Of a stretch of 64,000 nt of DNA, positions 1-64,000 are shown in pieces. The stretch's first letter is position 1. Every line of letters begins with the position of its first letter. Position numbers and translations under genes: made by a program. Under the pieces are notes generated by a model. The model searched no databases and had not been told where the DNA came from. It saw only the letters and a list, made by a program, of their open reading frames with translations. Source of the DNA: Trueperaceae bacterium (GTDB lineage Bacteria > Deinococcota > Deinococci > Deinococcales > Trueperaceae); contig OZ243927.1 in assembly GCA_965213925.1 (NCBI GenBank), positions 2,784,001 to 2,848,000 on the forward strand. Reading direction: 5' to 3'.

Positions 1-924
1 GTGGGCTAGAATACCGTCGATACTTACCCTAGCTTTCGAATTGGTAGGGTATTCCAAAACTTCACCCAATGTGCCTGAACTGCTCGCCGTGTCGCCTGTT
101 ACATATACGCTTTCACCGCTCACCGCTAAACCATGCACGCGCTCAATGACAACACTTCCAAAGATACGCTCCCAGAGCATCTCGCCTGAAGCGTTGAGCT
201 TTACTAAAAGGACGTCGACGCCTGTGGGAACAGTGCCCGGACGAAGCTCGACCTCTTCTAGCGAGTAGTAGCCCGTGAAGTAGACGTTCCCTTCGGCATC
301 GACGGTGAGCGCCCGTAGCGATTCCGAACCCCTGGTGCTAACGCTGAACTGACGTACCCAGAGCTGCTCACCTTGCGGGCTGTATTTGGCGACATAAGTA
401 TCACGGTCTCCTTGTACGTCCTCGACTAATGCACCCCCTATACTGCCCAAGAGGTAAACGTTGTTTTCTTGATCGATGAAGAGGTCAGACACCGCGTCCC
501 CTTTAGGTGAACCGAACTGCTGCCTCCACATCGGCTTACCCTCACGGTACTTTGCGAGATAGACATCCATCTCGCCCCGATGCTCCGCGTAGAGGCTCCT
601 GCTCGTCCGACCTGCGACGATCAGGTCGCCTGCGCTGTCAAAGGCGACCTCGCTCACGGGTGTGTCACGCTCAAAAGTCAAAGTTTCCAGCCACTGCTGC
701 TCCCCGTCCGGCGAATACTTGCTGTAAAACACGGTGTTGAGACCCGCTCGGCTCCAGGTATTAGGGTAGGAGGCGCGACCGGCGACGAGCACCTCGCCCG
801 CTTCGTTGACAGCTAAGGCGTCGCCCGACGAGAGGGCATGTTGGGTTCCGTTCTGGGCAAAACTTAGGCTGAGCAAGCAGAGGATGAGCGTTACAACGGT
901 GCGGAGCAGGCGGTTGACGAGCAT
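1..924 (-). CDS. Secreted SBBP-repeat beta-propeller protein, truncated by the window edge
   Basis: Not in the ORF track; translated by hand. ATG at 924 with GGAGG RBS, signal-peptide-like MLVNRLLRTVVTLILCLLSLSFAQ, and repeated SBBP-like units such as YVAKYSPQGEQLWVRQF and LTVDAEGNVYFTG. Frame runs off base 1. Confidence 0.8.
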   Translation of the reverse strand, partial: MLVNRLLRTVVTLILCLLSLSFAQNGTQHALSSGDALAVNEAGEVLVAGRASYPNTWSRAGLNTVFYSKYSPDGEQQWLETLTFERDTPVSEVAFDSAGDLIVAGRTSRSLYAEHRGEMDVYLAKYREGKPMWRQQFGSPKGDAVSDLFIDQENNVYLLGSIGGALVEDVQGDRDTYVAKYSPQGEQLWVRQFSVSTRGSESLRALTVDAEGNVYFTGYYSLEEVELRPGTVPTGVDVLLVKLNASGEMLWERIFGSVVIERVHGLAVSGESVYVTGDTASSSGTLGEVLEYPTNSKARVSIDGILAH

Positions 925-1147
925 GTGATACCCTCCGGGCAGCGTAGACGAAACTGAGTAGGCTCTCCATCCATCATGTCACAGAGGTCGCGTTCGGACG
1001 GTGCATTCGGCACGGAAGCCGTGCTTCGTTTAGTCTCGATGTTGTGCACGAAACCTCGAGGCTCAGCGACAATGTGACCGCGAGTCGCGCGCCGAGGTCG
1101 GGCTTCTCTGCACCAATGCCGGTATGTACGCTTGTTACACTGCCCTG

Positions 1148-1693
1148 ATGAGAGACAAAACCCACCAGACTGCGCTCGTTATCATTCCGCCTGAAGAGGT
1201 GTGGGAGCCTATCCAGGAGATTCGGCGCGTTCACGATAAGCAAGTGAAGCGCTGGATGCCCCACATCACGCTGCTCTACCCGTTTTTCCCCAAAGTCAAG
1301 TTCACCGAGGCGGCGGGGCAGCTCGCGCCCGTCGGGTGGGACATCACGCCCTTCGAGGTTACGTTAGCGACGTTCGACACGTTTCAGCATGGCAGGGGCA
1401 GCTACAGCGTCTGGTTGCGCCCCGAGCCAGCGGAAAAGGTCATCGACCTGCAGACGAAACTGTGGCGAGCCGCCCCCGCCTACAGCGAGACGCGCTCCTT
1501 TGCGGGCGGCTTTACGCCGCACCTGAGCGTCGGACAGGTGCAGGGGCGAGGCGCGAAGAACGACCTCTTGAAGCGGCTGCAAGCGGACTGGGAGCCGCTC
1601 TCGTTCAAGGTGGACGCGGTGAGTTTTATCTCGAGAAAGACCCCGCCCAACGACACTTTTCAGGTGGACAGGCGCATCGTTTTAGAGGGCTAA
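1148..1693 (+). CDS. 2H phosphoesterase / 2'-5' RNA ligase family protein
   Basis: Two HxT/S motifs (PHITL, PHLSV). TACACT box 6 nt before ATG 1148. Confidence 0.85.
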   Translation: MRDKTHQTALVIIPPEEVWEPIQEIRRVHDKQVKRWMPHITLLYPFFPKVKFTEAAGQLAPVGWDITPFEVTLATFDTFQHGRGSYSVWLRPEPAEKVIDLQTKLWRAAPAYSETRSFAGGFTPHLSVGQVQGRGAKNDLLKRLQADWEPLSFKVDAVSFISRKTPPNDTFQVDRRIVLEG

Positions 1694-2522
1694 TTAGAGC
1701 GCTGAGTGCAGGAGATGCAAGAGCGTCTCGTGCCCTTTGCCGTGCGGCTTCGTGACCTCGTGGTCGGCGCTGAACTCGTGCAGCGTGACGGGGCCGGCGA
1801 GCCGGCGTCAGAAGCGTTGCGCGTGTCTTTGGGCGTCACCGTCGTGTCGTCGAATCCCTTGCAAGATGCGCGTGGGCGCGTTCACGCGCGTCAGCGACGT
1901 GGTAGGCAGCGAACGCCCGAGCTTGCGCAGTTCGTCCACCGAAGAGGTCGGCAAAACGACCTCTTCGCGCAGCCGCCGCTGCACCTCGGCGTCGTCCAGG
2001 TCAACGCCCGGCAGCCGCCGCTCGAACTGTTGACGCACGGCTGCGTCGGCAAAGTCAGCCTTTCCGAACGGTCTGAGGGTCGGCATCACATATTTGACGA
2101 GGGGCAAGAGGCGCGTGCGCGGGTCGTTCATGCGCCAGAACGGGGCGATGAGCACGAGCTGATCGGGCGGACAGGACAGCCGCGAGGTGGAGCGCGAGGG
2201 CTCCGCCCATCGAGAAACCTATGAGCAGCGTTCGCTGCGTTTCTACTCCCGCTTCGTCGTCAGTCTGGAGCGCTCGCCAGTGTTCCAAAGCGGCGCTGCG
2301 CCAATCTTCCCAGCGCTTCTCGCCGAGGCGGGGTATGTCCATACCGAAGCCCGGCAAGAGGGGCGCGGTCGCCCTGTAGCCGCTCGAGCCGAGCATCTGG
2401 GCGACCCCGCGCAGCTCCGCGGGCGTGCCGGGAAAGCCGTGTAGTAGGAGCGCCCTTCGGGAACCGTTGCCGAGCGTAAAGGTCTGGTGTTCGGGTGCGC
2501 CGTAAAAGGTAGCTGCGTCCAC
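1694..2522 (-). pseudogene. Alpha/beta hydrolase (carboxylesterase-like), multiply frameshifted (pseudogene or sequence error)
   Basis: LLLHGF and GFSMGG lie in ORF 2055-2522, the continuation in ORF 1808-2155, and QG-FDDTTV and ADHEV in further frames. At least 3 frameshifts (~2175, ~1857, ~1790-1815). Confidence 0.7.
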
Positions 2523-2625
2523 CCCGTCATGGTGTCATACCGAGTATTCAGTTCACAGCGGGCGTGAACGCGGTTTGGACGCTCAACCTTACGCGCGGTG
2601 ACTGTGACCACCTCGCCGAACGGCG

Positions 2626-3532
2626 CTAGAGCGTAAGCTGCTCGCCGAACCTTCTGTCCCATTCGGGCGGAGAGAAGGGACCTACGCCTGCTTCCGGATG
2701 AAAGGTCAGCTCGCCGAAATAGATGTCGCCCTCGATGTTATAAAAGTCAACCCTCACGAGGCGAAAGTCTTGGGCGACCGTCTCTGCGAGCGCCTTCATC
2801 TCGTCGAACTTGGGCGGCGCGGGGATGTCCGGACCGTTCTCGTACTTCCACGCGCAGTCGATGAAGGTCCAGTCCGGGTCATAGAGGTTGCGCTTGTGTC
2901 CGGTGAATCTATCTAAGTCGACCTGGATAAACGCCACTTTGCCGTTGAAGCAGTGGAATTTGTAGTCGTTGGGAACGTCAGAGCCCTCGAGCAGGAGCTT
3001 CTCTACGACGATGCGCGGCTCGATATTCTTGTACTGCCACTCCTTCCAGCGGTGGTAGTAGTTCCTTTTGAGCTGCGTGCGCAGTGACTTGCGGACGGCT
3101 TCAAAGTCGACGTGTGACTTGTCCCTGACGATAAAGGCTCCGCCGCCGCTATTGTGGTTCGTCTTGATGATGTGCGGCGTGTCGGGCAGATTTTCAGGTT
3201 TGATGTCAGCCGGGTCTTGCGTGTGAAAGAGTAGGGGGACGAGGTAGGCTTCGCCCAGCTTTTCCTTTATGTAGTCTCGCACGGCGTACTTGTCGGCGCA
3301 TACCGTATGGAGCGGTTTTCTTTCGTTCAGCTTGAGCCACGTGATCTTTTCGTTTAAGGTCTTAGGGATTGTCCAAGTCCGGCTCGTACCCTAGCCTATT
3401 TCGGAACGCCTGCTTGATAAACACTTTTTCGGGAATCAGCGGGACGATGCGAAAGAGGTACACGTCGCTGAGCACCTTAAAAAGGGGGGTCAACAAGGGT
3501 CCAACTCTCGAGTTTTTAAGGGACCTAACCAC
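2626..3532 (-). pseudogene. TupA-like ATP-grasp protein with one frameshift near 3366
   Basis: DYKFHCFNGK, VRVDFY and YFGELTFHP motifs. The N-terminal LDNPKTLNEKITWLKL is split by one extra C in a CCC run. Confidence 0.75.
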
Positions 3533-3983
3533 GTTTCACGCTTCCTTTCTACCCATCTTGAAACTCGCTGGAAGGATGCTCACAGTCCCTTCAAGACGTT
3601 TTTGCAACCCTCTCATACGTAAAATACGCGACCTTACCACTCAACGTTGAGGGCGAACTCACACCGATAAGCGAGCACAGAACGCTAAGATCAGTTCTCA
3701 GAACAAATCGTTCTAATCAACCGTTGAAAAGCGTCGAGGTGAGGGTAGGTACTCAGGGCGGCTAGCCGCCCTAAATGCCTCATCTACTCGTCCAGTCAGC
3801 ATACAATAGGAAATTTTTGGGGCGCGTGGACCTGGTACATTTTTCTCGCCTCGCCGCAATGATGAGGTGTTGATGAAGCCGCCGCGTTACGTTAGTGATT
3901 GCCGCCGTGCGCCAATGCACGTTACACTGAAGATGCTATGCTCTCTCATCTGATTAAGCCAGCGGGCGCTTAGGATACTAGTA

Positions 3984-4685
3984 ATGGACCTTCTTCGCAG
4001 CGGCGGACCTGTACTCATCGCTATTTTGCTCATCTCTTTATACGCGCTCTACCTCTTTATCGAGCGCCTTCTCAAGCTCTCTAAAGAACGCATGGACGTC
4101 GACAAGCTGATGGCGCGCGTCAACGCCGCCGTGCGCGAGCGCAACCTCGAGATGGCGCTCGTCGCCTGTGAGAATCACGGCGGACCGATCGCGAGGGTCT
4201 TAAAGGCCGCTCTGACGCGCCTGCCTTATGGACGCGCCGCCGTCGAAGCCGCCTTTCAGGAGGCGACCTTGGGCGAAGAGCAGCGGCTCACGAAAGGCCT
4301 GCGTCCGCTCGGCACCATCGCGCAGATCGCGCCGCTCTTGGGGCTTTTAGGAACCGTTACGGGCATGATCATCGCGTTTTCAGAGATTTCGCAGCAGGGT
4401 ACGGGCAACCCCGCCGCCTTAGCCGACGGCATCGGGCAGGCGCTCGTGACCACCGCGGCGGGTCTTATCGTGGCGATCCCCTCCCTTATCGGGTATAACT
4501 ACCTCTCGAGCCGCGTGGACAATATCCTCCTAGAGATCGAGCGCCGCCGCGAAGAGCTGATGGGCAACGTGGTCGAGGTGGTTTCGGGGCGCAAGGAGCG
4601 GCGCGGCGAAGGAGCCGACGCCGAGATGAACCGAGACGATACAGTGAGAGACGAGGACGACTATGAACCGGTTCGGGCGTCTTAG
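3984..4685 (+). CDS. exbB: MotA/TolQ/ExbB proton-channel family protein
   Basis: IAPLLGLLGTVTGMI and GIGQALVTTAAGL motifs; 3 predicted TM segments. Confidence 0.92.
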   Translation: MDLLRSGGPVLIAILLISLYALYLFIERLLKLSKERMDVDKLMARVNAAVRERNLEMALVACENHGGPIARVLKAALTRLPYGRAAVEAAFQEATLGEEQRLTKGLRPLGTIAQIAPLLGLLGTVTGMIIAFSEISQQGTGNPAALADGIGQALVTTAAGLIVAIPSLIGYNYLSSRVDNILLEIERRREELMGNVVEVVSGRKERRGEGADAEMNRDDTVRDEDDYEPVRAS

Positions 4686-5076
4686 CCGCAGGAACCGCAC
4701 GGGCCTAGGGCTCGACCTCACGCCGATGGTGGACGTGGTGTTCTTGCTCGTCATCTTCTTCATGGTCTCGACGACGTTTATCACGCTCGAGTCGGGGCTG
4801 CCCGTCGACTTGCCCCAAGCGCAGAGCAGCCAGGCGCAGTCGTCGGAACTGCCGACGGTGACTATCAATCAAGACGACCAGATTTTCGTGGGCGGCTCGC
4901 AGGTCGCCGAGGGCGACCTCGTCGCGGTGCTCCGCGAGGTCTTGGCGTCGAGCGCCTCGGACACGGTGGTGCTCCGCGCCGACCAGTCCGTGCGCTACGG
5001 CTTGCCGGTGCGGGTGATGGACCTGATCAAACAAGCCGGGGCGCAGCGCGTCGCCATCGCGACGGGTGGCAACTAG
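4663..5076 (+). CDS. exbD: ExbD/TolR family protein
   Basis: LTPMVDVVFLLVIFFMV (conserved TM Asp) and LRADQSVRYG motif; overlaps exbB. Confidence 0.92.
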   Translation: MNRFGRLSRRNRTGLGLDLTPMVDVVFLLVIFFMVSTTFITLESGLPVDLPQAQSSQAQSSELPTVTINQDDQIFVGGSQVAEGDLVAVLREVLASSASDTVVLRADQSVRYGLPVRVMDLIKQAGAQRVAIATGGN

Positions 5077-7009
5077 AAACGTGCGACGCAGGAACTATCG
5101 GGAGAACGAACGGAGCTTCTGGCGCGACAAGGAGAAGCGGCGAGCCTTCCTCCTGTCGCTTCTCCTACATCTGGGGGGAATCTTTCTAATCATCTACGCC
5201 TACGTCACGCCGACGCCCCTGGAGCCCGAAAACTTCATCGTGTTAGAACTTGGTCCGAGCGAACAAGCGGACACGAACGACGCGGCAGCCGCCGCCGACC
5301 CCGCCCCGCAAGCGGCAGAGCCGGAAGTGGCGAGCGAGGCGGCGGGTGCGCCGCGCACGCCGACCGCTGCGCCTACGCCGGAGGCGTCAGCCGCGCCCCA
5401 AGCACAAACGCAACCGGCGCAGGACCCGACCCCAGCCGCCCCGCCAGCGCCCCAAGCGAGCGTGCCCGCGCCGCGCGCCGAGCCGCTCGACTTGCCGCCA
5501 CAAGAGGCTGCGGCGACGCTACCCGAGGTCGAGGAGGTGGAACTCGAGCCCCAACCCCTCGCCGAAGCCATCCCCGTACCGCGGCCCAGCGCCGCCGCGA
5601 ACGTGCCCGAAGCGCGCTCGGTTGCCGCGACCCCCCGAGTTCAGGTCGCCGCCCGCGTCGCCGTGCCCGAGCCCAGCGCGCAGGTCGCTGTCGCCGCCGA
5701 GCAGAGCGTGCCGACGCCCCAGGCGCAGGCGTCCGTCGCCGCAGCGAGACCCGTGCCGACGCCCGACGTGAGCGCGAGCGTGCCCGAACGGGCCATCCCC
5801 CAGCCGCAAGCCCAGGCGTCCGTGCCGAGTGCGCAGAGTGTGCCAACACCCCAAGTTGCGGTCGCGGTGCCGACCCCGAGGGCGTTAGCAGTCACGCCAG
5901 GCGTGCAGGTGGCTGAAGCGGAAAGCATCCCGAGCCCGCAAGTCACTGTGGCGGCGGAAGTGCCCGAGACGCCCAGCCAAGCCGCTGAAACGGCCGAAGC
6001 GTCCCAGTCCGGCGACCAGGCCGCGCAGAGAGAGGTCGACGCCGTCGGCGGCAACGCGCCCGACACCGGGCAGACGCAAGTTCAGGACGCCGCGCAAGCG
6101 GACAACGCGGGCGCGGCGAGCGCGCCCGAAGCTTTGAGCGCGCCGCCAGCCGGAGCCCCGGCGAGCCGCACGCCCTACGAGGTGCGCCGCACCCAGCCCA
6201 TCGCGGTGGTCCTGGACAACGCGCTCGGCTACCCGCAGACGGGCTTACGCGAGGCCTCCGCCGTGTTCGAGATGCCCGTGGAGGGCGGGCTGACGCGGCT
6301 CATGAGCGTCTACAACAACCCCAACAGCACGCCCCGCGAGGTCGGTCCGATCCGCAGCGCGAGGGAGTACTTCGTCGCGGCGGCGAGCGCGATGGACGGC
6401 ACGCTCGTTCACGTCGGCGGCTCGCCGAGTGCCTTGAGCGACATCGCCAGAGGACGCACGACCTTGGACGCCTTGGAGCAAAGTGAGCCCTTCTTCGTCG
6501 CGAGCAGCCAGCGCGCACCTTACAGCACCTACGCCAGCGGCAGCGCACTCCGGCAGGCCATCGCCCGCCTCGAGCTAGACGCTTCGCGCGTCCTGCGCGG
6601 CTCCGCGTACCGCCCCGCCGATAACGCGCCCGGCGCGGCGAGCGTGTCGGTGAACTACTCGGCGGACTACTCGAGCGGCTTTCGCTACGTCTCGTCGCTC
6701 GGTCAGTACCGCTGGCTCAGAAACGGCGCGGACGCCTCCGACGCGGGCGGCGAGGACGTGCTCGTCGACGCGGTCGTCACCGCGCAGGTCACGGCGTTCC
6801 CCTACCCCGGCGACCCCGAAGGCCGCCTCTACTTGCCCTACAGCGGCGGCGACGCGACCCTCTTCTTGCGCGGCAAGGAGATTCCCGGCACCTGGAGCCC
6901 CAGGGACGGTTTCAGCTTCTTCGCCGAAGACGGCGAGGCTATCGACTTAGCGCCCTACAAGCACTGGATTCTCTTCGCGCCGGAGTACGCCGAAGTCACT
7001 ACGGGCTGA
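5066..7009 (+). CDS. TonB/TolA-like membrane-anchored protein with Pro/Ala-rich linker and C-terminal DUF3048 (YerB-like) domain
   Basis: TM with SxxxH (SLLLH), about 320 aa of P/A/Q/V-rich linker, then PIAVVLDN..PQTGL..A..VFEMPVEGGLTRL..VGPIRSAR, which is typical of DUF3048. Confidence 0.8.
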   Translation: MATRNVRRRNYRENERSFWRDKEKRRAFLLSLLLHLGGIFLIIYAYVTPTPLEPENFIVLELGPSEQADTNDAAAAADPAPQAAEPEVASEAAGAPRTPTAAPTPEASAAPQAQTQPAQDPTPAAPPAPQASVPAPRAEPLDLPPQEAAATLPEVEEVELEPQPLAEAIPVPRPSAAANVPEARSVAATPRVQVAARVAVPEPSAQVAVAAEQSVPTPQAQASVAAARPVPTPDVSASVPERAIPQPQAQASVPSAQSVPTPQVAVAVPTPRALAVTPGVQVAEAESIPSPQVTVAAEVPETPSQAAETAEASQSGDQAAQREVDAVGGNAPDTGQTQVQDAAQADNAGAASAPEALSAPPAGAPASRTPYEVRRTQPIAVVLDNALGYPQTGLREASAVFEMPVEGGLTRLMSVYNNPNSTPREVGPIRSAREYFVAAASAMDGTLVHVGGSPSALSDIARGRTTLDALEQSEPFFVASSQRAPYSTYASGSALRQAIARLELDASRVLRGSAYRPADNAPGAASVSVNYSADYSSGFRYVSSLGQYRWLRNGADASDAGGEDVLVDAVVTAQVTAFPYPGDPEGRLYLPYSGGDATLFLRGKEIPGTWSPRDGFSFFAEDGEAIDLAPYKHWILFAPEYAEVTTG

Positions 7010-7013
7010 CCCC

Positions 7014-7826
7014 CTACGCGCGCCACCTCGCGAGGCAGCGCTCAGCCTCCCCCGCCAACCACGCACCAAACGCCTCGACGAAAAGCTCACTCTCCGGGTT
7101 TACTTCGGGCTTGATCGCTAGCTCGAGCGCTCTATACATCTCCCCTTTATGCGCGGGATAGTGTTTCGCGAAGCTCTCGTAACAGAGATAAAGGTCGCGG
7201 GTGTAGCGCCTCTCTTCTATCATCACCAGTTCCATCCCCAAGCGGAGAAAGCGCCGCATCAGCCAGACCAAAAAGTTAGCCTTTTCCGCCTCGGGTTCCT
7301 GCGGATACTCATCCAAGAAGAGGTCTAGGTGTTGCTGAAAGTGTTTAGTCTGAAAGGCGATACTATAGTCTAGCGCGTACGGCTCAATATCTCTCGCCAA
7401 ATCGTCGCCGTACACACAAGCGGCTTCCGTTTTGAGGATGAAGGTGTAGGGGTTGTCCCGCTCGAGGACGCCCGCGTACGCCTCGAGTCCTACTTCAACG
7501 CCAGCGACGAAAGGAAACGCGCTCTGAATAGCCTGCTCGACCTCTTCTGCCCAGACCTTCACCTCGTCATACGTCACCGTATTGTCCCAGCTAGGCTCCA
7601 TCACCGCGAAGCTGTCGATGTCAGACACATGCTCGACAGGCGTCCCCTTCGCCAAAGACCCTCGGACGTAGAGGCTGTGAAGGTTGGGCCACCGCTCGAG
7701 ATACGCCCGCTCTAACATCTGCACGGCTTCTAACCACGCGCCTTGAATATTGGCGGCGTCGCCGACGCTCTGTAAGTACCCCCGCGCGTCAACCTCTTGA
7801 TACTTGCCGATTCGCCTAATCTCCAC
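7014..7826 (-). CDS. Nucleotidyltransferase domain protein
   Basis: SLYVRGSLAKG...SDID is a pol-beta-type NTase motif. Start uncertain (7826 or 7859). Confidence 0.75.
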   Translation of the reverse strand: MEIRRIGKYQEVDARGYLQSVGDAANIQGAWLEAVQMLERAYLERWPNLHSLYVRGSLAKGTPVEHVSDIDSFAVMEPSWDNTVTYDEVKVWAEEVEQAIQSAFPFVAGVEVGLEAYAGVLERDNPYTFILKTEAACVYGDDLARDIEPYALDYSIAFQTKHFQQHLDLFLDEYPQEPEAEKANFLVWLMRRFLRLGMELVMIEERRYTRDLYLCYESFAKHYPAHKGEMYRALELAIKPEVNPESELFVEAFGAWLAGEAERCLARWRA

Positions 7827-7921
7827 GCTACTTCCTAGCCGGTGTGCCGCGTTGCGCAAGGGGAACTGTGCGGTGCTCGCACGGAGGATAGTTGCACACC
7901 CGCATGACGAGATACCTTCGC

Positions 7922-8602
7922 CTAGAGCGAATACCCACCCACCTCATCGTCGCGCACGACCTGACCATTTCTCAGCACGATGGTGCGGCGGCGGAGCTGG
8001 TCGACGAGTTCTCTGGCGTGCGTCGCCACGACGACGGTCGTTCCCTTGATGTTGAAATCGTTGAGCAGCTCTAAAATCTCCCAGCTCGTGTCGGGGTCCA
8101 AGTTGCCGGTGGGCTCGTCGCAGAGGAGCAGCGGCGGGTTGGTGACCATCGCCCGCGCGATGGCGACGCGCTGCTGCTCGCCCAAGGAGAGTTCGACGGG
8201 GAACGCTTTGCGTTTATGCGCCAGCGCGACCTGGCGCAGCGCCGCCAACGCCCGCTGCTCGTAGTTGCCGCGCTCGCCCACCGCCCTGAGCGCGAAGGTG
8301 AGGTTGTCCGCCGCGCTCAGGTGCGGCAAGAGGCGGTGGCTCTGAAAGACCATGCCGATCCTGCGGCGCAAGAGCGGCAGCCTGCGCTCGCGCAATTTGC
8401 TGAGGTCTTGCCCTAGAATATAGACGCTGCCCTCGGTCGGGTTGATGCGCCGCAGTAGTAGCGACAGCAGCGTCGACTTGCCCGCGCCCGAATGCCCGGT
8501 GATATAGAGAAACTCACCCTTCTGAATGCGGAAGTTGACATCTCTCAGCGCGTGCGTGTGGGTGCGCGGGTAGGTTTTGGTGACGCGGTGAAACTCGATC
8601 AC
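7922..8602 (-). CDS. ftsE: Cell division ATP-binding protein FtsE
   Basis: MIEFHRVTKTY, GHSGAGKST, LSLGEQQRVAIARA, DEPTGNLDP, and the C-terminal VRDD..GGY. Confidence 0.85.
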   Translation of the reverse strand: MIEFHRVTKTYPRTHTHALRDVNFRIQKGEFLYITGHSGAGKSTLLSLLLRRINPTEGSVYILGQDLSKLRERRLPLLRRRIGMVFQSHRLLPHLSAADNLTFALRAVGERGNYEQRALAALRQVALAHKRKAFPVELSLGEQQRVAIARAMVTNPPLLLCDEPTGNLDPDTSWEILELLNDFNIKGTTVVVATHARELVDQLRRRTIVLRNGQVVRDDEVGGYSL

Positions 8603-8665
8603 GTGCTTCTCCTTAGTCGTTGTCTATTACCATATCGTCTTGGCTGCGGTCGGAACACTTCGACT

Positions 8666-9595
8666 TTACGAATAGGCACGAATCGACGCTAAAAGCACCT
8701 CTAACGCCCTCTCCCGGTCGATGTCGTAAGCCACTTGGACGTTGCGAGTCGCCTCCTCTTTCACGCCGCGCTCGTCCACGACGGTCATGCCCCGCGTGTG
8801 CTGCCCCTGCGTCTCGACGCTGACGTGACGGGCTTCGAAGGTAAACAGCTCGGGATGGGTGAGCGCGAGCACCGCGCAGGGGTCGTGGAGCGGTCCCTCA
8901 GTGCGCCCGTAAAACTTCTCGGCGTAGGCGCGGCAGTAGAAATCCAGCATGTCCGCTGTAAAGGTCGCCGCCGCGTTTCCTAAAGCGCGAATCTCAGCGA
9001 TGTCTTCCTCGAGGATCATCCACCTATGCGTCACGTTGAGGCCCGACATGATGATCTTTGTACCACTGCCGAAGACCACTGCCGCCGCCTCCGGGTCTGC
9101 CCAGATATTGAATTCAGCCACGGGCGTGACGTTGCCGAAGCTCGCCGAGCCGCCCATGAGCGAAACACCCGCCAAGCGCTCCGCCAGGTCGGGCGCGCTG
9201 CGCAGCGCGAGCGCCACATTGGTCAGCGGACCCGTCGCGACGAGCCAGAGGTTTTCATGCGCCCGCGCGGTGTCGATGATGAAACGCACCGCGTCGCGGC
9301 TCTTGGCTTCGCGCTTTAAGTCTGGCAGGTCAGGACCACCTAAGCCCGTCTCGCCGTGGATAAACTCGGCGTGTTTGGGCTCCGCGACGAGCGGTCTCTT
9401 CGCGCCCGCATGAACGGGAACGTCTAACTCCAAAATCTGCGCGGTGATGAGCGCGTTTTGGGTGGTCAGCTCGAGCGGCACGTTGCCGCTGACCGCCGTG
9501 ACGCCTAAGACCTCGCAGTGCTGCGCGGCGACGAGCAGCGCGATGGCGTCGTCGTGACCGGGATCGCAATCTAAGATAATACGGGGTTTCGCCAT
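8666..9595 (-). CDS. Inosine-uridine preferring nucleoside hydrolase
   Basis: DCDPGHDD, TGPLTN, AEFNIWADPEAA and LHDP motifs. Confidence 0.93.
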   Translation of the reverse strand: MAKPRIILDCDPGHDDAIALLVAAQHCEVLGVTAVSGNVPLELTTQNALITAQILELDVPVHAGAKRPLVAEPKHAEFIHGETGLGGPDLPDLKREAKSRDAVRFIIDTARAHENLWLVATGPLTNVALALRSAPDLAERLAGVSLMGGSASFGNVTPVAEFNIWADPEAAAVVFGSGTKIIMSGLNVTHRWMILEEDIAEIRALGNAAATFTADMLDFYCRAYAEKFYGRTEGPLHDPCAVLALTHPELFTFEARHVSVETQGQHTRGMTVVDERGVKEEATRNVQVAYDIDRERALEVLLASIRAYS

Positions 9596-10023
9596 ACGTA
9601 CCTTTATACCTTGGACACGCTCAGCACGTCCGGTTTCTCGAACCTCCAGCACTCGAGTGAGGTTGCCGGTGAATAATAAGGATCATCCGGGGCACATAGT
9701 TTATCACTGTGCGAATCGCCCCTACGCCGCGCACTCCCTCGCTGAAAAAGATGATTGTGTGTTGAAGAGGTCGAGCACTATATTCTGATCGCGAAGTATA
9801 AAAATACTGCTGACACTCCCACTTGTACCCCTCACTTCGGTAAGCCCCACCCTAGTCAAGACCTACTTAACCGTACATAATGTTCCCTAACGAAGCGGGG
9901 GCGCTTTCATAGCTGAGCATCTTTTTTCACATTCAATGAGGCGAGGGGAAGAACTTCACACGCCGCCGCTGCTCTCTAGCGTTAAGGTGTGGAAAGTTTA
10001 TTCAGAAGAATGTTAGGGGAGCT

Positions 10024-10221
10024 ATGAAGGACACGCATAAAATCCTAGAGCAGTTGCAGATGGGCATCGTCTATGAGGCTGAGATCGGTAACGACCTAGA
10101 GGTGAGTGCTATCTGTCAACAGCTCGCCGACTTCAGCGACCAGGAACCGCACTTAGCGTCGCAGATCAGCGGTATTTTAACGTCGGTCAACGCTGACCGC
10201 AGCGGTGACCCTATTTGTTAG
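10024..10221 (+). CDS. Small hypothetical protein
   Basis: AGGGGAG RBS, followed by a hairpin at ~10250-10278. Confidence 0.5.
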   Translation: MKDTHKILEQLQMGIVYEAEIGNDLEVSAICQQLADFSDQEPHLASQISGILTSVNADRSGDPIC

Positions 10222-10556
10222 TTGAGACTCGACCACAAAGAAGTTGACAAAGCCCTTTTCGCACGCGAAGAGGGCTTAAACTATTGGCAAAGCGTGGGAA
10301 GATGATGCGTGGCGCGATTCGAGATGGTATATGGTGTCACCTTAACGGTGCTCTAGGGAACAGGTCGTTACGAGGTTTTTATGAGGGCGCTGTAGCAACT
10401 CGGACGGCGCAAGTACCTGCCCCTCCCCACACCGTCCTTGCTCAGTTGCGGCGAGGCTTTCCCTTTTGCGGAGTCAGTCCAGAAAAAAGGGATATCGTTT
10501 CCGGGTTAGTTGGGTCTACTGGGGAACGATCGTGCCCTAATGCCCGCCCGGACCCC

Positions 10557-10585
10557 TTGCCTAACGAGCGTTCGTTTGGTACACT
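10557..10585 (+). promoter_or_regulatory. paa promoter (TTGCCT-17-TACACT) with PaaR operator CTAACGAGCGTTCG at 10561-10574
   Basis: Exact fit to the Thermus PaaR consensus CNAACGNNCGTTNG (recalled from the literature). It overlaps the -35 element and spacer, upstream of the TetR gene. Confidence 0.8.
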
Positions 10586-10592
10586 AAGGGTG

Positions 10593-11162
10593 ATGGATAG
10601 GCGGAGCGAAATCCTCACCACGGCGGGCAACTTGTTCCGCGAGCGCGGCTACCACGCCACCTCGATGCGTGACATCGCGGGCGCGCTGGAGCTGCGCGGC
10701 AGCAGCCTGTACGCCCACATCAGCTCGAAAGAGGAGTTGCTCCAAGAGGTCGTGAACCGCGCGGCGGATGCATTTTTAGAAACGGCGAACGGTGTGGACA
10801 ATTCGCTCGCGCCCGACGAGAGGTTGAGAGCGCTTATCCGCGGACATCTGCAGGTTATCGTGCAGGAGTTGCCGCGCGCCACCGTCTTCTTTCACGAGTG
10901 GAAGTTCTTATCCGACGAATACAAAGCGCAGATCACCGGGCGACGCGACGCCTACGAGTGTCACTTTCGCAAAGCGGTCGAAGAAGGCGTCCGCGAGGGC
11001 ATGTTCTGCGTCGAAGACCCCAAGCTCGCCACGCTCTTCGTGCTTTCGTCCTTAAACTGGACCTATCAGTGGTTCCGCGAGGGCGGCGCGCTCAGCTTAG
11101 ACGAACTCACCGAGAAGTATACGGCGCTCATTTTTGACGCGCTCAACGCAGAAAAGTCCTGA
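10593..11162 (+). CDS. paaR: TetR-family repressor of the phenylacetate operon (PaaR-like)
   Basis: TetR HTH (GYHATSMRDIA..SLYAHISSKEELL). First gene before paaA, with the operator upstream. Confidence 0.8.
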   Translation: MDRRSEILTTAGNLFRERGYHATSMRDIAGALELRGSSLYAHISSKEELLQEVVNRAADAFLETANGVDNSLAPDERLRALIRGHLQVIVQELPRATVFFHEWKFLSDEYKAQITGRRDAYECHFRKAVEEGVREGMFCVEDPKLATLFVLSSLNWTYQWFREGGALSLDELTEKYTALIFDALNAEKS

Positions 11163-11177
11163 CAGAGGAGGACGCAC

Positions 11178-12161
11178 ATGTCACCTGTAACAACGCAAGT
11201 CCCCGTACAGAACCGAGTTGACTTCTCGCCCGAGCAGATCGAAGCGGCGAAGTCAGGGGCGTTCGAAGCCCGCATCGCCAAGGGCGAAAAAATTGAACCC
11301 GGCGACTGGATGCCCGAGGCGTACCGCAAGCAGCTCATCCGCATGATCAGCCAGCACGCCCACAGCGAAATCGTCGGAATGCTGCCCGAGGGCGAGTGGA
11401 TCACCAAAGCGCCATCCTTGCAGCGCAAGATGATTCTTTTAGCCAAGGTACAAGACGAAGCGGGGCACGGGCAGTACCTCTACCACGCCGCTGAGACTCT
11501 GGGCGCGACCCGTGAAGAGATGGTGGACGCACTCCTCTGCGGCAAAGCCAAGTACTCCTCGATTTTTAACTATCCCTCCTTAACCTGGGCAGATGTCGGC
11601 ATGATCGGCTGGCTCGTGGACGGCGCGGCGATTAAAAACCAGACGATGCTAGCGCGGTGCTCGTACGGACCTTACTCCCGCGCGATGGTGCGCATCTGCA
11701 CCGAGGAGACCTTTCACCACAAGCAGGGCAAAGAGATGGTCATCAAGTACGCGCAAGGCACGCCCAAGCAGCGTGAGATGGCGCAGGACGCGCTGAACCG
11801 CTGGTGGTGGCCCTCCATGATGATGTTAGGACCGCACGACTCCGACTCGCCGAACACGCCGCAACTTAAAAAGTGGGGCGTGAAGACGAAGACGAACGAC
11901 GAGGTGCGCCAGGAGTTCTTAAATGAGCACGCACCGGAGCTTTTAGAAGCCGGTCTCACCATCCCCGACCCCGACCTCCGTTTTGATGAGGAGACGGGCA
12001 ACTGGCAGCACGGACCCATCGACTGGGACGAGTTCTGGCGCGTCGTCAAAGGTGGCGGTGAGTGCAACGAGCAGCGCTTAGGCGCACGCCAGAAAGCGCA
12101 TGACGAGGGCGCGTGGGTGCGCGAGGCGATGGAAGCGTATGCGGAGAAGCACATCAGCTAG
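11178..12161 (+). CDS. paaA: Phenylacetyl-CoA epoxidase subunit A
   Basis: [23 protein letters not shown] and EETFH di-iron motifs. Confidence 0.95.
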
Positions 12162-12228
12162 TCAGGTTCTCAGCACTTCAGGTTTTTAGGTTTTCCTGAC
12201 TCGCTGATGTGCTGACTCACTGACGCGC
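12156..12228. repeat. Palindromic intergenic element built from 8-mer (TCAGC-nnn) units
   Basis: Aligns with the reverse complement of 29779-29860. Confidence 0.7.
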
Positions 12229-12249
12229 TTTTAAGTGAAACGTGTACCC

Positions 12250-12816
12250 ATGAATTCAAGTCAGCCCAAAGCAAACGACACGCAGTGGCCCCGCTGGGAA
12301 GTCTTCAAGCAAGACACGCCCAAAAAGCCGCATCAAGCCGTGGGTACGGTGCACGCCACCGACCCCGAGCACGCGCTCCTCACGGCGCGGAACGTCTTCG
12401 CGCGGCGTCCGCGGGCGGTCAGCATGTGGGTCGTCCCGGCGGAGGATATCTTTTCGGTAACGGCGGAGGAACTCGAGGTAAGTCCCGACATCCTCTCCTC
12501 GGGAGAGAGCGGTCCGTCACAAAGCTATCTCATCTGCCGCAAGACGAGCCACCGCCCCTCGCTGACCTTCGTGGATTATGTGGGTGACGTAGAGGCTGAA
12601 ACGCCTCGAGCCGCGCTTGAGAAGGCGATCGAGACGTTTACCGACGAAAACGCGCTGGTCTGGTGGGCTTTTCCCGAAGTGTCGGTGGTGAGAAGCCGCG
12701 ACGAGGACGCCGCAAGCTGGTTCGAGCCCGCGAAGGACAAGACGTATAAGCAGCAGTCCGAGTACGGGATGACGAGCGCGAAGAAGCGCAAGAAGGAGCG
12801 GGGAAAGACGTCATGA
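12250..12816 (+). CDS. paaB: Phenylacetyl-CoA epoxidase subunit B, double-domain form
   Basis: [31 protein letters not shown], then a second similar domain ending in KDKTYK. Confidence 0.85.
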
Positions 12817-13577
12817 ACGTGTTTGAAAAGCAAGAGGTTAAAACCGTACTCATCCGCAAACTCACCGCGCTCGCCGACGACGAACTCATCCTCGCGCATA
12901 GGGGCAGCGAGTGGACGGGGCACGCGCCCATCTTAGAGGAGGACATCGCGCTGGCGAACCTCGCGCAGGACGAGCTGGGGCACGCGACGCTCTGGTATGG
13001 GCTCCTAGAACCGCTTGACGGCAGTGACGCGGACACACTCGTCTATACAAGAGGTCTGGACGAGTGGCGCAACGTCCAATTCGTCGAGCTTCCTAAAGGC
13101 GACTGGGCCTTCACGATGCTGCGGCAATACCTCTTCGACATGTACGAGCAGCTTTATTTGAAGAGGTTGACCGGAAGTTCGTACAGACCTCTTGTCGAAG
13201 TTGCCCAGAAGATGCTCCGCGAAGAGCGCTTCCACGTGCAGCACACGCACGCTTGGGTGAAGCGGTTGGGGCTCGGGACGGAGGAGTCGAACGCGCGGAT
13301 GCAGCGGGCGCTAGACGAGCTTTGGGGTTATGCGCAGGGGCTTTTTGTACCGGTCCCTGATGAAGAGGTGTTGATCGAAGTGGGTATCTTTCCGAGTCTG
13401 CAAGAGGTCAAAGAGGTTTGGTTGGAGCACGTGACGCAACATCTGGAAGCGACAAACCTCTCTCTTCCCAGTGAGGGAACGCCGCCGCCATCTCGAGAGT
13501 CCCACACCCAACACCTATCTCAACTTTTGGACGACTTACAAGAGGTCGCGCGGCTCGAGCCGGAAGGGACCTGGTGA
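12813..13577 (+). CDS. paaC: Phenylacetyl-CoA epoxidase subunit C
   Basis: [23 protein letters not shown] motif. Confidence 0.93.
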
Positions 13578-13580
13578 CGG

Positions 13581-14087
13581 ATGTCGAGTAAGACGCTGAC
13601 CCTACCCTCAGAAAGGGAGATTTGGAACGCCTTAGAAGAGGTCAAAGACCCGGAAATCCCCGTCGTCTCCGTTGTAGAGATGGGCATCGTGCGCAGCGTC
13701 GAACTAGAGGGCGAAAGCGTGAAGGTCGCGATGACGCCGACCTTTTCCGGCTGCCCCGCGCTGCGCGTGATGCATGACGACATCGAGGCGAAGGTGCGCG
13801 AGCTTGGCTTCGAAGAGGTCGAGGTGAAGACCGTCCTCTCGCCCCCTTGGAGTACGGATTGGATAGGTCAAGAGGCGAAGGCGAAACTGCACGCATTCGG
13901 TATCGCGCCGCCCGCGCCCGCGAGTGAGGATGACGGGCTCATTCAGCTCGAGGCTTCCCCCGTTTCCTGCCCGCGCTGCGGCTCGTTCGACACCTCGACC
14001 AAGAACACCTTCGGTCCGACGCTCTGCAAGTCGATTCACGTCTGCAACGCTTGCAAAGAGCCCTTCGAGGCGTTTAAGTCGATTTGA
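13581..14087 (+). CDS. paaD: Phenylacetyl-CoA epoxidase subunit D (PaaD/PaaJ)
   Basis: DPEIP, TPTFSGCPA, WSTDW, CPRCGS and C..CKEPFE motifs. Confidence 0.93.
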   Translation: MSSKTLTLPSEREIWNALEEVKDPEIPVVSVVEMGIVRSVELEGESVKVAMTPTFSGCPALRVMHDDIEAKVRELGFEEVEVKTVLSPPWSTDWIGQEAKAKLHAFGIAPPAPASEDDGLIQLEASPVSCPRCGSFDTSTKNTFGPTLCKSIHVCNACKEPFEAFKSI

Positions 14088-14161
14088 CAGCCGACCTCTT
14101 GGGCGTGACGCCGACCCGGTAAGGATTCTCGAGCCCGAAAGACCTGGTATCATAGCGGGTC

Positions 14162-15346
14162 ATGAAACCTCTCGAAAACCTGCGCGTTTTGGACCTCTCG
14201 CGCGTCCTGAGCGGTCCCTACTGCACGATGGTCTTGGCGGACCTAGGCGCGGACGTCATCAAGGTCGAGCGTCCCGGTCGTGGCGACGACACGCGGGGCT
14301 GGGTGCCGCCCTCCATCGGCGACGAGTCGGCGTACTTCTTGTCCGTCAACCGCAACAAGCGCAGCCTCACCTTGGACCTGAGCACCGACGAGGGTAGAGA
14401 GGTCTTGTACCGTTTGGCGAAATGGGCGGACGTGGTGGTCGAGAACTTCCGCCCCGGCACCGCCGACAAGTTGGGCGTCGGCTACAAAACTCTGAAGGGT
14501 CTCAACCCGCGCCTCATCTACTGCGCGATTTCGGGCTTCGGACAGACCGGACCCTACCGCGATAAACCGGGTTACGACATCATCGCGCTGGCGATGGGCG
14601 GCCTCATGAGCGTCACGGGCTACCCCGAACTGCCCCCGGTGCGCGTCGGCGTCGCGGTCGCCGACCTCGGCGCGGCGATGTGGAGCGTGATCGGGATTTT
14701 AGCGGCGCTGAGGGCGAGGGAGGAGACGCTCGAGGGTCAGTACATCGACACGTCGCTCTTCGACGGACAGCTCTCGTGGCTGACCTATCTAGCGAGCAAC
14801 TACTTCGCGACAGGCGAAAACCCCGAGCGCTACGGCTCGGCGCACCCTTCGATCGTGCCCTATCAAGCGTTCGAAACGCAAGACAGCAGCGTGGTCGTCG
14901 CCGCGGGCAACGACAGCTTGTGGGAGAAGCTCACCGGAGCCCTCGACCTCACCGAGCTAGGCGACAATCCCGACTACCGCACGAACGAAGGGCGCGTGGC
15001 GCACAGAGGCGCGCTCGTCGAGGCGCTGAGCGAGGCGTTCAAAACGCGAACGACGGATGCGTGGTTGGCGCGTCTGGACGAGGCGGGCGTGCCCGCGTCG
15101 CCGGTTCAGAGCATCGAAGCGGTCGTGAACGACCCTCACGCCGCCGCGAGGGACATGTTCGTCACACTCCAGCACCCGACTGTGGGCGAGCTGACCCTAG
15201 CCGGGATTCCCGTGAAGCTCTCCGAGACGCCGGGCGCAGTCGAAACGCCGCCGCCGACGCTCGGGCAGCATAGCGAAGAGGTGCTGCGTGAGCTTGGTTA
15301 CGCGAGTGAGGAGATTGCCGAGCTGAAGGAAAAGAATGTGGTGTGA
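14162..15346 (+). CDS. CaiB/BaiF family III CoA-transferase
   Basis: LADLGADVIKVERP.GDDTR, NRNKRS, ENFRPG and GYD motifs. Confidence 0.93.
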   Translation: MKPLENLRVLDLSRVLSGPYCTMVLADLGADVIKVERPGRGDDTRGWVPPSIGDESAYFLSVNRNKRSLTLDLSTDEGREVLYRLAKWADVVVENFRPGTADKLGVGYKTLKGLNPRLIYCAISGFGQTGPYRDKPGYDIIALAMGGLMSVTGYPELPPVRVGVAVADLGAAMWSVIGILAALRAREETLEGQYIDTSLFDGQLSWLTYLASNYFATGENPERYGSAHPSIVPYQAFETQDSSVVVAAGNDSLWEKLTGALDLTELGDNPDYRTNEGRVAHRGALVEALSEAFKTRTTDAWLARLDEAGVPASPVQSIEAVVNDPHAAARDMFVTLQHPTVGELTLAGIPVKLSETPGAVETPPPTLGQHSEEVLRELGYASEEIAELKEKNVV

Positions 15347-15502
15347 GGGCTGTAGAGACGACGCAACCCGCCAGCTAAAAGAACATGGCGTCGTTTGCTC
15401 GAAATGCTCTACCGTGCGAGACCTCTTCAGCGTGGTGGGGCAGCGGAACGCTTCGGAAAGGTTGTACGGCTCGAGACTATCCGTCTATAGAGCAGTAGAC
15501 GC

Positions 15503-16081
15503 ATGACCGATACCGTTCAAGAAGTCGCGCGCGTCGTCGAACGCGTCTGCGCCGCGCCCACCAACGTCTTCGGCTACGGTATTTGGACGCATCACATTCA
15601 AGAGGTCGTGCGCTTAGGCAAGGACCTCTCGGCGGAGTTCGGCGCGGACGAAGAGGTCGTCACACTCGCCGCACTTCTGCACGACTATGCGAGCGTCAAG
15701 GATGAAGCGCTTTACGCGGAACATCATATTCATGGACCGCTCGAGGCTCAAGACCTCTTGACCTCTTTAGGTTATCCGGCCGAGAAGATAGACGCCGTAA
15801 AGCGCTGCATCGCTGAGCACCGGGGCAGCGTTCAAGGTAAAAGAACCACGCCCGAAGCGCGGTGTTTAGCCTCAGCGGACGCTCTAGCGCACCTTCAAAA
15901 CGTACCGTCGCTGCTCTATTTCGCGTATGTTCATGAAAGGTTGGGAATTGCCGATGGCGCAACCTGGGTCAGGGAAAAGCTGATAAGGAGTTGGGGAAAG
16001 TTGGAGCCCTGGTTACAAGAGAGGTCGAAAGAGAAGTATGAAGCGGCGCTGCTCGCTCTCACGAAGGCTCGAGAACCTTAG
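15503..16081 (+). CDS. HD-domain protein
   Basis: H...AALLHD...ADA motif. Confidence 0.8.
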   Translation: MTDTVQEVARVVERVCAAPTNVFGYGIWTHHIQEVVRLGKDLSAEFGADEEVVTLAALLHDYASVKDEALYAEHHIHGPLEAQDLLTSLGYPAEKIDAVKRCIAEHRGSVQGKRTTPEARCLASADALAHLQNVPSLLYFAYVHERLGIADGATWVREKLIRSWGKLEPWLQERSKEKYEAALLALTKAREP

Positions 16082-17100
16082 ACCGAAACAGCGTCCTCTT
16101 GAAGAGGTCGCGCATCTAAAACGCTTTCAGGAACCTCTTCTAACGCACCCAACAAAACCTCAACGCTCGCACCCTTTTTATGCGCGTTCTCGCTGATAAA
16201 ACGCCGCCACGCCCGCGCGCCGGGCTGATGCGCGAAAAGCCCCAGCATATGCCGCGTGATGCGGTTCAAGTAGACGCCTTTATCTAGCTGCGCCTCTACG
16301 TAAGGCAGCATCCCCTCCACGACCTCACGGCGCGTCGGCGGCTCCACCTCTTCACCAAATACGTCACGGTCAACCGTCGCAAAGAGGTAGGGCGTTTCGT
16401 AAGCAGCGCGTCCGACCATCACAGCGTCTACCTTAGTGAGTTGCGATTGGATGGACCCTAACGTCTTGAACCCCCCATTGATCTCGATCAAGAGGTGCGG
16501 ATACTCCCGCTTCAAGCGGTGGACCTCTTCGTAGCGCAAGGGTGGCACGGTGCGGTTCTCTTTCGGGCTGAGCCCTTGTAACCAGGCTTTGCGGGCGTGG
16601 ACGGTAAAGCGGGCTGGCTTAGCTTCTGACACAACCCGCACGAAGTTCGCCATGTCTTCATAGCGGTCGAGTTCGTCTACACCGATGCGGTGTTTAACCG
16701 TCACAGGTAAAGAGGTCGCGCCGCGCATCGCCGCCACGCACTCGGCGACGAGTTCGGGCTGCGCCATGAGACACGCGCCGAAGTTGCCGCTCTGCACGCG
16801 CTCCGAAGGGCAACCGACATTGAGGTTGACCTCAGAATAGCCCCAGTCCTCAGCGATGCGGGCGCATTCGGCTAAAGCAACAGGGTCGTCGCCGCCGAGT
16901 TGCAGGGCGAGCGGTAACTCTTCAGGTGAAAAATCTAAGTGCCGCGCTTTGTCACCATAAAGAATCGCGCCCGTCGTGACCATTTCGGTGTAGAGAAGCG
17001 TCCGCTTCGTAAGCTGCCGCATGAAGTAGCGGTAGTGGCGATCGGTCCAGTCCATCATGGGGGCGACGCTTAGAAAGTAGGGGCTGGTGGGGTGGTGCAT
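16078..17100 (-). CDS. dusA: tRNA dihydrouridine synthase DusA
   Basis: VAPMMDWTDRH, NLNVGCPS.RVQ.G.FGACLM and HARKAWL.GLSPKENR motifs. Confidence 0.95.
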   Translation of the reverse strand: MHHPTSPYFLSVAPMMDWTDRHYRYFMRQLTKRTLLYTEMVTTGAILYGDKARHLDFSPEELPLALQLGGDDPVALAECARIAEDWGYSEVNLNVGCPSERVQSGNFGACLMAQPELVAECVAAMRGATSLPVTVKHRIGVDELDRYEDMANFVRVVSEAKPARFTVHARKAWLQGLSPKENRTVPPLRYEEVHRLKREYPHLLIEINGGFKTLGSIQSQLTKVDAVMVGRAAYETPYLFATVDRDVFGEEVEPPTRREVVEGMLPYVEAQLDKGVYLNRITRHMLGLFAHQPGARAWRRFISENAHKKGASVEVLLGALEEVPESVLDARPLQEDAVSV

Positions 17101-17150
17101 GTCTAAAGTTTAACCGTGAGAGATGCGTTTAGGCGTAAGGGATTGACAAA

Positions 17151-17283
17151 GCAGCAAGATGAGGTAGCAACGAGTTAAAAGCAACCCAGTCGAGCTGGTT
17201 ACGCAGTCTCCCGAAGGGAACGAACGGTGAGCAACGAGTGAAACCCTATAGACTCATTGCTCGTTGCTTTCTACTCATTGCTG
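17151..17283. repeat. GCAAYGA-heptamer palindromic element with a nested 43-bp module (17186-17228)
   Basis: GAGCAACGAG ... CTCATTGCTCGTTGC arms; homologous to the copies at 24474, 38871 and 63346. Confidence 0.8.
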
Positions 17284-17571
17284 TTCTTTCCGCCACGCCA
17301 TCATCCCCCCCGCCACGTTATAGACCTCTTCAAACCCTGCTGCCTCGAGGTATAGCCCCGCCAACTCCGACACCTGACCTCTTTCACAAATGAGGTAGAT
17401 GGGCGCGTCTTTGGGCACATCAGGCAAGTCGCCCGCTTGAACCTCTTCTAAGCTCAAAACTTCAGTCCCCGGCAGCCCGTCGCGCTGATGCTGCGCATAA
17501 GTGCGCACATCAAAGGCTAGCGCACCTCTTTCAAGTTCGTCTAAAAACCGTTCGATGTCAACGGAGCGCAC
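17275..17571 (-). CDS. Rhodanese-like domain protein
   Basis: DVR...YLICERGQVS..GF..VYNVAGGM.AW. Confidence 0.85.
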   Translation of the reverse strand: MRSVDIERFLDELERGALAFDVRTYAQHQRDGLPGTEVLSLEEVQAGDLPDVPKDAPIYLICERGQVSELAGLYLEAAGFEEVYNVAGGMMAWRKEQQ

Positions 17572-17580
17572 CGCTAAGCG

Positions 17581-17853
17581 TCACTCACTATCTTCTTTCT
17601 CGAGCGGTATCAAAGGCCATAAAATGAGGTAGCCGAGCAGCGTGATAAAGCCACTTAGCGGTAAGCTGAGCGCGAAAAGTATTCTTACCGTGCGCGGGTT
17701 CGCGTCTACGTATTCGGCAATGCCGCCCATGATACCCGCGACGATGTTGTCTTCTCGAGAGCGCGTCAAGCGCCCTGGCTTATTGGGTCTTCTGGCGCGG
17801 CGTTGGTCATGTAAAAGGGTATCTCGCCTTGTTTCTGTATTGGGTTCATCCAT
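17581..17853 (-). CDS. PspC domain protein
   Basis: LTRSRED.IVAGIMGGIAEY..VRILF..Y.ILW..IP. Confidence 0.85.
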   Translation of the reverse strand: MDEPNTETRRDTLLHDQRRARRPNKPGRLTRSREDNIVAGIMGGIAEYVDANPRTVRILFALSLPLSGFITLLGYLILWPLIPLEKEDSE

Positions 17854-17855
17854 CT

Positions 17856-18203
17856 CTACGTTATACCGTCTTTTAGCGGGATTTCAGGTTGCCGCAAGGG
17901 GTCGCGTAAGGCAGTGTGAACCCGCGCCTCCAACTCGCGCACATCCACACCAGCATACTCATCCGGGACAAGCGCTAGGTGCGCGAGCGCTTTGGCGTAG
18001 TTGCGCCGCCCGCCTCTCGGGCTCTTCATCTCCCTAGCTTTGTGCAGCGCCGCCGCCAGAAGTATGACGCCGCCGTAAAACTCGCGGTCTATCCCCTCGG
18101 CGCTCAACCAGACGGGCTCCAAAGCTTCGTGGCACTCCCAGTATTCACCCGCTTCAAAGAGGTCAACACCTCTTGTCCAGGCGGTGGGTGGTGGCTCATT
18201 CAC
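17856..18203 (-). CDS. DUF309 domain protein
   Basis: LFEAGEYWECHEALEPVW motif. Confidence 0.85.
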   Translation of the reverse strand: MNEPPPTAWTRGVDLFEAGEYWECHEALEPVWLSAEGIDREFYGGVILLAAALHKAREMKSPRGGRRNYAKALAHLALVPDEYAGVDVRELEARVHTALRDPLRQPEIPLKDGIT

Positions 18204-18293
18204 CTCTTCAGTATATGAGGTCTGAGAGTAAAAACAGGTCTACAAGCTGCTCGAGACGCACGCCTGCAGCACCAAACGATGAAGATAGAATGC

Positions 18294-18322
18294 TTGACAA
18301 CGTTGTACCGTGCCGATACACT
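18294..18322 (+). promoter_or_regulatory. Sigma70-like promoter TTGACA-17-TACACT with a LacI-type palindrome ACAACGTTGT overlapping the -35
   Basis: Read directly from the sequence, upstream of the sugar-binding protein gene. Confidence 0.6.
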
Positions 18323-18490
18323 TTTCTATACAACCCACTTGGACTTATCAGCTAGGGCGACTCTTGACAGGTCGCAACACGTCTATGGCTGCTAGCAGTA
18401 CTGCTACGGGTGTGGCTTGCGAAACCGTCTCAGCGGATAAGCCAGCGGGTCGAACAAATGGTTGGGATAAAAACGAAAAGGAGTGATTTA

Positions 18491-19774
18491 GTGAAATACG
18501 TGTATACCCTTCTACTCGCGCTTGTGGTCTCGGCGTGCTTCGCGCAGGACGACGGAGCCAACTTAGAGGGCGAGATCACCGTCATGGCGTGGGACGTCGC
18601 CGCGGAAGCCTTAAACGACCTCGTGCCCGGCTTCAACGAGCAGTACCCCAACGTCAACGTTACCGTTGAAAACTTGGGTAACGACCAGGTCTATGACCGA
18701 GGCTTAGCAAGCTGCGCGGCGGGTGGCGGCGACATGCCCGACGTTTACGCGATTGAAAACAACGAAGCTGAGGTCTTCTGGAACCGCTTCCCCGACTGCT
18801 TCACCGACCTCAGCACGATGGGCGCGTCGGAACTGCGCGACCAGTTCCCCGACTTCAAGTGGACCGAGCTGACCTTAAACGATCAGATTTTTGCGGTTCC
18901 CTGGGACTCCGGTCCCGTGGTGACCTTCTACCGCCGCGACCTCTACGAGCAGGCGGGCATCGACCCTAGCAGCATCGAAACCTGGGACGACTTTATCGCT
19001 GCCGGGCAGCAACTCGACGAAGCGACGGGCGCGAAGATGCTCTGGTTCGACTTTTCAGACGACGGCGTCTGGCGGCAGCTCGCCAACCAGAACGGCTGCT
19101 TCTACTTCGACAACGAAGCGACTCAGGTGACTGCGAACCAACCCGGCTGCGTGGACGCGATGGAGACGATGAAGCAGCTTTACGACGCAGAGGTCGTCTC
19201 TATCATAGACTGGAACGGCGCGATTCAAGCCATCAAAAATGACTCGCTAGCAGGCGCGGTCTTCGGCGCGTGGTACGTCGGCACGATTCAGACGAACGCG
19301 CCCGACCAGTCGGGCAGCTGGGGCGTTTATGAGATGCCCGCGAGTGAGCCAGGCGGCGTGCGGGCGGCGAACTTAGGCGGCTCTGCGCTGTCGATGCCTG
19401 CCTCGACGGAAAACCCTGAAGCGGCGATGGCCTTCATCGAGTACGCGCTCGCGACCACCAACGGTCAGGTGTCGATGCTGGAGGACTACGGCTTAGTCCC
19501 CTCCTACCTGCCTGCTTTGGACGCGCCCTACGTCGGTGAAGAGGTCGCGTACTGGGGCGGTCAGCCGATCTGGGAGGACATCTTGGCGACCTTAGGCGAG
19601 ATTCCGCAGGCACGCGGCACGCAGTACTTCCAGGAGGCGCGGCAGATCGTCACGAACGTCTTGTCGCAGTACCTAGCCGAAGACGGCTACGAAAACGCAC
19701 AAGCCGCGATGGACGACGCCGCGCAGCAGATTTCGGGCGCGGTTGGGTTGCCTGTTGCGGAGGGGTCGGAGTAA
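18491..19774 (+). CDS. Sugar ABC transporter substrate-binding protein
   Basis: Signal peptide, SBP_bac_1-like sequence, AAAGGAG RBS; permease genes follow. Confidence 0.9.
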   Translation: MKYVYTLLLALVVSACFAQDDGANLEGEITVMAWDVAAEALNDLVPGFNEQYPNVNVTVENLGNDQVYDRGLASCAAGGGDMPDVYAIENNEAEVFWNRFPDCFTDLSTMGASELRDQFPDFKWTELTLNDQIFAVPWDSGPVVTFYRRDLYEQAGIDPSSIETWDDFIAAGQQLDEATGAKMLWFDFSDDGVWRQLANQNGCFYFDNEATQVTANQPGCVDAMETMKQLYDAEVVSIIDWNGAIQAIKNDSLAGAVFGAWYVGTIQTNAPDQSGSWGVYEMPASEPGGVRAANLGGSALSMPASTENPEAAMAFIEYALATTNGQVSMLEDYGLVPSYLPALDAPYVGEEVAYWGGQPIWEDILATLGEIPQARGTQYFQEARQIVTNVLSQYLAEDGYENAQAAMDDAAQQISGAVGLPVAEGSE

Positions 19775-19780
19775 CGACGT

Positions 19781-19814
19781 GAAGAGGGAAAGAGTGTGTC
19801 TCTTTCCCTCTTTT
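19781..19814 (+). terminator. Stem-loop with U-tract after the SBP gene
   Basis: AAGAGGGAAAGAG-loop-CTCTTTCCCTCTTTT. Confidence 0.7.
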
Positions 19815-19955
19815 GGAGGCTCGAGTCTTAGAGGTGTTGAGGCTCGAGCTTTTCCTATTAAGCCGTTCACTTAGGTTGAACTGGAACTTCAAACGCACGC
19901 CTGAAAAATTGGTTTTTTCTAACCGCTAACTACGTTGTCAGTTGAAAGATGAGAC

Positions 19956-20087
19956 ATGTCATTCTGAACGGAACGAAGTGGAGCCCTTTACAGGATAGGC
20001 TTCGCCTGATGAAAGAATCTCGTCTTCCATTCCCGACTAGCCGAGATTGGGAGACGAGACCCTTACGCCTTCGGCTCAGGGTGACAT
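19956..20087. repeat. REP/MITE-like palindromic element
   Basis: Imperfect terminal IR ATGTCATTCTGA / TCAGGGTGACAT; internal stem TCTCGTCTTCCA / TGGGAGACGAGA. Confidence 0.6.
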
Positions 20088-20222
20088 CAGATATCAGTAA
20101 AAAGGTATCAATACTTAGTTTACGGTGTACCAATAGCCTGCGCCCTCCGAATTCGCACTCAACTCAAACCTCTCACTATCTTCTATACTTGCGCCAAATC
20201 CGCAGCGACCTCTGGAGTATCT

Positions 20223-21080
20223 ATGCAGCGAAGCAAACTCGTTCCCTATACCTTTTTGCTCCCCTATCTCCTCGTCTTTATCCTCTTCTGGGCCTGGCCG
20301 ATTCTCAACTCGTTCTACCTCTCCTTTTTAGATACGCGCAGCGTGCCGAGTACGTTGGAGCCCGGCGTCAACTGGGGACGGCTCCTCAGTGACCCCTTCT
20401 TCCATCAGGCGCTTTGGAACACGCTCATCATCTTGTTCGTTCAGGTTCCCGTCATGTTGGCGCTCGCCACCTCTCTCGCGGTGGCGCTCAACTCGCCCCT
20501 CTTAAAGCTGAGCGGCTTTTTCCGCTTCGCGTTCTTCGCGCCCGTTGTGGTCGGCGCGGTTGCGTATTCCGCCGTGTTTCGGCTCCTTTTCAACGACCAG
20601 AACGGCGCGGTCAACACGGCGCTCGGTGGGCTCGGGCTGCCGACTCCCGATTGGCTCAACACGCCCGGTCCCGCCTTTTTCCTCATCCTCTTGACGGTCA
20701 CGTGGCGCTGGACGGGTTACAACGCCATCATCATCTTGGCGGGCCTGCAAAACGTCCCGCTCGAGCTTTACGAAGCGGCGAAAATCGATGGCGCGAACGC
20801 CTGGCAGCAGTTCTGGGGCATCACCGTGCCGATTCTGCGCCCAATTCTACTCTTCGCCTTCGTCTTGTCGGTTATCGGCACGATGCAGCTTTTCACCGAG
20901 CCTTTCCTCATCACCGAGGGCGGGCCGGGCGACGCCACGCTGACGTTGGGCGTCTATCTCTACCAGCAGGGCTTTCGCTCCTTTAACTTCGGGTACGCCT
21001 CGGCTATCGGTTACACGATTGCGCTTTTAGCGGTGTTCTTCTCCGTCATTCAGCTCAGGCTGTTTGGGAGGGAATCGTGA
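20223..21080 (+). CDS. Carbohydrate ABC permease
   Basis: EAA loop LYEAAKIDGA. Confidence 0.92.
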   Translation: MQRSKLVPYTFLLPYLLVFILFWAWPILNSFYLSFLDTRSVPSTLEPGVNWGRLLSDPFFHQALWNTLIILFVQVPVMLALATSLAVALNSPLLKLSGFFRFAFFAPVVVGAVAYSAVFRLLFNDQNGAVNTALGGLGLPTPDWLNTPGPAFFLILLTVTWRWTGYNAIIILAGLQNVPLELYEAAKIDGANAWQQFWGITVPILRPILLFAFVLSVIGTMQLFTEPFLITEGGPGDATLTLGVYLYQQGFRSFNFGYASAIGYTIALLAVFFSVIQLRLFGRES

Positions 21081-21907
21081 AGCGCACGCGCCTCATCAAC
21101 AGCATCTGGCTGCACCTCTTCATCGTGCCGTTAGCACTCCTCTGGCTGGCCCCGCTCTGGCTCATGTTCATCTTTTCGACTATCGAGGAGACGCGGATTT
21201 TCAGCACACCCGTGCCGCTCTTACCTGGCGGTAACTTTCTCGTCAACTTCCGAGACCTGCAAGCGGACACGAACTTCGTGCGGGCGCTCCTCAACAGCGT
21301 AGTGATTTCGGGGCTTTACACGCTCTTGTCGCTCCTTTTAACGAGCATGGGTGGTTACGCTTTCGCCCGCTTTCAATTCTTTGGACGTACCGCGATTTTC
21401 ACCATCGTCATCGCCACCTTGACGATTCCTTACTTCGTCGTGGTGATTCCGCAGTATATTTTGGTGGCTCGAGAATTCAGCCTCACCAACTCGTACGTCG
21501 GCGTCGTCTTGCCCCTTCTGGCAAACTCTTTAGGCATCTTTTTCATGCGGCAGAACTTCATGAGCCTGCCGCAAAGCCTTTTGGACGCGGCCAGGGTGGA
21601 CGGCGCGGGCGAATACCGCATCTTCTTTCAAATCGCGCTGCCCTTGGTACGTTCGGCGCTAGCAGCACTCGGCATCATCCTCTTTTTAACCGCCTGGAAC
21701 GATTATTTATGGCCGCTCCTTATCCTGACCGAGAAGGAGATGTACACCGCGCCCGTCGCGCTCGGCACGCTTTTAGGACTCACACGGGTCTCGTGGGGCG
21801 GCATCATGGTCGGGGCGGTCTTGATGACTGTGCCTTTTTTGATCCTCTTTCTCACCTTGCAGCGTTACTTCGTCGCGGGGATTACGGCGGGGGCGGTGAA
21901 GGATTAG
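21077..21907 (+). CDS. Carbohydrate ABC permease
   Basis: DAARVDGA, WNDYLWP and GAVK motifs. Confidence 0.92.
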   Translation: MKRTRLINSIWLHLFIVPLALLWLAPLWLMFIFSTIEETRIFSTPVPLLPGGNFLVNFRDLQADTNFVRALLNSVVISGLYTLLSLLLTSMGGYAFARFQFFGRTAIFTIVIATLTIPYFVVVIPQYILVAREFSLTNSYVGVVLPLLANSLGIFFMRQNFMSLPQSLLDAARVDGAGEYRIFFQIALPLVRSALAALGIILFLTAWNDYLWPLLILTEKEMYTAPVALGTLLGLTRVSWGGIMVGAVLMTVPFLILFLTLQRYFVAGITAGAVKD

Positions 21908-21923
21908 CAGTTAAACTGAAGGG

Positions 21924-22352
21924 ATGCAGTTACGCGAAGCGACAGCGGATGATTTAGACCTTCTGGCGAGGATGAACCACCAGCTCATTAAGGACGAAAA
22001 GAGCCCCAATCCGATGGGCGTAGAGCAGCTCCTTGAGCGGATGTGGGGGTGGCTCGAGATGGGCTATCACGCTGTCCTCTTCAAGCGCGCGGATGAGGTC
22101 ATCGGCTACGCGCTCTATAGGTTCGAAGATGAAACCCTTAGAGAACAGCGTGTCGTCTATCTGCGGCAATTTTTCATCGAACGAGCGTACAGAGGACAAG
22201 GTCTGGGGCGACAGGCTTTTCAGGAACTTCGGCGAGACTTTTTCGAAGAGGCGCAGGTGAGGCTCGAGGTCCTCACCGCCAACTCAAATGGCTCAGCCTT
22301 TTGGAAACGTTTAGGCTTCGAACCCTATGCGGTGACAATGGCGCTAAGGTAG
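21924..22352 (+). CDS. GNAT N-acetyltransferase
   Basis: YRGQGLG and FWKRLGF motifs. Confidence 0.85.
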   Translation: MQLREATADDLDLLARMNHQLIKDEKSPNPMGVEQLLERMWGWLEMGYHAVLFKRADEVIGYALYRFEDETLREQRVVYLRQFFIERAYRGQGLGRQAFQELRRDFFEEAQVRLEVLTANSNGSAFWKRLGFEPYAVTMALR

Positions 22353-22559
22353 CGTTGCTCCGCGCACTCGGTAAAGGCGGGGCGCAGCAACGCCGCCGCG
22401 TTGCTGGCAGCGACCTCACCTACCACGTCGGATAGGAGTGTCGATACGAAAAGGCCGTGCTAGACGTTATGTGTCCGAGATCAGCATGAGCGAACAGCAA
22501 AACAGGCATAGTAGAAACCAGATGACACTTTATACGAAACTCGAGGCTAGGGGGCTACA

Positions 22560-23405
22560 ATGTCTAGACGCTTAGGTCGAAAAGGGCGCGTACTCGCCGC
22601 GTTGTGGTTGGGCGTCGGGCTCTACGTTGTATTTGTCATGACAGGTGCGCGTATCAGCGAACAGAGCGATGTTGACGTTTTAGGCTTCTTGGCAGACGAT
22701 ACCTACCCAAGCGTGGAGGAGGTCGTCACCCAAAACCGGACGCAGCTCATGATGGTGAGCGCTACAACGCCCTCCAAACCTCTTTTACCCGACCTCGTCG
22801 CCCATCCGCCTAGCGACTTGGGTTTGGTTGGCTCGAGCGCAGAAGATACCTTGCGCCTCAAATTCACCACACGTTTTAGCAATCAGGGTGAGGGTCCTTT
22901 GGAGGTCCGCCCTGAAAGTGACGACAGCCCAACCCTTTTGCAAATCGTCTACAGCGCCGACCCCGACGCGCCCCTTGACAAACGCGCAGGCGTCGGACAC
23001 TACACCTTTGAGCAGCGGCACGGACACCTCCACATTGACAGCTTCGCTCACTACGAACTCTGGTCGGTAGATGAGCAGGGCGAGTTAGAAGAGGCGCTCG
23101 TTTCCAACCCCAAGGTGGGTTTTTGTCTCATCGACGCCGAAATCGCCGACCCTGAGATGACCTCCAAAGCGATGCAGGTCTACTGGGGCTGCCGCAGCGA
23201 GGTGCAGGGGCTTTCGCCCGGCTGGGGCGACGTGTACACCGCGCAACTCGCCATGCAGGATTTGAACGTCAGTGGGCTCCCCGACGGGCGCTACGCGCTG
23301 GTCAACGTCATCAACGTTCAAAAGAGCCTCTTAGAGAGCGACTACTCGAACAACCGGGCGTGGGTTTATCTGAGCATCGAGGACGGGAGGTTGCAGCTCG
23401 AGTAA
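22560..23405 (+). CDS. Membrane-anchored lysyl oxidase-like protein
   Basis: HGHLH, KVGFCLID, QGLSPGWGDVY and ESDYSNN motifs; N-terminal TM. Confidence 0.8.
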   Translation: MSRRLGRKGRVLAALWLGVGLYVVFVMTGARISEQSDVDVLGFLADDTYPSVEEVVTQNRTQLMMVSATTPSKPLLPDLVAHPPSDLGLVGSSAEDTLRLKFTTRFSNQGEGPLEVRPESDDSPTLLQIVYSADPDAPLDKRAGVGHYTFEQRHGHLHIDSFAHYELWSVDEQGELEEALVSNPKVGFCLIDAEIADPEMTSKAMQVYWGCRSEVQGLSPGWGDVYTAQLAMQDLNVSGLPDGRYALVNVINVQKSLLESDYSNNRAWVYLSIEDGRLQLE

Positions 23406-23407
23406 CC

Positions 23408-24433
23408 TCACCGCTTAGCGCCACAAGATTTGCGAATAACGAGTTCGGCGTTGCCGATATGAATATTTCGCTCGTCGGGCACGTCACCTCGGACGAGCTG
23501 AATCAAGACTTCACCCGCCCGCCGTCCTTGCTCTTTGGGATGGGTTCGTACGGTGGTGAGCGGCGGCGCGGCGTACGCCGCCGTCGGAATGTCGTCGTAG
23601 CCAACAATCGCGATGTCTTGAGGGATGTGCAAACCGCGCTCATGAATCGCCGCCATCGCCCCTAGCGCAACCGTGTCGTTACCGGCAAAAAGCGCCGTGA
23701 AAGGCGGCGCGTCATCTAGCAGCGACACCATCGCCTCATACCCGCTTTGAGCGCTCAGCCCGCCGTAGCGCACGAGCGCGTCGTCCACAGGCAAGTCAGC
23801 GTCTTCGAGCGTCTGCCGGTAAACATTCAACCTGTCGAGTGACCCGTGATACGAAGTAGGCGCGTAGGTGATGTGCGCGACGCGCTCATGACCCAAACCG
23901 ATGAGATGATCCACCGCATCTTTCATGCGCGAAGGCTGCGTAATTGTGTACGCCCCCGGATGCTCGACGTCGTCTACAAAAACCAGTGGAAAGCCAGAGC
24001 CGATGAGTTCGCTCTGCACGCTCACATCCTCTAAGCGCGGATTGAGTACGATCAAGCCGTCGATCTGTCTCGCAGCGATGAGCGAAAGATACGCATCACC
24101 ACTACTCGCCCGCATCCCTTCAACGATGACGCGAAACCCGCGCTCGTTGCACGCGGCAGTCAGCCCGTAAAGAAGCTGCGGGATAAAAGCGTCCACCTCT
24201 AAGTGATGAGGGTCGGGCAAAAGCAGCCCGAGCGTGCGCGTCAGCCCGCTTGCTAAGGTGCGGGCCGCCGAGTTGGGAACGTAGCCGAGTTCGCGGGCCG
24301 CCTTGATAACGCGCGCCCGCGTCTCCTTAGGAATCGTCTCGACCAAAGGCGCGTCGTTTAGGACAAATGAAACCGTCGTACGAGACACACCTGCGCGGGC
24401 GGCGACTTGTTGACTGGTGATGCGTTTTTTCAT
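23408..24433 (-). CDS. LacI-family transcriptional regulator
   Basis: VAARAGVSRTTVSFVLN HTH; GYDD..PPLTTV. Confidence 0.95.
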   Translation of the reverse strand: MKKRITSQQVAARAGVSRTTVSFVLNDAPLVETIPKETRARVIKAARELGYVPNSAARTLASGLTRTLGLLLPDPHHLEVDAFIPQLLYGLTAACNERGFRVIVEGMRASSGDAYLSLIAARQIDGLIVLNPRLEDVSVQSELIGSGFPLVFVDDVEHPGAYTITQPSRMKDAVDHLIGLGHERVAHITYAPTSYHGSLDRLNVYRQTLEDADLPVDDALVRYGGLSAQSGYEAMVSLLDDAPPFTALFAGNDTVALGAMAAIHERGLHIPQDIAIVGYDDIPTAAYAAPPLTTVRTHPKEQGRRAGEVLIQLVRGDVPDERNIHIGNAELVIRKSCGAKR

Positions 24434-24473
24434 GGGGTGAGGTGAAGGTAATCAGTCATGAGGTAGGAAAGTC

Positions 24474-24546
24474 GAAAGCAATGAGCAACGAGCAATGAGT
24501 GAAAATCTTTAGGCTCATTGCTCGTTGCTCGTAACTCATTGCTGCT
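24474..24546. repeat. GCAAYGA-heptamer palindromic element, no nested module
   Basis: (GCAAYGA)x3 ... TCATTGC/TCGTTGC arms. Confidence 0.8.
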
Positions 24547-24547
24547 C

Positions 24548-25912
24548 TTATGCTAACACACCCTCCTTCTCCCGCAGTCCCTCCGGTATATAGTCCCCGT
24601 GCGCTTCGATGAGGTCGTCCACCAAGTTCCAAATCTCATCCAAACTTAGTTCGGCGGAGGTGTGCGGGTCGAGCATCGCCGCGTGGTAGATGTGCTCGCG
24701 GTTGTTCGTCAAAACCGCTTCGACACTCAAGGCTTGCACGTTGATGTTAGTCTGCATCAGCGCGGCCAAGTGCGGTGGGAGTGCGCCGATTTTGGTCGGT
24801 TGGACGCCGTTTTTATCCACCACGCAAGGGACTTCGACAACGCAGCCATTCGGCAAGTTGTCGATGAGATTGTCGTTTTGCACGTTGCCGTAGACGACGC
24901 TGGGAGTGCCGGTTTCGAGCGAATGAATGATCGTCGAGCCGTACTCATGAGAGCGCTCGACTTTAAGCTCTGCATTCGGGTTCTCGAGCTTTTCTTTCAT
25001 CTCGTGCCAGCCCTCAATCTGCCGCTCACAGCGCGTGAGGTACTCGTCTAAAGGAATGTCATATTCCTCCAACAAATCCTCGCGCCCCTCCTTGATAAAC
25101 CAGGGCGTGTACTCGCTGAAGTGCTCGCTCGATTCGGTCACGAAGTAGCCTAAACGCTTGAACATCTCGTAACGCACCGCGTCGCTGAGCCCCCTCGTCC
25201 CGCCGTCCGTCCGGTCAGCGTGACCGCGCATCGGAACCTTGCCGCTTTGCGCGACCTCACGAATTTTCGGGTAGAGGTCTTCGCCGTTACGTTCAAACTT
25301 GAGGTAAAACGCCACGTGGTTGATGCCCGCGCAGAGGTAGTTGACCTCTCCAATCGGCACGCCGATGTCGCCCGCTAGCTGCTCCGCCGTCCCTTGCACG
25401 CTGTGACAGAGACCTATGGTGTTAATTGTCGAGGCGCGGTTCATCGCGAGGCAGTTCATGACCATCGGGTTGACGTAGTTGAGGTGCGTCACCTCGGGGC
25501 AGAGTTGTTCCATCTCTTGGGTCATCTCGAGAAACACCGGGATCGTGCGCACCGCCCGCATGATGCCGCCGATGCCCAATGTGTCCCCAATGGTTTGCCG
25601 CAGCCCGTACTTTTTGGGGATGTCGAAGTCAGTCACAGTCGCAGGTTTATAGCCGCCCACCTGAAACATACTGATGGCGTAGTCGGCGCTGTCTAACGCA
25701 CGCTGGCGGTCTAGCGTCGTCTCAATCTTAGGCTTGACGCCCAAAATATCCGCGATCTTGTGCGCGACGACTTCGGACGTTTTAAGCCTCTCTTCATTGA
25801 TGTCGAACAAAGTCAGGGTGGACTCGGCGAGTTCGGGGTAGGACAAGATATCGCCGATGAGGTTTTTGGCGAAGACGGTACTGCCTGCGCCGATCAGGGT
25901 AATTTTAGGCAT
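24548..25912 (-). CDS. melA: GH4 alpha-galactosidase
   Basis: KITLIGAGS, QTIGDTLGIGGIMR, NYVNPM, GLCHSVQ and TESSEHFSEY motifs. Confidence 0.92.
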   Translation of the reverse strand: MPKITLIGAGSTVFAKNLIGDILSYPELAESTLTLFDINEERLKTSEVVAHKIADILGVKPKIETTLDRQRALDSADYAISMFQVGGYKPATVTDFDIPKKYGLRQTIGDTLGIGGIMRAVRTIPVFLEMTQEMEQLCPEVTHLNYVNPMVMNCLAMNRASTINTIGLCHSVQGTAEQLAGDIGVPIGEVNYLCAGINHVAFYLKFERNGEDLYPKIREVAQSGKVPMRGHADRTDGGTRGLSDAVRYEMFKRLGYFVTESSEHFSEYTPWFIKEGREDLLEEYDIPLDEYLTRCERQIEGWHEMKEKLENPNAELKVERSHEYGSTIIHSLETGTPSVVYGNVQNDNLIDNLPNGCVVEVPCVVDKNGVQPTKIGALPPHLAALMQTNINVQALSVEAVLTNNREHIYHAAMLDPHTSAELSLDEIWNLVDDLIEAHGDYIPEGLREKEGVLA

Positions 25913-25933
25913 ATTGACTCCTTTGAAGAGTAG

Positions 25934-25947
25934 CTAACACGCGTTAT
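25934..25947. promoter_or_regulatory. Putative LacI operator CTAACACGCGTTAT upstream of melA
   Basis: Near-palindrome with central CG; 13/14 match to the reverse complement of 31831-31844. Confidence 0.6.
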
Positions 25948-25963
25948 AAGCCGCGCTCGTCCA

Positions 25964-26752
25964 TTACTCAATCATATGAGGGGTGGAGGAGGGCGCTTCC
26001 GAACGACGTTGCGCTAAGAGCGTTGACAGTTGGGTGTTTGCCGCCAAGAGGAGCAGCGCAAATTCGCCCACGTTCCACCAGAAGTGAATAGCAACTCTGG
26101 ACGCCGTCGTCAGCCCCGCAATGCGTCCGCAAAGCGAACTATAGGCGAGCCAGCCGTTTTTGCCCAAAATACCGGGGAGCCCTTGCGCCGAATCGAACAG
26201 CGGCAGACCGAGCGCTCTTAGCTCTACAACGACTTGGATATAGCGAACGAGCAGATAGGTGTGCTCCAGGCTATGCGCCGTCGCCCAAACTATCAGCGCC
26301 CAGCCCCACACGCCGCGCATCCCGCGCATGAACAGAAATAAGCAGCAGCCCCACACGAGCCAGTTCCAAGTGAAGTGAATCCACTCGGCGTTCGCCGCGA
26401 CGATCAACCCGAGCGAGCGAGCCGAGGTCCAATCCAAGAGGTAGTACTGGACGACTTGGGCGGCGTGCTCGAGCATATGAAAGCTCTGCAAGAGGAGGAG
26501 TACGCTCAGCACTACCGCCGTAGGACCGAACGCCCTGGCGTCGTCGCGCCACTTGAGTACGGCGGGTACGGCGACGATGCCTAGTGCGATAAGCGTGGCG
26601 TTGGAAAGAGATACGTTCCAGCCGTTGACCAACACGCCCCACACTATCGTCGCCGCCGCGCCGCTTAGTACGCTCAGCATAAACCAGCGTCCGGGGTCGA
26701 GTAGCGTGAGGAGAGGAATGGACGGACGAGACCGCCTGACTTGCACGCTCAT
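25964..26752 (-). CDS. Polytopic membrane protein with duplicated HxxEH...HFxWN motifs
   Basis: FHMLEH..EWIHFTWN and AHSLEH..AIHFWWN; about 7 hydrophobic segments. Confidence 0.75.
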   Translation of the reverse strand: MSVQVRRSRPSIPLLTLLDPGRWFMLSVLSGAAATIVWGVLVNGWNVSLSNATLIALGIVAVPAVLKWRDDARAFGPTAVVLSVLLLLQSFHMLEHAAQVVQYYLLDWTSARSLGLIVAANAEWIHFTWNWLVWGCCLFLFMRGMRGVWGWALIVWATAHSLEHTYLLVRYIQVVVELRALGLPLFDSAQGLPGILGKNGWLAYSSLCGRIAGLTTASRVAIHFWWNVGEFALLLLAANTQLSTLLAQRRSEAPSSTPHMIE

Positions 26753-28368
26753 CTCGTGACCTCTTGTCTTGTGACGGTTAAGAGCGTATGTGCAGAGAGG
26801 TCAGTGAGCGTCGAGACCGCACCGTCAGTCCAGAGGATGTCCAGATGTGAAAGCGAGGCGTCTTCAGGGATGCCTAAGTGGATTCTAGGAGCGTCCCCGC
26901 TCAGATAGCCGCTGCCACTTTTGATCTCTCGAGTCAACGTCCCTTCACTCGTGTGGAGTTTAAGCGTTGCACCTAAGCCCCGAGTATTTTTATCCGATTG
27001 AAAGAGGTCAAGCTCGAGCCCCGCCCCACCGCACAGTTGATTTTCAAAGAGAACAGCAGGCGACTCCAAGTTATTCACAACGATGTCCAAATCCCCGTCG
27101 TTATCCATATCCGCCATCGTCATGCCGCGTCCCCCTTCCCGCGCATTCAAGTTCCATTCGGGCACCGGTTCGAAACCTTGCTTCGTGTTTCTAAAGACCT
27201 GATTCTCTTCGACGAGTTCATCATTTGGCAAGTGCGCAAAGACCTCGTTCGCCCGCATTCCGTTGACCACGTAGAGGTCCAGACGCCCGTCGTTGTCGAG
27301 GTCGCCAAACTTGCCCGCCCAACTCCAGCCCGTCGCGTCAAGTTTATAGGTATAAGCGAGGTTTTCGAAGCCGCCTTCCGTGCGGCTATAAAGCACGTTT
27401 TCTTCAGTTTGAACTTTTTTGCTAACGTTGCGCTGATAGCTCTTTTCCATCAAGGGCATCCAGGCGGCTAAGGCTTTAGGGTCAGAAAAGTCGGGCTTCA
27501 TGTCGGTAGCGAACAGCTCGAGCCGCCCGTCATTATCCACGTCGCCTGTGTCGAAGCTCATCGTATTGCGTGTCGTGGTTTCGAAGGGTGACACCTCTTG
27601 CCAGCCTTCCGGCGTATTCAGATAGGCATAGTCCGGCACTTCGAAGTCGTTCCCTACCAAAATATCGCGTTTGCCGTCTTCGTCAATATCGAAGAGCGTG
27701 ACAGCGAGCGCTTGCGAACGCTCAGCGAGCCTCGTTTCCAAGAATCCATCCGGCGTGTTCTCGTAGACAAAGACGCCCGCACCGCTCGAGAACAAAAAGC
27801 TATCTCTCAGGTCTTTCTCCAGAAGCGAATCATATGACGCCGTTGCAAGGTCCAAGTCGCCGTCCGCGTCAAGGTCATCCCAAAGCATCGTATACGCCTT
27901 TTGCGTGACGCCTTTTAGAACGCTTCGTTCGAACCTACCCTGAACGTTTTTCCAATAGCTGAGCGAGCCCAAACTCTGCGTGAAGACGAGGTCGAGCCAC
28001 CCATCGCCGTTCACATCCACGAGGGTGACGGCTCTCGAGTCGCCGTGCGTCAGCGCCTCCTCGCGAAACGACAAACCGCCCTCGTTCCAGAAAATCGCGT
28101 TGTCGCCGTCTAAGTTAGCGAGGACAAGCTCCAAGTCGCCGTCATTGTCCAGGTCGCCTACTGCTACCCCTGCGCCGTTGGAGTCGTAGTAGGTGACCTC
28201 TTCGCCGTGAGCGCGAGTGATGTGGTCCAAAGGGTGCTTAATAAAAGTATCAGCGCATGAACTTATGTTTAACGGCGTCACCTCAACACCGACAGGTACG
28301 GTTTGCGCGTAGGTAAGCGTCATTAGAGCGAGTCCTACAAAGAGTGAGAATAGCGTGCGCGTCATCAT
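26749..28368 (-). CDS. CRTAC1 family protein (FG-GAP/VCBS repeats plus ASPIC-UnbV domain), secreted
   Basis: Repeated GDLDNDGDLD/DLYV motifs, C-terminal GSGYLSG...HLG..I.W.DG, signal peptide. Confidence 0.88.
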   Translation of the reverse strand: MMTRTLFSLFVGLALMTLTYAQTVPVGVEVTPLNISSCADTFIKHPLDHITRAHGEEVTYYDSNGAGVAVGDLDNDGDLELVLANLDGDNAIFWNEGGLSFREEALTHGDSRAVTLVDVNGDGWLDLVFTQSLGSLSYWKNVQGRFERSVLKGVTQKAYTMLWDDLDADGDLDLATASYDSLLEKDLRDSFLFSSGAGVFVYENTPDGFLETRLAERSQALAVTLFDIDEDGKRDILVGNDFEVPDYAYLNTPEGWQEVSPFETTTRNTMSFDTGDVDNDGRLELFATDMKPDFSDPKALAAWMPLMEKSYQRNVSKKVQTEENVLYSRTEGGFENLAYTYKLDATGWSWAGKFGDLDNDGRLDLYVVNGMRANEVFAHLPNDELVEENQVFRNTKQGFEPVPEWNLNAREGGRGMTMADMDNDGDLDIVVNNLESPAVLFENQLCGGAGLELDLFQSDKNTRGLGATLKLHTSEGTLTREIKSGSGYLSGDAPRIHLGIPEDASLSHLDILWTDGAVSTLTDLSAHTLLTVTRQEVTR

Positions 28369-28417
28369 AAGAGGAGATGGGGCGTGCTGAGAGCACGCCC
28401 TGTCAACGTGTCATCTA

Positions 28418-29707
28418 CTAGAAGAGACCGTTGATCTCTTCGTTGGCTGCGGGCAGCGCCGTCTCCGGCTCGACTTGACCGAGCAAGATGCTCTGCATGG
28501 TGCGCGTCATGATCTCGTCCACCTGCGCAGCGTAGTCGGTGACGGGGAAGAGGAACGTCGCCCCTTCGATTTCGGTGAGGTCGGAGAACGCGGTCACATC
28601 TACGCCCTTCTCCTCAAACGCCGCCACTGCGGTATCGACGGCCGACTCCACCGCCGGAAAGACCACCGCGTATGAAGCGACGACATCTTGACACTCGGGC
28701 GAAGCTAAGAACTTGACCCACGCCCACGCCGCCTCTTGGTTATCCGTGCCCGCCCAGATGGAGTCCGCAAGCCCGTTGAACATGCTCTTCTTACCTTCAG
28801 GACCAGCAGGAACGTAGGCGAAGCCAACCGGAAACTCGGCGCTGTTGATGTTCGTGCCGATGTTCCAGCTTCCGTCGGTGAGCGTGGCTCCTCTACCTGC
28901 GGCGAAGAGCGCATTTTTACCGAGCGCGTTGACCTCTTCAAAGGTGGGCGCGAAGCCCCGCTCGACGAGGCTCTGATACCCCGCGATGGTGGCGATAAAG
29001 CGCGGGTCGCTGTAGTTGTATTCCTCGGCGTAGAGGTCGTCGATGAAGTTCCAACCCGTCGAGGCGGCAAAGGACGCCCACTGCGTCTGCCCGTTGAAGT
29101 TCGCGCCGTCGGAGGCTAAGTAGCCGTACTGCTCGACGTTTCTGGGGTCAAAGTCGGGCGAGAGACCGTTGTTGCCGTTCGCGTCGATAGAGAGCCGCGC
29201 GACGATGTCGGTAAAGGTACCGCCGTCTTCGGGGTTCCAGGTGGCGTTGTTGAGTTCTTCCGCCGTGACGCCTGCCGCTTCCAACATCTGCTCGTTGTAG
29301 ACCACCGCGATGGTGTCCCAGTCTTTAGGAAGCCCGAAGCGCTCGCCGTCACGAGTCCAGAGTTCAGCTAAGTCGCCGACGTAGATGTCCGTCGGCACGC
29401 CGTCCGCCTCGACGAGCGGCTGAATATCCACGAGTTGACCGTTCGCCGCGAGTTCCGGGTAGCGGGCTAGATGGTTGGTGAAGACGTCAGGCGCAGTCCC
29501 CGAGACCATGCCCGTGGTGATGCCGCCCCAGTAGTCACCCCAGCCCTGCTGCGTAATCTGGACTTGAATGTCGGAATTTTGCTCCATGAAGATGTTCGCG
29601 CATTCCTGATACGCGGGCTGTTGGTTGGCGTCCCAGAGCCAATAGTCGATCTGTTGGGCGAAGGCTGCGCCTGTAGCGAGCGTAGCGGCGGTTAAAAACT
29701 TCTTCAT
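28418..29707 (-). CDS. Sugar ABC substrate-binding protein
   Basis: Signal peptide, YWLWDANQ, APDVF and GLPKDWD. Confidence 0.9.
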   Translation of the reverse strand: MKKFLTAATLATGAAFAQQIDYWLWDANQQPAYQECANIFMEQNSDIQVQITQQGWGDYWGGITTGMVSGTAPDVFTNHLARYPELAANGQLVDIQPLVEADGVPTDIYVGDLAELWTRDGERFGLPKDWDTIAVVYNEQMLEAAGVTAEELNNATWNPEDGGTFTDIVARLSIDANGNNGLSPDFDPRNVEQYGYLASDGANFNGQTQWASFAASTGWNFIDDLYAEEYNYSDPRFIATIAGYQSLVERGFAPTFEEVNALGKNALFAAGRGATLTDGSWNIGTNINSAEFPVGFAYVPAGPEGKKSMFNGLADSIWAGTDNQEAAWAWVKFLASPECQDVVASYAVVFPAVESAVDTAVAAFEEKGVDVTAFSDLTEIEGATFLFPVTDYAAQVDEIMTRTMQSILLGQVEPETALPAANEEINGLF

Positions 29708-29778
29708 TACTTCCTCCTTAGAATTGCAAGCTCCCTACGTAAAAGGTGATGTGGGAGGGATTGCTAGAAATGAGCAAC

Positions 29779-29860
29779 TCAGCATTTCAGCGTGTCAGCA
29801 TTTCAGCTAGTCAGGAAAATCTAAAACCTGAAATGCTGACGTGCTGACTAGCTGACACGC
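29779..29860. repeat. Palindromic element of 8-mer TCAGC-nnn units
   Basis: TCAGCATT TCAGCGTG TCAGCATT TCAGCTAG ... GCTGA arms; inverted homolog of 12156-12228. Confidence 0.75.
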
Positions 29861-30783
29861 TATTTCAGTCCACTAAACTGCAACGAATTCACCACTTGTC
29901 GCCCCAACACGATGAGCAGGATGAACACGGGGATGATGCTCAAAAACGTGCCCGCCATGAGCCCCGTCCAGTCGGGTGCGCCCTGCGGCGTCTGGGTGCG
30001 GAAAAATTGCAAGGCGACGGTTAAGACGCGCACGCTGTCGTCCTTGCCAACCAAGAAGGGCCAGAAGAACTCGTTCCACATCTGAATGCTCGTCAAGATA
30101 ATGAGCGTGATGATCGGTGTGCGGCTCATGGGTAAGATGATGCGCCAGAAGATACCGAAGGGTGACGCGCCGTCCAAGCGAGCTGCCTCCTCGAAGGCGG
30201 CGGGAATCCCTAAAAAGAACTGCCTGAGGAAGAAGACCGCGAAGGGCGACATCAGGAAGAAGGGCGCAACCATGCCCGCGTAGGTGTCGAGCCAGCCCAG
30301 GTTGCGAATCAGGATGAAGTTGGGGATGAAAAGCACGATGGCGGGCACCATCAGCGCGGAGAGGTACAATAAGAAAATCGCGTTGCGCCCCGGAAACTTG
30401 AGCCGCGCAAAGGCGTACGCTGCCATCGCGCTGAAAAAGGTCTGCCCGAGGACGATGAGCGTTGTAAACACCACCGAGTTACCCATCGCCCGCAAGAAAT
30501 TGATGTTGCCGCTGCTGCCCCCCGCCGCCACGCTCTCCTCCGCGCTGACGAAGCCCAGGACCCGGCGAAAGTTAAATAGGGTCGGGTCACCGGGAAACAG
30601 CTCGCCGACGCTCCCGAAAAGGGCGCGTTGCGGCGTCAAGGCGGTTTTGAAGACGATGAAAATCGGAAAGAGGGTGAGCGCAATCAAAAAGATGAGGAGC
30701 GCCCAGGTGAGAATGCGTCCGACACTCCACTTGCGGTCACTGACGGTATTTGAAGTGGCTGTTTTTGAGGTTGCTGTTGCCAT
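29860..30783 (-). CDS. Carbohydrate ABC permease
   Basis: EEAARLDGA and WNEFFWP motifs. Confidence 0.92.
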   Translation of the reverse strand: MATATSKTATSNTVSDRKWSVGRILTWALLIFLIALTLFPIFIVFKTALTPQRALFGSVGELFPGDPTLFNFRRVLGFVSAEESVAAGGSSGNINFLRAMGNSVVFTTLIVLGQTFFSAMAAYAFARLKFPGRNAIFLLYLSALMVPAIVLFIPNFILIRNLGWLDTYAGMVAPFFLMSPFAVFFLRQFFLGIPAAFEEAARLDGASPFGIFWRIILPMSRTPIITLIILTSIQMWNEFFWPFLVGKDDSVRVLTVALQFFRTQTPQGAPDWTGLMAGTFLSIIPVFILLIVLGRQVVNSLQFSGLK

Positions 30784-30807
30784 CTCTATCTCCTTACGCT
30801 CGAGTTG

Positions 30808-31737
30808 TTAAGCAAGGTCCGACGAGTCGCCGCGCAAAAAGCGCATCTGAAGAAGCGTCACCGCGATGAGCAGCAGGAATAGCACCACAGACATCGCCGT
30901 GGCGTAGCCCATCCTGAAGAACTCGAAGGCGTTTTGATAGATGTAGTAAACCAAGACCCGCGTCGCGTCGACCGGACCACCCTGCGTCGTGACGGCGACG
31001 GTGTCAAAAATCTGGAACGAGCCGACCAAGGCTGTGACCAGCACGAAGATCATGATGGGGCGTAAGAGGGGCAACGTGATGTTGCGAAACATGCGCCACT
31101 CGCCCGCGCCGTCGATGGTGGCGGCTTCGTAGAGCGATTTAGGGATGCTCTGAATCCCGGCGTAAAAGAGCAGCGCGTTAAAGCCCATGTGCCGCCAGAT
31201 ATTGATGCCTGCGATCGTAGGCAGCGCCTGCTCCACCGAGCCGAAGAAGGGCTGACGCCCGATGCCGATGTTGGTCAGGAGCGCGTTACCCCAACCCAAA
31301 AGCGGGTCCAACATCCAGAGCCAGATGAGCGCGACGATGACGTTGGAGAGAAGATAGGGAAGCACAAACACACCGCGCACGAAGATAGATTTGGCGACGC
31401 GGTCCATCACCACGGCGATAAAGAGTCCTAGTGCGGTCTGCAAAGGGATGTTGTAGAGCACGTAGAGCCAGGTGACGCCCATCGCGTTCCAGAAGTCACC
31501 GTCGCTAAAGAGTTCGCGGTAGTTCTCGAAGCCTACCGCTTCGGGTGGGCGCAAGAGGTTCCACTCGGTGAAGCTGATCTGCACCGCTCTGATGGAGGGG
31601 ATCGCGAAGAAGACCGCGAACCCGATGAGGCTCGGCAAAATAAAGAGGTACGCCGTGAGCGCTTCTTGACTGGTGAACTTGCTCATGAACGAAGGCTCGT
31701 CTCGTTTAGCGGGCGTAGGGGCGGCTCTGGTGCTCAC
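30808..31737 (-). CDS. Carbohydrate ABC permease
   Basis: LYEAATIDGA; GTG at 31737 with AGGAGG RBS. Confidence 0.92.
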   Translation of the reverse strand: MSTRAAPTPAKRDEPSFMSKFTSQEALTAYLFILPSLIGFAVFFAIPSIRAVQISFTEWNLLRPPEAVGFENYRELFSDGDFWNAMGVTWLYVLYNIPLQTALGLFIAVVMDRVAKSIFVRGVFVLPYLLSNVIVALIWLWMLDPLLGWGNALLTNIGIGRQPFFGSVEQALPTIAGINIWRHMGFNALLFYAGIQSIPKSLYEAATIDGAGEWRMFRNITLPLLRPIMIFVLVTALVGSFQIFDTVAVTTQGGPVDATRVLVYYIYQNAFEFFRMGYATAMSVVLFLLLIAVTLLQMRFLRGDSSDLA

Positions 31738-31830
31738 ATCTCTCCTCCTAAGTGACCAGCATTTCTCGGGCAGTACGGTACCCAAGAATATCGACCTTCT
31801 CGCGAATACAAACTCGGCTGAAAGCTGTTA

Positions 31831-31876
31831 ATAAAGCGTGTTAGTAAATGTACGAGTCTCTACCGCATTTTGTCAA
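31831..31876 (-). promoter_or_regulatory. Promoter TTGACA-18-TACATT with an adjacent putative LacI operator (31831-31844)
   Basis: Read on the minus strand; the operator CTAACACGCTTTAT begins just downstream of the -10. Confidence 0.65.
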
Positions 31877-31963
31877 CCCTCGAGCCTTCGTACAGGTCCT
31901 TATACGGAATTGCACAGTTTACTTACCCTAACTGAGAGCGCTAGAGCTTACTATCACAGATAG

Positions 31964-31994
31964 GCATGACTTTGTTTTGCAAACAAAGTCATGC
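31964..31994. repeat. Perfect 14-bp inverted repeat
   Basis: GCATGACTTTGTTT-TGC-AAACAAAGTCATGC in the divergent ABC/galK intergenic region. Confidence 0.7.
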
Positions 31995-32145
31995 AACCTC
32001 GTATAATACAAGGAAAATAGGGGCGTAGCTGCGGTACTACGCCCTTCAAATGCTATAAAGAACGTACTTTTAGCTGTTTTTGAGGAGTATTGATGCACTT
32101 TATTGATTTACGAACAACGTTACCTACTGACTCGAGCCTAGCCCT

Positions 32146-33279
32146 ATGAGCAGCCCCAAAGAACGAGTCCTCGAAACCTTCCAAACGCGCTATGACGCCG
32201 AGCCCGCCTTCTTGGTCCGCGCCCCTGGCCGCGTCAACTTTATTGGCGAACACACCGACTACAACGGCGGCTTCGTTTTACCGCTCGCGATTGACCGAGC
32301 GGTGTGGCTAGCGCTAAGACCACGTGAAGACTCGAGGGTTGAAGTTCATTCGCTCGAGTTCGGCAAAACGCGCAGCTTTAACCTGAACGGCTTCGGCAAA
32401 GGCGAGGGGTGGTTGGAATACCTCAAAGGCACCGCGTGGGCGCTAAAAGGCGCGGGCTATGACCTTGAGGGCTGGGAGGGAGTTAGCGGGGGTGATGTGC
32501 CGCGCGGCTCCGGGCTCTCCTCGTCGGCAGCTTTAGAACTCGCCACCGCGCGGGCGTTCGCCGCTGTTTCTGACCTTCCTTGGGACGCGGTGAAGATGGC
32601 AAAGCTCGCCCAGAAAGCCGAAAACGACTGGGTGGGCGTGAGCTGCGGCATCATGGATCAGCTCGCGTCGGCGGCGGGACGCGAAGGGCACGCCCTCCTG
32701 ATCGACTGCCGCTCTTTAGAGATCGAGGCCGTGCCCCTACCCGAGAACACTGCCGTTGTCGTTCTCAACACCACTGAGCAGCGCGGGCTGGTCGACTCGG
32801 CGTACAACGAGCGCCGTCAACAATGCGAGGAAGCGGCGCGGGCGTTCGGGGTAGAGGCGTTACGGGATGTGAGCATAGAGAGGTTCGAAGCAGAGGCGAA
32901 TAAACTCGAGGAGGTCACGAAGAAGCGGGCAAAACACGTGATAAGTGAAAACGCGCGGACGCTTAGAGCGGCGGACGCGATGAAACGTGGGAACGCAGCC
33001 GTGTTGGGCACACTGATAAACGAGAGCCACGCAAGTCTGAGAGATGACTTTGAGGTCTCGAGTGACGCGCTTGACGCGGTGGTCGAATGTGCGCTACAGG
33101 CAGGCTGCTACGGCGCACGCATGACCGGCGCGGGCTTCGGGGGCTGCGCCGTGGCGCTCGTGGCGCAAGAAGAGGTCGACGCCTTTGTTCAAGAGGTCGC
33201 GCCCTGCTACGAGGAGAAAACAGGGCGCAACGCGGAAATCTACGTTTGTCACGCCACGGAGGGCGCGGCGGTCGTCTAG
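32146..33279 (+). CDS. galK: Galactokinase
   Basis: APGRVN.IGEHTDYN, GSGLSSSAALE, CGIMDQ and GARMTGAGFGGC motifs. Confidence 0.96.
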   Translation: MSSPKERVLETFQTRYDAEPAFLVRAPGRVNFIGEHTDYNGGFVLPLAIDRAVWLALRPREDSRVEVHSLEFGKTRSFNLNGFGKGEGWLEYLKGTAWALKGAGYDLEGWEGVSGGDVPRGSGLSSSAALELATARAFAAVSDLPWDAVKMAKLAQKAENDWVGVSCGIMDQLASAAGREGHALLIDCRSLEIEAVPLPENTAVVVLNTTEQRGLVDSAYNERRQQCEEAARAFGVEALRDVSIERFEAEANKLEEVTKKRAKHVISENARTLRAADAMKRGNAAVLGTLINESHASLRDDFEVSSDALDAVVECALQAGCYGARMTGAGFGGCAVALVAQEEVDAFVQEVAPCYEEKTGRNAEIYVCHATEGAAVV

Positions 33280-33429
33280 CTAACTGCCGTCTTCGTCATC
33301 GCCACCACGCCAGAGAAGAAAGTAGAGGATCACGGCGATGATGGCTAGAACCGCCGCCACCTCGACGAAGAGGAGCAGCTTTTCCCAGATGGACAGGTCG
33401 GGAATGGCTGAAAAGCTTTCGGGAATCAT
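33280..33429 (-). CDS. Small single-TM protein (49 aa)
   Basis: AAAGGAG RBS before ATG 33429; one hydrophobic helix. Confidence 0.55.
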   Translation of the reverse strand: MIPESFSAIPDLSIWEKLLLFVEVAAVLAIIAVILYFLLWRGGDDEDGS

Positions 33430-33564
33430 GCGAAGACTCCTTTGTGCTTTGAGATTTATGCCTTGAGACTGATGAACCGGCTTCAAAAGTAGAGGGTTGG
33501 CTGCTAGGTGTTCGCCAACACCTCTCTAAAACGCTACGCCACGCATCTTTATATATGAGACGCA

Positions 33565-33930
33565 CTACAACATATCCGCCCGCCTACTCTGCGTTACGGT
33601 AGGAGAGGGCTCTTTCTCGTCTCGGTTGCGCAACAATTCTATGAGGAACACCTGTGCGACGCCAAAGCTCAGCGCGCTTATAAACCAGTTGATCCAGCGG
33701 AGCGGGTTGTCCACGTTTTGCCGCAAATTGATCGTAATGACCGCCGGACGAAAGCCCCACCGCGTGATGAAGTAAACCGCACCGAAGGCGAAGACGACGC
33801 TGAAGATACTCATGATGAGGCGCGAACCGAGCCAAGCGTCAGGGACCCACCGTTTGCCGAAGCGGTTGACGAGGAAAAAGGTGATGAAGGATATGAGTAG
33901 AAAGATAAGTGTAGTGACAAAAACGTTCAT
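33565..33930 (-). CDS. Hypothetical 3-TM membrane protein
   Basis: GAGGAGG RBS before ATG 33930; hydrophobic segments. Confidence 0.65.
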   Translation of the reverse strand: MNVFVTTLIFLLISFITFFLVNRFGKRWVPDAWLGSRLIMSIFSVVFAFGAVYFITRWGFRPAVITINLRQNVDNPLRWINWFISALSFGVAQVFLIELLRNRDEKEPSPTVTQSRRADML

Positions 33931-34107
33931 GCTGAGCACCTCCTCGATGCTATTGGACGCGAATGCGGACGTTGATAACTGAGAATACGGAGCGAACGGT
34001 AGGGTTGGGCGGCTCTCATTCTCCACCCTCCGCTTCTCCGTAGGGAACAACACTCCTACACGTTACTGCGTTCTCCATGCCTAGCGGCGACGTGATGCAG
34101 GTCAAGT

Positions 34108-36927
34108 TCATGAGTCACCCCGACTCGGCTGTAAAACCTCCGACTCCGAGGTTTCCGCGTCCGGCACCGGACGCCCGAGCCACCACACGCTGAGGCGCGT
34201 GATGATGAGCACGCCCAGCCCGAGCAGGGACGCTTTGAACCAGGCAAAGCTGTCAATAGGCGCAGAGCCGAACACGGCGTTCATACCGGGCAGGTAGATA
34301 AACGCCAGTTGCAGCGCGGCGAGCACGCCGACGCTCAAGATTACCCAGGGGTTGCGTCGCTCGGACAGGCTCAGGGGCCTAGTGGGCGCGCGGATCGCGA
34401 AGAGGTAGGCGAGCTGCGCCAAGACGATACCCGTGACAGTGAGCGTCTGTATTCGGGCGAGCGTGCGTTCCGGGGAGACACTGTCGGCTAGCGCGTCGGC
34501 CAAGCCGAGATAGCTTAGAATAAGCGTACCGACAGTGAGTAAAACGCTCATCAGGGCGATAAGGGTGAGGTTGGAGCGGCTCAAGAGGGCACTTTGGCGC
34601 GAGCCGAGCGGCGTGGGGATGGACTCGAGCGCCAGCGGCAACCCCAGCAAGAGGTTGGCGACCAGGTGAACCCAGAGCGCTTGGGTGGGCAAGAGCGGCA
34701 AGAGCGTGCCGTCTCCTAGTAAAAGGGCGTAGCCCGTGCTGACCGCCAAGATCGCGAGCAGCGCGATGTTGACGGGCAGCGCAAAGGTCAGGAGCCGCGT
34801 GACGGCGGTGCGCACCTTGCCGCCCTCTTGCAGGGCGGTCAAAAGCCCCCCGATATTGTCGTCCGCTAGCACCACGTCCGCGACCTCTTTCGCCACGGAC
34901 GTACCCGACACGCCCATCGAAACGCCCACGTCGGCTTGTTTCAGTGCGGGCGCGTCGTTGACGCCGTCCCCTGGCACCGCGACGACGTGACCGTCCGCCT
35001 GGAGCGCCTTGACAAGGTCCACCTTCTGCTCCGGCGTGACTCTAGCAAAAACGTCGTGGTCGCGAACGGCTTGCGCAAACTGTTTATCTGAAAGCGCCGC
35101 TAGTTCTTCGCCCGTGATGACCTCGTCGTCCTCTCTAAGAAGCCCCAAATCTTGCCCGGTCAGCCGCGCGGTGGCGGCGTGGTCGCCCGTGATCATCTTG
35201 ACGGCGAGCCCCGCTTTTCGGCACACGTGCAGCGTCGAGCGCGCCTCGGTGCGCACCGGGTCCACGACGCCGATAAGCCCTAAAAAGGTAAAGCCGTCCT
35301 CGACGTCGCTGGTGACGAGCCGCTCGGCAGGTTCGGGCGTACGGCGCTCCGCCAGGGCGATCACGCGCAAGCCTCGCGCCGCCCACGTTTCCGCCTCGCG
35401 GCGGATGCGCGCTACGTCGAGGTCGTGTCCGTCGCTCTGGACCACGCAGCGCGGCAGAACCTCGCCTGGGTCGCCGCGCAAGGAGATGAGCCCGTACCCG
35501 GCGGGCGTGCCGTGCGAGCTGGCGGTAAAACCGCGCCACGTCTTGAAAGGAAGCGTGTCGAGTCGCGGGTAGCTCTCGCGGAGGCGGTCCGCGTTGAGGC
35601 CGAGCTTATAGCCCGCCACGACGAGCGCCCCTTCGACGGGGTCGCCTGCAATAAACCAGCCGAGCCTATCGCGTTGGAGTTTGGCGTCGCTCGAGATCAC
35701 CCCCACCTTGAGCAAGTCTTCGCCGTTCGAGGAGAGCAGCCGGACCTGTTCGTCGTCAAAGCTGAGTAGTTGTCCTTCGGGCGCATACCCCTGACCGCTC
35801 AGGTGAAAGGGCAAGGGCGGCGTCCAGAGCGAGGTCGCGGTCATCTCGTTATGAGTGAGCGCCCCCGTCTTATTCGCCAGAATCGCCGTGACGCCGCCTA
35901 AAGTTTCCGTCGCCGCAAGGTGACGCAGCGCGACGCGGTGCGCGATCAAGCGCCAAATCCCGGCGGCGAGCGCGACGGTGACGAGAATCGGCAGACCAAC
36001 CGGCGCAGCCCCCACCGCAATCGCTGAAACGGTGAGTTTAATCTCTGCGAAGGTGAAGTCGCGCCAGACGCCGCCTAGAGCGACTAACGAGGCGAGAACG
36101 GCGATGGCGATTGTCAGCGCCCAACCGATGCGGTTAAAGGTCTTCGAGAAGGGCGGCGCGTCGTGCTTGATGCGCTGAATGAGCCCCGCTAGGTGTCCCA
36201 GTTCCGTCGCCATACCCGTCGCCACGACGATGCCCGCTGCGCCGCCGCTACTCACGTAGGTACCGCTATGGAGCATGCTGTGGCGGTCGCCTACACCGAC
36301 CTCTTCGGGTGTGGGGTCGGCGTGCTTGTCGACGGGCAGCGATTCGCCTGTCAAGGCGGACTGTTTGACGCGCAGGTTGTAGGAGCTTAAGAGGCGCAAA
36401 TCGGCGGGCACCCAAGCGTCCGCCTCTAAGGTCACGATGTCGCCCGGTACGAGGTCTTCAGCCGGAACGGAGAGCTTCTGCCCGCCGCGCAAAACCGTCG
36501 CCTCGTCCGGCACGATCTTAATGAGCGCGTCGAAGGAGCGGTTCGCCCGGTACGCCTGTACGAGCCCGATAGCGAGGTTGATGCTGACCGCGACAAGGAG
36601 CACCACGCCGTCTAGGACGAGCCCGAGCCAAAAAGCTAAGACGCTCGCCACTAAAAGAACGTAGTTGAGCGGGTTGCGAAACTGACGGCGCAAGAGGTGA
36701 GTAAAAGTCTCCCCTTCGATGCGCGTCAACGCATTTGCGCCCTCCTTATTGAGCCGCTTTTTCGCCTCTTCGCTACTTAGCCCCGCCTCACTACTATTAA
36801 GTAGCGCCAACGCTTGCCGCCCTGAGAGCGCGTGCCAGGGGTACTGGGTTTGCTTGCCTTGCGCACCTTCTCGGTTGTCCTGAGCTTGCCCTCGAGCTTG
36901 ACCTCGAGCTTTTTGGTCGTCAGACAT
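34108..36927 (-). CDS. P-type (P2A-like) cation ATPase homolog lacking the catalytic Asp
   Basis: TGES, MITGDH and GDGVNDAPALKQAD are present, but NKTGA replaces DKTGT and PVGL replaces PEGL. Confidence 0.88.
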   Translation of the reverse strand: MSDDQKARGQARGQAQDNREGAQGKQTQYPWHALSGRQALALLNSSEAGLSSEEAKKRLNKEGANALTRIEGETFTHLLRRQFRNPLNYVLLVASVLAFWLGLVLDGVVLLVAVSINLAIGLVQAYRANRSFDALIKIVPDEATVLRGGQKLSVPAEDLVPGDIVTLEADAWVPADLRLLSSYNLRVKQSALTGESLPVDKHADPTPEEVGVGDRHSMLHSGTYVSSGGAAGIVVATGMATELGHLAGLIQRIKHDAPPFSKTFNRIGWALTIAIAVLASLVALGGVWRDFTFAEIKLTVSAIAVGAAPVGLPILVTVALAAGIWRLIAHRVALRHLAATETLGGVTAILANKTGALTHNEMTATSLWTPPLPFHLSGQGYAPEGQLLSFDDEQVRLLSSNGEDLLKVGVISSDAKLQRDRLGWFIAGDPVEGALVVAGYKLGLNADRLRESYPRLDTLPFKTWRGFTASSHGTPAGYGLISLRGDPGEVLPRCVVQSDGHDLDVARIRREAETWAARGLRVIALAERRTPEPAERLVTSDVEDGFTFLGLIGVVDPVRTEARSTLHVCRKAGLAVKMITGDHAATARLTGQDLGLLREDDEVITGEELAALSDKQFAQAVRDHDVFARVTPEQKVDLVKALQADGHVVAVPGDGVNDAPALKQADVGVSMGVSGTSVAKEVADVVLADDNIGGLLTALQEGGKVRTAVTRLLTFALPVNIALLAILAVSTGYALLLGDGTLLPLLPTQALWVHLVANLLLGLPLALESIPTPLGSRQSALLSRSNLTLIALMSVLLTVGTLILSYLGLADALADSVSPERTLARIQTLTVTGIVLAQLAYLFAIRAPTRPLSLSERRNPWVILSVGVLAALQLAFIYLPGMNAVFGSAPIDSFAWFKASLLGLGVLIITRLSVWWLGRPVPDAETSESEVLQPSRGDS

Positions 36928-36995
36928 ACCGCTCCTTTCTCTTAGGCATTTTAGCCCCTCGCCGGGAGGACGCGCCGTCCACGCTAGGTGCCGCC

Positions 36996-37550
36996 CTATT
37001 CGTGGGCTTCATGACCTCCACCTTCATGACCGCCGCTATGGTGGCTCAGATAGATCGCGCCGCCCATTGCCAAGATGCCCAGGCTTAAGAGGAGCAAGTC
37101 GAGGGTGGTGTCGTAGTCGAGCCCCAACGCCTGCTGCAAAAACTTCACCACTAAAATAAGTACGATAACCCGAGCCAAGCGTCCTTTAAGCCCTTCAAAC
37201 GAGTTAATATCTAGTATACGACTTGCTACCTCGGTCCCTTCGGCGCTCCGGACGTTACCGATAAACTGCCGGTAGAGCCCGAGCGTAAAGATGAAGAGCG
37301 CCGAGGCGATGAGGTACCCGTCGATAACGCCCACCACACCGCTAATCATCTGCGCGCGAAAGTCGGTGCGCGCCTCTAAGTCGAGCGACGCGTCGACGTA
37401 ACCCGAGACGCGCAAGGTGAGGTAAAAGGCGTCCACCGTCGTAATAAAGAGCATCAGTAGCCACATGAAGAAACTCGCGATGACCGCGACGAGCGTGAGA
37501 ACGCGGCTCTGCCAGAGCGCCGCTTCGAAAACGTAACCGATAACTTTCAT
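36996..37550 (-). CDS. YqhA (UPF0114) family membrane protein
   Basis: LWQSR..IDGYLI..LFIF.LGLY..FI..L.I.S...LK.RL. Confidence 0.8.
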   Translation of the reverse strand: MKVIGYVFEAALWQSRVLTLVAVIASFFMWLLMLFITTVDAFYLTLRVSGYVDASLDLEARTDFRAQMISGVVGVIDGYLIASALFIFTLGLYRQFIGNVRSAEGTEVASRILDINSFEGLKGRLARVIVLILVVKFLQQALGLDYDTTLDLLLLSLGILAMGGAIYLSHHSGGHEGGGHEAHE

Positions 37551-38183
37551 GTACTATACCTTTTCTAACATCCATGTTTGAAAGAACATGTTGACAATTG
37601 CTGTACAGTTGGTTTTGCGCGCTCGAGCCGAAAGACGAAACGCATTGAAGGTGCAGTCGGGGCGAATAAAGTGGTGCATCCTCTCTCCTCATTGATAGTA
37701 CAAGGGTGACACTTGCGTGAGACACCTCGAGAAGACCATGACAAAACAGGTCACCAAACAGGCTTATTGTGTCACACATTCGAAGGGGGTTGTTTCGGAC
37801 GGTATAAAGTCAACTTTGAAAGGTCAGCGAAGTCCGCGCAAGACGAACGTTGACTCGGCTGAGCCGCGGGCTCTACACAAGACTACAGATTGTTTTAGAG
37901 CGTTGCAGAAGATGCCCGAAGCCTGACCTTATGGGTAGGATCGCAGCTCCTCGGCGTGGTTCCACCCGAGCGCGTCGCGGGCCACCAAAGACGAACGAAT
38001 AGGGACGCAGCAGATACAGGCGTTCAAAGGAGACATCGTGTAAAAAGTATAGCCGAGCTATCTGCTCAAGGTTGTCTTGTAAGATAGGGTAAACGGGCGT
38101 GAGGCGCGGCCAGAAGAGATATACGCTGCAGCGCTACGGTTTGGCGCGAGCCCTTCCCTTTTCGATTTGGGGTAGTCTAGGCT

Positions 38184-38474
38184 ATGCGAAGCGGCTACAG
38201 CGTCGAACAGGTCTTTTTGAGACTGCGCGGCGGCTCGGTGAAAGTAGAACTCGTTTTGGTCGCCCCGAGTGGCGCGCTCAAGCACGACACGCTGAGCTTT
38301 CCGACCCGCAGCGAATTAGAAGCGACGAAGCGCAGCGCGGCGCATCTAGCCGCCAGAGGCGACGTAGACAGCACGAGCGGCGTGAGGGTTCGCGTCGAGC
38401 GGCGCGGCGCGCTAAAAGACGAAAAGTCACTCCGAAAGCTCTTTACAGAAACCTTTGAAGACGAATTAGGGTGA
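38184..38474 (+). CDS. Hypothetical protein
   Basis: 96-aa ORF with protein-like composition, convergent with the SCP2 gene. Confidence 0.55.
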   Translation: MRSGYSVEQVFLRLRGGSVKVELVLVAPSGALKHDTLSFPTRSELEATKRSAAHLAARGDVDSTSGVRVRVERRGALKDEKSLRKLFTETFEDELG

Positions 38475-38813
38475 AGCCTGGGGGCTTTCCCCGTTTCGCG
38501 CAAGCTTCTCACGGTCTACTAGGCTGACAAGCTGCTGCGCCAACGCTATGTTCCCCTGCACCTTGAGCTTGCCGCCCATAAATGCCGCCAGCCCGTTCAG
38601 CTCACCTGTAACGAGCTTCACGAGGTCTTCCCCGCTGATTCTGACGGTTACGTCGGGGTTCTCCGCTCGCCCGTCGTGGACCTCCATCACACCCCCATCC
38701 ACGGTGTGATAGACGGGCTCTTCGGTATCGAACTGCACGGACGCTTTCAATTCTTTCGCGGCGTCGCTGTCGAAGGCGCGGGGCAGGTTGTAGAGCATCT
38801 CTTTGGCAGTCAT
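38466..38813 (-). CDS. SCP2 sterol/lipid-binding domain protein
   Basis: PDVTV..L..GELN...AFMGGKLKVQGN motif. Confidence 0.88.
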   Translation of the reverse strand: MTAKEMLYNLPRAFDSDAAKELKASVQFDTEEPVYHTVDGGVMEVHDGRAENPDVTVRISGEDLVKLVTGELNGLAAFMGGKLKVQGNIALAQQLVSLVDREKLARNGESPQASP

Positions 38814-38870
38814 GGTGGATTATAGCGGACGCCTCAAACACATAACTTGTGCGGGTGTAGCTTTTTTGGG

Positions 38871-38991
38871 AGCAATGAGTTGAAAGCAATCCAGTCGAGC
38901 TGGTGTACGTAAGTCCTCACGTAGTGAACGAACGGTGAGCAATGAGTAAAAAACAAAAGCCTTCTACTTTCAACTCATTGCTCGTTGCTGC
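38871..38991. repeat. GCAATGA-heptamer palindromic element with a nested 46-bp module (38891-38936)
   Basis: Homologous to 17151-17283, including the insert. Confidence 0.8.
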
Positions 38992-39086
38992 TTTTTTTGT
39001 ACGTGCATAGTGGGGCTCGAGCCCAGCTCAAACGTCCGCGCCGTATACTGAGGAGATGACTCTTTTCAGTTTGGGACGCCTTTAAG

Positions 39087-40232
39087 ATGGACTTCGCCCT
39101 CTCCGACGACCTCTTGATGATGAGGCGCGCCGTGCGCGACTTTGCTCAGAATGAGATTGCCTCGGTCGCATCGCAGCTCGACAAAAAGCCGTGCTTTCCC
39201 TGGAAGACCTTGCGGCAGATGGGCGAACTGGGGCTCTTAGGGATCACGACGCCGGAGCGCTACGGCGGCTCAGGTTTGGACACACTTTCTTACGCCGTGC
39301 TCTTAGAGGAAATCTCCGCCGCCGACGCCGCCCACGGCACCATTATGAGCGTCACGAACGGGCTGCCCCAAACGATGCTCCTCACCTACGGCACGGACGC
39401 GCAAAAAGAGCGCTATCTCCCTCGTCTCGCCTCGGGCGAATGGATAGGCTCCTTTTGCCTTTCCGAGCCGCATTCAGGCTCGGACGCCGTGGCGATGACG
39501 ACGCGGGCGAAAAAGGTCGAGGGCGGCTACGAACTCTCGGGCACGAAAGCTTGGATCACCTCGGGCGGCGAAGCGCACGTCTATCTCGTGATGGCAAAGA
39601 CCGACCCCGACGCGGGCGCAAGGGGGGTTTCGTGCTTCGTGGTCGAAAAGGGCACGCCGGGCGTGAGCTTCGGTAAGCCGGAAGAAAAGTTGGGTCAGCA
39701 CGCCGCCATCACCACGAGCGTCACCTTTGATGAATGTTTCGTCTCGGATGACGCGCTTCTAGGACCGGAGGGGCAGGGTTTCATCATCGCGATGGCGTCC
39801 CTTGACGGCGGGCGCATCGGCATCGCGGCGCAGGCGGTAGGGATTGCGCGCGCCGCCTTCGAAGCTGCCAGAGATTACGCCAATGAGCGCCAGTCGTTCG
39901 GCAAACCGATCCGGGAGTATCAGGGAATCAGCTTTAAGTTGGCGGACATGGCGACGCGCCTAGACGCCGCGAGGCTCCTCACCCACCGCGCTGCCTGGCT
40001 CAAGGATAGGGGCTTTCGCATGACCCAAGAGGCGTCGATGGCGAAGCTCTTCGCGTCCGAGGCGTCGTCCTTTATCACGCACCAGGCGGTGCAAATTTTT
40101 GGCGGGTACGGCTACTCGAAGGACTATCCGGTGGAGCGCTACTTCCGCGACGCCCGCGTTACCGAAATCTACGAAGGCACCAGCGAAGTGCAGCGCATGG
40201 TCATCGCGCGGCAGATGTATAGAGATAGATGA
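39087..40232 (+). CDS. Acyl-CoA dehydrogenase
   Basis: FCLSEP.SGSD, GTKAWIT and IYEGTSEVQR motifs. Confidence 0.95.
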   Translation: MDFALSDDLLMMRRAVRDFAQNEIASVASQLDKKPCFPWKTLRQMGELGLLGITTPERYGGSGLDTLSYAVLLEEISAADAAHGTIMSVTNGLPQTMLLTYGTDAQKERYLPRLASGEWIGSFCLSEPHSGSDAVAMTTRAKKVEGGYELSGTKAWITSGGEAHVYLVMAKTDPDAGARGVSCFVVEKGTPGVSFGKPEEKLGQHAAITTSVTFDECFVSDDALLGPEGQGFIIAMASLDGGRIGIAAQAVGIARAAFEAARDYANERQSFGKPIREYQGISFKLADMATRLDAARLLTHRAAWLKDRGFRMTQEASMAKLFASEASSFITHQAVQIFGGYGYSKDYPVERYFRDARVTEIYEGTSEVQRMVIARQMYRDR

Positions 40233-40600
40233 GACGAATTATCTACGACAAACACGGGAAGCCGAGGCTTTACGTCACCGGAGCAGGGGTCGTGTATGGG
40301 CTCGACAATCACGTCCGCGGCTTTGTCCAAAACGAACAACTCGCCGACGAGCGCGGCGCGATAAGAGGGTGGTTTGACGGTGACTTCTTGTGGGACGTGG
40401 AAGGCTACCTCGTGGGCTTCGTCAAAGGTGCCAAACCTCCGCAAAGCTTGACGTTACCCAAAACGCGACCGCTCAGGGTCAAACCGCAACCGACGCCCGC
40501 ACTTCTAGCGCCTTTTTTGCAGATGCAACCCAAACCCAAACTTCTCTTCGAGTGGTCCGAGCGGGAGCTTGAAGAGGTGTTCTCGAGTCCCGCGGTTTAA
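40229..40600 (+). CDS. Hypothetical protein, 4-fold beta-flower-like
   Basis: Repeating YD..G / G..RG(W/F) units and a Pro-rich tail. Confidence 0.6.
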   Translation: MRRIIYDKHGKPRLYVTGAGVVYGLDNHVRGFVQNEQLADERGAIRGWFDGDFLWDVEGYLVGFVKGAKPPQSLTLPKTRPLRVKPQPTPALLAPFLQMQPKPKLLFEWSERELEEVFSSPAV

Positions 40601-40610
40601 GGAGTTATCC

Positions 40611-41750
40611 ATGATCAACTTCGCGCTTACAGACGAACAGCGGCAGTTTCAGTCTTTGGCACGTCAGTTCACCAAAGAGGTCATCATCCCCTGCGCGAGC
40701 CAGTACGACCGCGAGGAGCGCTACCCCGAAGAGGTCGTCCACCAGGCGCACGAGTTGGGGCTTCTCAACACCCTCATCCCCGAAGAAAATGGCGGCTTAG
40801 GACTCTCTATGATGGATGAGGTCGTCATCGGCGAAGAACTCGGCTACGGCTGTATGGGCATCTACACGATTCTGATGGCGTCCGAACTCGGGCTCACGCC
40901 GATTTTGCTGGCAGGCACGGACGAGCAGAAAGCGCGCTTTTTAGAACCTCTTTTAGAGGGTCCGAAGCTCGCCGCCTTCGCTCTCTCCGAACCCGACAAC
41001 GGCTCAGACGCTGGCGCGATGAAAACGCGGGCGAAGCTCCAAGGTGACGAGGTCGTCTTGACCGGCAGCAAGATGTGGATTTCGAACGGCGGCTTAGCCG
41101 ACCTCACCGTCGTCTTCGCCTCGCACGCGCCCGAAGAGAAGCACCGGGGCACGCTCGCTATCGTCGTAGAGGGCACGCCCAAGGGGATGAGCCACCAAAA
41201 GATTCACGGCAAGATGGGGCAGCGCGCGAGCTACACCGCCGAAGTCGTGTTCGACAACGTGCGCGTCCCCGCCGCGAACATCCTAGGCGAGCCCGGCGAC
41301 GGCTTCAAAATCTCCATGAAGACGTTGGATAAGACGCGCATCCCCGTCGCGGCGGGCTCGGTGGGCGTGGCGCGGCGGGCATTGGACGAATGCGTGAAAT
41401 ACTCCGCCGAGCGAAACGCCTTCGGCAAGCCCATCAACCGCCTGCAGGCGATTCAGTTCAAGATGGCGGACATGAAAATTGGCATCGAAACCGCGCGTTG
41501 GCAGACCTATCACGCAGCCTGGCTCGTGGACCAGGGGATGCCCCACACCGAAGCCTCCGCCATCGCCAAAGCCTACGCCTCGGACATGGCCTTTGACGCG
41601 GCGAACGAGGCGATTCAGCTTCACGGGGGCTACGGTTACGTGCAGGAATATCCGGTGGAGAAGCTTTTGCGCGACGTGAAGCTCAACCAAATTTATGAGG
41701 GGACGAACGAGATTCAGCGGGTGGTGATTGCGCGGGGGTTGACCTCTTGA
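40611..41750 (+). CDS. Acyl-CoA dehydrogenase
   Basis: FALSEPDNGSD and IYEGTNEIQR motifs; AAGGAG RBS. Confidence 0.95.
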   Translation: MINFALTDEQRQFQSLARQFTKEVIIPCASQYDREERYPEEVVHQAHELGLLNTLIPEENGGLGLSMMDEVVIGEELGYGCMGIYTILMASELGLTPILLAGTDEQKARFLEPLLEGPKLAAFALSEPDNGSDAGAMKTRAKLQGDEVVLTGSKMWISNGGLADLTVVFASHAPEEKHRGTLAIVVEGTPKGMSHQKIHGKMGQRASYTAEVVFDNVRVPAANILGEPGDGFKISMKTLDKTRIPVAAGSVGVARRALDECVKYSAERNAFGKPINRLQAIQFKMADMKIGIETARWQTYHAAWLVDQGMPHTEASAIAKAYASDMAFDAANEAIQLHGGYGYVQEYPVEKLLRDVKLNQIYEGTNEIQRVVIARGLTS

Positions 41751-41770
41751 GTTGGTCGACTTGAAGATGA

Positions 41771-42232
41771 TTGGAAGTCCCTGTAGAGCAGTTTCAAGAC
41801 GTCATGCCTGACTCAGATATAGACATTGTCGGCGTTCCTCCACAAATCGTAGGGAAGCACTGTCAAGCTCTTTTGTGCCAGCAGTATTGGTATCAAGGAA
41901 GGCTCACGGAAGCCGCTCTTAGCACCTTCCTAAAGTTTGAGAATCAGTGGCATCGTCTCTTTCTCGACTTCAATACGATTTTTTGGCGTCCACAAGAGGA
42001 GGAGCCGGAGTCTTGGAATATTCCAGAAAAAGGGTTTGACTATCCGCTTATCAACTTAGGCGGGTTTTTGAAACTCGAGGGAGCTATTTTACTGGACTTC
42101 ACTTCTGAATCCATCGAGGGTGCAATAGGAGTCCGCATCATCTTTACATTCGATGATGGTTACGTCGTAGTTCTTGAAAACAGGAATGACATAACCCATC
42201 TTTTAGTAAGGTCTGCCAATGTTGAAAGGTGA
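41771..42232 (+). CDS. Hypothetical protein (lower GC)
   Basis: 153-aa ORF with no recognised motif. Confidence 0.55.
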   Translation: MEVPVEQFQDVMPDSDIDIVGVPPQIVGKHCQALLCQQYWYQGRLTEAALSTFLKFENQWHRLFLDFNTIFWRPQEEEPESWNIPEKGFDYPLINLGGFLKLEGAILLDFTSESIEGAIGVRIIFTFDDGYVVVLENRNDITHLLVRSANVER

Positions 42233-42338
42233 GAATAAGCTTTAGTTGCTTTCTACACTTTTCGCAATGCGCTCCCGCTTATCTCGAATACAATTCTTCC
42301 GTCAATCCAACGCTCGAGCCTAACTTATACTGCGCTAA

Positions 42339-43103
42339 ATGAACACTAAAGAAATCTTCAACGCCAAAGCCGAGCACTATACCGCCTCCAAAACGAACCC
42401 TTGGGACAAATTACGCTACGACCTTTGGACTGCGAACATAGGGAAACACGCACCAGAGAACGAACTGCGCGTTCTCGACGTGGGCGGTGGTGACGGTCTC
42501 GACAGCGTCATCTGGGCGCGAAGAGGTCACAAAGTTACGCTGCTCGACACCTCATCTAAGATGTTGGAACAGGCTAGAAAGCGAGTCGAGGCTGAGAAAC
42601 TATCACATAGCGTGGTGTTTCTCGAGCAAGACCTCTTGACCCACTCCTCTTTAGATCAGTCTTTCGACCTCGTTCTATGCCACAACCTTCTGCCCTACCT
42701 GGATGATATTGAGGGTCCATTAGAGCGTCTCAAATCCGCTCTTAAACCGGATGGGCTGCTCTCGGTCGTCTGCCTCAACCGCTACTCCGAGCCGTTCCGC
42801 CAAGCGGTGCAGCAACAGGATGTGGAAGCGGCATTACGAACATTGGACGAAACGACCTACACGACGGCAGCTTTTGGCATACCCATCACCCTCTTCACGG
42901 CTGACGAAGTCGTTTTGGCGGCGAACGCGCAAGGGCTCGAGCTTGCCGCTCAGTACGGCGTGCGCTGCGTGAACGACTATATTCCGAATGAGGCGAAAAG
43001 GGATTATGAAGCGGTGTTGAGGCTCGAGCTTGCCCTAACCAACCGCCACCCCTACTACCTCTTGGCGCGGTTTTTTCAACTTATCCTCAAAAGAAAGGGC
43101 TGA
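42339..43103 (+). CDS. Class I SAM-dependent methyltransferase (CmoM/SmtA-like)
   Basis: VLDVGGGDG, FDLVLCHN and YGVR..DY motifs. Confidence 0.85.
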   Translation: MNTKEIFNAKAEHYTASKTNPWDKLRYDLWTANIGKHAPENELRVLDVGGGDGLDSVIWARRGHKVTLLDTSSKMLEQARKRVEAEKLSHSVVFLEQDLLTHSSLDQSFDLVLCHNLLPYLDDIEGPLERLKSALKPDGLLSVVCLNRYSEPFRQAVQQQDVEAALRTLDETTYTTAAFGIPITLFTADEVVLAANAQGLELAAQYGVRCVNDYIPNEAKRDYEAVLRLELALTNRHPYYLLARFFQLILKRKG

Positions 43104-43140
43104 GTTCGCATCTCTCTTAGCCCTTTCACCTTACGACCTA

Positions 43141-43233
43141 CTAACCCGCCGACTCCGCCATCACTTGCGCGTCGAAGACGTAGTCGTTTGCTGCAACCTG
43201 CGTGTGGCAGCTTATGCACCCGGTTGAGGTCGG
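43141..43233 (-). pseudogene. Remnant of a c-type cytochrome (P460-like C-terminus)
   Basis: Translates GCISCHTQVAANDYVF...stop, with an in-frame stop just upstream. Confidence 0.4.
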
Positions 43234-43378
43234 CTAAATAGGTGACGCGCGTGAGCTTTTGGCGGCAGATACTCGCTCAGCTAGGTGCGGCGGCTGAACG
43301 CCCCAGCGCCATAAAATCGGTTAGAATTCAGCATTACCTTGTGGGACGCGCCCCGTCCTACTGATACGAGGATATTGC

Positions 43379-43987
43379 GTGATTAAACACCCCCCCTTTA
43401 GCGCCGCCGAGCCCGACTTTGACGAAACAGCCAACTCACCTGCCGACGACCTGAGCGACCTCATCGCGGCGCTCATCGCGGGGCTCGGGGAGGACGTCTC
43501 GAGAGAGGGGCTCGCAGGCACCCCCCAGCGCGTCGAGCGCTCCTTGCGCCACCTTATGAGCGGCTACCACGCAGACCTAGAGACCGTGATCAACGGCGCG
43601 CTTTTCCAGGCGGAGGGCGCGGAGATGGTCGCCGTCAAGGGGATCGAATTTTATTCGCTCTGCGAACACCACATGTTGCCCTTTTTCGGTCAGGTGCATC
43701 TCGCTTACGTTCCTAACGAAACGATATTGGGGCTCAGCAAGTTCGCGCGCCTCGTCGACGTGTTCGCGCGGCGGATGCAGGTGCAAGAGCGCTTAACGGC
43801 GCAACTCGCGGACGCCCTCGAGGAGATTCTAGCGCCCCAAGGCGTCGCCGTCGTCACCGAGGCGAGCCACCTCTGCATGATGATGCGCGGCGTGGAGAAG
43901 CAGGGCGCACTAACTAGGGCGAGCGTCATGCGCGGTGTGTTCAAAGAGGACACCGAACTCAAAAGGGAGTTTTTGGCGTCCCTTTAG
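43379..43987 (+). CDS. folE: GTP cyclohydrolase I
   Basis: SLCEHHMLPFFG, GLSKFAR, QVQERLT and HLCMMMRGV motifs. Confidence 0.95.
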   Translation: MIKHPPFSAAEPDFDETANSPADDLSDLIAALIAGLGEDVSREGLAGTPQRVERSLRHLMSGYHADLETVINGALFQAEGAEMVAVKGIEFYSLCEHHMLPFFGQVHLAYVPNETILGLSKFARLVDVFARRMQVQERLTAQLADALEEILAPQGVAVVTEASHLCMMMRGVEKQGALTRASVMRGVFKEDTELKREFLASL

Positions 43988-44317
43988 GTCATGGGTCGGC
44001 GTAGCGCGCTAGTATCATTCACAACGAGGAACCCGAGGACGTATCACGTTAGATCATCAGACGCCGCCACCTCTCATTCGCTGGAAGGCTTAAAAACCGC
44101 ATCGGCTCGAAAAGCTGGCTCATCGGTCTCTCCGCCCAGGAGAGGTTGGGCAATCGCGAACTTCATATCCACGTTCTTGCAGACGCGACGCCTGAAGAGG
44201 GACCGAGCGCTAGGGTCGCCATCACCACCTCGCTAGACAATTCCACCAAGTTTTAAGAGGGCTGAGTTTCGATTCGGCTCTCTTTTCCGTTATAGCTGGT
44301 GTATGCTAACATAAGCC

Positions 44318-44551
44318 ATGAAGCGCACAACGATTTACCTAGACCCTGAATTAGAAGTCATGCTCAAGCTCGAGGCGATGCGGCAGCAAAAGCCGATGGC
44401 CGAGGTGATTCGTGAGACGCTGCGGGAGAAGCTGGAGAGACGACCTCGCCCGCAATCTAAATACGTTGGGGCGTTCGACAGTGGACGGACGGATACCGCC
44501 GAACGGCATGAAGAACTTTTAGGCGAATGGGGCTTCGGCGAGGATAGCTAA
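44318..44551 (+). CDS. RHH/CopG-type antitoxin
   Basis: MKRTTIYL...SGRTDTAERHEELL, upstream of a PIN gene. Confidence 0.85.
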   Translation: MKRTTIYLDPELEVMLKLEAMRQQKPMAEVIRETLREKLERRPRPQSKYVGAFDSGRTDTAERHEELLGEWGFGEDS

Positions 44552-44554
44552 AAC

Positions 44555-44959
44555 GTGCCGCTAATCACCGATACGGGTGCGATTTACGCCTTTTATGACC
44601 GTAGAGATAGTTGGCACGAGCGCATGGAAACACTCCTTAACGGAGAAAGTGCGCTTATCTTGCCCTCTGCAACCCTCCCGGAGATAGATTACCTGCTCGG
44701 TAGAGACTTTGGAGCAAAAGGGCGCTTTGCCTTCTACGAAGACATCGAGGCGGGCGTTTATCTCCTCACCGAACTTCCCAGAGAAAGCTACGCGCGGGTA
44801 TTTGACCTTAATAGGCGTTACACCGACCTCAACTTGGGGTTTGTCGACGCGGCTGTTATCGCTACGTCGGAAGCGCTAGGGCTACCTCGCATCGCGACAA
44901 CAGACCGCAGGCACTTTAGCGTCGTAGCAAGAGAAGTGAGGCTCGAGCTGCTGCCCTAA
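44555..44959 (+). CDS. vapC: PIN-domain toxin (VapC)
   Basis: ITDTG...E...LGFVDA...ATTDRRHF. Confidence 0.88.
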   Translation: MPLITDTGAIYAFYDRRDSWHERMETLLNGESALILPSATLPEIDYLLGRDFGAKGRFAFYEDIEAGVYLLTELPRESYARVFDLNRRYTDLNLGFVDAAVIATSEALGLPRIATTDRRHFSVVAREVRLELLP

Positions 44960-44970
44960 CATTAAAAAGG

Positions 44971-45742
44971 GGTAGTGGTCGCACCTCGAATGCTACAATA
45001 AAGGAATGGTAACGAAGATAGTAACCTGCCGTCACTGCAACAGCGAGAACATTGTCAAGAATGGGATAGCCCCGAATGGCAAACAGAAGTATAGGTGCAA
45101 GGACTGTAAGAAACAGAGCCGCGAAGACCCGAGTCCGAATGGCTACACCGAGCCGCGTAAAGAGGAGATTCTCGGTGCCTATGAGGAGCGTTCAAGTCTG
45201 AGAGGGCTGGAGCGCACCTTCGGGGTGGCGCGTAGTACCGTAAGCCGCTGGCTCAAAAAAAACGAAGAAGGCTTCCCGCACTGAAAGACACCCTCGTCCG
45301 ATTCGATGTTCCTCAGCGCGTGGAGCTAGAGCTTGATGAGATGTGGTCGTTTGTGCAGAGGAAAAGCAAGAAACGCTGGATTTGGATCGCGTTATGTAAA
45401 CAGACCCGTCAGGTGGTCGCTTGTGTCATTGGCGGGCGTGGCGCGGCTACCTGCAAACAACTTTGGAAGGGCATTCCTGACAACTATAAACAAGGTCTCT
45501 GCTACAGCGACTTCTGGGAAGCCTACCAGAGCGTGCTCCCAGATGAACACCATCAAGCTGTGAGTAAAGCAAGCGGTCTCACCTCACACGTTGAACGTTT
45601 CAACAACACACTCAGGCAACGTCTTGCTCGCTTCGTGCGCAAGACGTTAGCCTTCTCCAAGTCTGAGCGTATGCACCTTATCTGCTTACACCGTTTCCTC
45701 GTGCGTTACAACCTAGATATCATTCGGGATTGAACCACTACC
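44971..45742 (+). mobile_element. IS1-family insertion sequence (772 bp)
   Basis: Ends GGTAGTGGT / ACCACTACC; 8-bp direct repeat TAAAAAGG at 44963-44970 and 45743-45750. Confidence 0.92.
45006..45733 (+). CDS. IS1 transposase InsAB, expressed by -1 programmed frameshift
   Basis: InsA zinc ribbon CRHC..YRCKDC (45006-45284); A8C slippery run at 45255-45263; InsB DEMWSFV..SDFWEAY..VERFNNTLR in the -1 frame. Confidence 0.9.
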
Positions 45743-45777
45743 TAAAAAGGTTGGACCGCTCAGCTTATCAAGCTTTT

Positions 45778-48700
45778 TCACTTAGCAACCTGCGCGTAAT
45801 GCGCGTCTAGCTCAATCCCTATATCTAAAAGCGCCACGATTCGCTGTACGATTTCACCCAGCCACTGCGCGTCCTCTAGCTCCAAAACCATATCTTTGCG
45901 GTAGCCGAGCCACTTCGAGAGGACAGGGTAGCCGCCGAGCGTATACGTCCACACCTCTTTGGGCACATTCTCGAGCCACAACGCATCACTCAGATAGAGC
46001 TTTCCCTCTTTCCAAGCAGGTTTGACTACCCTAAGTTCTTCGGGAAGGTTTTCGTTAAATCGCCCTAGTGTTTCATAAGGCGCAAGTAGCGCACTTGCGT
46101 CGCTCAGCGGGTCGAGAAGCCGCGCCACCTTTCCACCGAGTTCCGCGCCCGCCTCCAACCCCGTTTTATCCTCGGGTAGCGGGATACGCGGCCAGTCCTC
46201 CGCCAAGTATTCTGCGTGGTCCTCGCGGTAGGTGGGCGCGTGCATCACGGCGAGCGTATGGTAAAAAAGCGCCTCGGAAAGCCCAAACGCCTCTTCGGTA
46301 GGTTTGCCCGCCGCGTCCTTGACGCAGCCATAGCGCGACAGCACAGGCTCAGGTTTAGGAGGCCGTTTACAGTCCTGTTTTTCCTTAGGCAGTTTGAGCA
46401 GTTTGTTCTTGACGAGTTCGTCATAGAAGTCTGAGACGTTGGGGAGGTATTGGTAGTCGTCACTGTTGTCGAAGAGTCCAGCTTGTCCGCCCTCAATGGG
46501 ATGATAGCGAAGTTTGAGAGGTAAAGCGTCGGCATCGGGATCAATCAAGTGGAGATCAATCAAGCCTTGATCAAATAAAGGTGCATCGTAACCACGACGC
46601 ATAGTTTGAGATACGCTGATAAACTTATTGTCTTCAAATACTTGCGAAAAGAACTCTTTACGCTTTTCATTGAGCAGTTTTCCTTCTTCTTCCCAGTACA
46701 AAAAGCGTTTATCAAATGGACGATAGTGATAGTTGACGATTCGCTCTTCACGATATTGGGATTTCTCGAGCAGAAGTTGGCGATTAGCAACTGGAGTATA
46801 GCGGGCAGCCTTCTTCATTAAAACAGGATTGAGCTTATCTAATTCCTTTTGTGTAACTAACGGGTCATAATATTTCTGCATAAGCTCTTCTAACGTTTTT
46901 GCTTTGAAAGCTATAACAGCTTTATCACGGTTCGTGTTTACACCATCGAAACTTACAGGAAAAATCTCTTCTAGGTTGGTCCATGTCCAATAGGCGTCTT
47001 CTCCAACAAGCGGACGCAAGAGGTAGCGGTGTTGCCTTTCGGGTTGAAAACTTTCGCTAAAAGGTTGTGCTTGGGCAGCGAGCGCAGCCCTCTTCCCTTT
47101 GCCCGTGCCTTCTCGATATTCGCGGTAGTGAACTTTAGCGGTGTCTTTATCCGGTTTGCTGCTTACAAGATGAGCAATGGCAATGCCTACGCGAACGCCG
47201 CCCGCTGTCTCGGTTGTAAACACGCTGCCGTTATTTGCGCGGTTTGAGCGTTGCGAGCCGTGCAGGTCGTCAATATAGATGCTTGAAAAGTTCTCTACAA
47301 GATGTTGGCGCATGACGGGATGTGACAAACCCGTTAGGTACGAGCGGTTCGTGATGTACGAAACGATACCTTCACCCTGATTCTCTGCGATTTGTCTTTC
47401 TGCTAGTCGGATGAAGCGGATATAGAGGTCGTCCAGCGTTTGCTTTTTGACGCCCCAAGACTGTTGCAAACATTGTTTGTAAGGTGCAATGAGGTCAGCT
47501 TGCTCGTTTTCCGCCACGCCCGAAAAACGGTCATAAGGCGGGTTGCCGATAAAGACCAGAATTTTCTCTTGCCGCTTGACGTTGTCCGCCGCCTCTTTCT
47601 CCTTGGCAAACTGCGGCCAAATCGGGGTCACGTCCTCCTTAGCATCCTTTTTCCACCCGAGCAGGCTATTTGTGAGGTAAACGCCGACGCGCTCCCCCTC
47701 GCCAAGCGCTGTACCTGCCTCTGCGAGCAAAAGCCCGAGTTGTAAGTGGGCGATAACGAAGGGTGCGGGCAGTAGTTCAAAGCCGAAGATGCGCTCTTGA
47801 AAGGCTTTTTTGACGATGCGCCCGCGCAAGGGGTTGTTGGCAAGGCGCTCGAGCATAAACTTGCCGATTTCAACCAGGTAGGACCCCGTCCCCGTCGCAG
47901 GGTCGAGCACCACCACGCGCTCGTCCATCAGCCCTTTAGCGATGTCGAGTTCGTCTTTGAGGAGTTGGTCGGTCTTCTCCACCTGATAGCGGACGATTTC
48001 ACGCGGCGTGTACCAGACGCCTAAGTCCTTGCGGAGTTGCTTGTCGAACTTCTCCAGAAAAGGTTCGTAGAAATACTGAACGGCTTGCCCTTCGTCAAAG
48101 GCTTTGAGAAACGCATCGGGGTCAACGCGCTTGAGAGCGTCTACAGCCCAGTCAATCGGGGTTTTAAGCTCGAGGTTTTTAAGTCTTCTCGGTTGCGTCA
48201 CCTCTTCGAAAAGGTCAACGACGAGCGGAACCTTGAGGTATTCGGACGCTTCGTAGAGCGTTAGCTTGTCCCCTTTACCTTGCTTAGCCGCTTCTACCCA
48301 AGCACTGAAGAGCCCGTAAAAGAGCGCTTGAACGACGCCGCTTCTAAAGAACTTTTCCCCCGCCTTGTCCTTAATCCTGATACCGAGTGCCTCCTCCATC
48401 GCTTTACGCAGTGGGGCGAGACTATCCTTCTCGGCAGCCTCGAGGCGATTGAGGGCGTCCTTGGCGTATTCAGAGAGGCGTTCGGCGAGCGCTTCAGGCT
48501 TGGTGATAGGCGTGCGCAGCTTGGTCCAGAGGTTGAGCAACTCGAGCAGCTTGGTCTCATGAGTGCTGACTACCTGGTCAAGCGGCGCATTGAGAAAGTC
48601 GTTCTGCGCAATTTCGTAGCGCTGCACCTCTTGGCTTTGATCAATAATCCAAAATTCGTAGAAGTTAGTGAGCAGCGTAGGCGCTTCTTTTGAGTAGCGT

Positions 48701-48963
48701 TGTGCTTGTTCTAAACCGTGTTTATTTTTGCTGAGCGGTGTTTTGAGCGCCTCGGCCTCGACGTATCCTTCAAAGACGTTGCTGACGCTTATGCCAATAT
48801 CAGGTAGACCTTGATGGTTACCTTTCGGCCAAGAGGTAACGTCAACCTCTTCAAGGGCAGCCTGAAGGAAATTCTTCAGCTCTGGAACGTAGCTGTTTTC
48901 GGGCGTTCCGGTATCGTTGCTGTAAATTTTTCTAACGGCGCTCAGGTAAGTTTTGAAGGACAC
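45778..48963 (-). CDS. Type ISP/IIG-like restriction-modification protein (N6-adenine MTase plus C-terminal specificity domain, no helicase)
   Basis: FYEPFL..GVWYTP, VLDPATGTGSYL, GNPPY, YRPFD and W.YTLGGYPVL.KWL.YR motifs. Confidence 0.85.
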   Translation of the reverse strand: MSFKTYLSAVRKIYSNDTGTPENSYVPELKNFLQAALEEVDVTSWPKGNHQGLPDIGISVSNVFEGYVEAEALKTPLSKNKHGLEQAQRYSKEAPTLLTNFYEFWIIDQSQEVQRYEIAQNDFLNAPLDQVVSTHETKLLELLNLWTKLRTPITKPEALAERLSEYAKDALNRLEAAEKDSLAPLRKAMEEALGIRIKDKAGEKFFRSGVVQALFYGLFSAWVEAAKQGKGDKLTLYEASEYLKVPLVVDLFEEVTQPRRLKNLELKTPIDWAVDALKRVDPDAFLKAFDEGQAVQYFYEPFLEKFDKQLRKDLGVWYTPREIVRYQVEKTDQLLKDELDIAKGLMDERVVVLDPATGTGSYLVEIGKFMLERLANNPLRGRIVKKAFQERIFGFELLPAPFVIAHLQLGLLLAEAGTALGEGERVGVYLTNSLLGWKKDAKEDVTPIWPQFAKEKEAADNVKRQEKILVFIGNPPYDRFSGVAENEQADLIAPYKQCLQQSWGVKKQTLDDLYIRFIRLAERQIAENQGEGIVSYITNRSYLTGLSHPVMRQHLVENFSSIYIDDLHGSQRSNRANNGSVFTTETAGGVRVGIAIAHLVSSKPDKDTAKVHYREYREGTGKGKRAALAAQAQPFSESFQPERQHRYLLRPLVGEDAYWTWTNLEEIFPVSFDGVNTNRDKAVIAFKAKTLEELMQKYYDPLVTQKELDKLNPVLMKKAARYTPVANRQLLLEKSQYREERIVNYHYRPFDKRFLYWEEEGKLLNEKRKEFFSQVFEDNKFISVSQTMRRGYDAPLFDQGLIDLHLIDPDADALPLKLRYHPIEGGQAGLFDNSDDYQYLPNVSDFYDELVKNKLLKLPKEKQDCKRPPKPEPVLSRYGCVKDAAGKPTEEAFGLSEALFYHTLAVMHAPTYREDHAEYLAEDWPRIPLPEDKTGLEAGAELGGKVARLLDPLSDASALLAPYETLGRFNENLPEELRVVKPAWKEGKLYLSDALWLENVPKEVWTYTLGGYPVLSKWLGYRKDMVLELEDAQWLGEIVQRIVALLDIGIELDAHYAQVAK

Positions 48964-48998
48964 AGGCTATGTTACCTGACGCTCATAAGAAACGTAAA

Positions 48999-49487
48999 TC
49001 ACTCTTGGGCGTTAAATTCTTCACTCACCTCGAGCACCCGCTTGACAACATCCCCCGGATACCCCCGCCGCGCTAGATACGCATACGCCTTGCTTCTTCT
49101 CTCAAAAGGCTCCCCCTTCCAGCGCCACGCCTGCTTCTCCACGAGCGTCAGCGCCGCTTGCACCTGCTCCTCTTCGCCTAATTCCTCGATAGCGGGGGTG
49201 ATGAGCTTGCCCGGCACGCCTTTCTGGTAAAGCTCTTGCTTCAAGGCTAAAGGGCCTTTTTTGCGCTTGCGGGCGCGGATGTAGTTCTCGGCGTAGAGGG
49301 CGTCGTCAACGAAGTGGAGGCGCTCGAGCTTCTCCAACACCCGCTCAATCGTCTCAGGCGTTGCCTCTTTGCGCTCGAGTTTTTTGGCGAGTTGCGCCTT
49401 CGTGTACGACTGCCGCCCCAAGAGCCACAGCACGTAGTTCCAAGCGCGTTCATACGTATAAGGTCCGCTTTTCTTCCTACCCTCCAT
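48999..49487 (-). CDS. recX: Regulatory protein RecX
   Basis: LL.RQSYT..QL..KL, FVDD..YAE, KG...LKQEL.QKG and YLARRGY. Confidence 0.88.
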   Translation of the reverse strand: MEGRKKSGPYTYERAWNYVLWLLGRQSYTKAQLAKKLERKEATPETIERVLEKLERLHFVDDALYAENYIRARKRKKGPLALKQELYQKGVPGKLITPAIEELGEEEQVQAALTLVEKQAWRWKGEPFERRSKAYAYLARRGYPGDVVKRVLEVSEEFNAQE

Positions 49488-50743
49488 CAGCCAAAGAGCC
49501 GCCCGGCGATGCTAAAGCCTGCTAAGTACGTCCCCGCCGCCGAGCCGAGCGTAGCGAGGAAGAAGACTAAGAGCGTGCGCGCCACGCGGTTGCGCCACCA
49601 GCCGCGCCACACGGTTACGTCTTGGCGGAGCGTGTTGAAGTCGCCCATCTTGGGCTTGCGCGCCCACAGCTCGATGCCCGCCGCTACAAAACCCGCGCCG
49701 ATGAGCGGGTTAAGCGAGGTCAGGGGTGCCGCGAAGAACGCGCCGATGATGGTTAGTGGATGTGCGGTAGCAATAATTGCACCGAGCGCCGTTAAGCTGC
49801 CGTTGATGAGGACCCAGTCCGTGACGAGTTGGAGCCCAAGTTCAGGGCTGCGCGAGAAGCCAATAATGAAGCCCGTAAGGACGAGTGCAACGATGAGCCA
49901 GGGAAGGACACGGAGCCAGGGGGTGCCTTTGGGGAGAGTTTCTAAGCTCTTACGCACCTCAGCAGGTTCTTTTTCAGTTGGCGTCTCGAGGTTTTGCGCC
50001 AACCCCTTGAGATGCCCTGCACCAATCACAACGAGGACGTTTTTATACGGCTTAACGTTCGTCTCCTCACGCAGCCGCACCGCCATGTACTCGTCTCGCT
50101 CGGCGATGAGCGGTCCGTAAAGTTCTTGCGAAGACTCCGCGAACTCGTTGAAGGTCGCCTCCAACATATCCCCCTCTTTGAGCTTCTCGATCTCCTCTTC
50201 CGTGACCTCTTCGCGGCTCACCACGCTCGCCAACAGCCCACCGATGAGCGTCATGCGCTGCCACCAGGGGACGTTGCGGTAGACGCGGCGCAGCGTAATG
50301 CCGATGTCGCGGTCTATTAAGAGAACGGGCAAGTCGGCATCTTTGGCAACGCGGATGGCGCGGCGCATCTCCTCGCCCGGCTGAATACCCGACTGCTCGG
50401 CGATGCGCTGCTGAAACGCGCCCAGAGCCAGTGACGCCGCCATCATGCTCGCTTTGCCCTGGCGGAAGACTTCGAAGAGGTCGGTCTTGGCCCAGCGGTC
50501 CGGGTCGGTCAGGTTCGCGTGGCGGTTCGGGTCGAGTTCGATGGCGACGGCGTCGAAGTCGCCCGTGTTGATGAGGCGCTCCACCTCGTCGGCGCTGGTT
50601 TTGGAGACGTGGGCGGTGCCCAAAATGGTGTAGCGTGCGCCGCCCTGCTCGATGATACGAAGAGGCTGCTCGGGTTTTTTCTTGGTGTGTTGTTCGGCTC
50701 GAGATTTCGTTAGCTCAGGCTGAGCGTTAGCGGTGTCGGTCAT
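49487..50743 (-). CDS. TraB/GumN (PrgY-like) family protein
   Basis: GTAHVS, ELD, PGEEM, DRDI, ERD and VIGAGH motifs; C-terminal TMs. Confidence 0.9.
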   Translation of the reverse strand: MTDTANAQPELTKSRAEQHTKKKPEQPLRIIEQGGARYTILGTAHVSKTSADEVERLINTGDFDAVAIELDPNRHANLTDPDRWAKTDLFEVFRQGKASMMAASLALGAFQQRIAEQSGIQPGEEMRRAIRVAKDADLPVLLIDRDIGITLRRVYRNVPWWQRMTLIGGLLASVVSREEVTEEEIEKLKEGDMLEATFNEFAESSQELYGPLIAERDEYMAVRLREETNVKPYKNVLVVIGAGHLKGLAQNLETPTEKEPAEVRKSLETLPKGTPWLRVLPWLIVALVLTGFIIGFSRSPELGLQLVTDWVLINGSLTALGAIIATAHPLTIIGAFFAAPLTSLNPLIGAGFVAAGIELWARKPKMGDFNTLRQDVTVWRGWWRNRVARTLLVFFLATLGSAAGTYLAGFSIAGRLFG

Positions 50744-50795
50744 CTATAGAGTGTACCTAAAGATAGTGAGGGCTCAGGTTAAGTAGGAGGTTAAA

Positions 50796-50885
50796 GAGAA
50801 AAGGACTGTTACGAAATTTTCGCTAAAGGCGAAGGGACTGAGAGAAAAGAAAAGACTTTCACCTCAGTCCTCAGTCCTTTCTACT
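50796..50885. repeat. GGACTGA/TCAGTCC heptamer palindromic element
   Basis: GAGAAAAGGACTG ... CTCAGTCCTCAGTCCTTT; related to 55564-55610 and overlaps the holA stop. Confidence 0.6.
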
Positions 50886-51812
50886 GCTTAATGATGACAA
50901 CTCGAGCGCCAACCGCTCCAACGCCCAGCCCTCATCCCCACCGGACTTCATCGCCACGTCCGCCTCCAAAATCGCTGAGAGCACCTCTTTCAACTTTGCC
51001 TCGTCCAACCCTTTCGCTAATCCTAACGCTTTTTTCGCCACGAACGGCTTGACCTTTAAGGTCTGCATGACGAGCCCATCGTTCACCGCCGCCCGGTCTT
51101 CCTTGAGCCCGACGCACCGCGCCACTAAATTGTACTGCCAGGTGAGCGCCCCTAGAACCCTGGGCGGCGCTTCCCCTTGCGCGACGAGGCTCTGGCAGAT
51201 AGCGAGCGCTTTAGCAGCTTCACCCGCCGACGCCGCTTCGATGAGGTCGAAGGCGTCCCTTGCAGCGGGTCGGTTCACAATTTCTCGCACGCGCTCGCTA
51301 TTTAAGGTTTCGTCCAAAACTTCCAACTTCTGAATCTCGGCGGCGATGCTCGGCAGGTCTTCCCCGAATAGGTCGGCTAGGGTCTGCGGAACATCTTTGT
51401 CGAACTGGACGTTCTCGGCAGTGAGTTCTTGGCGGACCCAGTGCGTGAGCGCGTTAAAGCGCGGCGTAGGAAGGTGCTCGTGTTGACCGAGTTTGGTGTA
51501 GGTCTTTTGCCTCGAGGCACTCGCATTGAGGTCGATTACGACGATGAGACTATCTTCAGGGACGTTCTCGAGCGCTTTTAAGACCTCATTGCGCGGCTTG
51601 ACGCCCGCTTGACCCTTAAAGGCGGCGTCGAAGTCGAGAAGTAGTGCGACTTGACCAAAGAGTCCCGACTGCGCGGCGAGTTGCGCGACTTGGGGTGCGT
51701 CCATCCCTTCGCCGAGTTCGGTCACTTCGTCCAGTTTGAAACCTCTGGCTTGGAGGGCGCGGCGGGCGGCTCTGGTCGCTAAGAATTCGTCACCGCTAAA
51801 GGAGAGGATCAC
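50871..51812 (-). CDS. holA: DNA polymerase III delta subunit
   Basis: GDEFL, SGLFG, EIQKL, AFDLIEA and D.AMKSG pattern. Confidence 0.85.
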   Translation of the reverse strand: MILSFSGDEFLATRAARRALQARGFKLDEVTELGEGMDAPQVAQLAAQSGLFGQVALLLDFDAAFKGQAGVKPRNEVLKALENVPEDSLIVVIDLNASASRQKTYTKLGQHEHLPTPRFNALTHWVRQELTAENVQFDKDVPQTLADLFGEDLPSIAAEIQKLEVLDETLNSERVREIVNRPAARDAFDLIEAASAGEAAKALAICQSLVAQGEAPPRVLGALTWQYNLVARCVGLKEDRAAVNDGLVMQTLKVKPFVAKKALGLAKGLDEAKLKEVLSAILEADVAMKSGGDEGWALERLALELSSLSSRKD

Positions 51813-51860
51813 GGGTTTAGTTTACCTCTTGGCCAAGCAAAATGCTGATATGCTCCTCTT

Positions 51861-52640
51861 ATGTTGGCGAAACGCATCATCCCCTGCTTGGACGTTCATA
51901 ATGGCAGAACGACGAGAGGTCAGCAGTTCGGACAGGTCGAAAAGGGCGAACTCGTGGACGTGGGCGACCCCGTCGAGCTAGCGCTCCGCTATAACGAACA
52001 GGGCGCGGATGAACTCGTCTTTTACGACATCACCGCCACGAGCGAGGGGCGGGCGCTGATTACGGATGTCATCACGCGAGTGGCAGAGCAGTGCTTTATG
52101 CCCTTAACCGTCGGCGGCGGCGTGCGCACCCTTGCGGACTTTCGCACCCTCTTTTTAGCGGGCGCGGACAAGGTCTCTATCAATTCGGGCGCGGTTTCTA
52201 ACCCGAAGGTCGTGCGCGAAGCAGCCGAGCACTACGGCTCGCAGGCGGTAGTTTTCTCCATTGACGCGAAAAAGCGTGAGGACGGCAACGGCTGGGAAGT
52301 CTACGTCGCGGGCGGGCGGAAGAAGACGGGGCTGGATTTGCTCGAGTGGGCCGTGCGAGGTCAAGCACTCGGCGCGGGCGAAATCGTCTTGAACAGTATC
52401 GACGCGGACGGAATGAAGACGGGGTATGACTTAGAGGCGACGAAGTTAGTGGCTCGGGCGGTAGATATTCCCGTCGTCGCCTCGGGCGGCGCGGGCAACG
52501 CTCAGCATATGCGAGAGGTCCTGAAAGAGAGCGAGGCGGACGCGGCTCTTGCAGCAGGTATTTTTCATAGAGGTGAGACAACCGTGGGCGAGGTCAAGCG
52601 GCTCTTGGCGGAAGAGGACGTACACGTGAGGCTTGTCTGA
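51861..52640 (+). CDS. hisF: Imidazole glycerol phosphate synthase subunit HisF
   Basis: [12 protein letters not shown] reads on the + strand at 51861 (the ORF track strand label is wrong); GADKVSINS and ASGGAG motifs. Confidence 0.96.
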
Positions 52641-53143
52641 TGGATATTGTTATCAGGAAAATTGAGATGGCAGACGCTCGAGGCTACTGGTCTGCCTTTG
52701 CCGAGGTCGCCAAGGAAAAGAAACACCTCTTGAGAACAAAACCACCCCCTTTTGAACAGACTGAGTCATTTATACAGTCGAACCTCGAGAAAAACCACGC
52801 TCACTATGTCGCAGTGCAGGGCGATACGATTATCGGTGAAGCGTCTATCATCCCGCTGAGCCGTCCCACCATGACTCATGTCGGCGTGCTCGGTATGTTC
52901 GTCGTTGCCGACTACCGCGGTCAAGGCGTCGGGAGTCAACTGCTTGACAAAGTGATCGAACATGCCTGGTCCAGGGGCTTGAAGCGGTTGGAGTTAGAGG
53001 TCTTCGCCGACAACGAGCCCGCCATTCGGCTCTATAAAAAGTATGGCTACGTTCAAGAGGGCGTCAAGCGGTATGCCCGGTTTATAGATGGTCAGTATCA
53101 GGACCTTGTTATCATGGCGCAGTACTGTATTAAGAGACATTGA
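52640..53143 (+). CDS. GNAT N-acetyltransferase
   Basis: YRGQGVG and LEV..DN..AI.LY.KYG motifs. Confidence 0.88.
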   Translation: MDIVIRKIEMADARGYWSAFAEVAKEKKHLLRTKPPPFEQTESFIQSNLEKNHAHYVAVQGDTIIGEASIIPLSRPTMTHVGVLGMFVVADYRGQGVGSQLLDKVIEHAWSRGLKRLELEVFADNEPAIRLYKKYGYVQEGVKRYARFIDGQYQDLVIMAQYCIKRH

Positions 53144-53165
53144 TGTGGGGCTGCTATAGTTGCGT

Positions 53166-53396
53166 ATGGCAGACACCTTAGACCGCATCACCTTCGACCC
53201 CAAAGTCATGGGCGGCAAACCCTGTATTCGCGGCATGAGAGTGACGGTAGGAACGCTCGTTGGGCTCGTCGCCGCTGGCAAATCCTTCGAAGAGGTGTTG
53301 ACCGCTTACCCTTACATAGAGAAAGAGGATATTCAGCAAGCGCTCTCTTACGCGGCGTGGCGTAGTGAAGAGGTCGAGCTACCTTTAGCAGGTTGA
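53166..53396 (+). CDS. DUF433 antitoxin
   Basis: RIT.DP.VMGGKPCIRGMRVTV motif. Confidence 0.9.
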   Translation: MADTLDRITFDPKVMGGKPCIRGMRVTVGTLVGLVAAGKSFEEVLTAYPYIEKEDIQQALSYAAWRSEEVELPLAG

Positions 53397-53399
53397 TAG

Positions 53400-53763
53400 T
53401 TGAAGCTCCTTATCGACATAAACCTCTCGCCCACATGGTGCGCTGCTCTGACAAGACGTGGAATAGAAGCGCGTCACTGGTCTGAGATGGGCAGTAGCGA
53501 CGCACCCGACAGCGAAATTCTCACCCACGCGCAGGCAAACGGTTACATTATTTTTACGAACGACTTAGGGCGCTATTTTGGCAAATACGAAGGGGCGTGG
53601 TCCAAGCGTCATTCAAGTGCGTGCACAAGCCCTTCTTCCCGAAGATTTGCAAGAGGTCGTCTTGGCAGCGTTGCGTCAGTTCTCTAGTGAGCTTGCCGAA
53701 GGTGCGCTCATCATTATCGACTCAACAAAAACTCGAGTCAGACTTCTCCCGCTCAACCTTTGA
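53400..53763 (+). pseudogene. DUF5615 PIN-like toxin, frameshifted
   Basis: MKLLIDINLSP..APD.EI..TNDL, then GAILA..GPSVIQVR..R.RLLPL in another frame; apparent 5-nt deletion near 53568. Confidence 0.8.
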
Positions 53764-53772
53764 AGGTACGAT

Positions 53773-54912
53773 ATGACCAAAAAATACAACCTCGAGACTC
53801 TCGCTGTCCATGCAGGCTTAGAAACCGACCCTGCCACGGGCGCGCTCATCCCGCCGATTCACCTCTCAACGACGTTTGAGCGGGAAAAAGACGGCTCTTA
53901 CCCGCACGGGCACGTCTACACGAGGACGAGCAACCCGAACCGGGCGGCGTTAGAAGAGGCGTTGGCGCGGCTCGAGAACGGTGCAGCGGCAGCCGCTTTC
54001 TCCTCGGGCTCCGCCGCCGCTGGCGCAGTCTTCCGCGCCCTTAGACCGGGCGACCACGCGATTGTTCCCGACGACATGTATCACGGCATTGCCAAACTCT
54101 TAAAAGAGGTCTTCATCCCTTGGGGACTGAAAGTTGACTTCGTTGACCTCACGGATTTAGACGCACTGCGCAGTTCTTTAGGGAAAGAGACGAAACTGGT
54201 ATGGCTCGAGACCCCCTCCAACCCCCTCCTAAAAATCACCGACATCGCCGCCGTTACTGAGATTGCGCGCGAGGCGGGAGCCGTCGTCGCTTCGGACAGC
54301 ACCTGGACGCCGCCGCCCCTTCAGCCCGTTTTCGACCTCGGCGCAGACCTCATTGTGCACTCCACGACGAAGTACCTCTCCGGTCACAGTGACGTCTTGG
54401 GCGGCGCAGTCGTGGCGAAAGAGGAAAGCGACCTCTTGGAGCGCGTCCGCATGGTGCAGACGACGGAAGGTGCAGTTCCCTCCCCTTTCGACTGCTGGCT
54501 CGTCTTACGAGGAATACGCACACTTCCCTACCGGATGCGGGCACACTGCGAGAACGCGCAGAAGTTAGCGGAATTCTTAGATGAGCACGCTAACGTCGAG
54601 GCGGTGCACTATCCGAGCTTGGCGCGTCATCCAGGTCATGAGGTTGCTAAGAAGCAAATGTACGCTTGGGGTGGGATGCTCTCGTTTCGGGTGAAAGGAA
54701 CGGCAGAGGATGCGATGAAGGTGGCGGCGAACGTCGAGCTGTTTACCAGGGCGACGAGCTTGGGCGGGGTGGAGAGTCTGATTGAACACCGCGCCTCTAT
54801 AGAGGGTCCGCAGTCGCAGACGCCGCAGAATTTGCTGAGGGTGTCAGCGGGGCTCGAGCACCCCGACGACCTCATCAACGACCTCTCGCAAGCTTTAGCT
54901 ACCCTGAACTAA
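53773..54912 (+). CDS. Cys/Met PLP-dependent enzyme (cystathionine gamma-synthase/lyase family)
   Basis: YTRTSNP, WLETPSNP, HSTTKYLSGHSD and SLGGVESL motifs. Confidence 0.92.
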   Translation: MTKKYNLETLAVHAGLETDPATGALIPPIHLSTTFEREKDGSYPHGHVYTRTSNPNRAALEEALARLENGAAAAAFSSGSAAAGAVFRALRPGDHAIVPDDMYHGIAKLLKEVFIPWGLKVDFVDLTDLDALRSSLGKETKLVWLETPSNPLLKITDIAAVTEIAREAGAVVASDSTWTPPPLQPVFDLGADLIVHSTTKYLSGHSDVLGGAVVAKEESDLLERVRMVQTTEGAVPSPFDCWLVLRGIRTLPYRMRAHCENAQKLAEFLDEHANVEAVHYPSLARHPGHEVAKKQMYAWGGMLSFRVKGTAEDAMKVAANVELFTRATSLGGVESLIEHRASIEGPQSQTPQNLLRVSAGLEHPDDLINDLSQALATLN

Positions 54913-54928
54913 GAGGTAGACTGAGCGA

Positions 54929-55558
54929 ATGTCCGACCTATCCACCGTTCCAACTGTCAATTTCGATGAACGCGGTCTCGTCCCGGTCGTGACCCAAGAC
55001 GCCCTGACCGGCGAAGTCTTGATGCTCGCTTATGCCAACCGTGAGGCGCTAGAGAAGACGCTCGAGACCTCCCAGGCCCACTACTACAGCCGCTCGAGGG
55101 GTGAACTCTGGCGCAAAGGTGCCACCAGCGGCAACACGCAAGAGGTCACTGAAGTGCGCGTAGACTGCGACGAAGACGCGCTTCTTTACCGCGTGAAGCA
55201 ATCTGGACCCGCATGTCATACAGGCGAGAGGTCGTGCTTTTACCGCTCGTCGGACGAGGGGCAGACCTCTTTAGGGGAGACGATGGCGCTTTTGGAGCGG
55301 GTCGTGAACGAGAGGCTCGAGACGCTCCCCGAAGGTTCCTACGTCACGAAGATGCACGAAAGAGGTAAGGGGTACGTCGCGCAGAAAGTCGTCGAAGAGG
55401 CGGGCGAAAGTATCGTGGCGGCGCTCGAGAACAAACCAGATGAACTCACCAGCGAAGCGGCGGACCTCTTGTTTCACCTCACCGTCCTCTTGCGCGAGAG
55501 CGGCGTGAGTTTGCAAAAGGTGGCGGATGAACTTGTAAAGCGTCATCAAACTAAATAA
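54929..55558 (+). CDS. hisIE: Bifunctional PR-AMP cyclohydrolase / PR-ATP pyrophosphatase
   Basis: SRSR.ELW.KG.TSG, DCD.D, ACHTG..SCF, KVVEE and EAADLLFH motifs. Confidence 0.95.
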
Positions 55559-55563
55559 TGGTC

Positions 55564-55640
55564 GAGAGAAAAGGACTGAGTGCTGAGGACTGAGGTTAAA
55601 ATCTTTTCTCCCTGCGAGGGTTTTCAACTCATTGCTGCTT
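55564..55640. repeat. Hybrid heptamer element (GGACTGA left arm, TCATTGC right arm)
   Basis: GAGAAAAGGACTGAGTGCTGAGGACTGAG ... TTTCAACTCATTGCTGC. Confidence 0.55.
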
Positions 55641-55702
55641 CTTGTTTACCTACGGGAGAGATACACCACCTCTCATCGCTGCGAGCCGTGTCACCATGCG
55701 GT

Positions 55703-56761
55703 ATGACCACACACGCAGCCGAAGACGCTAAAACGGAAAACCCCGAAAAGCCCAAAAAGCGCCCCCGTAAGCAGAATAAAGCGGTGGATATGGAACGCGC
55801 TTTAGTCCTCGACACCGTGCGCATCACCGAACAAGCCGCCATCGCCGCGAGCCGCGTAGCGGGCAAAGGCGACTCCGACTTGGTCGACCAAGCGGGCACC
55901 GACGCCATGCGCCGCGTCCTGAACGAACTCGACATCGACGGCGAGATCGTCATCGGTGAGGGCGAGCGCGACGAAGCGCCGATGCTCTATATCGGTGAGA
56001 AGCTTGGCAGGGGCGGCGAAGGCGCGTGGGCGGTGGATATCGCAGTGGACCCCGTCGAGGGCACGGGCATCACCGCGCGCATGGTGAATAACTCGGTGGC
56101 GGTCATCGCCATTGCCGAAAAGGGCGGGCTTTTTCAAGCCCCCGACACCTACATGGAAAAGCTCATCGTTGGGCCGCCAGCGGCGGGCAAGGTAGATATC
56201 ACCTGGCCCGTCGCAGCGAACCTGAGCGCGGTGGCGCAGAGTTTGGACCGCTCGGTTGAGGATTTGACCGTCGTCATTTTAGACCGTCCGCGCCACGCCG
56301 ACCTCTTGAAGCAGGTGAGGGGGGCGGGCGCACGGGTCAAGCTCATCGGCGACGGCGACGTGATCGCGGCGCTCTCGGCGGCGGTGCGCGGTACGAACGT
56401 CCACGCGGTCATGGGCATCGGCGGTGCGCCCGAAGGGGTCTTAGCGGCGGCGGCTTTGAAGTGTTTGGGCGGCGAGATTCAAGGGCGGTTCAAGCCGCGC
56501 AATGAGAGCGAGCAGAAGCGGCTCGAGTCGATGGGCGCGTCTACCGGACAGGTTTACAAGACCGAAGACTTAGCGCCGGGGCAAAACATCGTCTTTAGCG
56601 CCACGGGCATCACCGACGGCGACCTCTTAAACGGCGTGCGCTTTTTCAAGAACGGCGCACGCACGCACTCGATTTCGATGGGGTATCAGTCGCGGGTCTT
56701 GCGACTCGCAGACGCGGTTCACCTCTTAGGGGACGGGGCGCGGGTGACAATTCAGGTATAA
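55703..56761 (+). CDS. glpX: Fructose-1,6-bisphosphatase class II
   Basis: [27 protein letters not shown] and GIGGAPEGV motifs. Start uncertain (55703 or 55790). Confidence 0.95.
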
Positions 56762-56921
56762 AGTCTAGTTGTAGCATGTATAGCGGTTATCGGAAGTATT
56801 GGAGCGAAATGGCGCAGGTATCATCACTTGAAGTGCGTGCTACACGATGTTCTATAACGTGAGGTTGGTTCAAACCAGATGATACCTGCTATAAATAACA
56901 GAAAGTTGTTCAAACTTGCGT

Positions 56922-57224
56922 CTAAGCAGCTTCATCAACTTCAGGCACATCTTTAGCTTTGATGAAAGTCAAAATGGCGAGTCCTAATATACCTGTAGCG
57001 AAACAGAAAATGCCTAAGATGTATCGTCTCTTGCCGATAGCGAGAACGATGTTACCGCTAAACATCGCGAGGAATCCGATAATCCCAGCAACGGCATAAA
57101 TAGGTGAGTCTTCACTCACTAACCCAAGAAATATGGGTAAGAGGCAGACAAAGGCGGTTGCTGCTAAAAAGTAGCCAATGTCTTTTGCGTAAACTGAAAA
57201 TCTAACAAGAATACTGGTGATCAT
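56922..57224 (-). CDS. Hypothetical membrane protein (low GC)
   Basis: Three hydrophobic segments. Confidence 0.5.
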   Translation of the reverse strand: MITSILVRFSVYAKDIGYFLAATAFVCLLPIFLGLVSEDSPIYAVAGIIGFLAMFSGNIVLAIGKRRYILGIFCFATGILGLAILTFIKAKDVPEVDEAA

Positions 57225-57296
57225 GAAATTATTTTAGAAAACGACTGCTTTTCAAGATGTGATAAAAACTGTTCCTAACAAGATTTTTAGTTTTTC

Positions 57297-57758
57297 TTAC
57301 GCCGTACAGGTGCAGCCGCACTCGAGCCTCACCTCTACCGGAGAGATGTACCTCTCCACTCCGTCGCGCCGAACATGCAAGACGACAAGCGTATAGGGGT
57401 TAAATACAACTACGTCCTTGACCCCTTGCGAGAGGTAGAACTGCGGTCCAATCTCCAAGTCTTTCGCTTCATACCCTTTGCTGATAACCTCAATCACCGC
57501 TTCGGGTACGAGGGTGACAGCCTCTTCTTGTTCGTCAGGTTCGCGGCAGAAGACAGAGATGTCAGGGCGTTTGAGAGAGCCGTCAAGGAAGCTCACATAA
57601 ATATTTGCAGTGCGAAAACACGACCCTCGAATACTCGAGCGAATCCTATCCACCGCTTTTTGATGTTTGTAGACGGGGTGCGGCTCCCAGATGGGCAAGC
57701 CCGCAACCATCTCTAAACGGATGCCTAGTTCGTCGGCGCGGAGGTACTTGGGGTCCAT
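57297..57758 (-). CDS. Uma2 family endonuclease-like protein
   Basis: RPDISV..PEAVIEVIS..Y...GV. Confidence 0.85.
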   Translation of the reverse strand: MDPKYLRADELGIRLEMVAGLPIWEPHPVYKHQKAVDRIRSSIRGSCFRTANIYVSFLDGSLKRPDISVFCREPDEQEEAVTLVPEAVIEVISKGYEAKDLEIGPQFYLSQGVKDVVVFNPYTLVVLHVRRDGVERYISPVEVRLECGCTCTA

Positions 57759-57833
57759 GACTCGAGGGTATCACGCTTTTTTCTAGGTCGTAAAAATCTT
57801 TTATCTTTGTGAGTAGTGCAGTAAGATGGAAGT

Positions 57834-58433
57834 ATGACGCTCCTAAAGCCGCAACCTAAATCCCTCCCCTACGAGCCGCGCACGTTTACTTACCGCGAAC
57901 TCCTGGCGATGGAGCGTGCGGGCATCATCGGTGAAGACGAGCGCGTCGAACTTTTGAACGGGAGCATCGTCCCTATGACCGTCAGCCCGCCTCACGCGAC
58001 CGTGGTACGCGAACTCACCAAAACGCTGTCCTTAGCTTTCCTGGAAGTTGCTGAGTTAGACGTACAGAACCCGCTCCGGCTATCAACCGATCTCGACGAC
58101 CGCCAACTGCCTATACCTGACCTGATGCTCTTAGCGCAACGCGGCTACACCGACCACTCACAGCCTGAAGACGTATACCTTCTTATCGAAGTGTCCGATA
58201 CGACGCTCCTCAAAGACCGCAAGGTGAAGCTGCCGCTTTACGCAGCAGCGGGGGTGGGTGAGGTCTGGCTCTTCAACCTCGCCAACAAGCGCTTAGAGGT
58301 CTATACCGAACCGCTGGACGAGGTGTACAGGACGCGGCGCACGCTCGAGCTGAGCGAGCGGGTTGCGCCGCAGCGCTTTCCTGGCAGAGCCCAAATGTGG
58401 CTCAGCGGAGCGACCGTAAAGCGGTTACCCTAA
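57834..58433 (+). CDS. Uma2 family endonuclease-like protein
   Basis: ERVELLNG, PDL, LIEVSDTTL.KDR.VKL.LYA.AG..EVW. Confidence 0.9.
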   Translation: MTLLKPQPKSLPYEPRTFTYRELLAMERAGIIGEDERVELLNGSIVPMTVSPPHATVVRELTKTLSLAFLEVAELDVQNPLRLSTDLDDRQLPIPDLMLLAQRGYTDHSQPEDVYLLIEVSDTTLLKDRKVKLPLYAAAGVGEVWLFNLANKRLEVYTEPLDEVYRTRRTLELSERVAPQRFPGRAQMWLSGATVKRLP

Positions 58434-58643
58434 CACCAAACTGAGGTTTGGATGTCAAAAGTCGAGCAGATTAACAGGCGTTTTAAGCTGGTCTTCGGGC
58501 TGCGCGGTAACAGTTGAGGCGAAGCTCGCTCGGAGCGCGTCCGCGAAGCCAGAGACGCCGCGAAAGGGTCTTAGAGGACATGACTGAGCATACCGCTAAA
58601 GACAGCGTGGAATAGGGCGACCTTGCGCTATGATAGTTCTAAC

Positions 58644-58874
58644 ATGGAACGTTTGAAAATCACCTTGCCCGCAGAGCTTAAAACTCGAGCCGAAACCTTA
58701 GCGCGTGAAGAGGGTGTTTCGTTAGACGAACTAATTCGCCAGTCTCTACAAGATAAAGTTGGACGTGCGCCAAGCGCAGAACAAGACCCCTTCTTTGACG
58801 ATCATGAAACCTTTTCTGGAGACGTGCCTTCTGATCTCTCTGCGAACCACGACAAGTATCTCTACGACGAGTGA
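58644..58874 (+). CDS. RHH/CopG antitoxin
   Basis: ITLP.EL...A..EGVS..ELIR..L; SDLS.NHDKYLY tail. Confidence 0.85.
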   Translation: MERLKITLPAELKTRAETLAREEGVSLDELIRQSLQDKVGRAPSAEQDPFFDDHETFSGDVPSDLSANHDKYLYDE

Positions 58875-59275
58875 CTTTCATAGATACGGGAGCTTTCTTA
58901 GCGCGTTACTTAGAACGCGACCAACATTACAAAGAAGCGGCTGATGTATGGCAGCAACTAGGACGAGAAAGACCCCAGCTCTTCACCAGTAACTTCGTGT
59001 TGGACGAAACCCTAACCCTCTTGTCGCGCCGCTCGAGCTACCCCTTTGCAGCATCTAAGGCGAGAACGATTTTTACGTCGAACGCCTTCACTATTCTACG
59101 CCCTTCTATTCAGGACGAACTCGCCAGTTTAACGCTATTCGAAAAGTACGCTGACCAGAAGATTAGCTTTACAGATTGTGTTTCGTTTACGCTCGCGCGC
59201 AAGGTCGGGCTCAAACAGGTATTCACCTTCGACAAGCATTTTCTTTGCGCAGGCTTTGAGGTTATTCCTTCGTGA
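58871..59275 (+). CDS. vapC: PIN-domain toxin (VapC)
   Basis: FIDTG..E..SFTDC.SF..FTFD.HF..GF. Confidence 0.9.
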   Translation: MTFIDTGAFLARYLERDQHYKEAADVWQQLGRERPQLFTSNFVLDETLTLLSRRSSYPFAASKARTIFTSNAFTILRPSIQDELASLTLFEKYADQKISFTDCVSFTLARKVGLKQVFTFDKHFLCAGFEVIPS

Positions 59276-60636
59276 TGCGTATTGCGGTCATCGGCGGCGG
59301 CATCTCCGGTCTCACAGCGGCTTATTACCTCTCTAAGCGTCCCGGCTTAGACATTACTGTGCTCGAGTCCTCCCCCCAGCTAGGCGGTAAACTAGGCGTC
59401 AGCACCCCGCAAGGCTACACGGTGGACTGGGCGGCGAACGGCTTTCTCACCAACGTCACCGAGACGTTGGAGCTGGCGCAGGATTTAGGTTTAGCGGACG
59501 AGTTAGAGCCTGCTTCTGAGGCGGCGAAGTACCGCTTTCTCTTCAAGAATGGTGAGCTTAAGCCTTTACCTCTTTTACCGCCGACCTTTTTCAAGTCCAA
59601 CCTCTTGACGCCCGCAGGCAAGGTGAGGGCAACGCTAGAGCCCCTCCTAGGCAGACACGTCAAGGCTGAGGAGAGCGTTTACGACTTCTTAAAGCGGCAC
59701 TTTGGAGGACAGTTCGCTAGAGTGTTTGCGGGACCGTTTACGTTAGGGATTACTTCGGGGGACGCTAAGGAACTCAGCTTAGACGCGCTCTTCCCGCGCT
59801 TTCGGGACTTGGAGCGTGAGCACGGGAGCTTAATCCGCGGAATGATAGCGGCGCAAAGAAGAGCGAAGGCGGAGAATAAACCTAAAAGCCGTCTGACGAG
59901 CTTTCGCTCAGGTGGTAGCAATAGACTCATTCATGCGTTAGGTGACGCGCTCGGAGAGCGGGTGCGGCTTGGTGTCGGGGTGGAGAGGCTCGAGCCTCAA
60001 CCTAGAGGCTACGCCCTCACGCTCTCGTCCGGTGAAACGTTGGACGCGAACGCGGTTATCTTGGCGACGCCTGCTTATGTCTCGGCGGAGCTTGTTAGCG
60101 TATTTGCACCCACCGCCTCGAGCGAACTAGGGCGAATCTCTTACGCCGACGTGCAGGTCTTCGGGCTCGGTTATGACCGTGCGGACGTGCCTAACGCGCT
60201 AGAGGGCTTCGGCTTTCTCGTACCGAGGGGTGAAGGGCTGCGCGTATTGGGCGTACTTTACGGGTCGTCGATCTTTCCAAGTCAAGCGCCTGCAGGAAAG
60301 GTGTTGCTGCGCGTGATTGCGGGCGGGAGTGTGGACCCGGAGTTTTCGAAGTTGTCCGAAGAGGCGATGCTCGAGGTCGTCAGGTGCGACTTAGAGATTA
60401 GTTTGGGTATCACCGCTGAGCCGGAGATGGTCAAACATATTCCCTGGTCTAAAGGGATTCCGCAGTACAAACTCGGTCACGGCGTTCGCGTCAAGACCAT
60501 CATGCAAGAGATGAGGTCGCAGCCGGGGCTCTACCTTACGGGCAATGCTTACTACGGCGTCGGTGTAAACGACTGCGTGCGGGACGCGAAGCGGGTCGCG
60601 GAGACCCTTTTAGAGGCGCTCAGAGAGGAACGTTAG
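59272..60636 (+). CDS. hemG: Protoporphyrinogen/coproporphyrinogen oxidase (HemY/HemG type)
   Basis: IGGGISGLTAA, GFGFLVPR, IPQY..GH and GN.Y.GVGVNDC motifs. Confidence 0.92.
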   Translation: MMRIAVIGGGISGLTAAYYLSKRPGLDITVLESSPQLGGKLGVSTPQGYTVDWAANGFLTNVTETLELAQDLGLADELEPASEAAKYRFLFKNGELKPLPLLPPTFFKSNLLTPAGKVRATLEPLLGRHVKAEESVYDFLKRHFGGQFARVFAGPFTLGITSGDAKELSLDALFPRFRDLEREHGSLIRGMIAAQRRAKAENKPKSRLTSFRSGGSNRLIHALGDALGERVRLGVGVERLEPQPRGYALTLSSGETLDANAVILATPAYVSAELVSVFAPTASSELGRISYADVQVFGLGYDRADVPNALEGFGFLVPRGEGLRVLGVLYGSSIFPSQAPAGKVLLRVIAGGSVDPEFSKLSEEAMLEVVRCDLEISLGITAEPEMVKHIPWSKGIPQYKLGHGVRVKTIMQEMRSQPGLYLTGNAYYGVGVNDCVRDAKRVAETLLEALREER

Positions 60637-61398
60637 GAGCTGCCGCCACGCCCTCCCTTGTGCGCCGCCTGCTTCGGTAGGGTCGGACGCGCTCACGAAG
60701 GCGTGACCGACGCCCTCGTAAATCGTAACTTCGTGCGGCACGTTCGCCTCCTCTAGCGCTGCCCCGAACGCCCTCACGCTTTCAACCGAAATCATGCCGT
60801 CCTCTGCGCCGAATACGCCGAGGACGGGACCGGGTAGGGTGCGGAGCCGGGCAACGTCCGTCACTCTGTCGCCGTAAAAGTCACCCGTCGCCGCGATATC
60901 GTCGTTATGAAAGCTGTATTCGAGCGCCACCCCGCCGCCGTAGCAAAAGCCGATGATGGCGGTGCGTTCGGGGTCAACCCCTCCCTGCTCGGTAAGCCAG
61001 TTGTAAACCGCGTCCACATCTGTATTGACCTGCTCTTGCGGCGTGCGCACGGTTTGATAAATGGCGGTGGGAATCCAGGTCGTGCTGCGTCCTCTAAAGG
61101 TGTCGGGGGCGACGACGACGTAGCCCTCTTGCGCCAACGTCTCGGCTTTGCCCGTGATGTCCTCGCGCAAGCCCCAAAACTCGTGGATCATGATGACGGC
61201 GGGGAAGGGTCCCGCTCCTTCGGGGCGAGCGACAAAGGCGGCGACGTCGGGTCCGTCAGGATTAGGGATTTGCACGTTCGTAATCGCCCCTACGTCGCCG
61301 CTCACCCACCACCCGAGCGGGATAGAGAGGGCGACACCGCCAACGAGCGCGACAACCGCGACGACGAGACCGGCGATGATTCGTCTGAGTAACTTCAT
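60610..61398 (-). CDS. Dienelactone hydrolase family protein
   Basis: HEFWGL, GFCYGG and Y.GVGHAF motifs; N-terminal TM. Confidence 0.9.
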   Translation of the reverse strand: MKLLRRIIAGLVVAVVALVGGVALSIPLGWWVSGDVGAITNVQIPNPDGPDVAAFVARPEGAGPFPAVIMIHEFWGLREDITGKAETLAQEGYVVVAPDTFRGRSTTWIPTAIYQTVRTPQEQVNTDVDAVYNWLTEQGGVDPERTAIIGFCYGGGVALEYSFHNDDIAATGDFYGDRVTDVARLRTLPGPVLGVFGAEDGMISVESVRAFGAALEEANVPHEVTIYEGVGHAFVSASDPTEAGGAQGRAWRQLLTFLSERL

Positions 61399-61426
61399 CT
61401 CTCTATTATGACGGTAAACTTGTGTT

Positions 61427-62005
61427 ATGAGCTATAGCGGAGCAGTTTTAGCGGGGGGAGTCTCGAGCCGTTTCGCCAGCAAGCGAAAACCCGAGGACAA
61501 AGCCCTTTTCGTCTACCGGGGTAAACCTCTCGCGGCGTGGGCGCTGGGCAGCTTAGAAGGCGCAAATGAGCGCTTTCTCATCGCCAACCGCGCGTATCCC
61601 TCGTTCGAGGTCCCTGTCTATCCCGACCTCTTGCCGGACGGCGGCAGTTTGAGCGGACTGCACAGCGCGCTTCACCATGCGAAAGAGGACTGGGTCGCGC
61701 TCGCCGCGTGCGACATGCCCTTCTTGACCCCGGCGTTTTGGGCGCATCTCTTAAAGTACCGCCCTGAAGATCCTGGCGACGCGCCCATCGTTATCGGCAA
61801 GGGACCGGGGGCGTCTTTGCAACCGCTCGCGGCGCTCTATCACCGCTCGCTTTTAGAAAAAGTTGAGCACAATATTCAGGCTGAGAGGTTGAGTTTGCAG
61901 CGTTTGGCGCGTGAGAGTGACGCCGTCGTCATCCCCTGGCGAGAGCTGAGTCCGCTCGGCAAGAACCTCTATCTCAACGCAAATCGGAAAGACGACCTGC
62001 CGTAA
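61427..62005 (+). CDS. mobA: Molybdenum cofactor guanylyltransferase
   Basis: VLAGG.SSRF..DKA, ACDMPF, PL.ALY and N.N..DD motifs. Confidence 0.88.
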   Translation: MSYSGAVLAGGVSSRFASKRKPEDKALFVYRGKPLAAWALGSLEGANERFLIANRAYPSFEVPVYPDLLPDGGSLSGLHSALHHAKEDWVALAACDMPFLTPAFWAHLLKYRPEDPGDAPIVIGKGPGASLQPLAALYHRSLLEKVEHNIQAERLSLQRLARESDAVVIPWRELSPLGKNLYLNANRKDDLP

Positions 62006-62007
62006 CT

Positions 62008-63195
62008 TCATTCCCGGCAGAAGATGAGCGCTGTTCCGGTGCCGAATACGAGCGCCGTGCAGGTGAGCATCAACACGCCAGCCCATCCGAAATTGGGTAA
62101 CAGCAGCCCCGGCAAAAACGCGCCCAGACTGCCGCCGATGTAGTAGGTAAAGAGGTAGAGCGAGTTCGCGCCGCCCCGGTCGTGGTCGGCTTGGGTGGCG
62201 ACGAACGAGGTGGCGGTGCTCTGCGTGGCGAAGTTGCCGAAGCAGAGTACGAGCAGCGCGGCGATGAGAAAGAGCGTGTCGGGGACGAGCGTCGTGACGT
62301 TCGCAGCGAGCGCGACGAGCATCCCGAGCGCCATCACGAGTCGGCGGCTGAGGCATTTGGAGAGTCGGCTCGAGAAGGGCGAAGAGAGCAGCCCCGTCGC
62401 GTAGACGAGGTAGATGAGCCCCGTCGCAGAAGGCGAGAAGTTAAAGGGCGGCGCTTCCACGTAAAAAGGCAGGTAGGTAAAAATCGCGATAAAGGCGAAA
62501 AAGAGGCAAAAACCCACGCCCAAACCGCCGAGAATTTGCCGGTTGGAGAGATGCGACAAGAGCCCCTTAAAGGCTTGGCTGAATTTAGACGCGGCGTGAA
62601 AGTGCGTCGAGGGCTGAAGCCGCAGCAGTAGCAAGCCCACGAGCAGCGCCACCCCCGCGCTGAGAACGAACATCCAGCGCCAGCCGAAGAGGTCGGTCAC
62701 GAAACCGCTCAGGATGCGGCTGACGAGTCCGCCGAAGACCGTCGCGCCGATGTAACCCCCGATGAGCGAAGACGAGCGCCCCTCCTCGAACTCCTCGGTG
62801 AGATACGTGACCGTCACCGCGGTGATGCCAGGGACCAAACAGCCCTGTAAAAAGCGCCAGACGAGGAGCGTGGTGAGGTCAGGCGCTAAAGCGCAGAAGA
62901 GCGAGGGGACGCTCAGGAGGAGCGTGCAGCCCACAAGCATCGGCTTGCGCCCGATGCGGTCCGAGAGCGGTCCCATCACGAGCGACGCGCCCGCGATGCC
63001 GAAAATCAGCAGGCTCACCGTTAGACTCACGGCGCTGGGGCTCGCCGAGAGGTCGCGCGCGATAACCGGCAAGACCGCTTGCGGCGTGTACATGGCGATA
63101 AACGCCGCTACGACGGCGGCGTAGAGGAGAAGCGTGTCGAGCCAGCTCGAGGACTGCTTAAATTTTGGCGCTGAAGACACAGACGGCTGGGACAT
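62008..63195 (-). CDS. MFS transporter (YnfM-like)
   Basis: GPLSDRIGRK motif A, about 12 TMs, SLYLFTYY.G.S.G. Confidence 0.9.
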   Translation of the reverse strand: MSQPSVSSAPKFKQSSSWLDTLLLYAAVVAAFIAMYTPQAVLPVIARDLSASPSAVSLTVSLLIFGIAGASLVMGPLSDRIGRKPMLVGCTLLLSVPSLFCALAPDLTTLLVWRFLQGCLVPGITAVTVTYLTEEFEEGRSSSLIGGYIGATVFGGLVSRILSGFVTDLFGWRWMFVLSAGVALLVGLLLLRLQPSTHFHAASKFSQAFKGLLSHLSNRQILGGLGVGFCLFFAFIAIFTYLPFYVEAPPFNFSPSATGLIYLVYATGLLSSPFSSRLSKCLSRRLVMALGMLVALAANVTTLVPDTLFLIAALLVLCFGNFATQSTATSFVATQADHDRGGANSLYLFTYYIGGSLGAFLPGLLLPNFGWAGVLMLTCTALVFGTGTALIFCRE

Positions 63196-63345
63196 AGGCG
63201 AATATAGCAGCAATGATAGCAGGTATCATCTGGTTTGAGTGCACGAAGTACGCCGTTAGGCACGCTCGCACTGTTAATAGTGTTGTCTAACACGCACATT
63301 TCAAGATGATGCCTGCGCTTTTCTGTCTCAGTATGTTGTGGAACT

Positions 63346-63404
63346 GCAATGAGTTAAAAGCAATGAGCAATGAGTGGAAGACAAAAACTCATCGCTCGTT
63401 GCTC
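63346..63404. repeat. GCAATGA-heptamer palindromic element, no nested module
   Basis: GCAATGAGTTAAAAGCAATGAGCAATGAG ... CTCATCGCTCGTTGCTC. Confidence 0.75.
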
Positions 63405-63405
63405 C

Positions 63406-64000
63406 CTACGCAATGTCCTGCCGCGTGAAGCTCCAGACCAAAATGCTAGCGAAGATAAGCCCGTACACCGCCATCACCAGCGCCGAGCGCGTCAAGTCCA
63501 CCGTCAAGAAGTCGGCGAGCGGTCCGCCGATGTCGCCGATGGCGTCTGACCCGAACACTTCGGCAAATTGACCTAGAGGTTGCATGGAGGGCGCGTAGAG
63601 GTTCGTCGAGAAGAAGTAGCGCGGCAAGTCTCGGATCGTGTTTTGAATCTGCAACGCCTCTAACGCCGCGTTGAAGCGGTTTATACGGTCGAAGCCGACC
63701 ACGACGCTGTAGAAGCTATACGCACCCTCTAAAAGCGCCGGTAAGAAAAAGATGCTGACGATGCCTAAAGGCAGGTTGCGAAGGAGCCAAATCATCAGGA
63801 ACGCGAAGAGCATCGCCGTGAGCCCGAAAGTCCATTGCAGGAGGTAGAGCCCCGCCAGCCCCAGCCAGTCCGAGCCGAACGAAGTCGGTAAGAAGAGCAT
63901 CCCGACGCCTCCGAAAAGAAGCCCGCTGACGTAGCTGCCGAGTAGGAGCACGCCGAGGACGATCATCGCGGCGACGAGCTTGCCCGTCAAGACGGTCAGG
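63406..64000 (-). CDS. ABC-2 type permease, 5' part outside the window
   Basis: Hydrophobic, GKL..motif and C-terminal F.RQD. Confidence 0.75.
   Translation of the reverse strand, partial: LTVLTGKLVAAMIVLGVLLLGSYVSGLLFGGVGMLFLPTSFGSDWLGLAGLYLLQWTFGLTAMLFAFLMIWLLRNLPLGIVSIFFLPALLEGAYSFYSVVVGFDRINRFNAALEALQIQNTIRDLPRYFFSTNLYAPSMQPLGQFAEVFGSDAIGDIGGPLADFLTVDLTRSALVMAVYGLIFASILVWSFTRQDIA

Follow-up and report, generated by a model that had tools for sequence, protein, structure and literature searches.

A candidate Ton/Tol-type energy-transducing module with a DUF3048/YerB-like head in Trueperaceae

What does an ExbB-ExbD motor act on if the gene that follows it encodes a TonB/TolA-like arm ending in a YerB-like domain? 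This question is raised by three genes at positions 3984-7009 of the window, i.e., of the whole stretch of 64,000 nucleotides that was analysed, for which a sequence-only reading had proposed a distinct Ton/Tol-like system driven by the proton motive force. The comparisons presented here suggest that the three genes quite probably form a self-contained Ton/Tol-type energy-transducing module, in which the arm is a force transducer with a new head. No publication describing an exbB-exbD-DUF3048 architecture was found in the literature searched, and among the titles and abstracts searched there was no functional paper on DUF3048 or YerB. The orphan DUF3048/YerB family, with 5017 cluster representatives at E<=0.001 and one structural-genomics structure, gains a concrete, testable context by this locus.

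Operon layout and motor proteins

The ORF coordinates bear out the three overlapping genes of the sequence-only reading, with overlaps of 23 nt between exbB and exbD and of 11 nt between exbD and the arm gene. An alternative in-frame GTG for the arm at position 5081 (Val6) would replace the 11-nt overlap by a 4-nt gap, and the genes are tightly packed whichever arm start is used. The features of the locus are the following:

3283..3983, + strand: leader upstream of exbB, non-coding, presumed promoter region
3984..4685, + strand: ExbB/TolQ-family proton-channel subunit, 233 aa (Pfam MotA_ExbB, 6.1e-33)
4663..5076, + strand: ExbD/TolR-family subunit, 137 aa, with TM Asp24 (Pfam ExbD, 2.1e-32)
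5066..7009, + strand: TonB/TolA-like arm with DUF3048 head, 647 aa, GTG start (ORF and Pfam)
5147..5206, + strand: single TM helix, aa 28-47, with Ser31-x3-His35 (hydrophobic stretch, with a basic cytoplasmic segment before it that ends in RRA)
5234..5254, + strand: strand-like motif FIVLELG behind the TM helix, aa 57-63 (motif conservation)
5255..6133, + strand: low-complexity linker rich in Ala/Pro/Val/Gln/Glu, aa 64-356 (composition)
6134..7006, + strand: YerB-like head, with the DUF3048 N-domain at 6179-6571 and DUF3048_C at 6644-6970 (Pfam and fold)

The leader has a GC content of 52-56% compared to 63-72% in the operon and contains no ORF of at least 130 aa; a consensus scan of 3283-7900 returned no sigma-70-like site, and a search for RNA data sets on the operon gave none.

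Both motor proteins are clearly assigned on the level of the Pfam families, ExbB with 113.7 bits for MotA_ExbB (PF01618, cut-off 22.9) and ExbD with 112.3 bits for PF02472 (cut-off 25.4). With the NCBIfam models, ExbB reaches 75.1 bits for exbB (TIGR02797, cut-off 206.2) and 92.6 bits for tolQ (TIGR02796, cut-off 221), and ExbD scores 76.9 bits for tolR and 69.5 bits for exbD, again short of the equivalog cut-offs. Judged by these scores, the channel subunit is a member of the MotA_ExbB family and the orthologue of neither ExbB nor TolQ. The motor resembles that of TonB systems in the TM Asp of ExbD, which is invariant as Asp24 in 28/28 aligned orthologues, and in the TM1 Ser of ExbB, kept as Ser18 in 70 of 72 orthologues. 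By a hand alignment to E. coli TM1, the position of the E. coli ExbB TM1 Trp is apparently taken by Leu/Val here, with Tyr at flanking positions. For E. coli, a cryo-EM preprint reports that this Trp contacts TonB His20 and that TonB Ser16/His20 and TolA Ser18/His22 touch the conserved TM1 Ser of ExbB/TolQ (10.1101/2024.10.08.617233). Moreover, the whole 4.75-Mb genome (96.9% complete) yields one match each to MotA_ExbB, ExbD and DUF3048, so that no further partner adjoins the motor and the head exists in a single copy.

Anchor, linker and head of the arm protein

The protein encoded by the third gene is similar to TonB in its position after exbB-exbD, its single N-in TM helix with Ser-x3-His, the strand-like motif behind this helix and an extended linker containing Pro. 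The single N-terminal TM with an SxxxH motif, proposed before, was confirmed as SLLLH at residues 31-35 within the hydrophobic stretch 28-47. A protein search showed that the TM His is present in 104/104 anchored homologues, 100 of which have the Ser as well (S-x3-H), the other 4/104 being of the type T/A-x3-H. The arm alignment shows no variation at R25, R26 and A27 and a conservation of 90% or more at S31 and H35. Where the SHLS motif continues with Leu/Ser in its second half, this arm has Ile42/Tyr46. In 89/104 anchored homologues, the His is followed at a distance of 20-44 residues (median 22) by a strictly defined motif, in which four hydrophobic residues precede D/E and another hydrophobic residue; most of the remaining ones have Thr instead of D/E, and similar motifs occur in the arms of Deinococcaceae and Atribacterota. 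By analogy to the TonB peptide in PDB 8P9R, we infer that FIVLELG may be the ExbD-binding strand.

The linker, taken as residues 51-356, consists of 25.5% Ala, 17% Pro, 10.8% Val, 9.5% Gln and 9.2% Glu, and the earlier estimate of about 320 aa rich in Pro/Ala/Gln was right to ~15 residues. It contains one tandem duplication of 45 nt (5672-5764), and arm linkers in Deinococcota measure 262-472 aa (median 345, n=43). With ~300 aa rich in Ala/Pro/Val/Gln, it differs from the Glu-Pro/Lys-Pro repeats of TonB, and its composition suggests a non-helical structure in contrast to the linker of TolA.

The largest difference from TonB is found in the head, a DUF3048/YerB fold of 290 aa in place of the ~90-aa TonB_C domain. 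The DUF3048 N-domain matches at aa 372-502 (1.5e-32, 113.3 bits, cut-off 25) and DUF3048_C at aa 527-635 (3.8e-9, 37.3 bits, cut-off 25), whereas the Pfam scan of the arm protein gave no match to TonB_C (PF03544) and none to a vWA family even at E<=1. The head is related to Bacillus subtilis YerB (2PSB) by phmmer (1.6e-23), and its AF2 model (pLDDT 94.1) matches this structure in Foldseek (E 4.8e-24, TM 0.76) and in VIA-align (Z 32.4, rmsd 2.5 A over 268 residues, 26% identity). This establishes the C-terminal DUF3048 domain assumed in the sequence-only reading. It shares with YerB the two-domain fold and the conserved polar residues, and differs from YerB and free DUF3048 proteins in that the domain is mounted on a TonB-like arm of ~350 aa behind exbBD. 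Other fold relatives were not found, the next matches being at E 4.8e-3 and TM 0.08 in Foldseek and at Z 3.3 in VIA-align, and since only YerB matches, the fold gives no hint to the function. Furthermore, ~15 polar residues cluster in the head, and the same ones are found in motor-linked and free DUF3048 proteins.

Linkage to the motor in Deinococcota and other phyla

In the phylum sample, DUF3048 is encoded in 115/301 genomes, and exbD is located directly upstream on the same contig and strand in 100 of these 115, the other 15 being contig breaks or not looked up. A scan of species genomes showed the order exbB-exbD-DUF3048 in 46/47 Deinococcota loci, as the sequence-only reading required, and the only genes conserved across the loci are the three operon genes (in 44, 45 and 46 of 46). 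Two neighbours were considered and rejected as parts of the module. A link to cell division via the nearby FtsE-like gene was rejected, as among the loci compared this neighbour recurs in the closest relatives alone (loci L021, L014, L103 and L104), and an upstream gene common to 34/46 Deinococcota loci is absent from this window. Judged by its N-terminus only, the product of the shared upstream gene in L103/L104 looks like PEP carboxylase.

Conservation of the TM His in orthologues, as the sequence-only reading expected it, holds for all anchored homologues mentioned above and fails in a sister family (f4), which keeps the operon and lacks the His in 10/10 arms. The ExbB of this family has Thr at the position of Ser18 wherever TM1 is readable (8 loci), so this family either has changed both sides of the contact together or can do without the His. 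In Deinococcaceae and one Thermaceae locus, exbB-exbD is combined with a His-bearing arm that carries a different head (8/8 loci), showing that the arm stays constant and that heads can be exchanged; a search of this genome with a single query, a 231-aa protein encoded downstream in Deinococcaceae, gave no match. A secreted PEGA-DUF3048 paralogue is nested within Trueperaceae, and the 6.4 kb upstream of it contain no exbBD. Metagenome scans gave no relative for the PEGA-type query P0032 and four loci for query P0031.

Free DUF3048 proteins of Bacillota, Patescibacteria and others comprise 307-424 aa and have lipoprotein, signal or plain anchors, and 0/19 testable loci are linked to a motor. 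Long arms bearing a polar motif in the TM are found only beside exbBD, the short anchors only away from it. Outside Deinococcota, the order exbB-exbD-DUF3048 was observed in Atribacterota (10/10 testable loci), which also share a polar residue four positions past the TM Ser and the strand motif behind the TM. The Atribacterota version differs by S-x3-N (13/13) in place of S-x3-H, by a linker of ~158 aa compared to ~345 aa in Deinococcota and by a giant ORF of ~1000 aa upstream (7/7 loci) that is absent here. In a quick tree, the motor-linked heads of Deinococcota and Atribacterota are not sisters, although a single clade is not rejected (p-AU 0.43).

Possible functions of the module

By homology, ExbB and ExbD would be a proton-driven motor of the inner membrane. 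The TM helix of the arm, with Ser31/His35 on one face, would dock on TM1 of ExbB as TonB and TolA do, and the periplasmic dimer of ExbD probably takes up the short strand outside the membrane. The Ala/Pro-rich linker of ~300 residues could then reach through the thick envelope bearing the YerB-type head, which the motor would pull, move or gate. The same ~15 polar residues are present in the free DUF3048 proteins that single-membrane bacteria tether to their membrane, suggesting that all of them most likely act on the same envelope ligand, and the head would thus most likely grip or process a conserved ligand common to these proteins; our guess is an anionic, peptidoglycan-associated one. It has to be considered that a globular head of 290 aa is roughly three times as large as TonB_C, and its passage through a thick peptidoglycan is not obvious. 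The distinctness from Ton and Tol that had been proposed is supported by the lack of TonB_C, the His in the anchored homologues and the exbBD linkage. Gene order, domain content, motif conservation and the lack of classical Ton/Tol partners are observations; the stoichiometry of the motor, the contact between arm and motor, the transmission of force and above all the target, which may be peptidoglycan, an S-layer or the outer membrane, are inferred. Tentatively, DUF3048 might act in the envelope as an enzyme or clamp whose wall-linked ligand is common to monoderms and diderms, and which is mounted on a TonB-like arm in Trueperaceae, the sister family and Atribacterota and is positioned or gated by the proton motive force across a thick envelope.

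Alternatively, and in our view doubtfully, the module might substitute for Tol-Pal by stabilising or constricting the outer membrane during division; the head would then serve as TolA domain III towards a lineage-specific partner in the outer membrane or wall. The anchor motif and the motor family are those of TolA, a further similarity is the single housekeeping copy per genome, and the motor is present once per genome across the phylum sample (301 genomes). Both motor proteins score marginally higher with tolQ/tolR than with exbB/exbD, with the reservation that all of these scores are far under the equivalog cut-offs. Atypical diderms were reported to keep tolQ/tolR, pal and tolB never being found (Leonard, 2022; PMC8871954). 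However, TolB_N and the TolA C-terminal domain (domain III, PF06519) gave 0 matches genome-wide, there is no pal adjacent to the operon, the sole OmpA-like domain of the genome is encoded ~635 kb beyond the end of the window, and the FtsE-like gene is kept only in the closest relatives.

It is improbable that the product of the third gene, as a membrane-anchored periplasmic enzyme or binding protein related to YerB, is mechanically uncoupled from a motor that works alone or with another partner. Such a protein could be imagined, as free DUF3048 proteins of other phyla and the PEGA paralogue work without a motor, the polar site is identical in linked and free heads and the arms of the sister family have no His. 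A possible other partner would be a protein with a TonB_C domain encoded elsewhere in the genome; however, it is ~1.7 Mb away and has a cleavable-looking signal peptide and no polar TM anchor. Moreover, the restriction of long polar-TM arms to the neighbourhood of exbBD and of short anchors to other places, the invariant His in the anchored homologues and an arm gene that overlaps or abuts exbD argue against an uncoupled protein.

Even less is to be said for a Ton-like import, in which the arm powers uptake via an unrecognised outer-membrane receptor engaged by the DUF3048 head, and which we regard as very unlikely. The architecture and the S-x3-H anchor are nearest to TonB, and the genome encodes an Omp85-family protein, from which an outer membrane is probably present. 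However, neither the barrel of TonB-dependent receptors (PF00593) nor the Plug domain (PF07715) gave any match in the 96.9%-complete genome, in searches that found both in control genomes, and the absence of TonB-dependent receptor, tolB and pal noticed before within the window extends to the genome with the sole exception of the distant OmpA-like domain. In addition, the fold of the head bears no relation to that of TonB_C, and the head is shared with single-membrane bacteria, which have no outer-membrane receptors. Finally, it is hardly to be expected that the head merely fastens the motor to the wall like the C-terminal domain of MotB while the motor works on another target. The ligand site is common to wall-facing proteins of monoderms, and ExbD here lacks an OmpA-like wall-binding domain; however, ExbD/TolR itself contacts the wall in known ExbBD/TolQR systems, a flexible linker of 262-472 aa would hardly be needed and the conserved set of three genes includes no other output protein nearby.

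If the envelope enzyme or clamp on a motor-driven arm is the true function, it would represent a third functional class next to Ton, which imports, and Tol, which tethers the outer membrane, and it would answer which role TolQR-like motors play in atypical diderms without TolA, TolB and Pal. The families of Deinococcota would in that case form a natural series of head swaps on one motor and one arm. For the TolQR-like motors of Deinococcota, atypical diderms that are reported to lack pal and tolB (PMC8871954), the arm is a candidate for the partner that has been missing. Comparisons within the phylum between the His-bearing arm, the His-less DUF3048 arm, the other-headed arm and the secreted paralogue could separate the contributions of motor and head.

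A transducer with a head other than TonB_C has a precedent. Force transducers with a vWA head and a conserved TM His, which have TolA/TonB topology and are encoded beside tolQR-like genes, were described for Proteobacteria, PVC, Bacteroidetes and Rhodothermaeota (Williams-Jones, 2025, Mol Biol Evol; PMC12204202). The module described here differs from them by its DUF3048 head, and neither 'Deinococc' nor 'DUF3048' occurs in the text of that article or in one supplement. Mycobacterial Rv3835, which a review lists as a putative ZipA-like gene, may also be a DUF3048 protein.

Operon structure and linkage across Deinococcota

The module is encoded by three genes on the same strand, which overlap by 23 nt (exbB/exbD) and 11 nt (exbD/arm gene) according to the ORF coordinates.

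3984-4685, same strand as the other two: ExbB/TolQ-family gene (ORF; Pfam MotA_ExbB, 6.1e-33)
4663-5076, same strand as the other two: ExbD/TolR-family gene (ORF; Pfam ExbD, 2.1e-32)
5066-7009, same strand as the other two: arm::DUF3048 gene (ORF; Pfam DUF3048 N and DUF3048_C)

An alternative start of the arm, the second in-frame GTG (5081), would lie 4 nt past the exbD stop. In NCBIfam both motor proteins scored far under every equivalog cut-off and were placed between tolQ/exbB and tolR/exbD; therefore, they are named as ExbB/TolQ-family and ExbD/TolR-family proteins.

In a phylum sample of 301 genomes DUF3048 was found in 115, i.e., in the own genome, in 100 of the 102 other genomes of its family Trueperaceae (f1) and in 14/14 of the sister family f4, and was not found in the sampled families f2 (0/112), f3 (0/62) and f5 (0/10). 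A single ExbD per genome was found in 97/102 (f1), 109/112 (f2), 11/62 (f3), 13/14 (f4) and 2/10 (f5) genomes. By coordinates, 96 of the 115 genomes have exbD upstream of the DUF3048 N-domain, sharing its contig and strand, at a distance of 958-1800 nt (median 1224), and linkage was additionally confirmed for G271, G199 and G195 by a further search and for G141 by its locus, resulting in a total of 100/115. Among the remaining 15, six genomes have exbD and DUF3048 split between contigs, the matches falling at a contig end, close to one, or in a short open frame (G262, G251, G264, G252, G221, G193), five are ExbD-positive and lie outside the coordinate comparison (G274, G223, G292, G244, G218), and in four ExbD is not matched and the DUF3048 frame is shortened to 275-381 aa (G284, G222, G285, G225). 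A complete DUF3048 locus without exbD linkage was not seen among the 115 DUF3048-positive genomes.

Moreover, the species-genome collection was searched with a pattern scan, which covered the best 80 of 574 relatives, the closest named one being a Trueperaceae MAG with a head identity of 87%. Among these, the tree-defined Deinococcota clade comprises 47 loci, with exbD directly upstream in 46 and exbB as well in 45; the exceptions are L034, which is cut, and L025, which begins at a contig end. Across 46 Deinococcota loci only the three genes of the module are conserved (44, 45 and 46 of 46), other neighbours reaching 34 at most.

Anchor, strand motif and proposed contact to the motor

The 647-aa protein starts with a basic N-terminus ending in RRA, followed by a single hydrophobic helix (aa 28-47) containing S31-x3-H35, a low-complexity linker of 306 aa (25.5% Ala, 17% Pro) and the head. 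Within the linker-coding region a 45-nt unit is duplicated in tandem at 5672-5764 (+) with a match of 82%, and the protein shows a loose repeat of the V-P-x-P-x-x-x-A-S-V-A type.

The 120 homologues listed by the protein search, including the window's own protein, carry S-x3-H in 100 cases, T/A-x3-H in four and a signal peptide instead in eight; eight are N-terminally truncated. The TM histidine is retained in 104/104 anchored homologues, and 89 of these show a strand-like motif (four hydrophobic residues, Asp/Glu, one hydrophobic residue; here FIVLEL) 20-44 residues past the His (median 22). In most homologues without the strict motif Thr replaces the acidic residue. According to the available text of the report on PDB 8P9R, the TonB peptide just past the TM forms a beta-strand between two ExbD protomers (10.1101/2023.08.11.552980).

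On the side of the motor, ExbD Asp24 is invariant in 28/28 orthologues, and ExbB TM1, which reads S-L-Y-A-L-Y in the window, conserves Ser18 (70/72), Tyr20 (60/72) and Tyr23 (63/72) among 72 relatives. The available part of an E. coli cryo-EM study describes TonB Ser16/His20 touching ExbB Ser34/Trp38, TolA Ser18/His22 touching TolQ Ser28/Trp32, and a weaker conservation of the latter half of SHLS in Ton (10.1101/2024.10.08.617233). The conserved positions of the arm anchor and strand motif, of ExbD and of ExbB TM1 correspond to those important in E. coli. Two features differ from E. coli: the window arm has Ile42/Tyr46 as its second SHLS half, and the Trp position of ExbB TM1 is presumably Leu/Val in this lineage, judged by hand alignment to the E. 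coli TM1.

Family f4 keeps exbB-exbD-arm::DUF3048, yet the His is present in 0/10 arms (L012, L013, L107-L114), being replaced by Thr, Ala, Glu or Ser, with Ala at the Ser position in most; ExbB position 18 is Thr in 8/8 loci with a readable TM1. Judged on three lineage-level patterns, this may represent a co-change at the arm-motor contact, or the His may be dispensable there. In Atribacterota the arms carry S-x3-N in 13/13, and ExbB keeps Ser18 with Tyr20/Tyr23 replaced by aliphatic residues and Ala. In E. coli, TonB His20 can be replaced by Asn. The order exbB-exbD-DUF3048 is present in 10/10 testable Atribacterota loci, three more beginning at contig ends, and a giant ORF of ~1000 aa lies upstream of exbB in 7/7 examined. 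The linker is shorter (~158 aa; Deinococcota median, 345 aa), and in three loci (within L066-L100) the gene 3' of the arm appears Lgt-like by its N-terminus.

Furthermore, seven Deinococcaceae loci and one f3 locus (Thermaceae; L004-L011 together) encode exbB-exbD followed by an arm with a His-bearing TM (T-x3-H in seven, S-x3-H in one), a very long Pro/Ala linker and a head of ~115 aa with two Cys and no Pfam family. For the model of this head type (pLDDT 76), the top match is Treponema pallidum Tp0624, residues 198-318 (Z 10.4, rmsd 2.7 A over 102 residues; next Z 2.7). Motor and arm are thus shared among families, i.e., four of the five sampled, these four being the ones examined, and the head varies by family. 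A secreted ~231-aa protein without Pfam family is conserved after the arm in 7/8 of these loci; in L009 a DUF4384 protein takes this place.

The YerB-type head and its relatives

Two Pfam domains form the head, and TonB_C gave no Pfam match in the 647-aa protein at E<=1.

Arm aa 372-502: DUF3048 N (Pfam 1.5e-32)
Arm aa 527-635: DUF3048_C (Pfam 3.8e-9)

Among solved structures, phmmer found only Bacillus subtilis YerB (2PSB, 1.6e-23). The confident AlphaFold2 model (pLDDT 94.1, pTM 0.90, alignment of 59 sequences) matches 2PSB in Foldseek (E 4.8e-24, TM 0.76/0.79) and VIA-align (Z 32.4, rmsd 2.5 A over 268 residues), and the next matches are noise (Foldseek E 4.8e-3 with TM 0.08; VIA-align Z 3.3). 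The predicted fold of the head is that of YerB and carries no functional hint.

An exhaustive phmmer search with the head returned 5017 cluster representatives at E<=0.001, of which 2425 remain at 1e-10 and 61 at 1e-30; relatives outside the Deinococcota set are mostly 330-400 aa long. A comparison of heads from Deinococcota (48), Atribacterota (13) and others (20) shows conservation of N385, E402, E406, T410, R411, R430, S431, R433, Y435, H449, Y548, D583, R587, W610 and W634 (window numbering) in each of the three sets. From the sequences, we read this Arg/Glu/His/Asp/Tyr-rich set as a putative ligand-binding or catalytic site retained by the motor-linked heads, for which an anionic, wall-associated ligand might be speculated.

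Free DUF3048 proteins (307-424 aa) of Patescibacteria, Bacillota/Clostridia and a few MAGs with odd labels lack S-x3-H and have an anchor that is plain, lipoprotein-like or of signal type. In the <=5 kb covered to either side of the match, exbB/exbD was found in 0/19 testable loci; 17 of these offer >=4 kb upstream and L073 only 316 nt. The eight homologues with a signal peptide (P0017, P0031, P0032, P0038, P0046-P0048, P0057) are ~490-545 aa long and carry a PEGA domain before the head, detected by scan in three and assigned by similar N-termini in the other five. Two such genes were recovered, at 212-1702 (+) of L101, whose contig is too short to judge linkage, and at 6473-7966 (+) of L102, where exbBD is absent from the 6.4 kb upstream and elsewhere on the 9.4-kb contig. 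The PEGA-DUF3048 heads nest inside Trueperaceae beside a motor-linked arm in the head tree and appear to have escaped from the arm recently, suggesting that the head can leave the arm and that motor linkage is then lost too (n=1).

This quick LG+G4 tree of 81 rows leaves out L026, L065 and L068, which are cut by contig ends, and L029 with its split ORF. Deinococcota and Atribacterota form separate starred clades, the latter adjoining Clostridia with a support of 87. A single clade of motor-linked heads was not rejected by the AU test (p 0.43); one or two recruitments are both compatible with it.

Genome context, proposed mechanism and surroundings

The own assembly (4.75 Mb, 6 contigs, 96.9% complete) contains exactly one MotA_ExbB match (the window gene), one ExbD and one DUF3048, and no TBDT barrel, Plug domain, TolB_N or TolA domain III was found in it. 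An Omp85-family protein is encoded, making an outer membrane likely, and a single OmpA-like domain is located far from the window. The only TonB_C-domain protein (415 aa; L003 1495-2742 (-), G000:C1) is encoded ~1.7 Mb away and starts with a short run of hydrophobic residues and then AQAQA, resembling a cleavable signal peptide; it further has a globular N-domain and a spacer rich in Pro, but neither TM anchor nor polar TM motif. It looks secreted and not TonB-anchor-like, and as the genome also lacks a TonB-dependent receptor it is regarded as an orphan secreted TonB_C protein.

The best-supported reading of the module is a Ton/Tol-type transducer, in which the S-x3-H helix together with the strand past the TM would link a proton-driven ExbB/ExbD motor to a long flexible arm, whose YerB-type head would engage a conserved envelope ligand. 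The coupling of arm and motor is considered probable, and association of the ligand with the wall is a tentative, rather doubtful assignment. The 5:2 stoichiometry, rotation and force transmission would be as in the E. coli structures, from which they are carried over by analogy. The long linker fits a thick envelope; the 290-aa head is large for crossing peptidoglycan and therefore may work at the wall's inner face instead.

The closest published precedent, as far as its available text goes, is a new class of vWA-headed, His-bearing transducers beside tolQR-like genes (Williams-Jones et al., 2025, PMC12204202), the main text of which contains no mention of 'Deinococc', 'Thermus' or 'DUF', and one supplement none of 'Deinococc', 'Truepera', 'Thermus' or 'DUF3048'. 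For atypical diderms, to which Deinococcota belong, Leonard et al. (2022, PMC8871954) report that tolQ/tolR are retained and that tolB and pal are never found. Searches for DUF3048 or YerB gave nothing on topic by title or abstract (for YerB by title, among the matches listed), and those for ExbB, ExbD and Deinococcus nothing on this arrangement by title or start of the abstract among the matches listed. On the literature searched, with subscription journals outside it, the exbB-exbD-DUF3048 arrangement is not in print. New are the canonical S-x3-H form of the DUF3048 arm, its genome context with a sole motor and no receptor, a motor and arm common to Deinococcota families with a family-specific head, the f4 variant in which the arm lacks the His and ExbB has Thr for Ser, the secreted PEGA paralogue and the polar site shared among heads.

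The operon is flanked by unrelated housekeeping genes on both strands, encoding a TupA-like ATP-grasp protein, a nucleotidyltransferase-like protein, an ABC ATPase and a nucleoside hydrolase. An FtsE-like ABC ATPase at 7922-8602 (-), with no ftsX-like gene adjoining, recurs as neighbour, among the loci compared, only in the nearest relatives (L021, L014, L103, L104). A gene-free leader of 700 nt with a lower GC content (52-56%) precedes exbB at 3283-3983, in which a consensus scan found no sigma-70-like promoter. The protein of an open-ended ORF at 1-924 (-) is secreted and contains SBBP beta-propeller repeats (Pfam 4.4e-9).

Follow-up and report, generated by a model that had tools for sequence, protein, structure and literature searches.

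The aspartate of the DKTGT motif is the defining mark of the P-type ATPase family, and without its carboxylate no aspartyl-phosphate can form. Well-described members such as the Listeria Ca2+-ATPase LMCA1 (6zhf/9euq), human SPCA1 (8iww) and SERCA1a combine a ten-helix M domain with A, P and N domains and carry the TGES, TGD and GDGVND motifs together with a conserved P-domain Lys. Work by McIntosh et al. in 1999 and Pedersen et al. in 1996 reportedly found that phosphorylation-site mutants bind ATP more tightly. In the portions of PMC13322241 that deal with such mutants, SERCA D351N, Na,K-ATPase D369N and H,K-ATPase D386N abolish the phosphoenzyme and transport. All three are alleles of active pumps, known from the laboratory or from disease, whereas the bacterial protein described here (P0001) carries the same substitution naturally, fixed throughout a clade, and has lost the ion site as well.

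Other P-type proteins depart from the canonical motifs in different ways. ERMA/TMEM94 is a divergent eukaryotic P-type-fold protein with the motifs DKQGI and GSSANL, in which TGES and GDGVND are lost and the nucleotide pocket is occluded, but the Asp is kept and needed (D427N is inactive), according to the part of PMC13322241 devoted to it. This pattern is the opposite of that in P0001, and the lineages are unrelated. Like P0001, the flippase modules of the alveolate P4-ATPase-guanylate cyclase fusions (P4GC) are natural P-type modules that persist even though some lineages have altered the DKTGT Asp, as the sections of PMC13466520 on these proteins describe. However, they are eukaryotic, of P4 type and have a cyclase-fused output, whereas P0001 is bacterial, P2 type and stand-alone, with no fused effector. 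Within the literature searched, which lay mostly outside subscription journals, no natural Asp-to-Asn bacterial P-type homologue is described, and the natural Asp-less P-type homologues are eukaryotic fusion proteins only.

P0001 is encoded in the genome of a Trueperaceae bacterium, within the 64,000-nucleotide stretch of contig OZ243927.1 that we analysed (the window). As the sequence-only reading had described, its 939 residues are specified by an uninterrupted open reading frame at 34108–36927, which lies on the minus strand, as do all the features given below. The frame starts with ATG, and a Shine-Dalgarno-like AAGGAG can be read directly from the sequence 5 bases upstream (36932–36937). 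It is also open in the orthologues from the two other genomes of the genus, G001 (932 residues) and G002 (935 residues). Pfam detects the complete P-type domain set, with all five members above cut-off (Cation_ATPase_N, E1-E2_ATPase, Cation_ATPase, Hydrolase and Cation_ATPase_C), the match to TIGR01494 (‘HAD-IC family P-type ATPase’) reaches 233.7 bits where the cut-off is 62.3, and the protein aligns end to end with LMCA1 (6zhf, E = 4e-114) with all ten hydrophobic segments kept. By these family profiles P0001 has the fold and domain architecture (A, P, N and M domains) of the P-type superfamily. It does not belong with the P2A Ca2+-ATPases of PMR1/SERCA type, since M4 reads PVGL, M6 reads WVHLVAN, and its scores fall below the NCBIfam equivalog cut-offs of both TIGR01522 (457 bits against 798, with canonical relatives at 640–670) and TIGR01116 (375 bits against 703). 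The label ‘cation-translocating ATPase’, which genome annotation can be expected to give it, is probably wrong. The same genome has no other P2-type pump, and base composition (GC3 of 0.77, against 0.64–0.80 in neighbouring genes) gives no support for a recent horizontal transfer.

Residue-level alignment to LMCA1 pairs ANKTGALT of P0001 with TDKTGTLT, APVGL with IPEAL, LRGDPG with TKGGPD, WVHLVAN with FINLVND and PGDGVND with TGDGVND, and confirms the NKTGA, PVGL and RGDPG motifs that had been read from the sequence. The AAT codon at 35872–35874 encodes Asn352 where DKTGT has its phosphorylated Asp, and the phosphorylatable residue of a P-type enzyme is thereby missing. In M4, PVGL (residues 309–312, 35992–36003) has Val310 for the ion-binding Glu of PEGL; among 240 canonical homologues 99% carry this Glu, which is replaced by V (10) or L (1) in the 11 full-length sequences of the clade to which P0001 belongs. 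Arg484 of the N-domain motif RGDPG (484–488, 35464–35478) takes the place of the KGAPE Lys, which is found in 98% of canonical homologues and is Arg in 11/11 clade sequences. Two further residues that are invariant in canonical homologues are changed, the Arg at the cytoplasmic start of M5 to Gly703 (EEGRR to QEGGK, 34819–34821) and the M6 Asn to His754 (WVHLVAN, 752–758, 34654–34674). The M6 motif had been read correctly and set against the usual NLVTD, but the loss of its Thr and Asp is not specific to the clade: the nearest canonical relatives have WINLVA[AT]V, already without both residues, and only N754H is particular to the clade. The replacements extend across the clade, with the M5 Arg becoming Gly or Gln and the fifth residue of DKTGT changing from Thr to Ala or Ser. 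Relative to LMCA1, SPCA1 and SERCA1a, P0001 thus has Asn for Asp and replacements of the M4 Glu, the M6 Asn and Asp, and the KGAPE Lys.

The motifs reported as retained are indeed intact. TGES, the A-domain dephosphorylation loop (193–196, 36340–36351), is present in all clade sequences, and the P domain keeps TGD (580–582, 35182–35190) and GDGVND (653–658, 34954–34971), the site for Mg2+ and phosphate, although the residue before GDGVND has changed from Thr to Pro in 10 of the 11. A census of the 163 alignment columns with at least 90% conservation among the 240 canonical homologues showed 109 unchanged throughout the 11 full-length clade sequences and 21 replaced in every one of them, including E310, K484, N754, R703 and N708. 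Both the nucleotide-pocket residues (Phe461, Glu432 and Arg521) and the phosphate and Mg2+ residues (Lys353, Thr354, Thr580–Asp582, the conserved P-domain Lys635, Asp654, Asn657 and Asp658) are kept in 11/11. The clade has also acquired specific aromatic residues, W325 and W464.

Asn occupies the phosphorylation site in 13/13 gene copies of the clade, which share 51–92% identity with P0001, and the Asp is kept in all 265 non-clade homologues examined. The clade is monophyletic, forming a single branch (SH-aLRT 100) with a stem of 0.71 nested among canonical sequences (support 99), and has a single origin inside the canonical DKTGT pumps. It is small, with 4 clusters at 90% identity, and is carried by 3 of 364 Deinococcota genomes, all from one Trueperaceae genus, plus P0005, a lone metagenomic sequence on a single 4.9-kb contig that forms one deep lineage. 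A scan of metagenome loci with generic peptides as queries matched canonical relatives only (35–44% identity). The nearest canonical relatives are uncharacterised ‘cation-translocating / HAD-IC family P-type ATPases’ from Myxococcota, Alphaproteobacteria and others (P0006–P0016 and P0403–P0409), which are 41–45% identical to P0001 over 94–97% of its length and share the M6 pattern WxxLVA; in the tree the clade sits within this group. Unlike P0001, all have DKTGT, PEGLP, WINL and EEGRR, and LKGAPE is present in 6 of 7 checked (P0407 and P0409 differ or are unmatched by the pattern).

We compared the constraint on the pseudo-pump gene with that on active pumps. NG86 dN/dS for the three pairs within the genus is 0.087, 0.194 and 0.205, against 0.165–0.364 for canonical pumps of the same family (15 pairs from two other Trueperaceae genera) and 0.03–0.17 for nine neighbouring genes. 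No domain exceeds an omega of 0.29 within the genus; the NKTGA loop lies at 0.00–0.02, M5–M6 at 0.01–0.13, and the N domain, at 0.14–0.29, is among the highest. When neutral drift was simulated at the observed dS, the frame stayed open in 0 of 500 runs, with a mean of 25–32 stops. Selection on the gene is purifying and unrelaxed. A deeper comparison set the clade pair P0001–P0005 against 400 canonical pairs at equal overall divergence (53%). The N domain is more conserved in the clade pair (61% against 41 ± 3%, with P0005 as the one sequence behind the clade value), as is the A domain (66% against 55%), whereas M3–M4, the phosphorylation loop and M5–M6 are less conserved. By its sequence P0001 is therefore a probable pseudoenzyme, being a homologue of an enzyme family that lacks an essential catalytic residue and is held under purifying selection. 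The sequence-only reading had suggested a maintained dead homologue and neither an error nor decay, to be checked by orthologue conservation and dN/dS. Both agree with it, the D-to-N and E-to-V/L changes being conserved in 13/13 copies at identities down to 51%.

The pseudo-pump gene lies between two genes for membrane proteins. Upstream, the gene for a UPF0114 (YqhA-family) protein of 184 residues (36996–37550) ends 68 nt before the ATPase start; in G001 the two genes are 67 nt apart, and in G002 about 10 nt. Downstream is a gene for a predicted three-helix membrane protein of 121 residues (33565–33930; queries used 33565–33933, one codon 5′ of the ATG), with GAGGAGG 5′ of its ATG and a position conserved in the genus; it has no family, and the protein atlas offered none (top score 0.87). 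All three genus genomes share the order UPF0114, ATPase, small membrane protein. The pseudo-pump is probably co-transcribed with the UPF0114 gene. Promoter-like sites (3, against 1.2 ± 1.2 in shuffles) and terminator-like sites (5, against 5.6 ± 2.4) are not clearly above expectation, no tRNAs were found, and Rfam gave no match around the operon at E values up to 1 or in the whole window at the gathering score. No RNA runs are listed as carrying the gene, the only carriers being two runs from a single sample. Of the UPF0114 relatives outside the genus, the closest (G020, 51%) belongs to a genome that lacks the pseudo-pump and has an unrelated gene context, and the same holds for the homologues of the small protein (34–41%; G006, G009 and G019), so that neither neighbour is an exclusive partner, and neither was found at any of 95 other ATPase loci. 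A role of the pseudo-pump with or on either protein is a possibility to which we give little weight; if UPF0114 and the pseudo-pump do cooperate, this would provide a starting point for understanding the UPF0114 proteins, a family as yet uncharacterised.

The interpretation we favour, with a probability of roughly 0.6, is that P0001 is a P2-type paralogue that no longer runs the transport cycle and persists under purifying selection as a pseudo-pump particular to this lineage, one that probably still binds MgATP. It is very likely that the protein is dead for pumping yet functional, where ‘catalytically dead’ draws on the established D-to-N mutant data for other P-type pumps. With no aspartyl-phosphate there would be no E1P or E2P states and therefore no active transport, and with the M4 and M6 ligands lost the canonical cation site would be gone. 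Because the nucleotide pocket, the phosphate and Mg2+ site and TGES are kept, MgATP binding would most likely be retained, and the cytoplasmic headpiece would close on it without turnover. The Lys-to-Arg change in KGAPE and the Thr-to-Pro change before GDGVND could weaken ATP binding, and we put nucleotide binding itself at about even odds. Anchored in the membrane, the pseudo-pump would then serve as a sensor or regulator that depends on nucleotide. Among the possible roles raised by the sequence-only reading (scaffold, nucleotide sensor, regulator or passive channel), the residue pattern favours a nucleotide-binding one rather than a cation channel. A more specific and rather speculative version is an ATP-sensing membrane device, in which MgATP would be held tightly and unhydrolysed at Asn352 and headpiece closure would report energy charge, with a signal passed to the membrane domain or to UPF0114; if true, an ion pump would here have given rise to the bacterial equivalent of a pseudokinase. 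A stand-alone bacterial homologue that lacks nucleophile and ion site and is constrained at least as strongly as active pumps would, if this reading is right, mean that the pump scaffold can host a non-transport function. It would also give structural biology a natural unphosphorylatable protein that should stay in a pre-phosphorylation, nucleotide-bound state.

Two other readings also accept a functional protein. P0001 could be a structural membrane scaffold or subunit in which the nucleotide site is irrelevant and the headpiece serves to bind another protein, for instance UPF0114, the small membrane protein or one whose gene is unlinked. Synteny across the genus, the short intergenic gaps and the clade-specific W325 and W464 are in keeping with this, and the high conservation of the N and A domains in the deep comparison suits a protein-binding surface equally with a ligand site. 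We nevertheless regard it as unlikely, since a pure scaffold would need none of the Mg-, phosphate- and adenine-contacting residues or the TGES that are present in 11/11, and the neighbours are found elsewhere without the pseudo-pump. Alternatively, the M domain could offer a passive or ATP-gated pathway via His754, or carry a hydrophobic substrate. P4 flippases have a hydrophobic residue at the position of the PEGL Glu (PISL), which Val/Leu310 recalls, His754 is invariant in the clade, all ten hydrophobic segments are kept, and M5–M6 has a low omega within the genus. Such non-canonical transport appears less probable still, as the canonical site is left without any carboxylate or Asn ligand, M3–M4 and M5–M6 have diverged more than their counterparts in active pumps over the deep comparison, and the Arg at the M5 start is lost. 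Moreover, no P-type protein is known to transport without the Asp, as far as the relevant portions of PMC13322241 go.

It is very improbable that the gene was inactivated recently and is now decaying. Metagenome assemblies do break two of the 13 clade copies (there is a split in P0279/P0280 and a frameshift near residue 826 in P0281), and either faulty assembly or genuine decay in some strains could account for this. Sporadic NKTG variants confined to single genomes also occur elsewhere, three of six in truncated frames, and P0171 and P0227 are examples of other degenerate P-type homologues. A possible second conserved Asn lineage among the homologues (L099 and L103, 58% identical, both NKTGT) was rejected, as the 119 closest relatives of L103 (77–82%) all have DKTGT. 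The clade differs from this sporadic case in holding Asn across 51–92% identity, its omega of 0.09–0.21 is not above that of active pumps, and none of the neutral simulations left the frame open. Least credible of all is that the AAT codon is an artefact of sequencing or assembly. GAT to AAT is a one-base change, but Asn is found in 13 copies from different assemblies, and these copies have over 20 other substitutions in common. The window is matched with 0 differences over 35728–35953 by contigs from two runs of a single sample, probably the source sample, a check that is weak and not independent; the orthologues, rather than the reads, are the real check on the Asn.

We found the pseudo-pump gene uninterrupted at 34108–36927 on the minus strand, encoding 939 residues and with AAGGAG five bases 5' of its ATG. 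The protein (P0001) has the whole P-type ATPase architecture in Pfam, and its closest relative with a solved structure is the Listeria Ca2+-ATPase LMCA1 (E 4e-114, aligned residues 36–909). Fold and profile place it in the P-type ATPase superfamily; it lacks the Asp that defines these proteins as enzymes and scores below the P2A equivalog cut-offs. Aligned to LMCA1, it reads ANKTGALT for TDKTGTLT, APVGL for IPEAL, LRGDPG for TKGGPD and WVHLVAN for FINLVND, while TGES, TGD and GDGVND are all intact. Thus, the open frame and each motif listed by the sequence-only reading lie where it had placed them, including the Asn codon AAT at 35874–35872 (minus strand). Its claim of a changed M6 stands only for the Asn-to-His replacement, since the nearest canonical (DKTGT) relatives already read WINLVA[AT]V.

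Next, we examined the reality of the Asn. The window at 35728–35953 showed no differences from contigs of two public runs, a weak check since both come from one sample, probably the source. Protein searches gathered a clade of 13 gene copies with Asn at this site, in four clusters at 90% identity, with identities to P0001 of 88–92% (five copies, including the window's), 78–81% (five), 76–77% (two) and 51% (P0005, a lone deep metagenomic member). All 13 read NKTG[A/S], so the D-to-N change is conserved among orthologues down to 51% identity and a sequencing error at the AAT codon, which had been argued against, is excluded. The Asp is kept in 265/265 other homologues gathered by the first two protein searches. 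Metagenome assemblies show two members of the 81% group as broken, one split (P0279/P0280) and one frameshifted near residue 826 (P0281); either misassembly or genuine decay could be the cause. Among 1.84 billion cluster representatives, a profile search found the clade once (P0005, 1605 bits; next match 766 bits), and a search with P0005 as query gave no further members.

The clade forms one branch (SH-aLRT 100, stem 0.71 substitutions per site), nested among canonical sequences (support 99) and without the other Trueperaceae pumps as its sister, in a quick LG+G4 tree in which long-branch artefacts are possible (33 rows: 6/13 clade copies, 23/265 other homologues and 4 canonical Trueperaceae pumps). 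Orthologues occur in just two of 40 related genomes, both of the same genus (92% and 76% identity). Among 364 genomes of Deinococcota, the phylum containing Trueperaceae, P0005 has matches above 50% only in the three genus genomes; elsewhere the best reach 39–44%, and the three inspected all carry DKTGT/PEGL. Ordinary chromosomal genes with similar GC3 surround the pseudo-pump, and the window's genome has no second P2-type ATPase, its sole other pump of this superfamily being a canonical P1B type with CPC and DKTGT.

Scanning one genome per species (185,579 species) for NKTGxLTxxEMT returned seven stretches: that of the clade itself, three in truncated frames (62–528 aa) and three in long frames with PEGL. 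The 119 closest relatives of one long frame, L103, all have DKTGT, so the isolated Asn variants are singletons, contrary to the clade. Six P-type ATPases from unrelated genomes are such sporadic NKTG variants (L098–L101, L103 and L104), and in L104, a 929-aa protein from a Desulfoscipio MAG, exact TGES and GDGxND motifs are missing too. Two P2-like representatives from the profile search keep the Asp: P0171 has DKSHT, MGYS at TGES and GGGVND, and P0227 has DTTGT, TGQL at TGES and GNKVND. Thus, other kinds of degenerate pump homologues exist.

Selection on the gene is purifying and not relaxed, as the inference of the sequence-only reading requires. In three genus orthologue pairs, dN/dS was 0.087, 0.194 and 0.205 at dS 0.57–0.87 (Nei-Gojobori), no higher than the 0.165–0.364 of 15 pairs among six canonical pumps from two other Trueperaceae genera (dS 0.23–0.80; open frames without trimming to start codons); nine neighbouring genes gave 0.03–0.17. 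Per-domain omega was at most 0.29 throughout and 0.00–0.02 in the altered phosphorylation loop, with the N domain among the less constrained within the genus. Random substitution at the observed dS left an open frame in 0/500 simulations at each of three rates (mean 25–32 stops at the two observed rates). A decaying pseudogene is therefore excluded, and the intact frame is not a product of random decay.

We compared 240 canonical homologues with 11 full-length clade sequences. Of 163 columns at least 90% conserved in the former, 109 are kept in 11/11 clade sequences, 21 replaced in 11/11 and 33 mixed; the figures for the DKTGT columns are circular, since the homologues were picked by length and presence of DKTGT. 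The replacements in all 11 include Asp352 to Asn, Thr356 to Ala/Ser, Lys484 (KGAPE) to Arg, Asn754 (M6) to His and Glu310 (M4) to Val/Leu, so that the E-to-V change is conserved as E-to-V/L. In this family the ion is bound by the Glu of M4 and the Asn of M6. At the cytoplasmic start of M5, Arg703 became Gly/Gln and Asn708 Ala/Thr; LMCA1, unlike the clade, has Arg and Asn at the equivalent positions. Kept in all 11 are TGES, Glu341, Lys353, Thr354 and Gly355, Glu432, Phe461 and Arg521 of the N domain, Thr580, Gly581 and Asp582, Lys635, and Asp654, Asn657 and Asp658. By motif context, we take the kept residues to be those that contact adenine, phosphates and Mg2+ in SERCA. Set against 400 canonical pairs (out of 2,740) matched for overall divergence (53%), the P0001–P0005 pair, which samples one deep lineage, was more conserved in the N domain (61% vs 41 ± 3%) and A domain (66% vs 55 ± 4%), and less so in M3–M4 (36% vs 55%), the phosphorylation loop (63% vs 84%) and M5–M6 (48% vs 61%).

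According to the available text of PMC13322241, Asp replacement left no phosphoenzyme in any P-type pump tested. Since both ion ligands are replaced as well, the transport cycle of the pseudo-pump is very probably gone. Non-canonical transport is an improbable role, and that of a structural membrane scaffold, somewhat less improbable, is still unlikely. Selection has preserved TGES together with the residues for nucleotide, Mg and phosphate, so what most likely remains would be the ability to bind MgATP without turning it over; the protein is thus a candidate for a nucleotide sensor or regulator anchored in the membrane. The closest natural parallels found in print are eukaryotic, and the literature searched gave no similar bacterial homologue. 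ERMA/TMEM94 keeps the Asp and lacks TGES and GDGVND (PMC13322241, available text), the reverse of the pseudo-pump, whereas some lineages of P4-ATPase-guanylate cyclase flippase modules share an altered Asp (PMC13466520, available text). The portion seen of a 2023 family review (PMC10654040) does not mention 'inactive' or 'non-catalytic' forms.

The pseudo-pump possibly works with UPF0114. This YqhA-family membrane protein gene (36996–37550, minus strand, 184 aa) ends 68 nt upstream, and a gene for a 121-aa predicted three-helix membrane protein without a Pfam family (33565–33930, minus strand, GAGGAGG ahead) starts 177 nt downstream. The order is the same in all three genus genomes, and in the two other members the UPF0114–ATPase gap measures 67 nt (G001) or about 10 nt (G002); both flanking genes are under purifying selection, and neither was a neighbour in 95 other ATPase loci within the flanks examined. 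The link is not exclusive, since homologues of both occur elsewhere in unrelated contexts without a detected pseudo-pump: for UPF0114, in G020, whose protein is the closest from outside the genus (51%), and for the small protein, in three other Trueperaceae (G006, G009 and G019; 34–41%, with values down to 27%), each in another gene context. The G009 homologues form a tandem pair. L106 5910–6889 was noted alongside the window's small-protein gene.

Around the operon, no Rfam match turned up, whether a riboswitch or anything else. A 41-codon upstream ORF (37554–37679, minus strand) has a strong Shine-Dalgarno-like site (GAGGAGAGAGG) and a TAG stop three bases ahead of the UPF0114 ATG. At this place, both G001 and G002 carry an ORF with such a site and a stop, but the encoded peptides are hardly alike; the ORF is possibly a leader that is coupled to translation of UPF0114. 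Elsewhere in the window, a 1061-aa ORF (45778–48963, minus strand) combining N6-methylase and Eco57I domains with a C-terminal specificity domain of Type ISP probably encodes a restriction-modification enzyme of Type ISP/IIG. Two acyl-CoA dehydrogenase genes flank the gene for a '4-fold beta flower' (PF21784) protein at 40229–40600 on the plus strand, an arrangement kept in G002.
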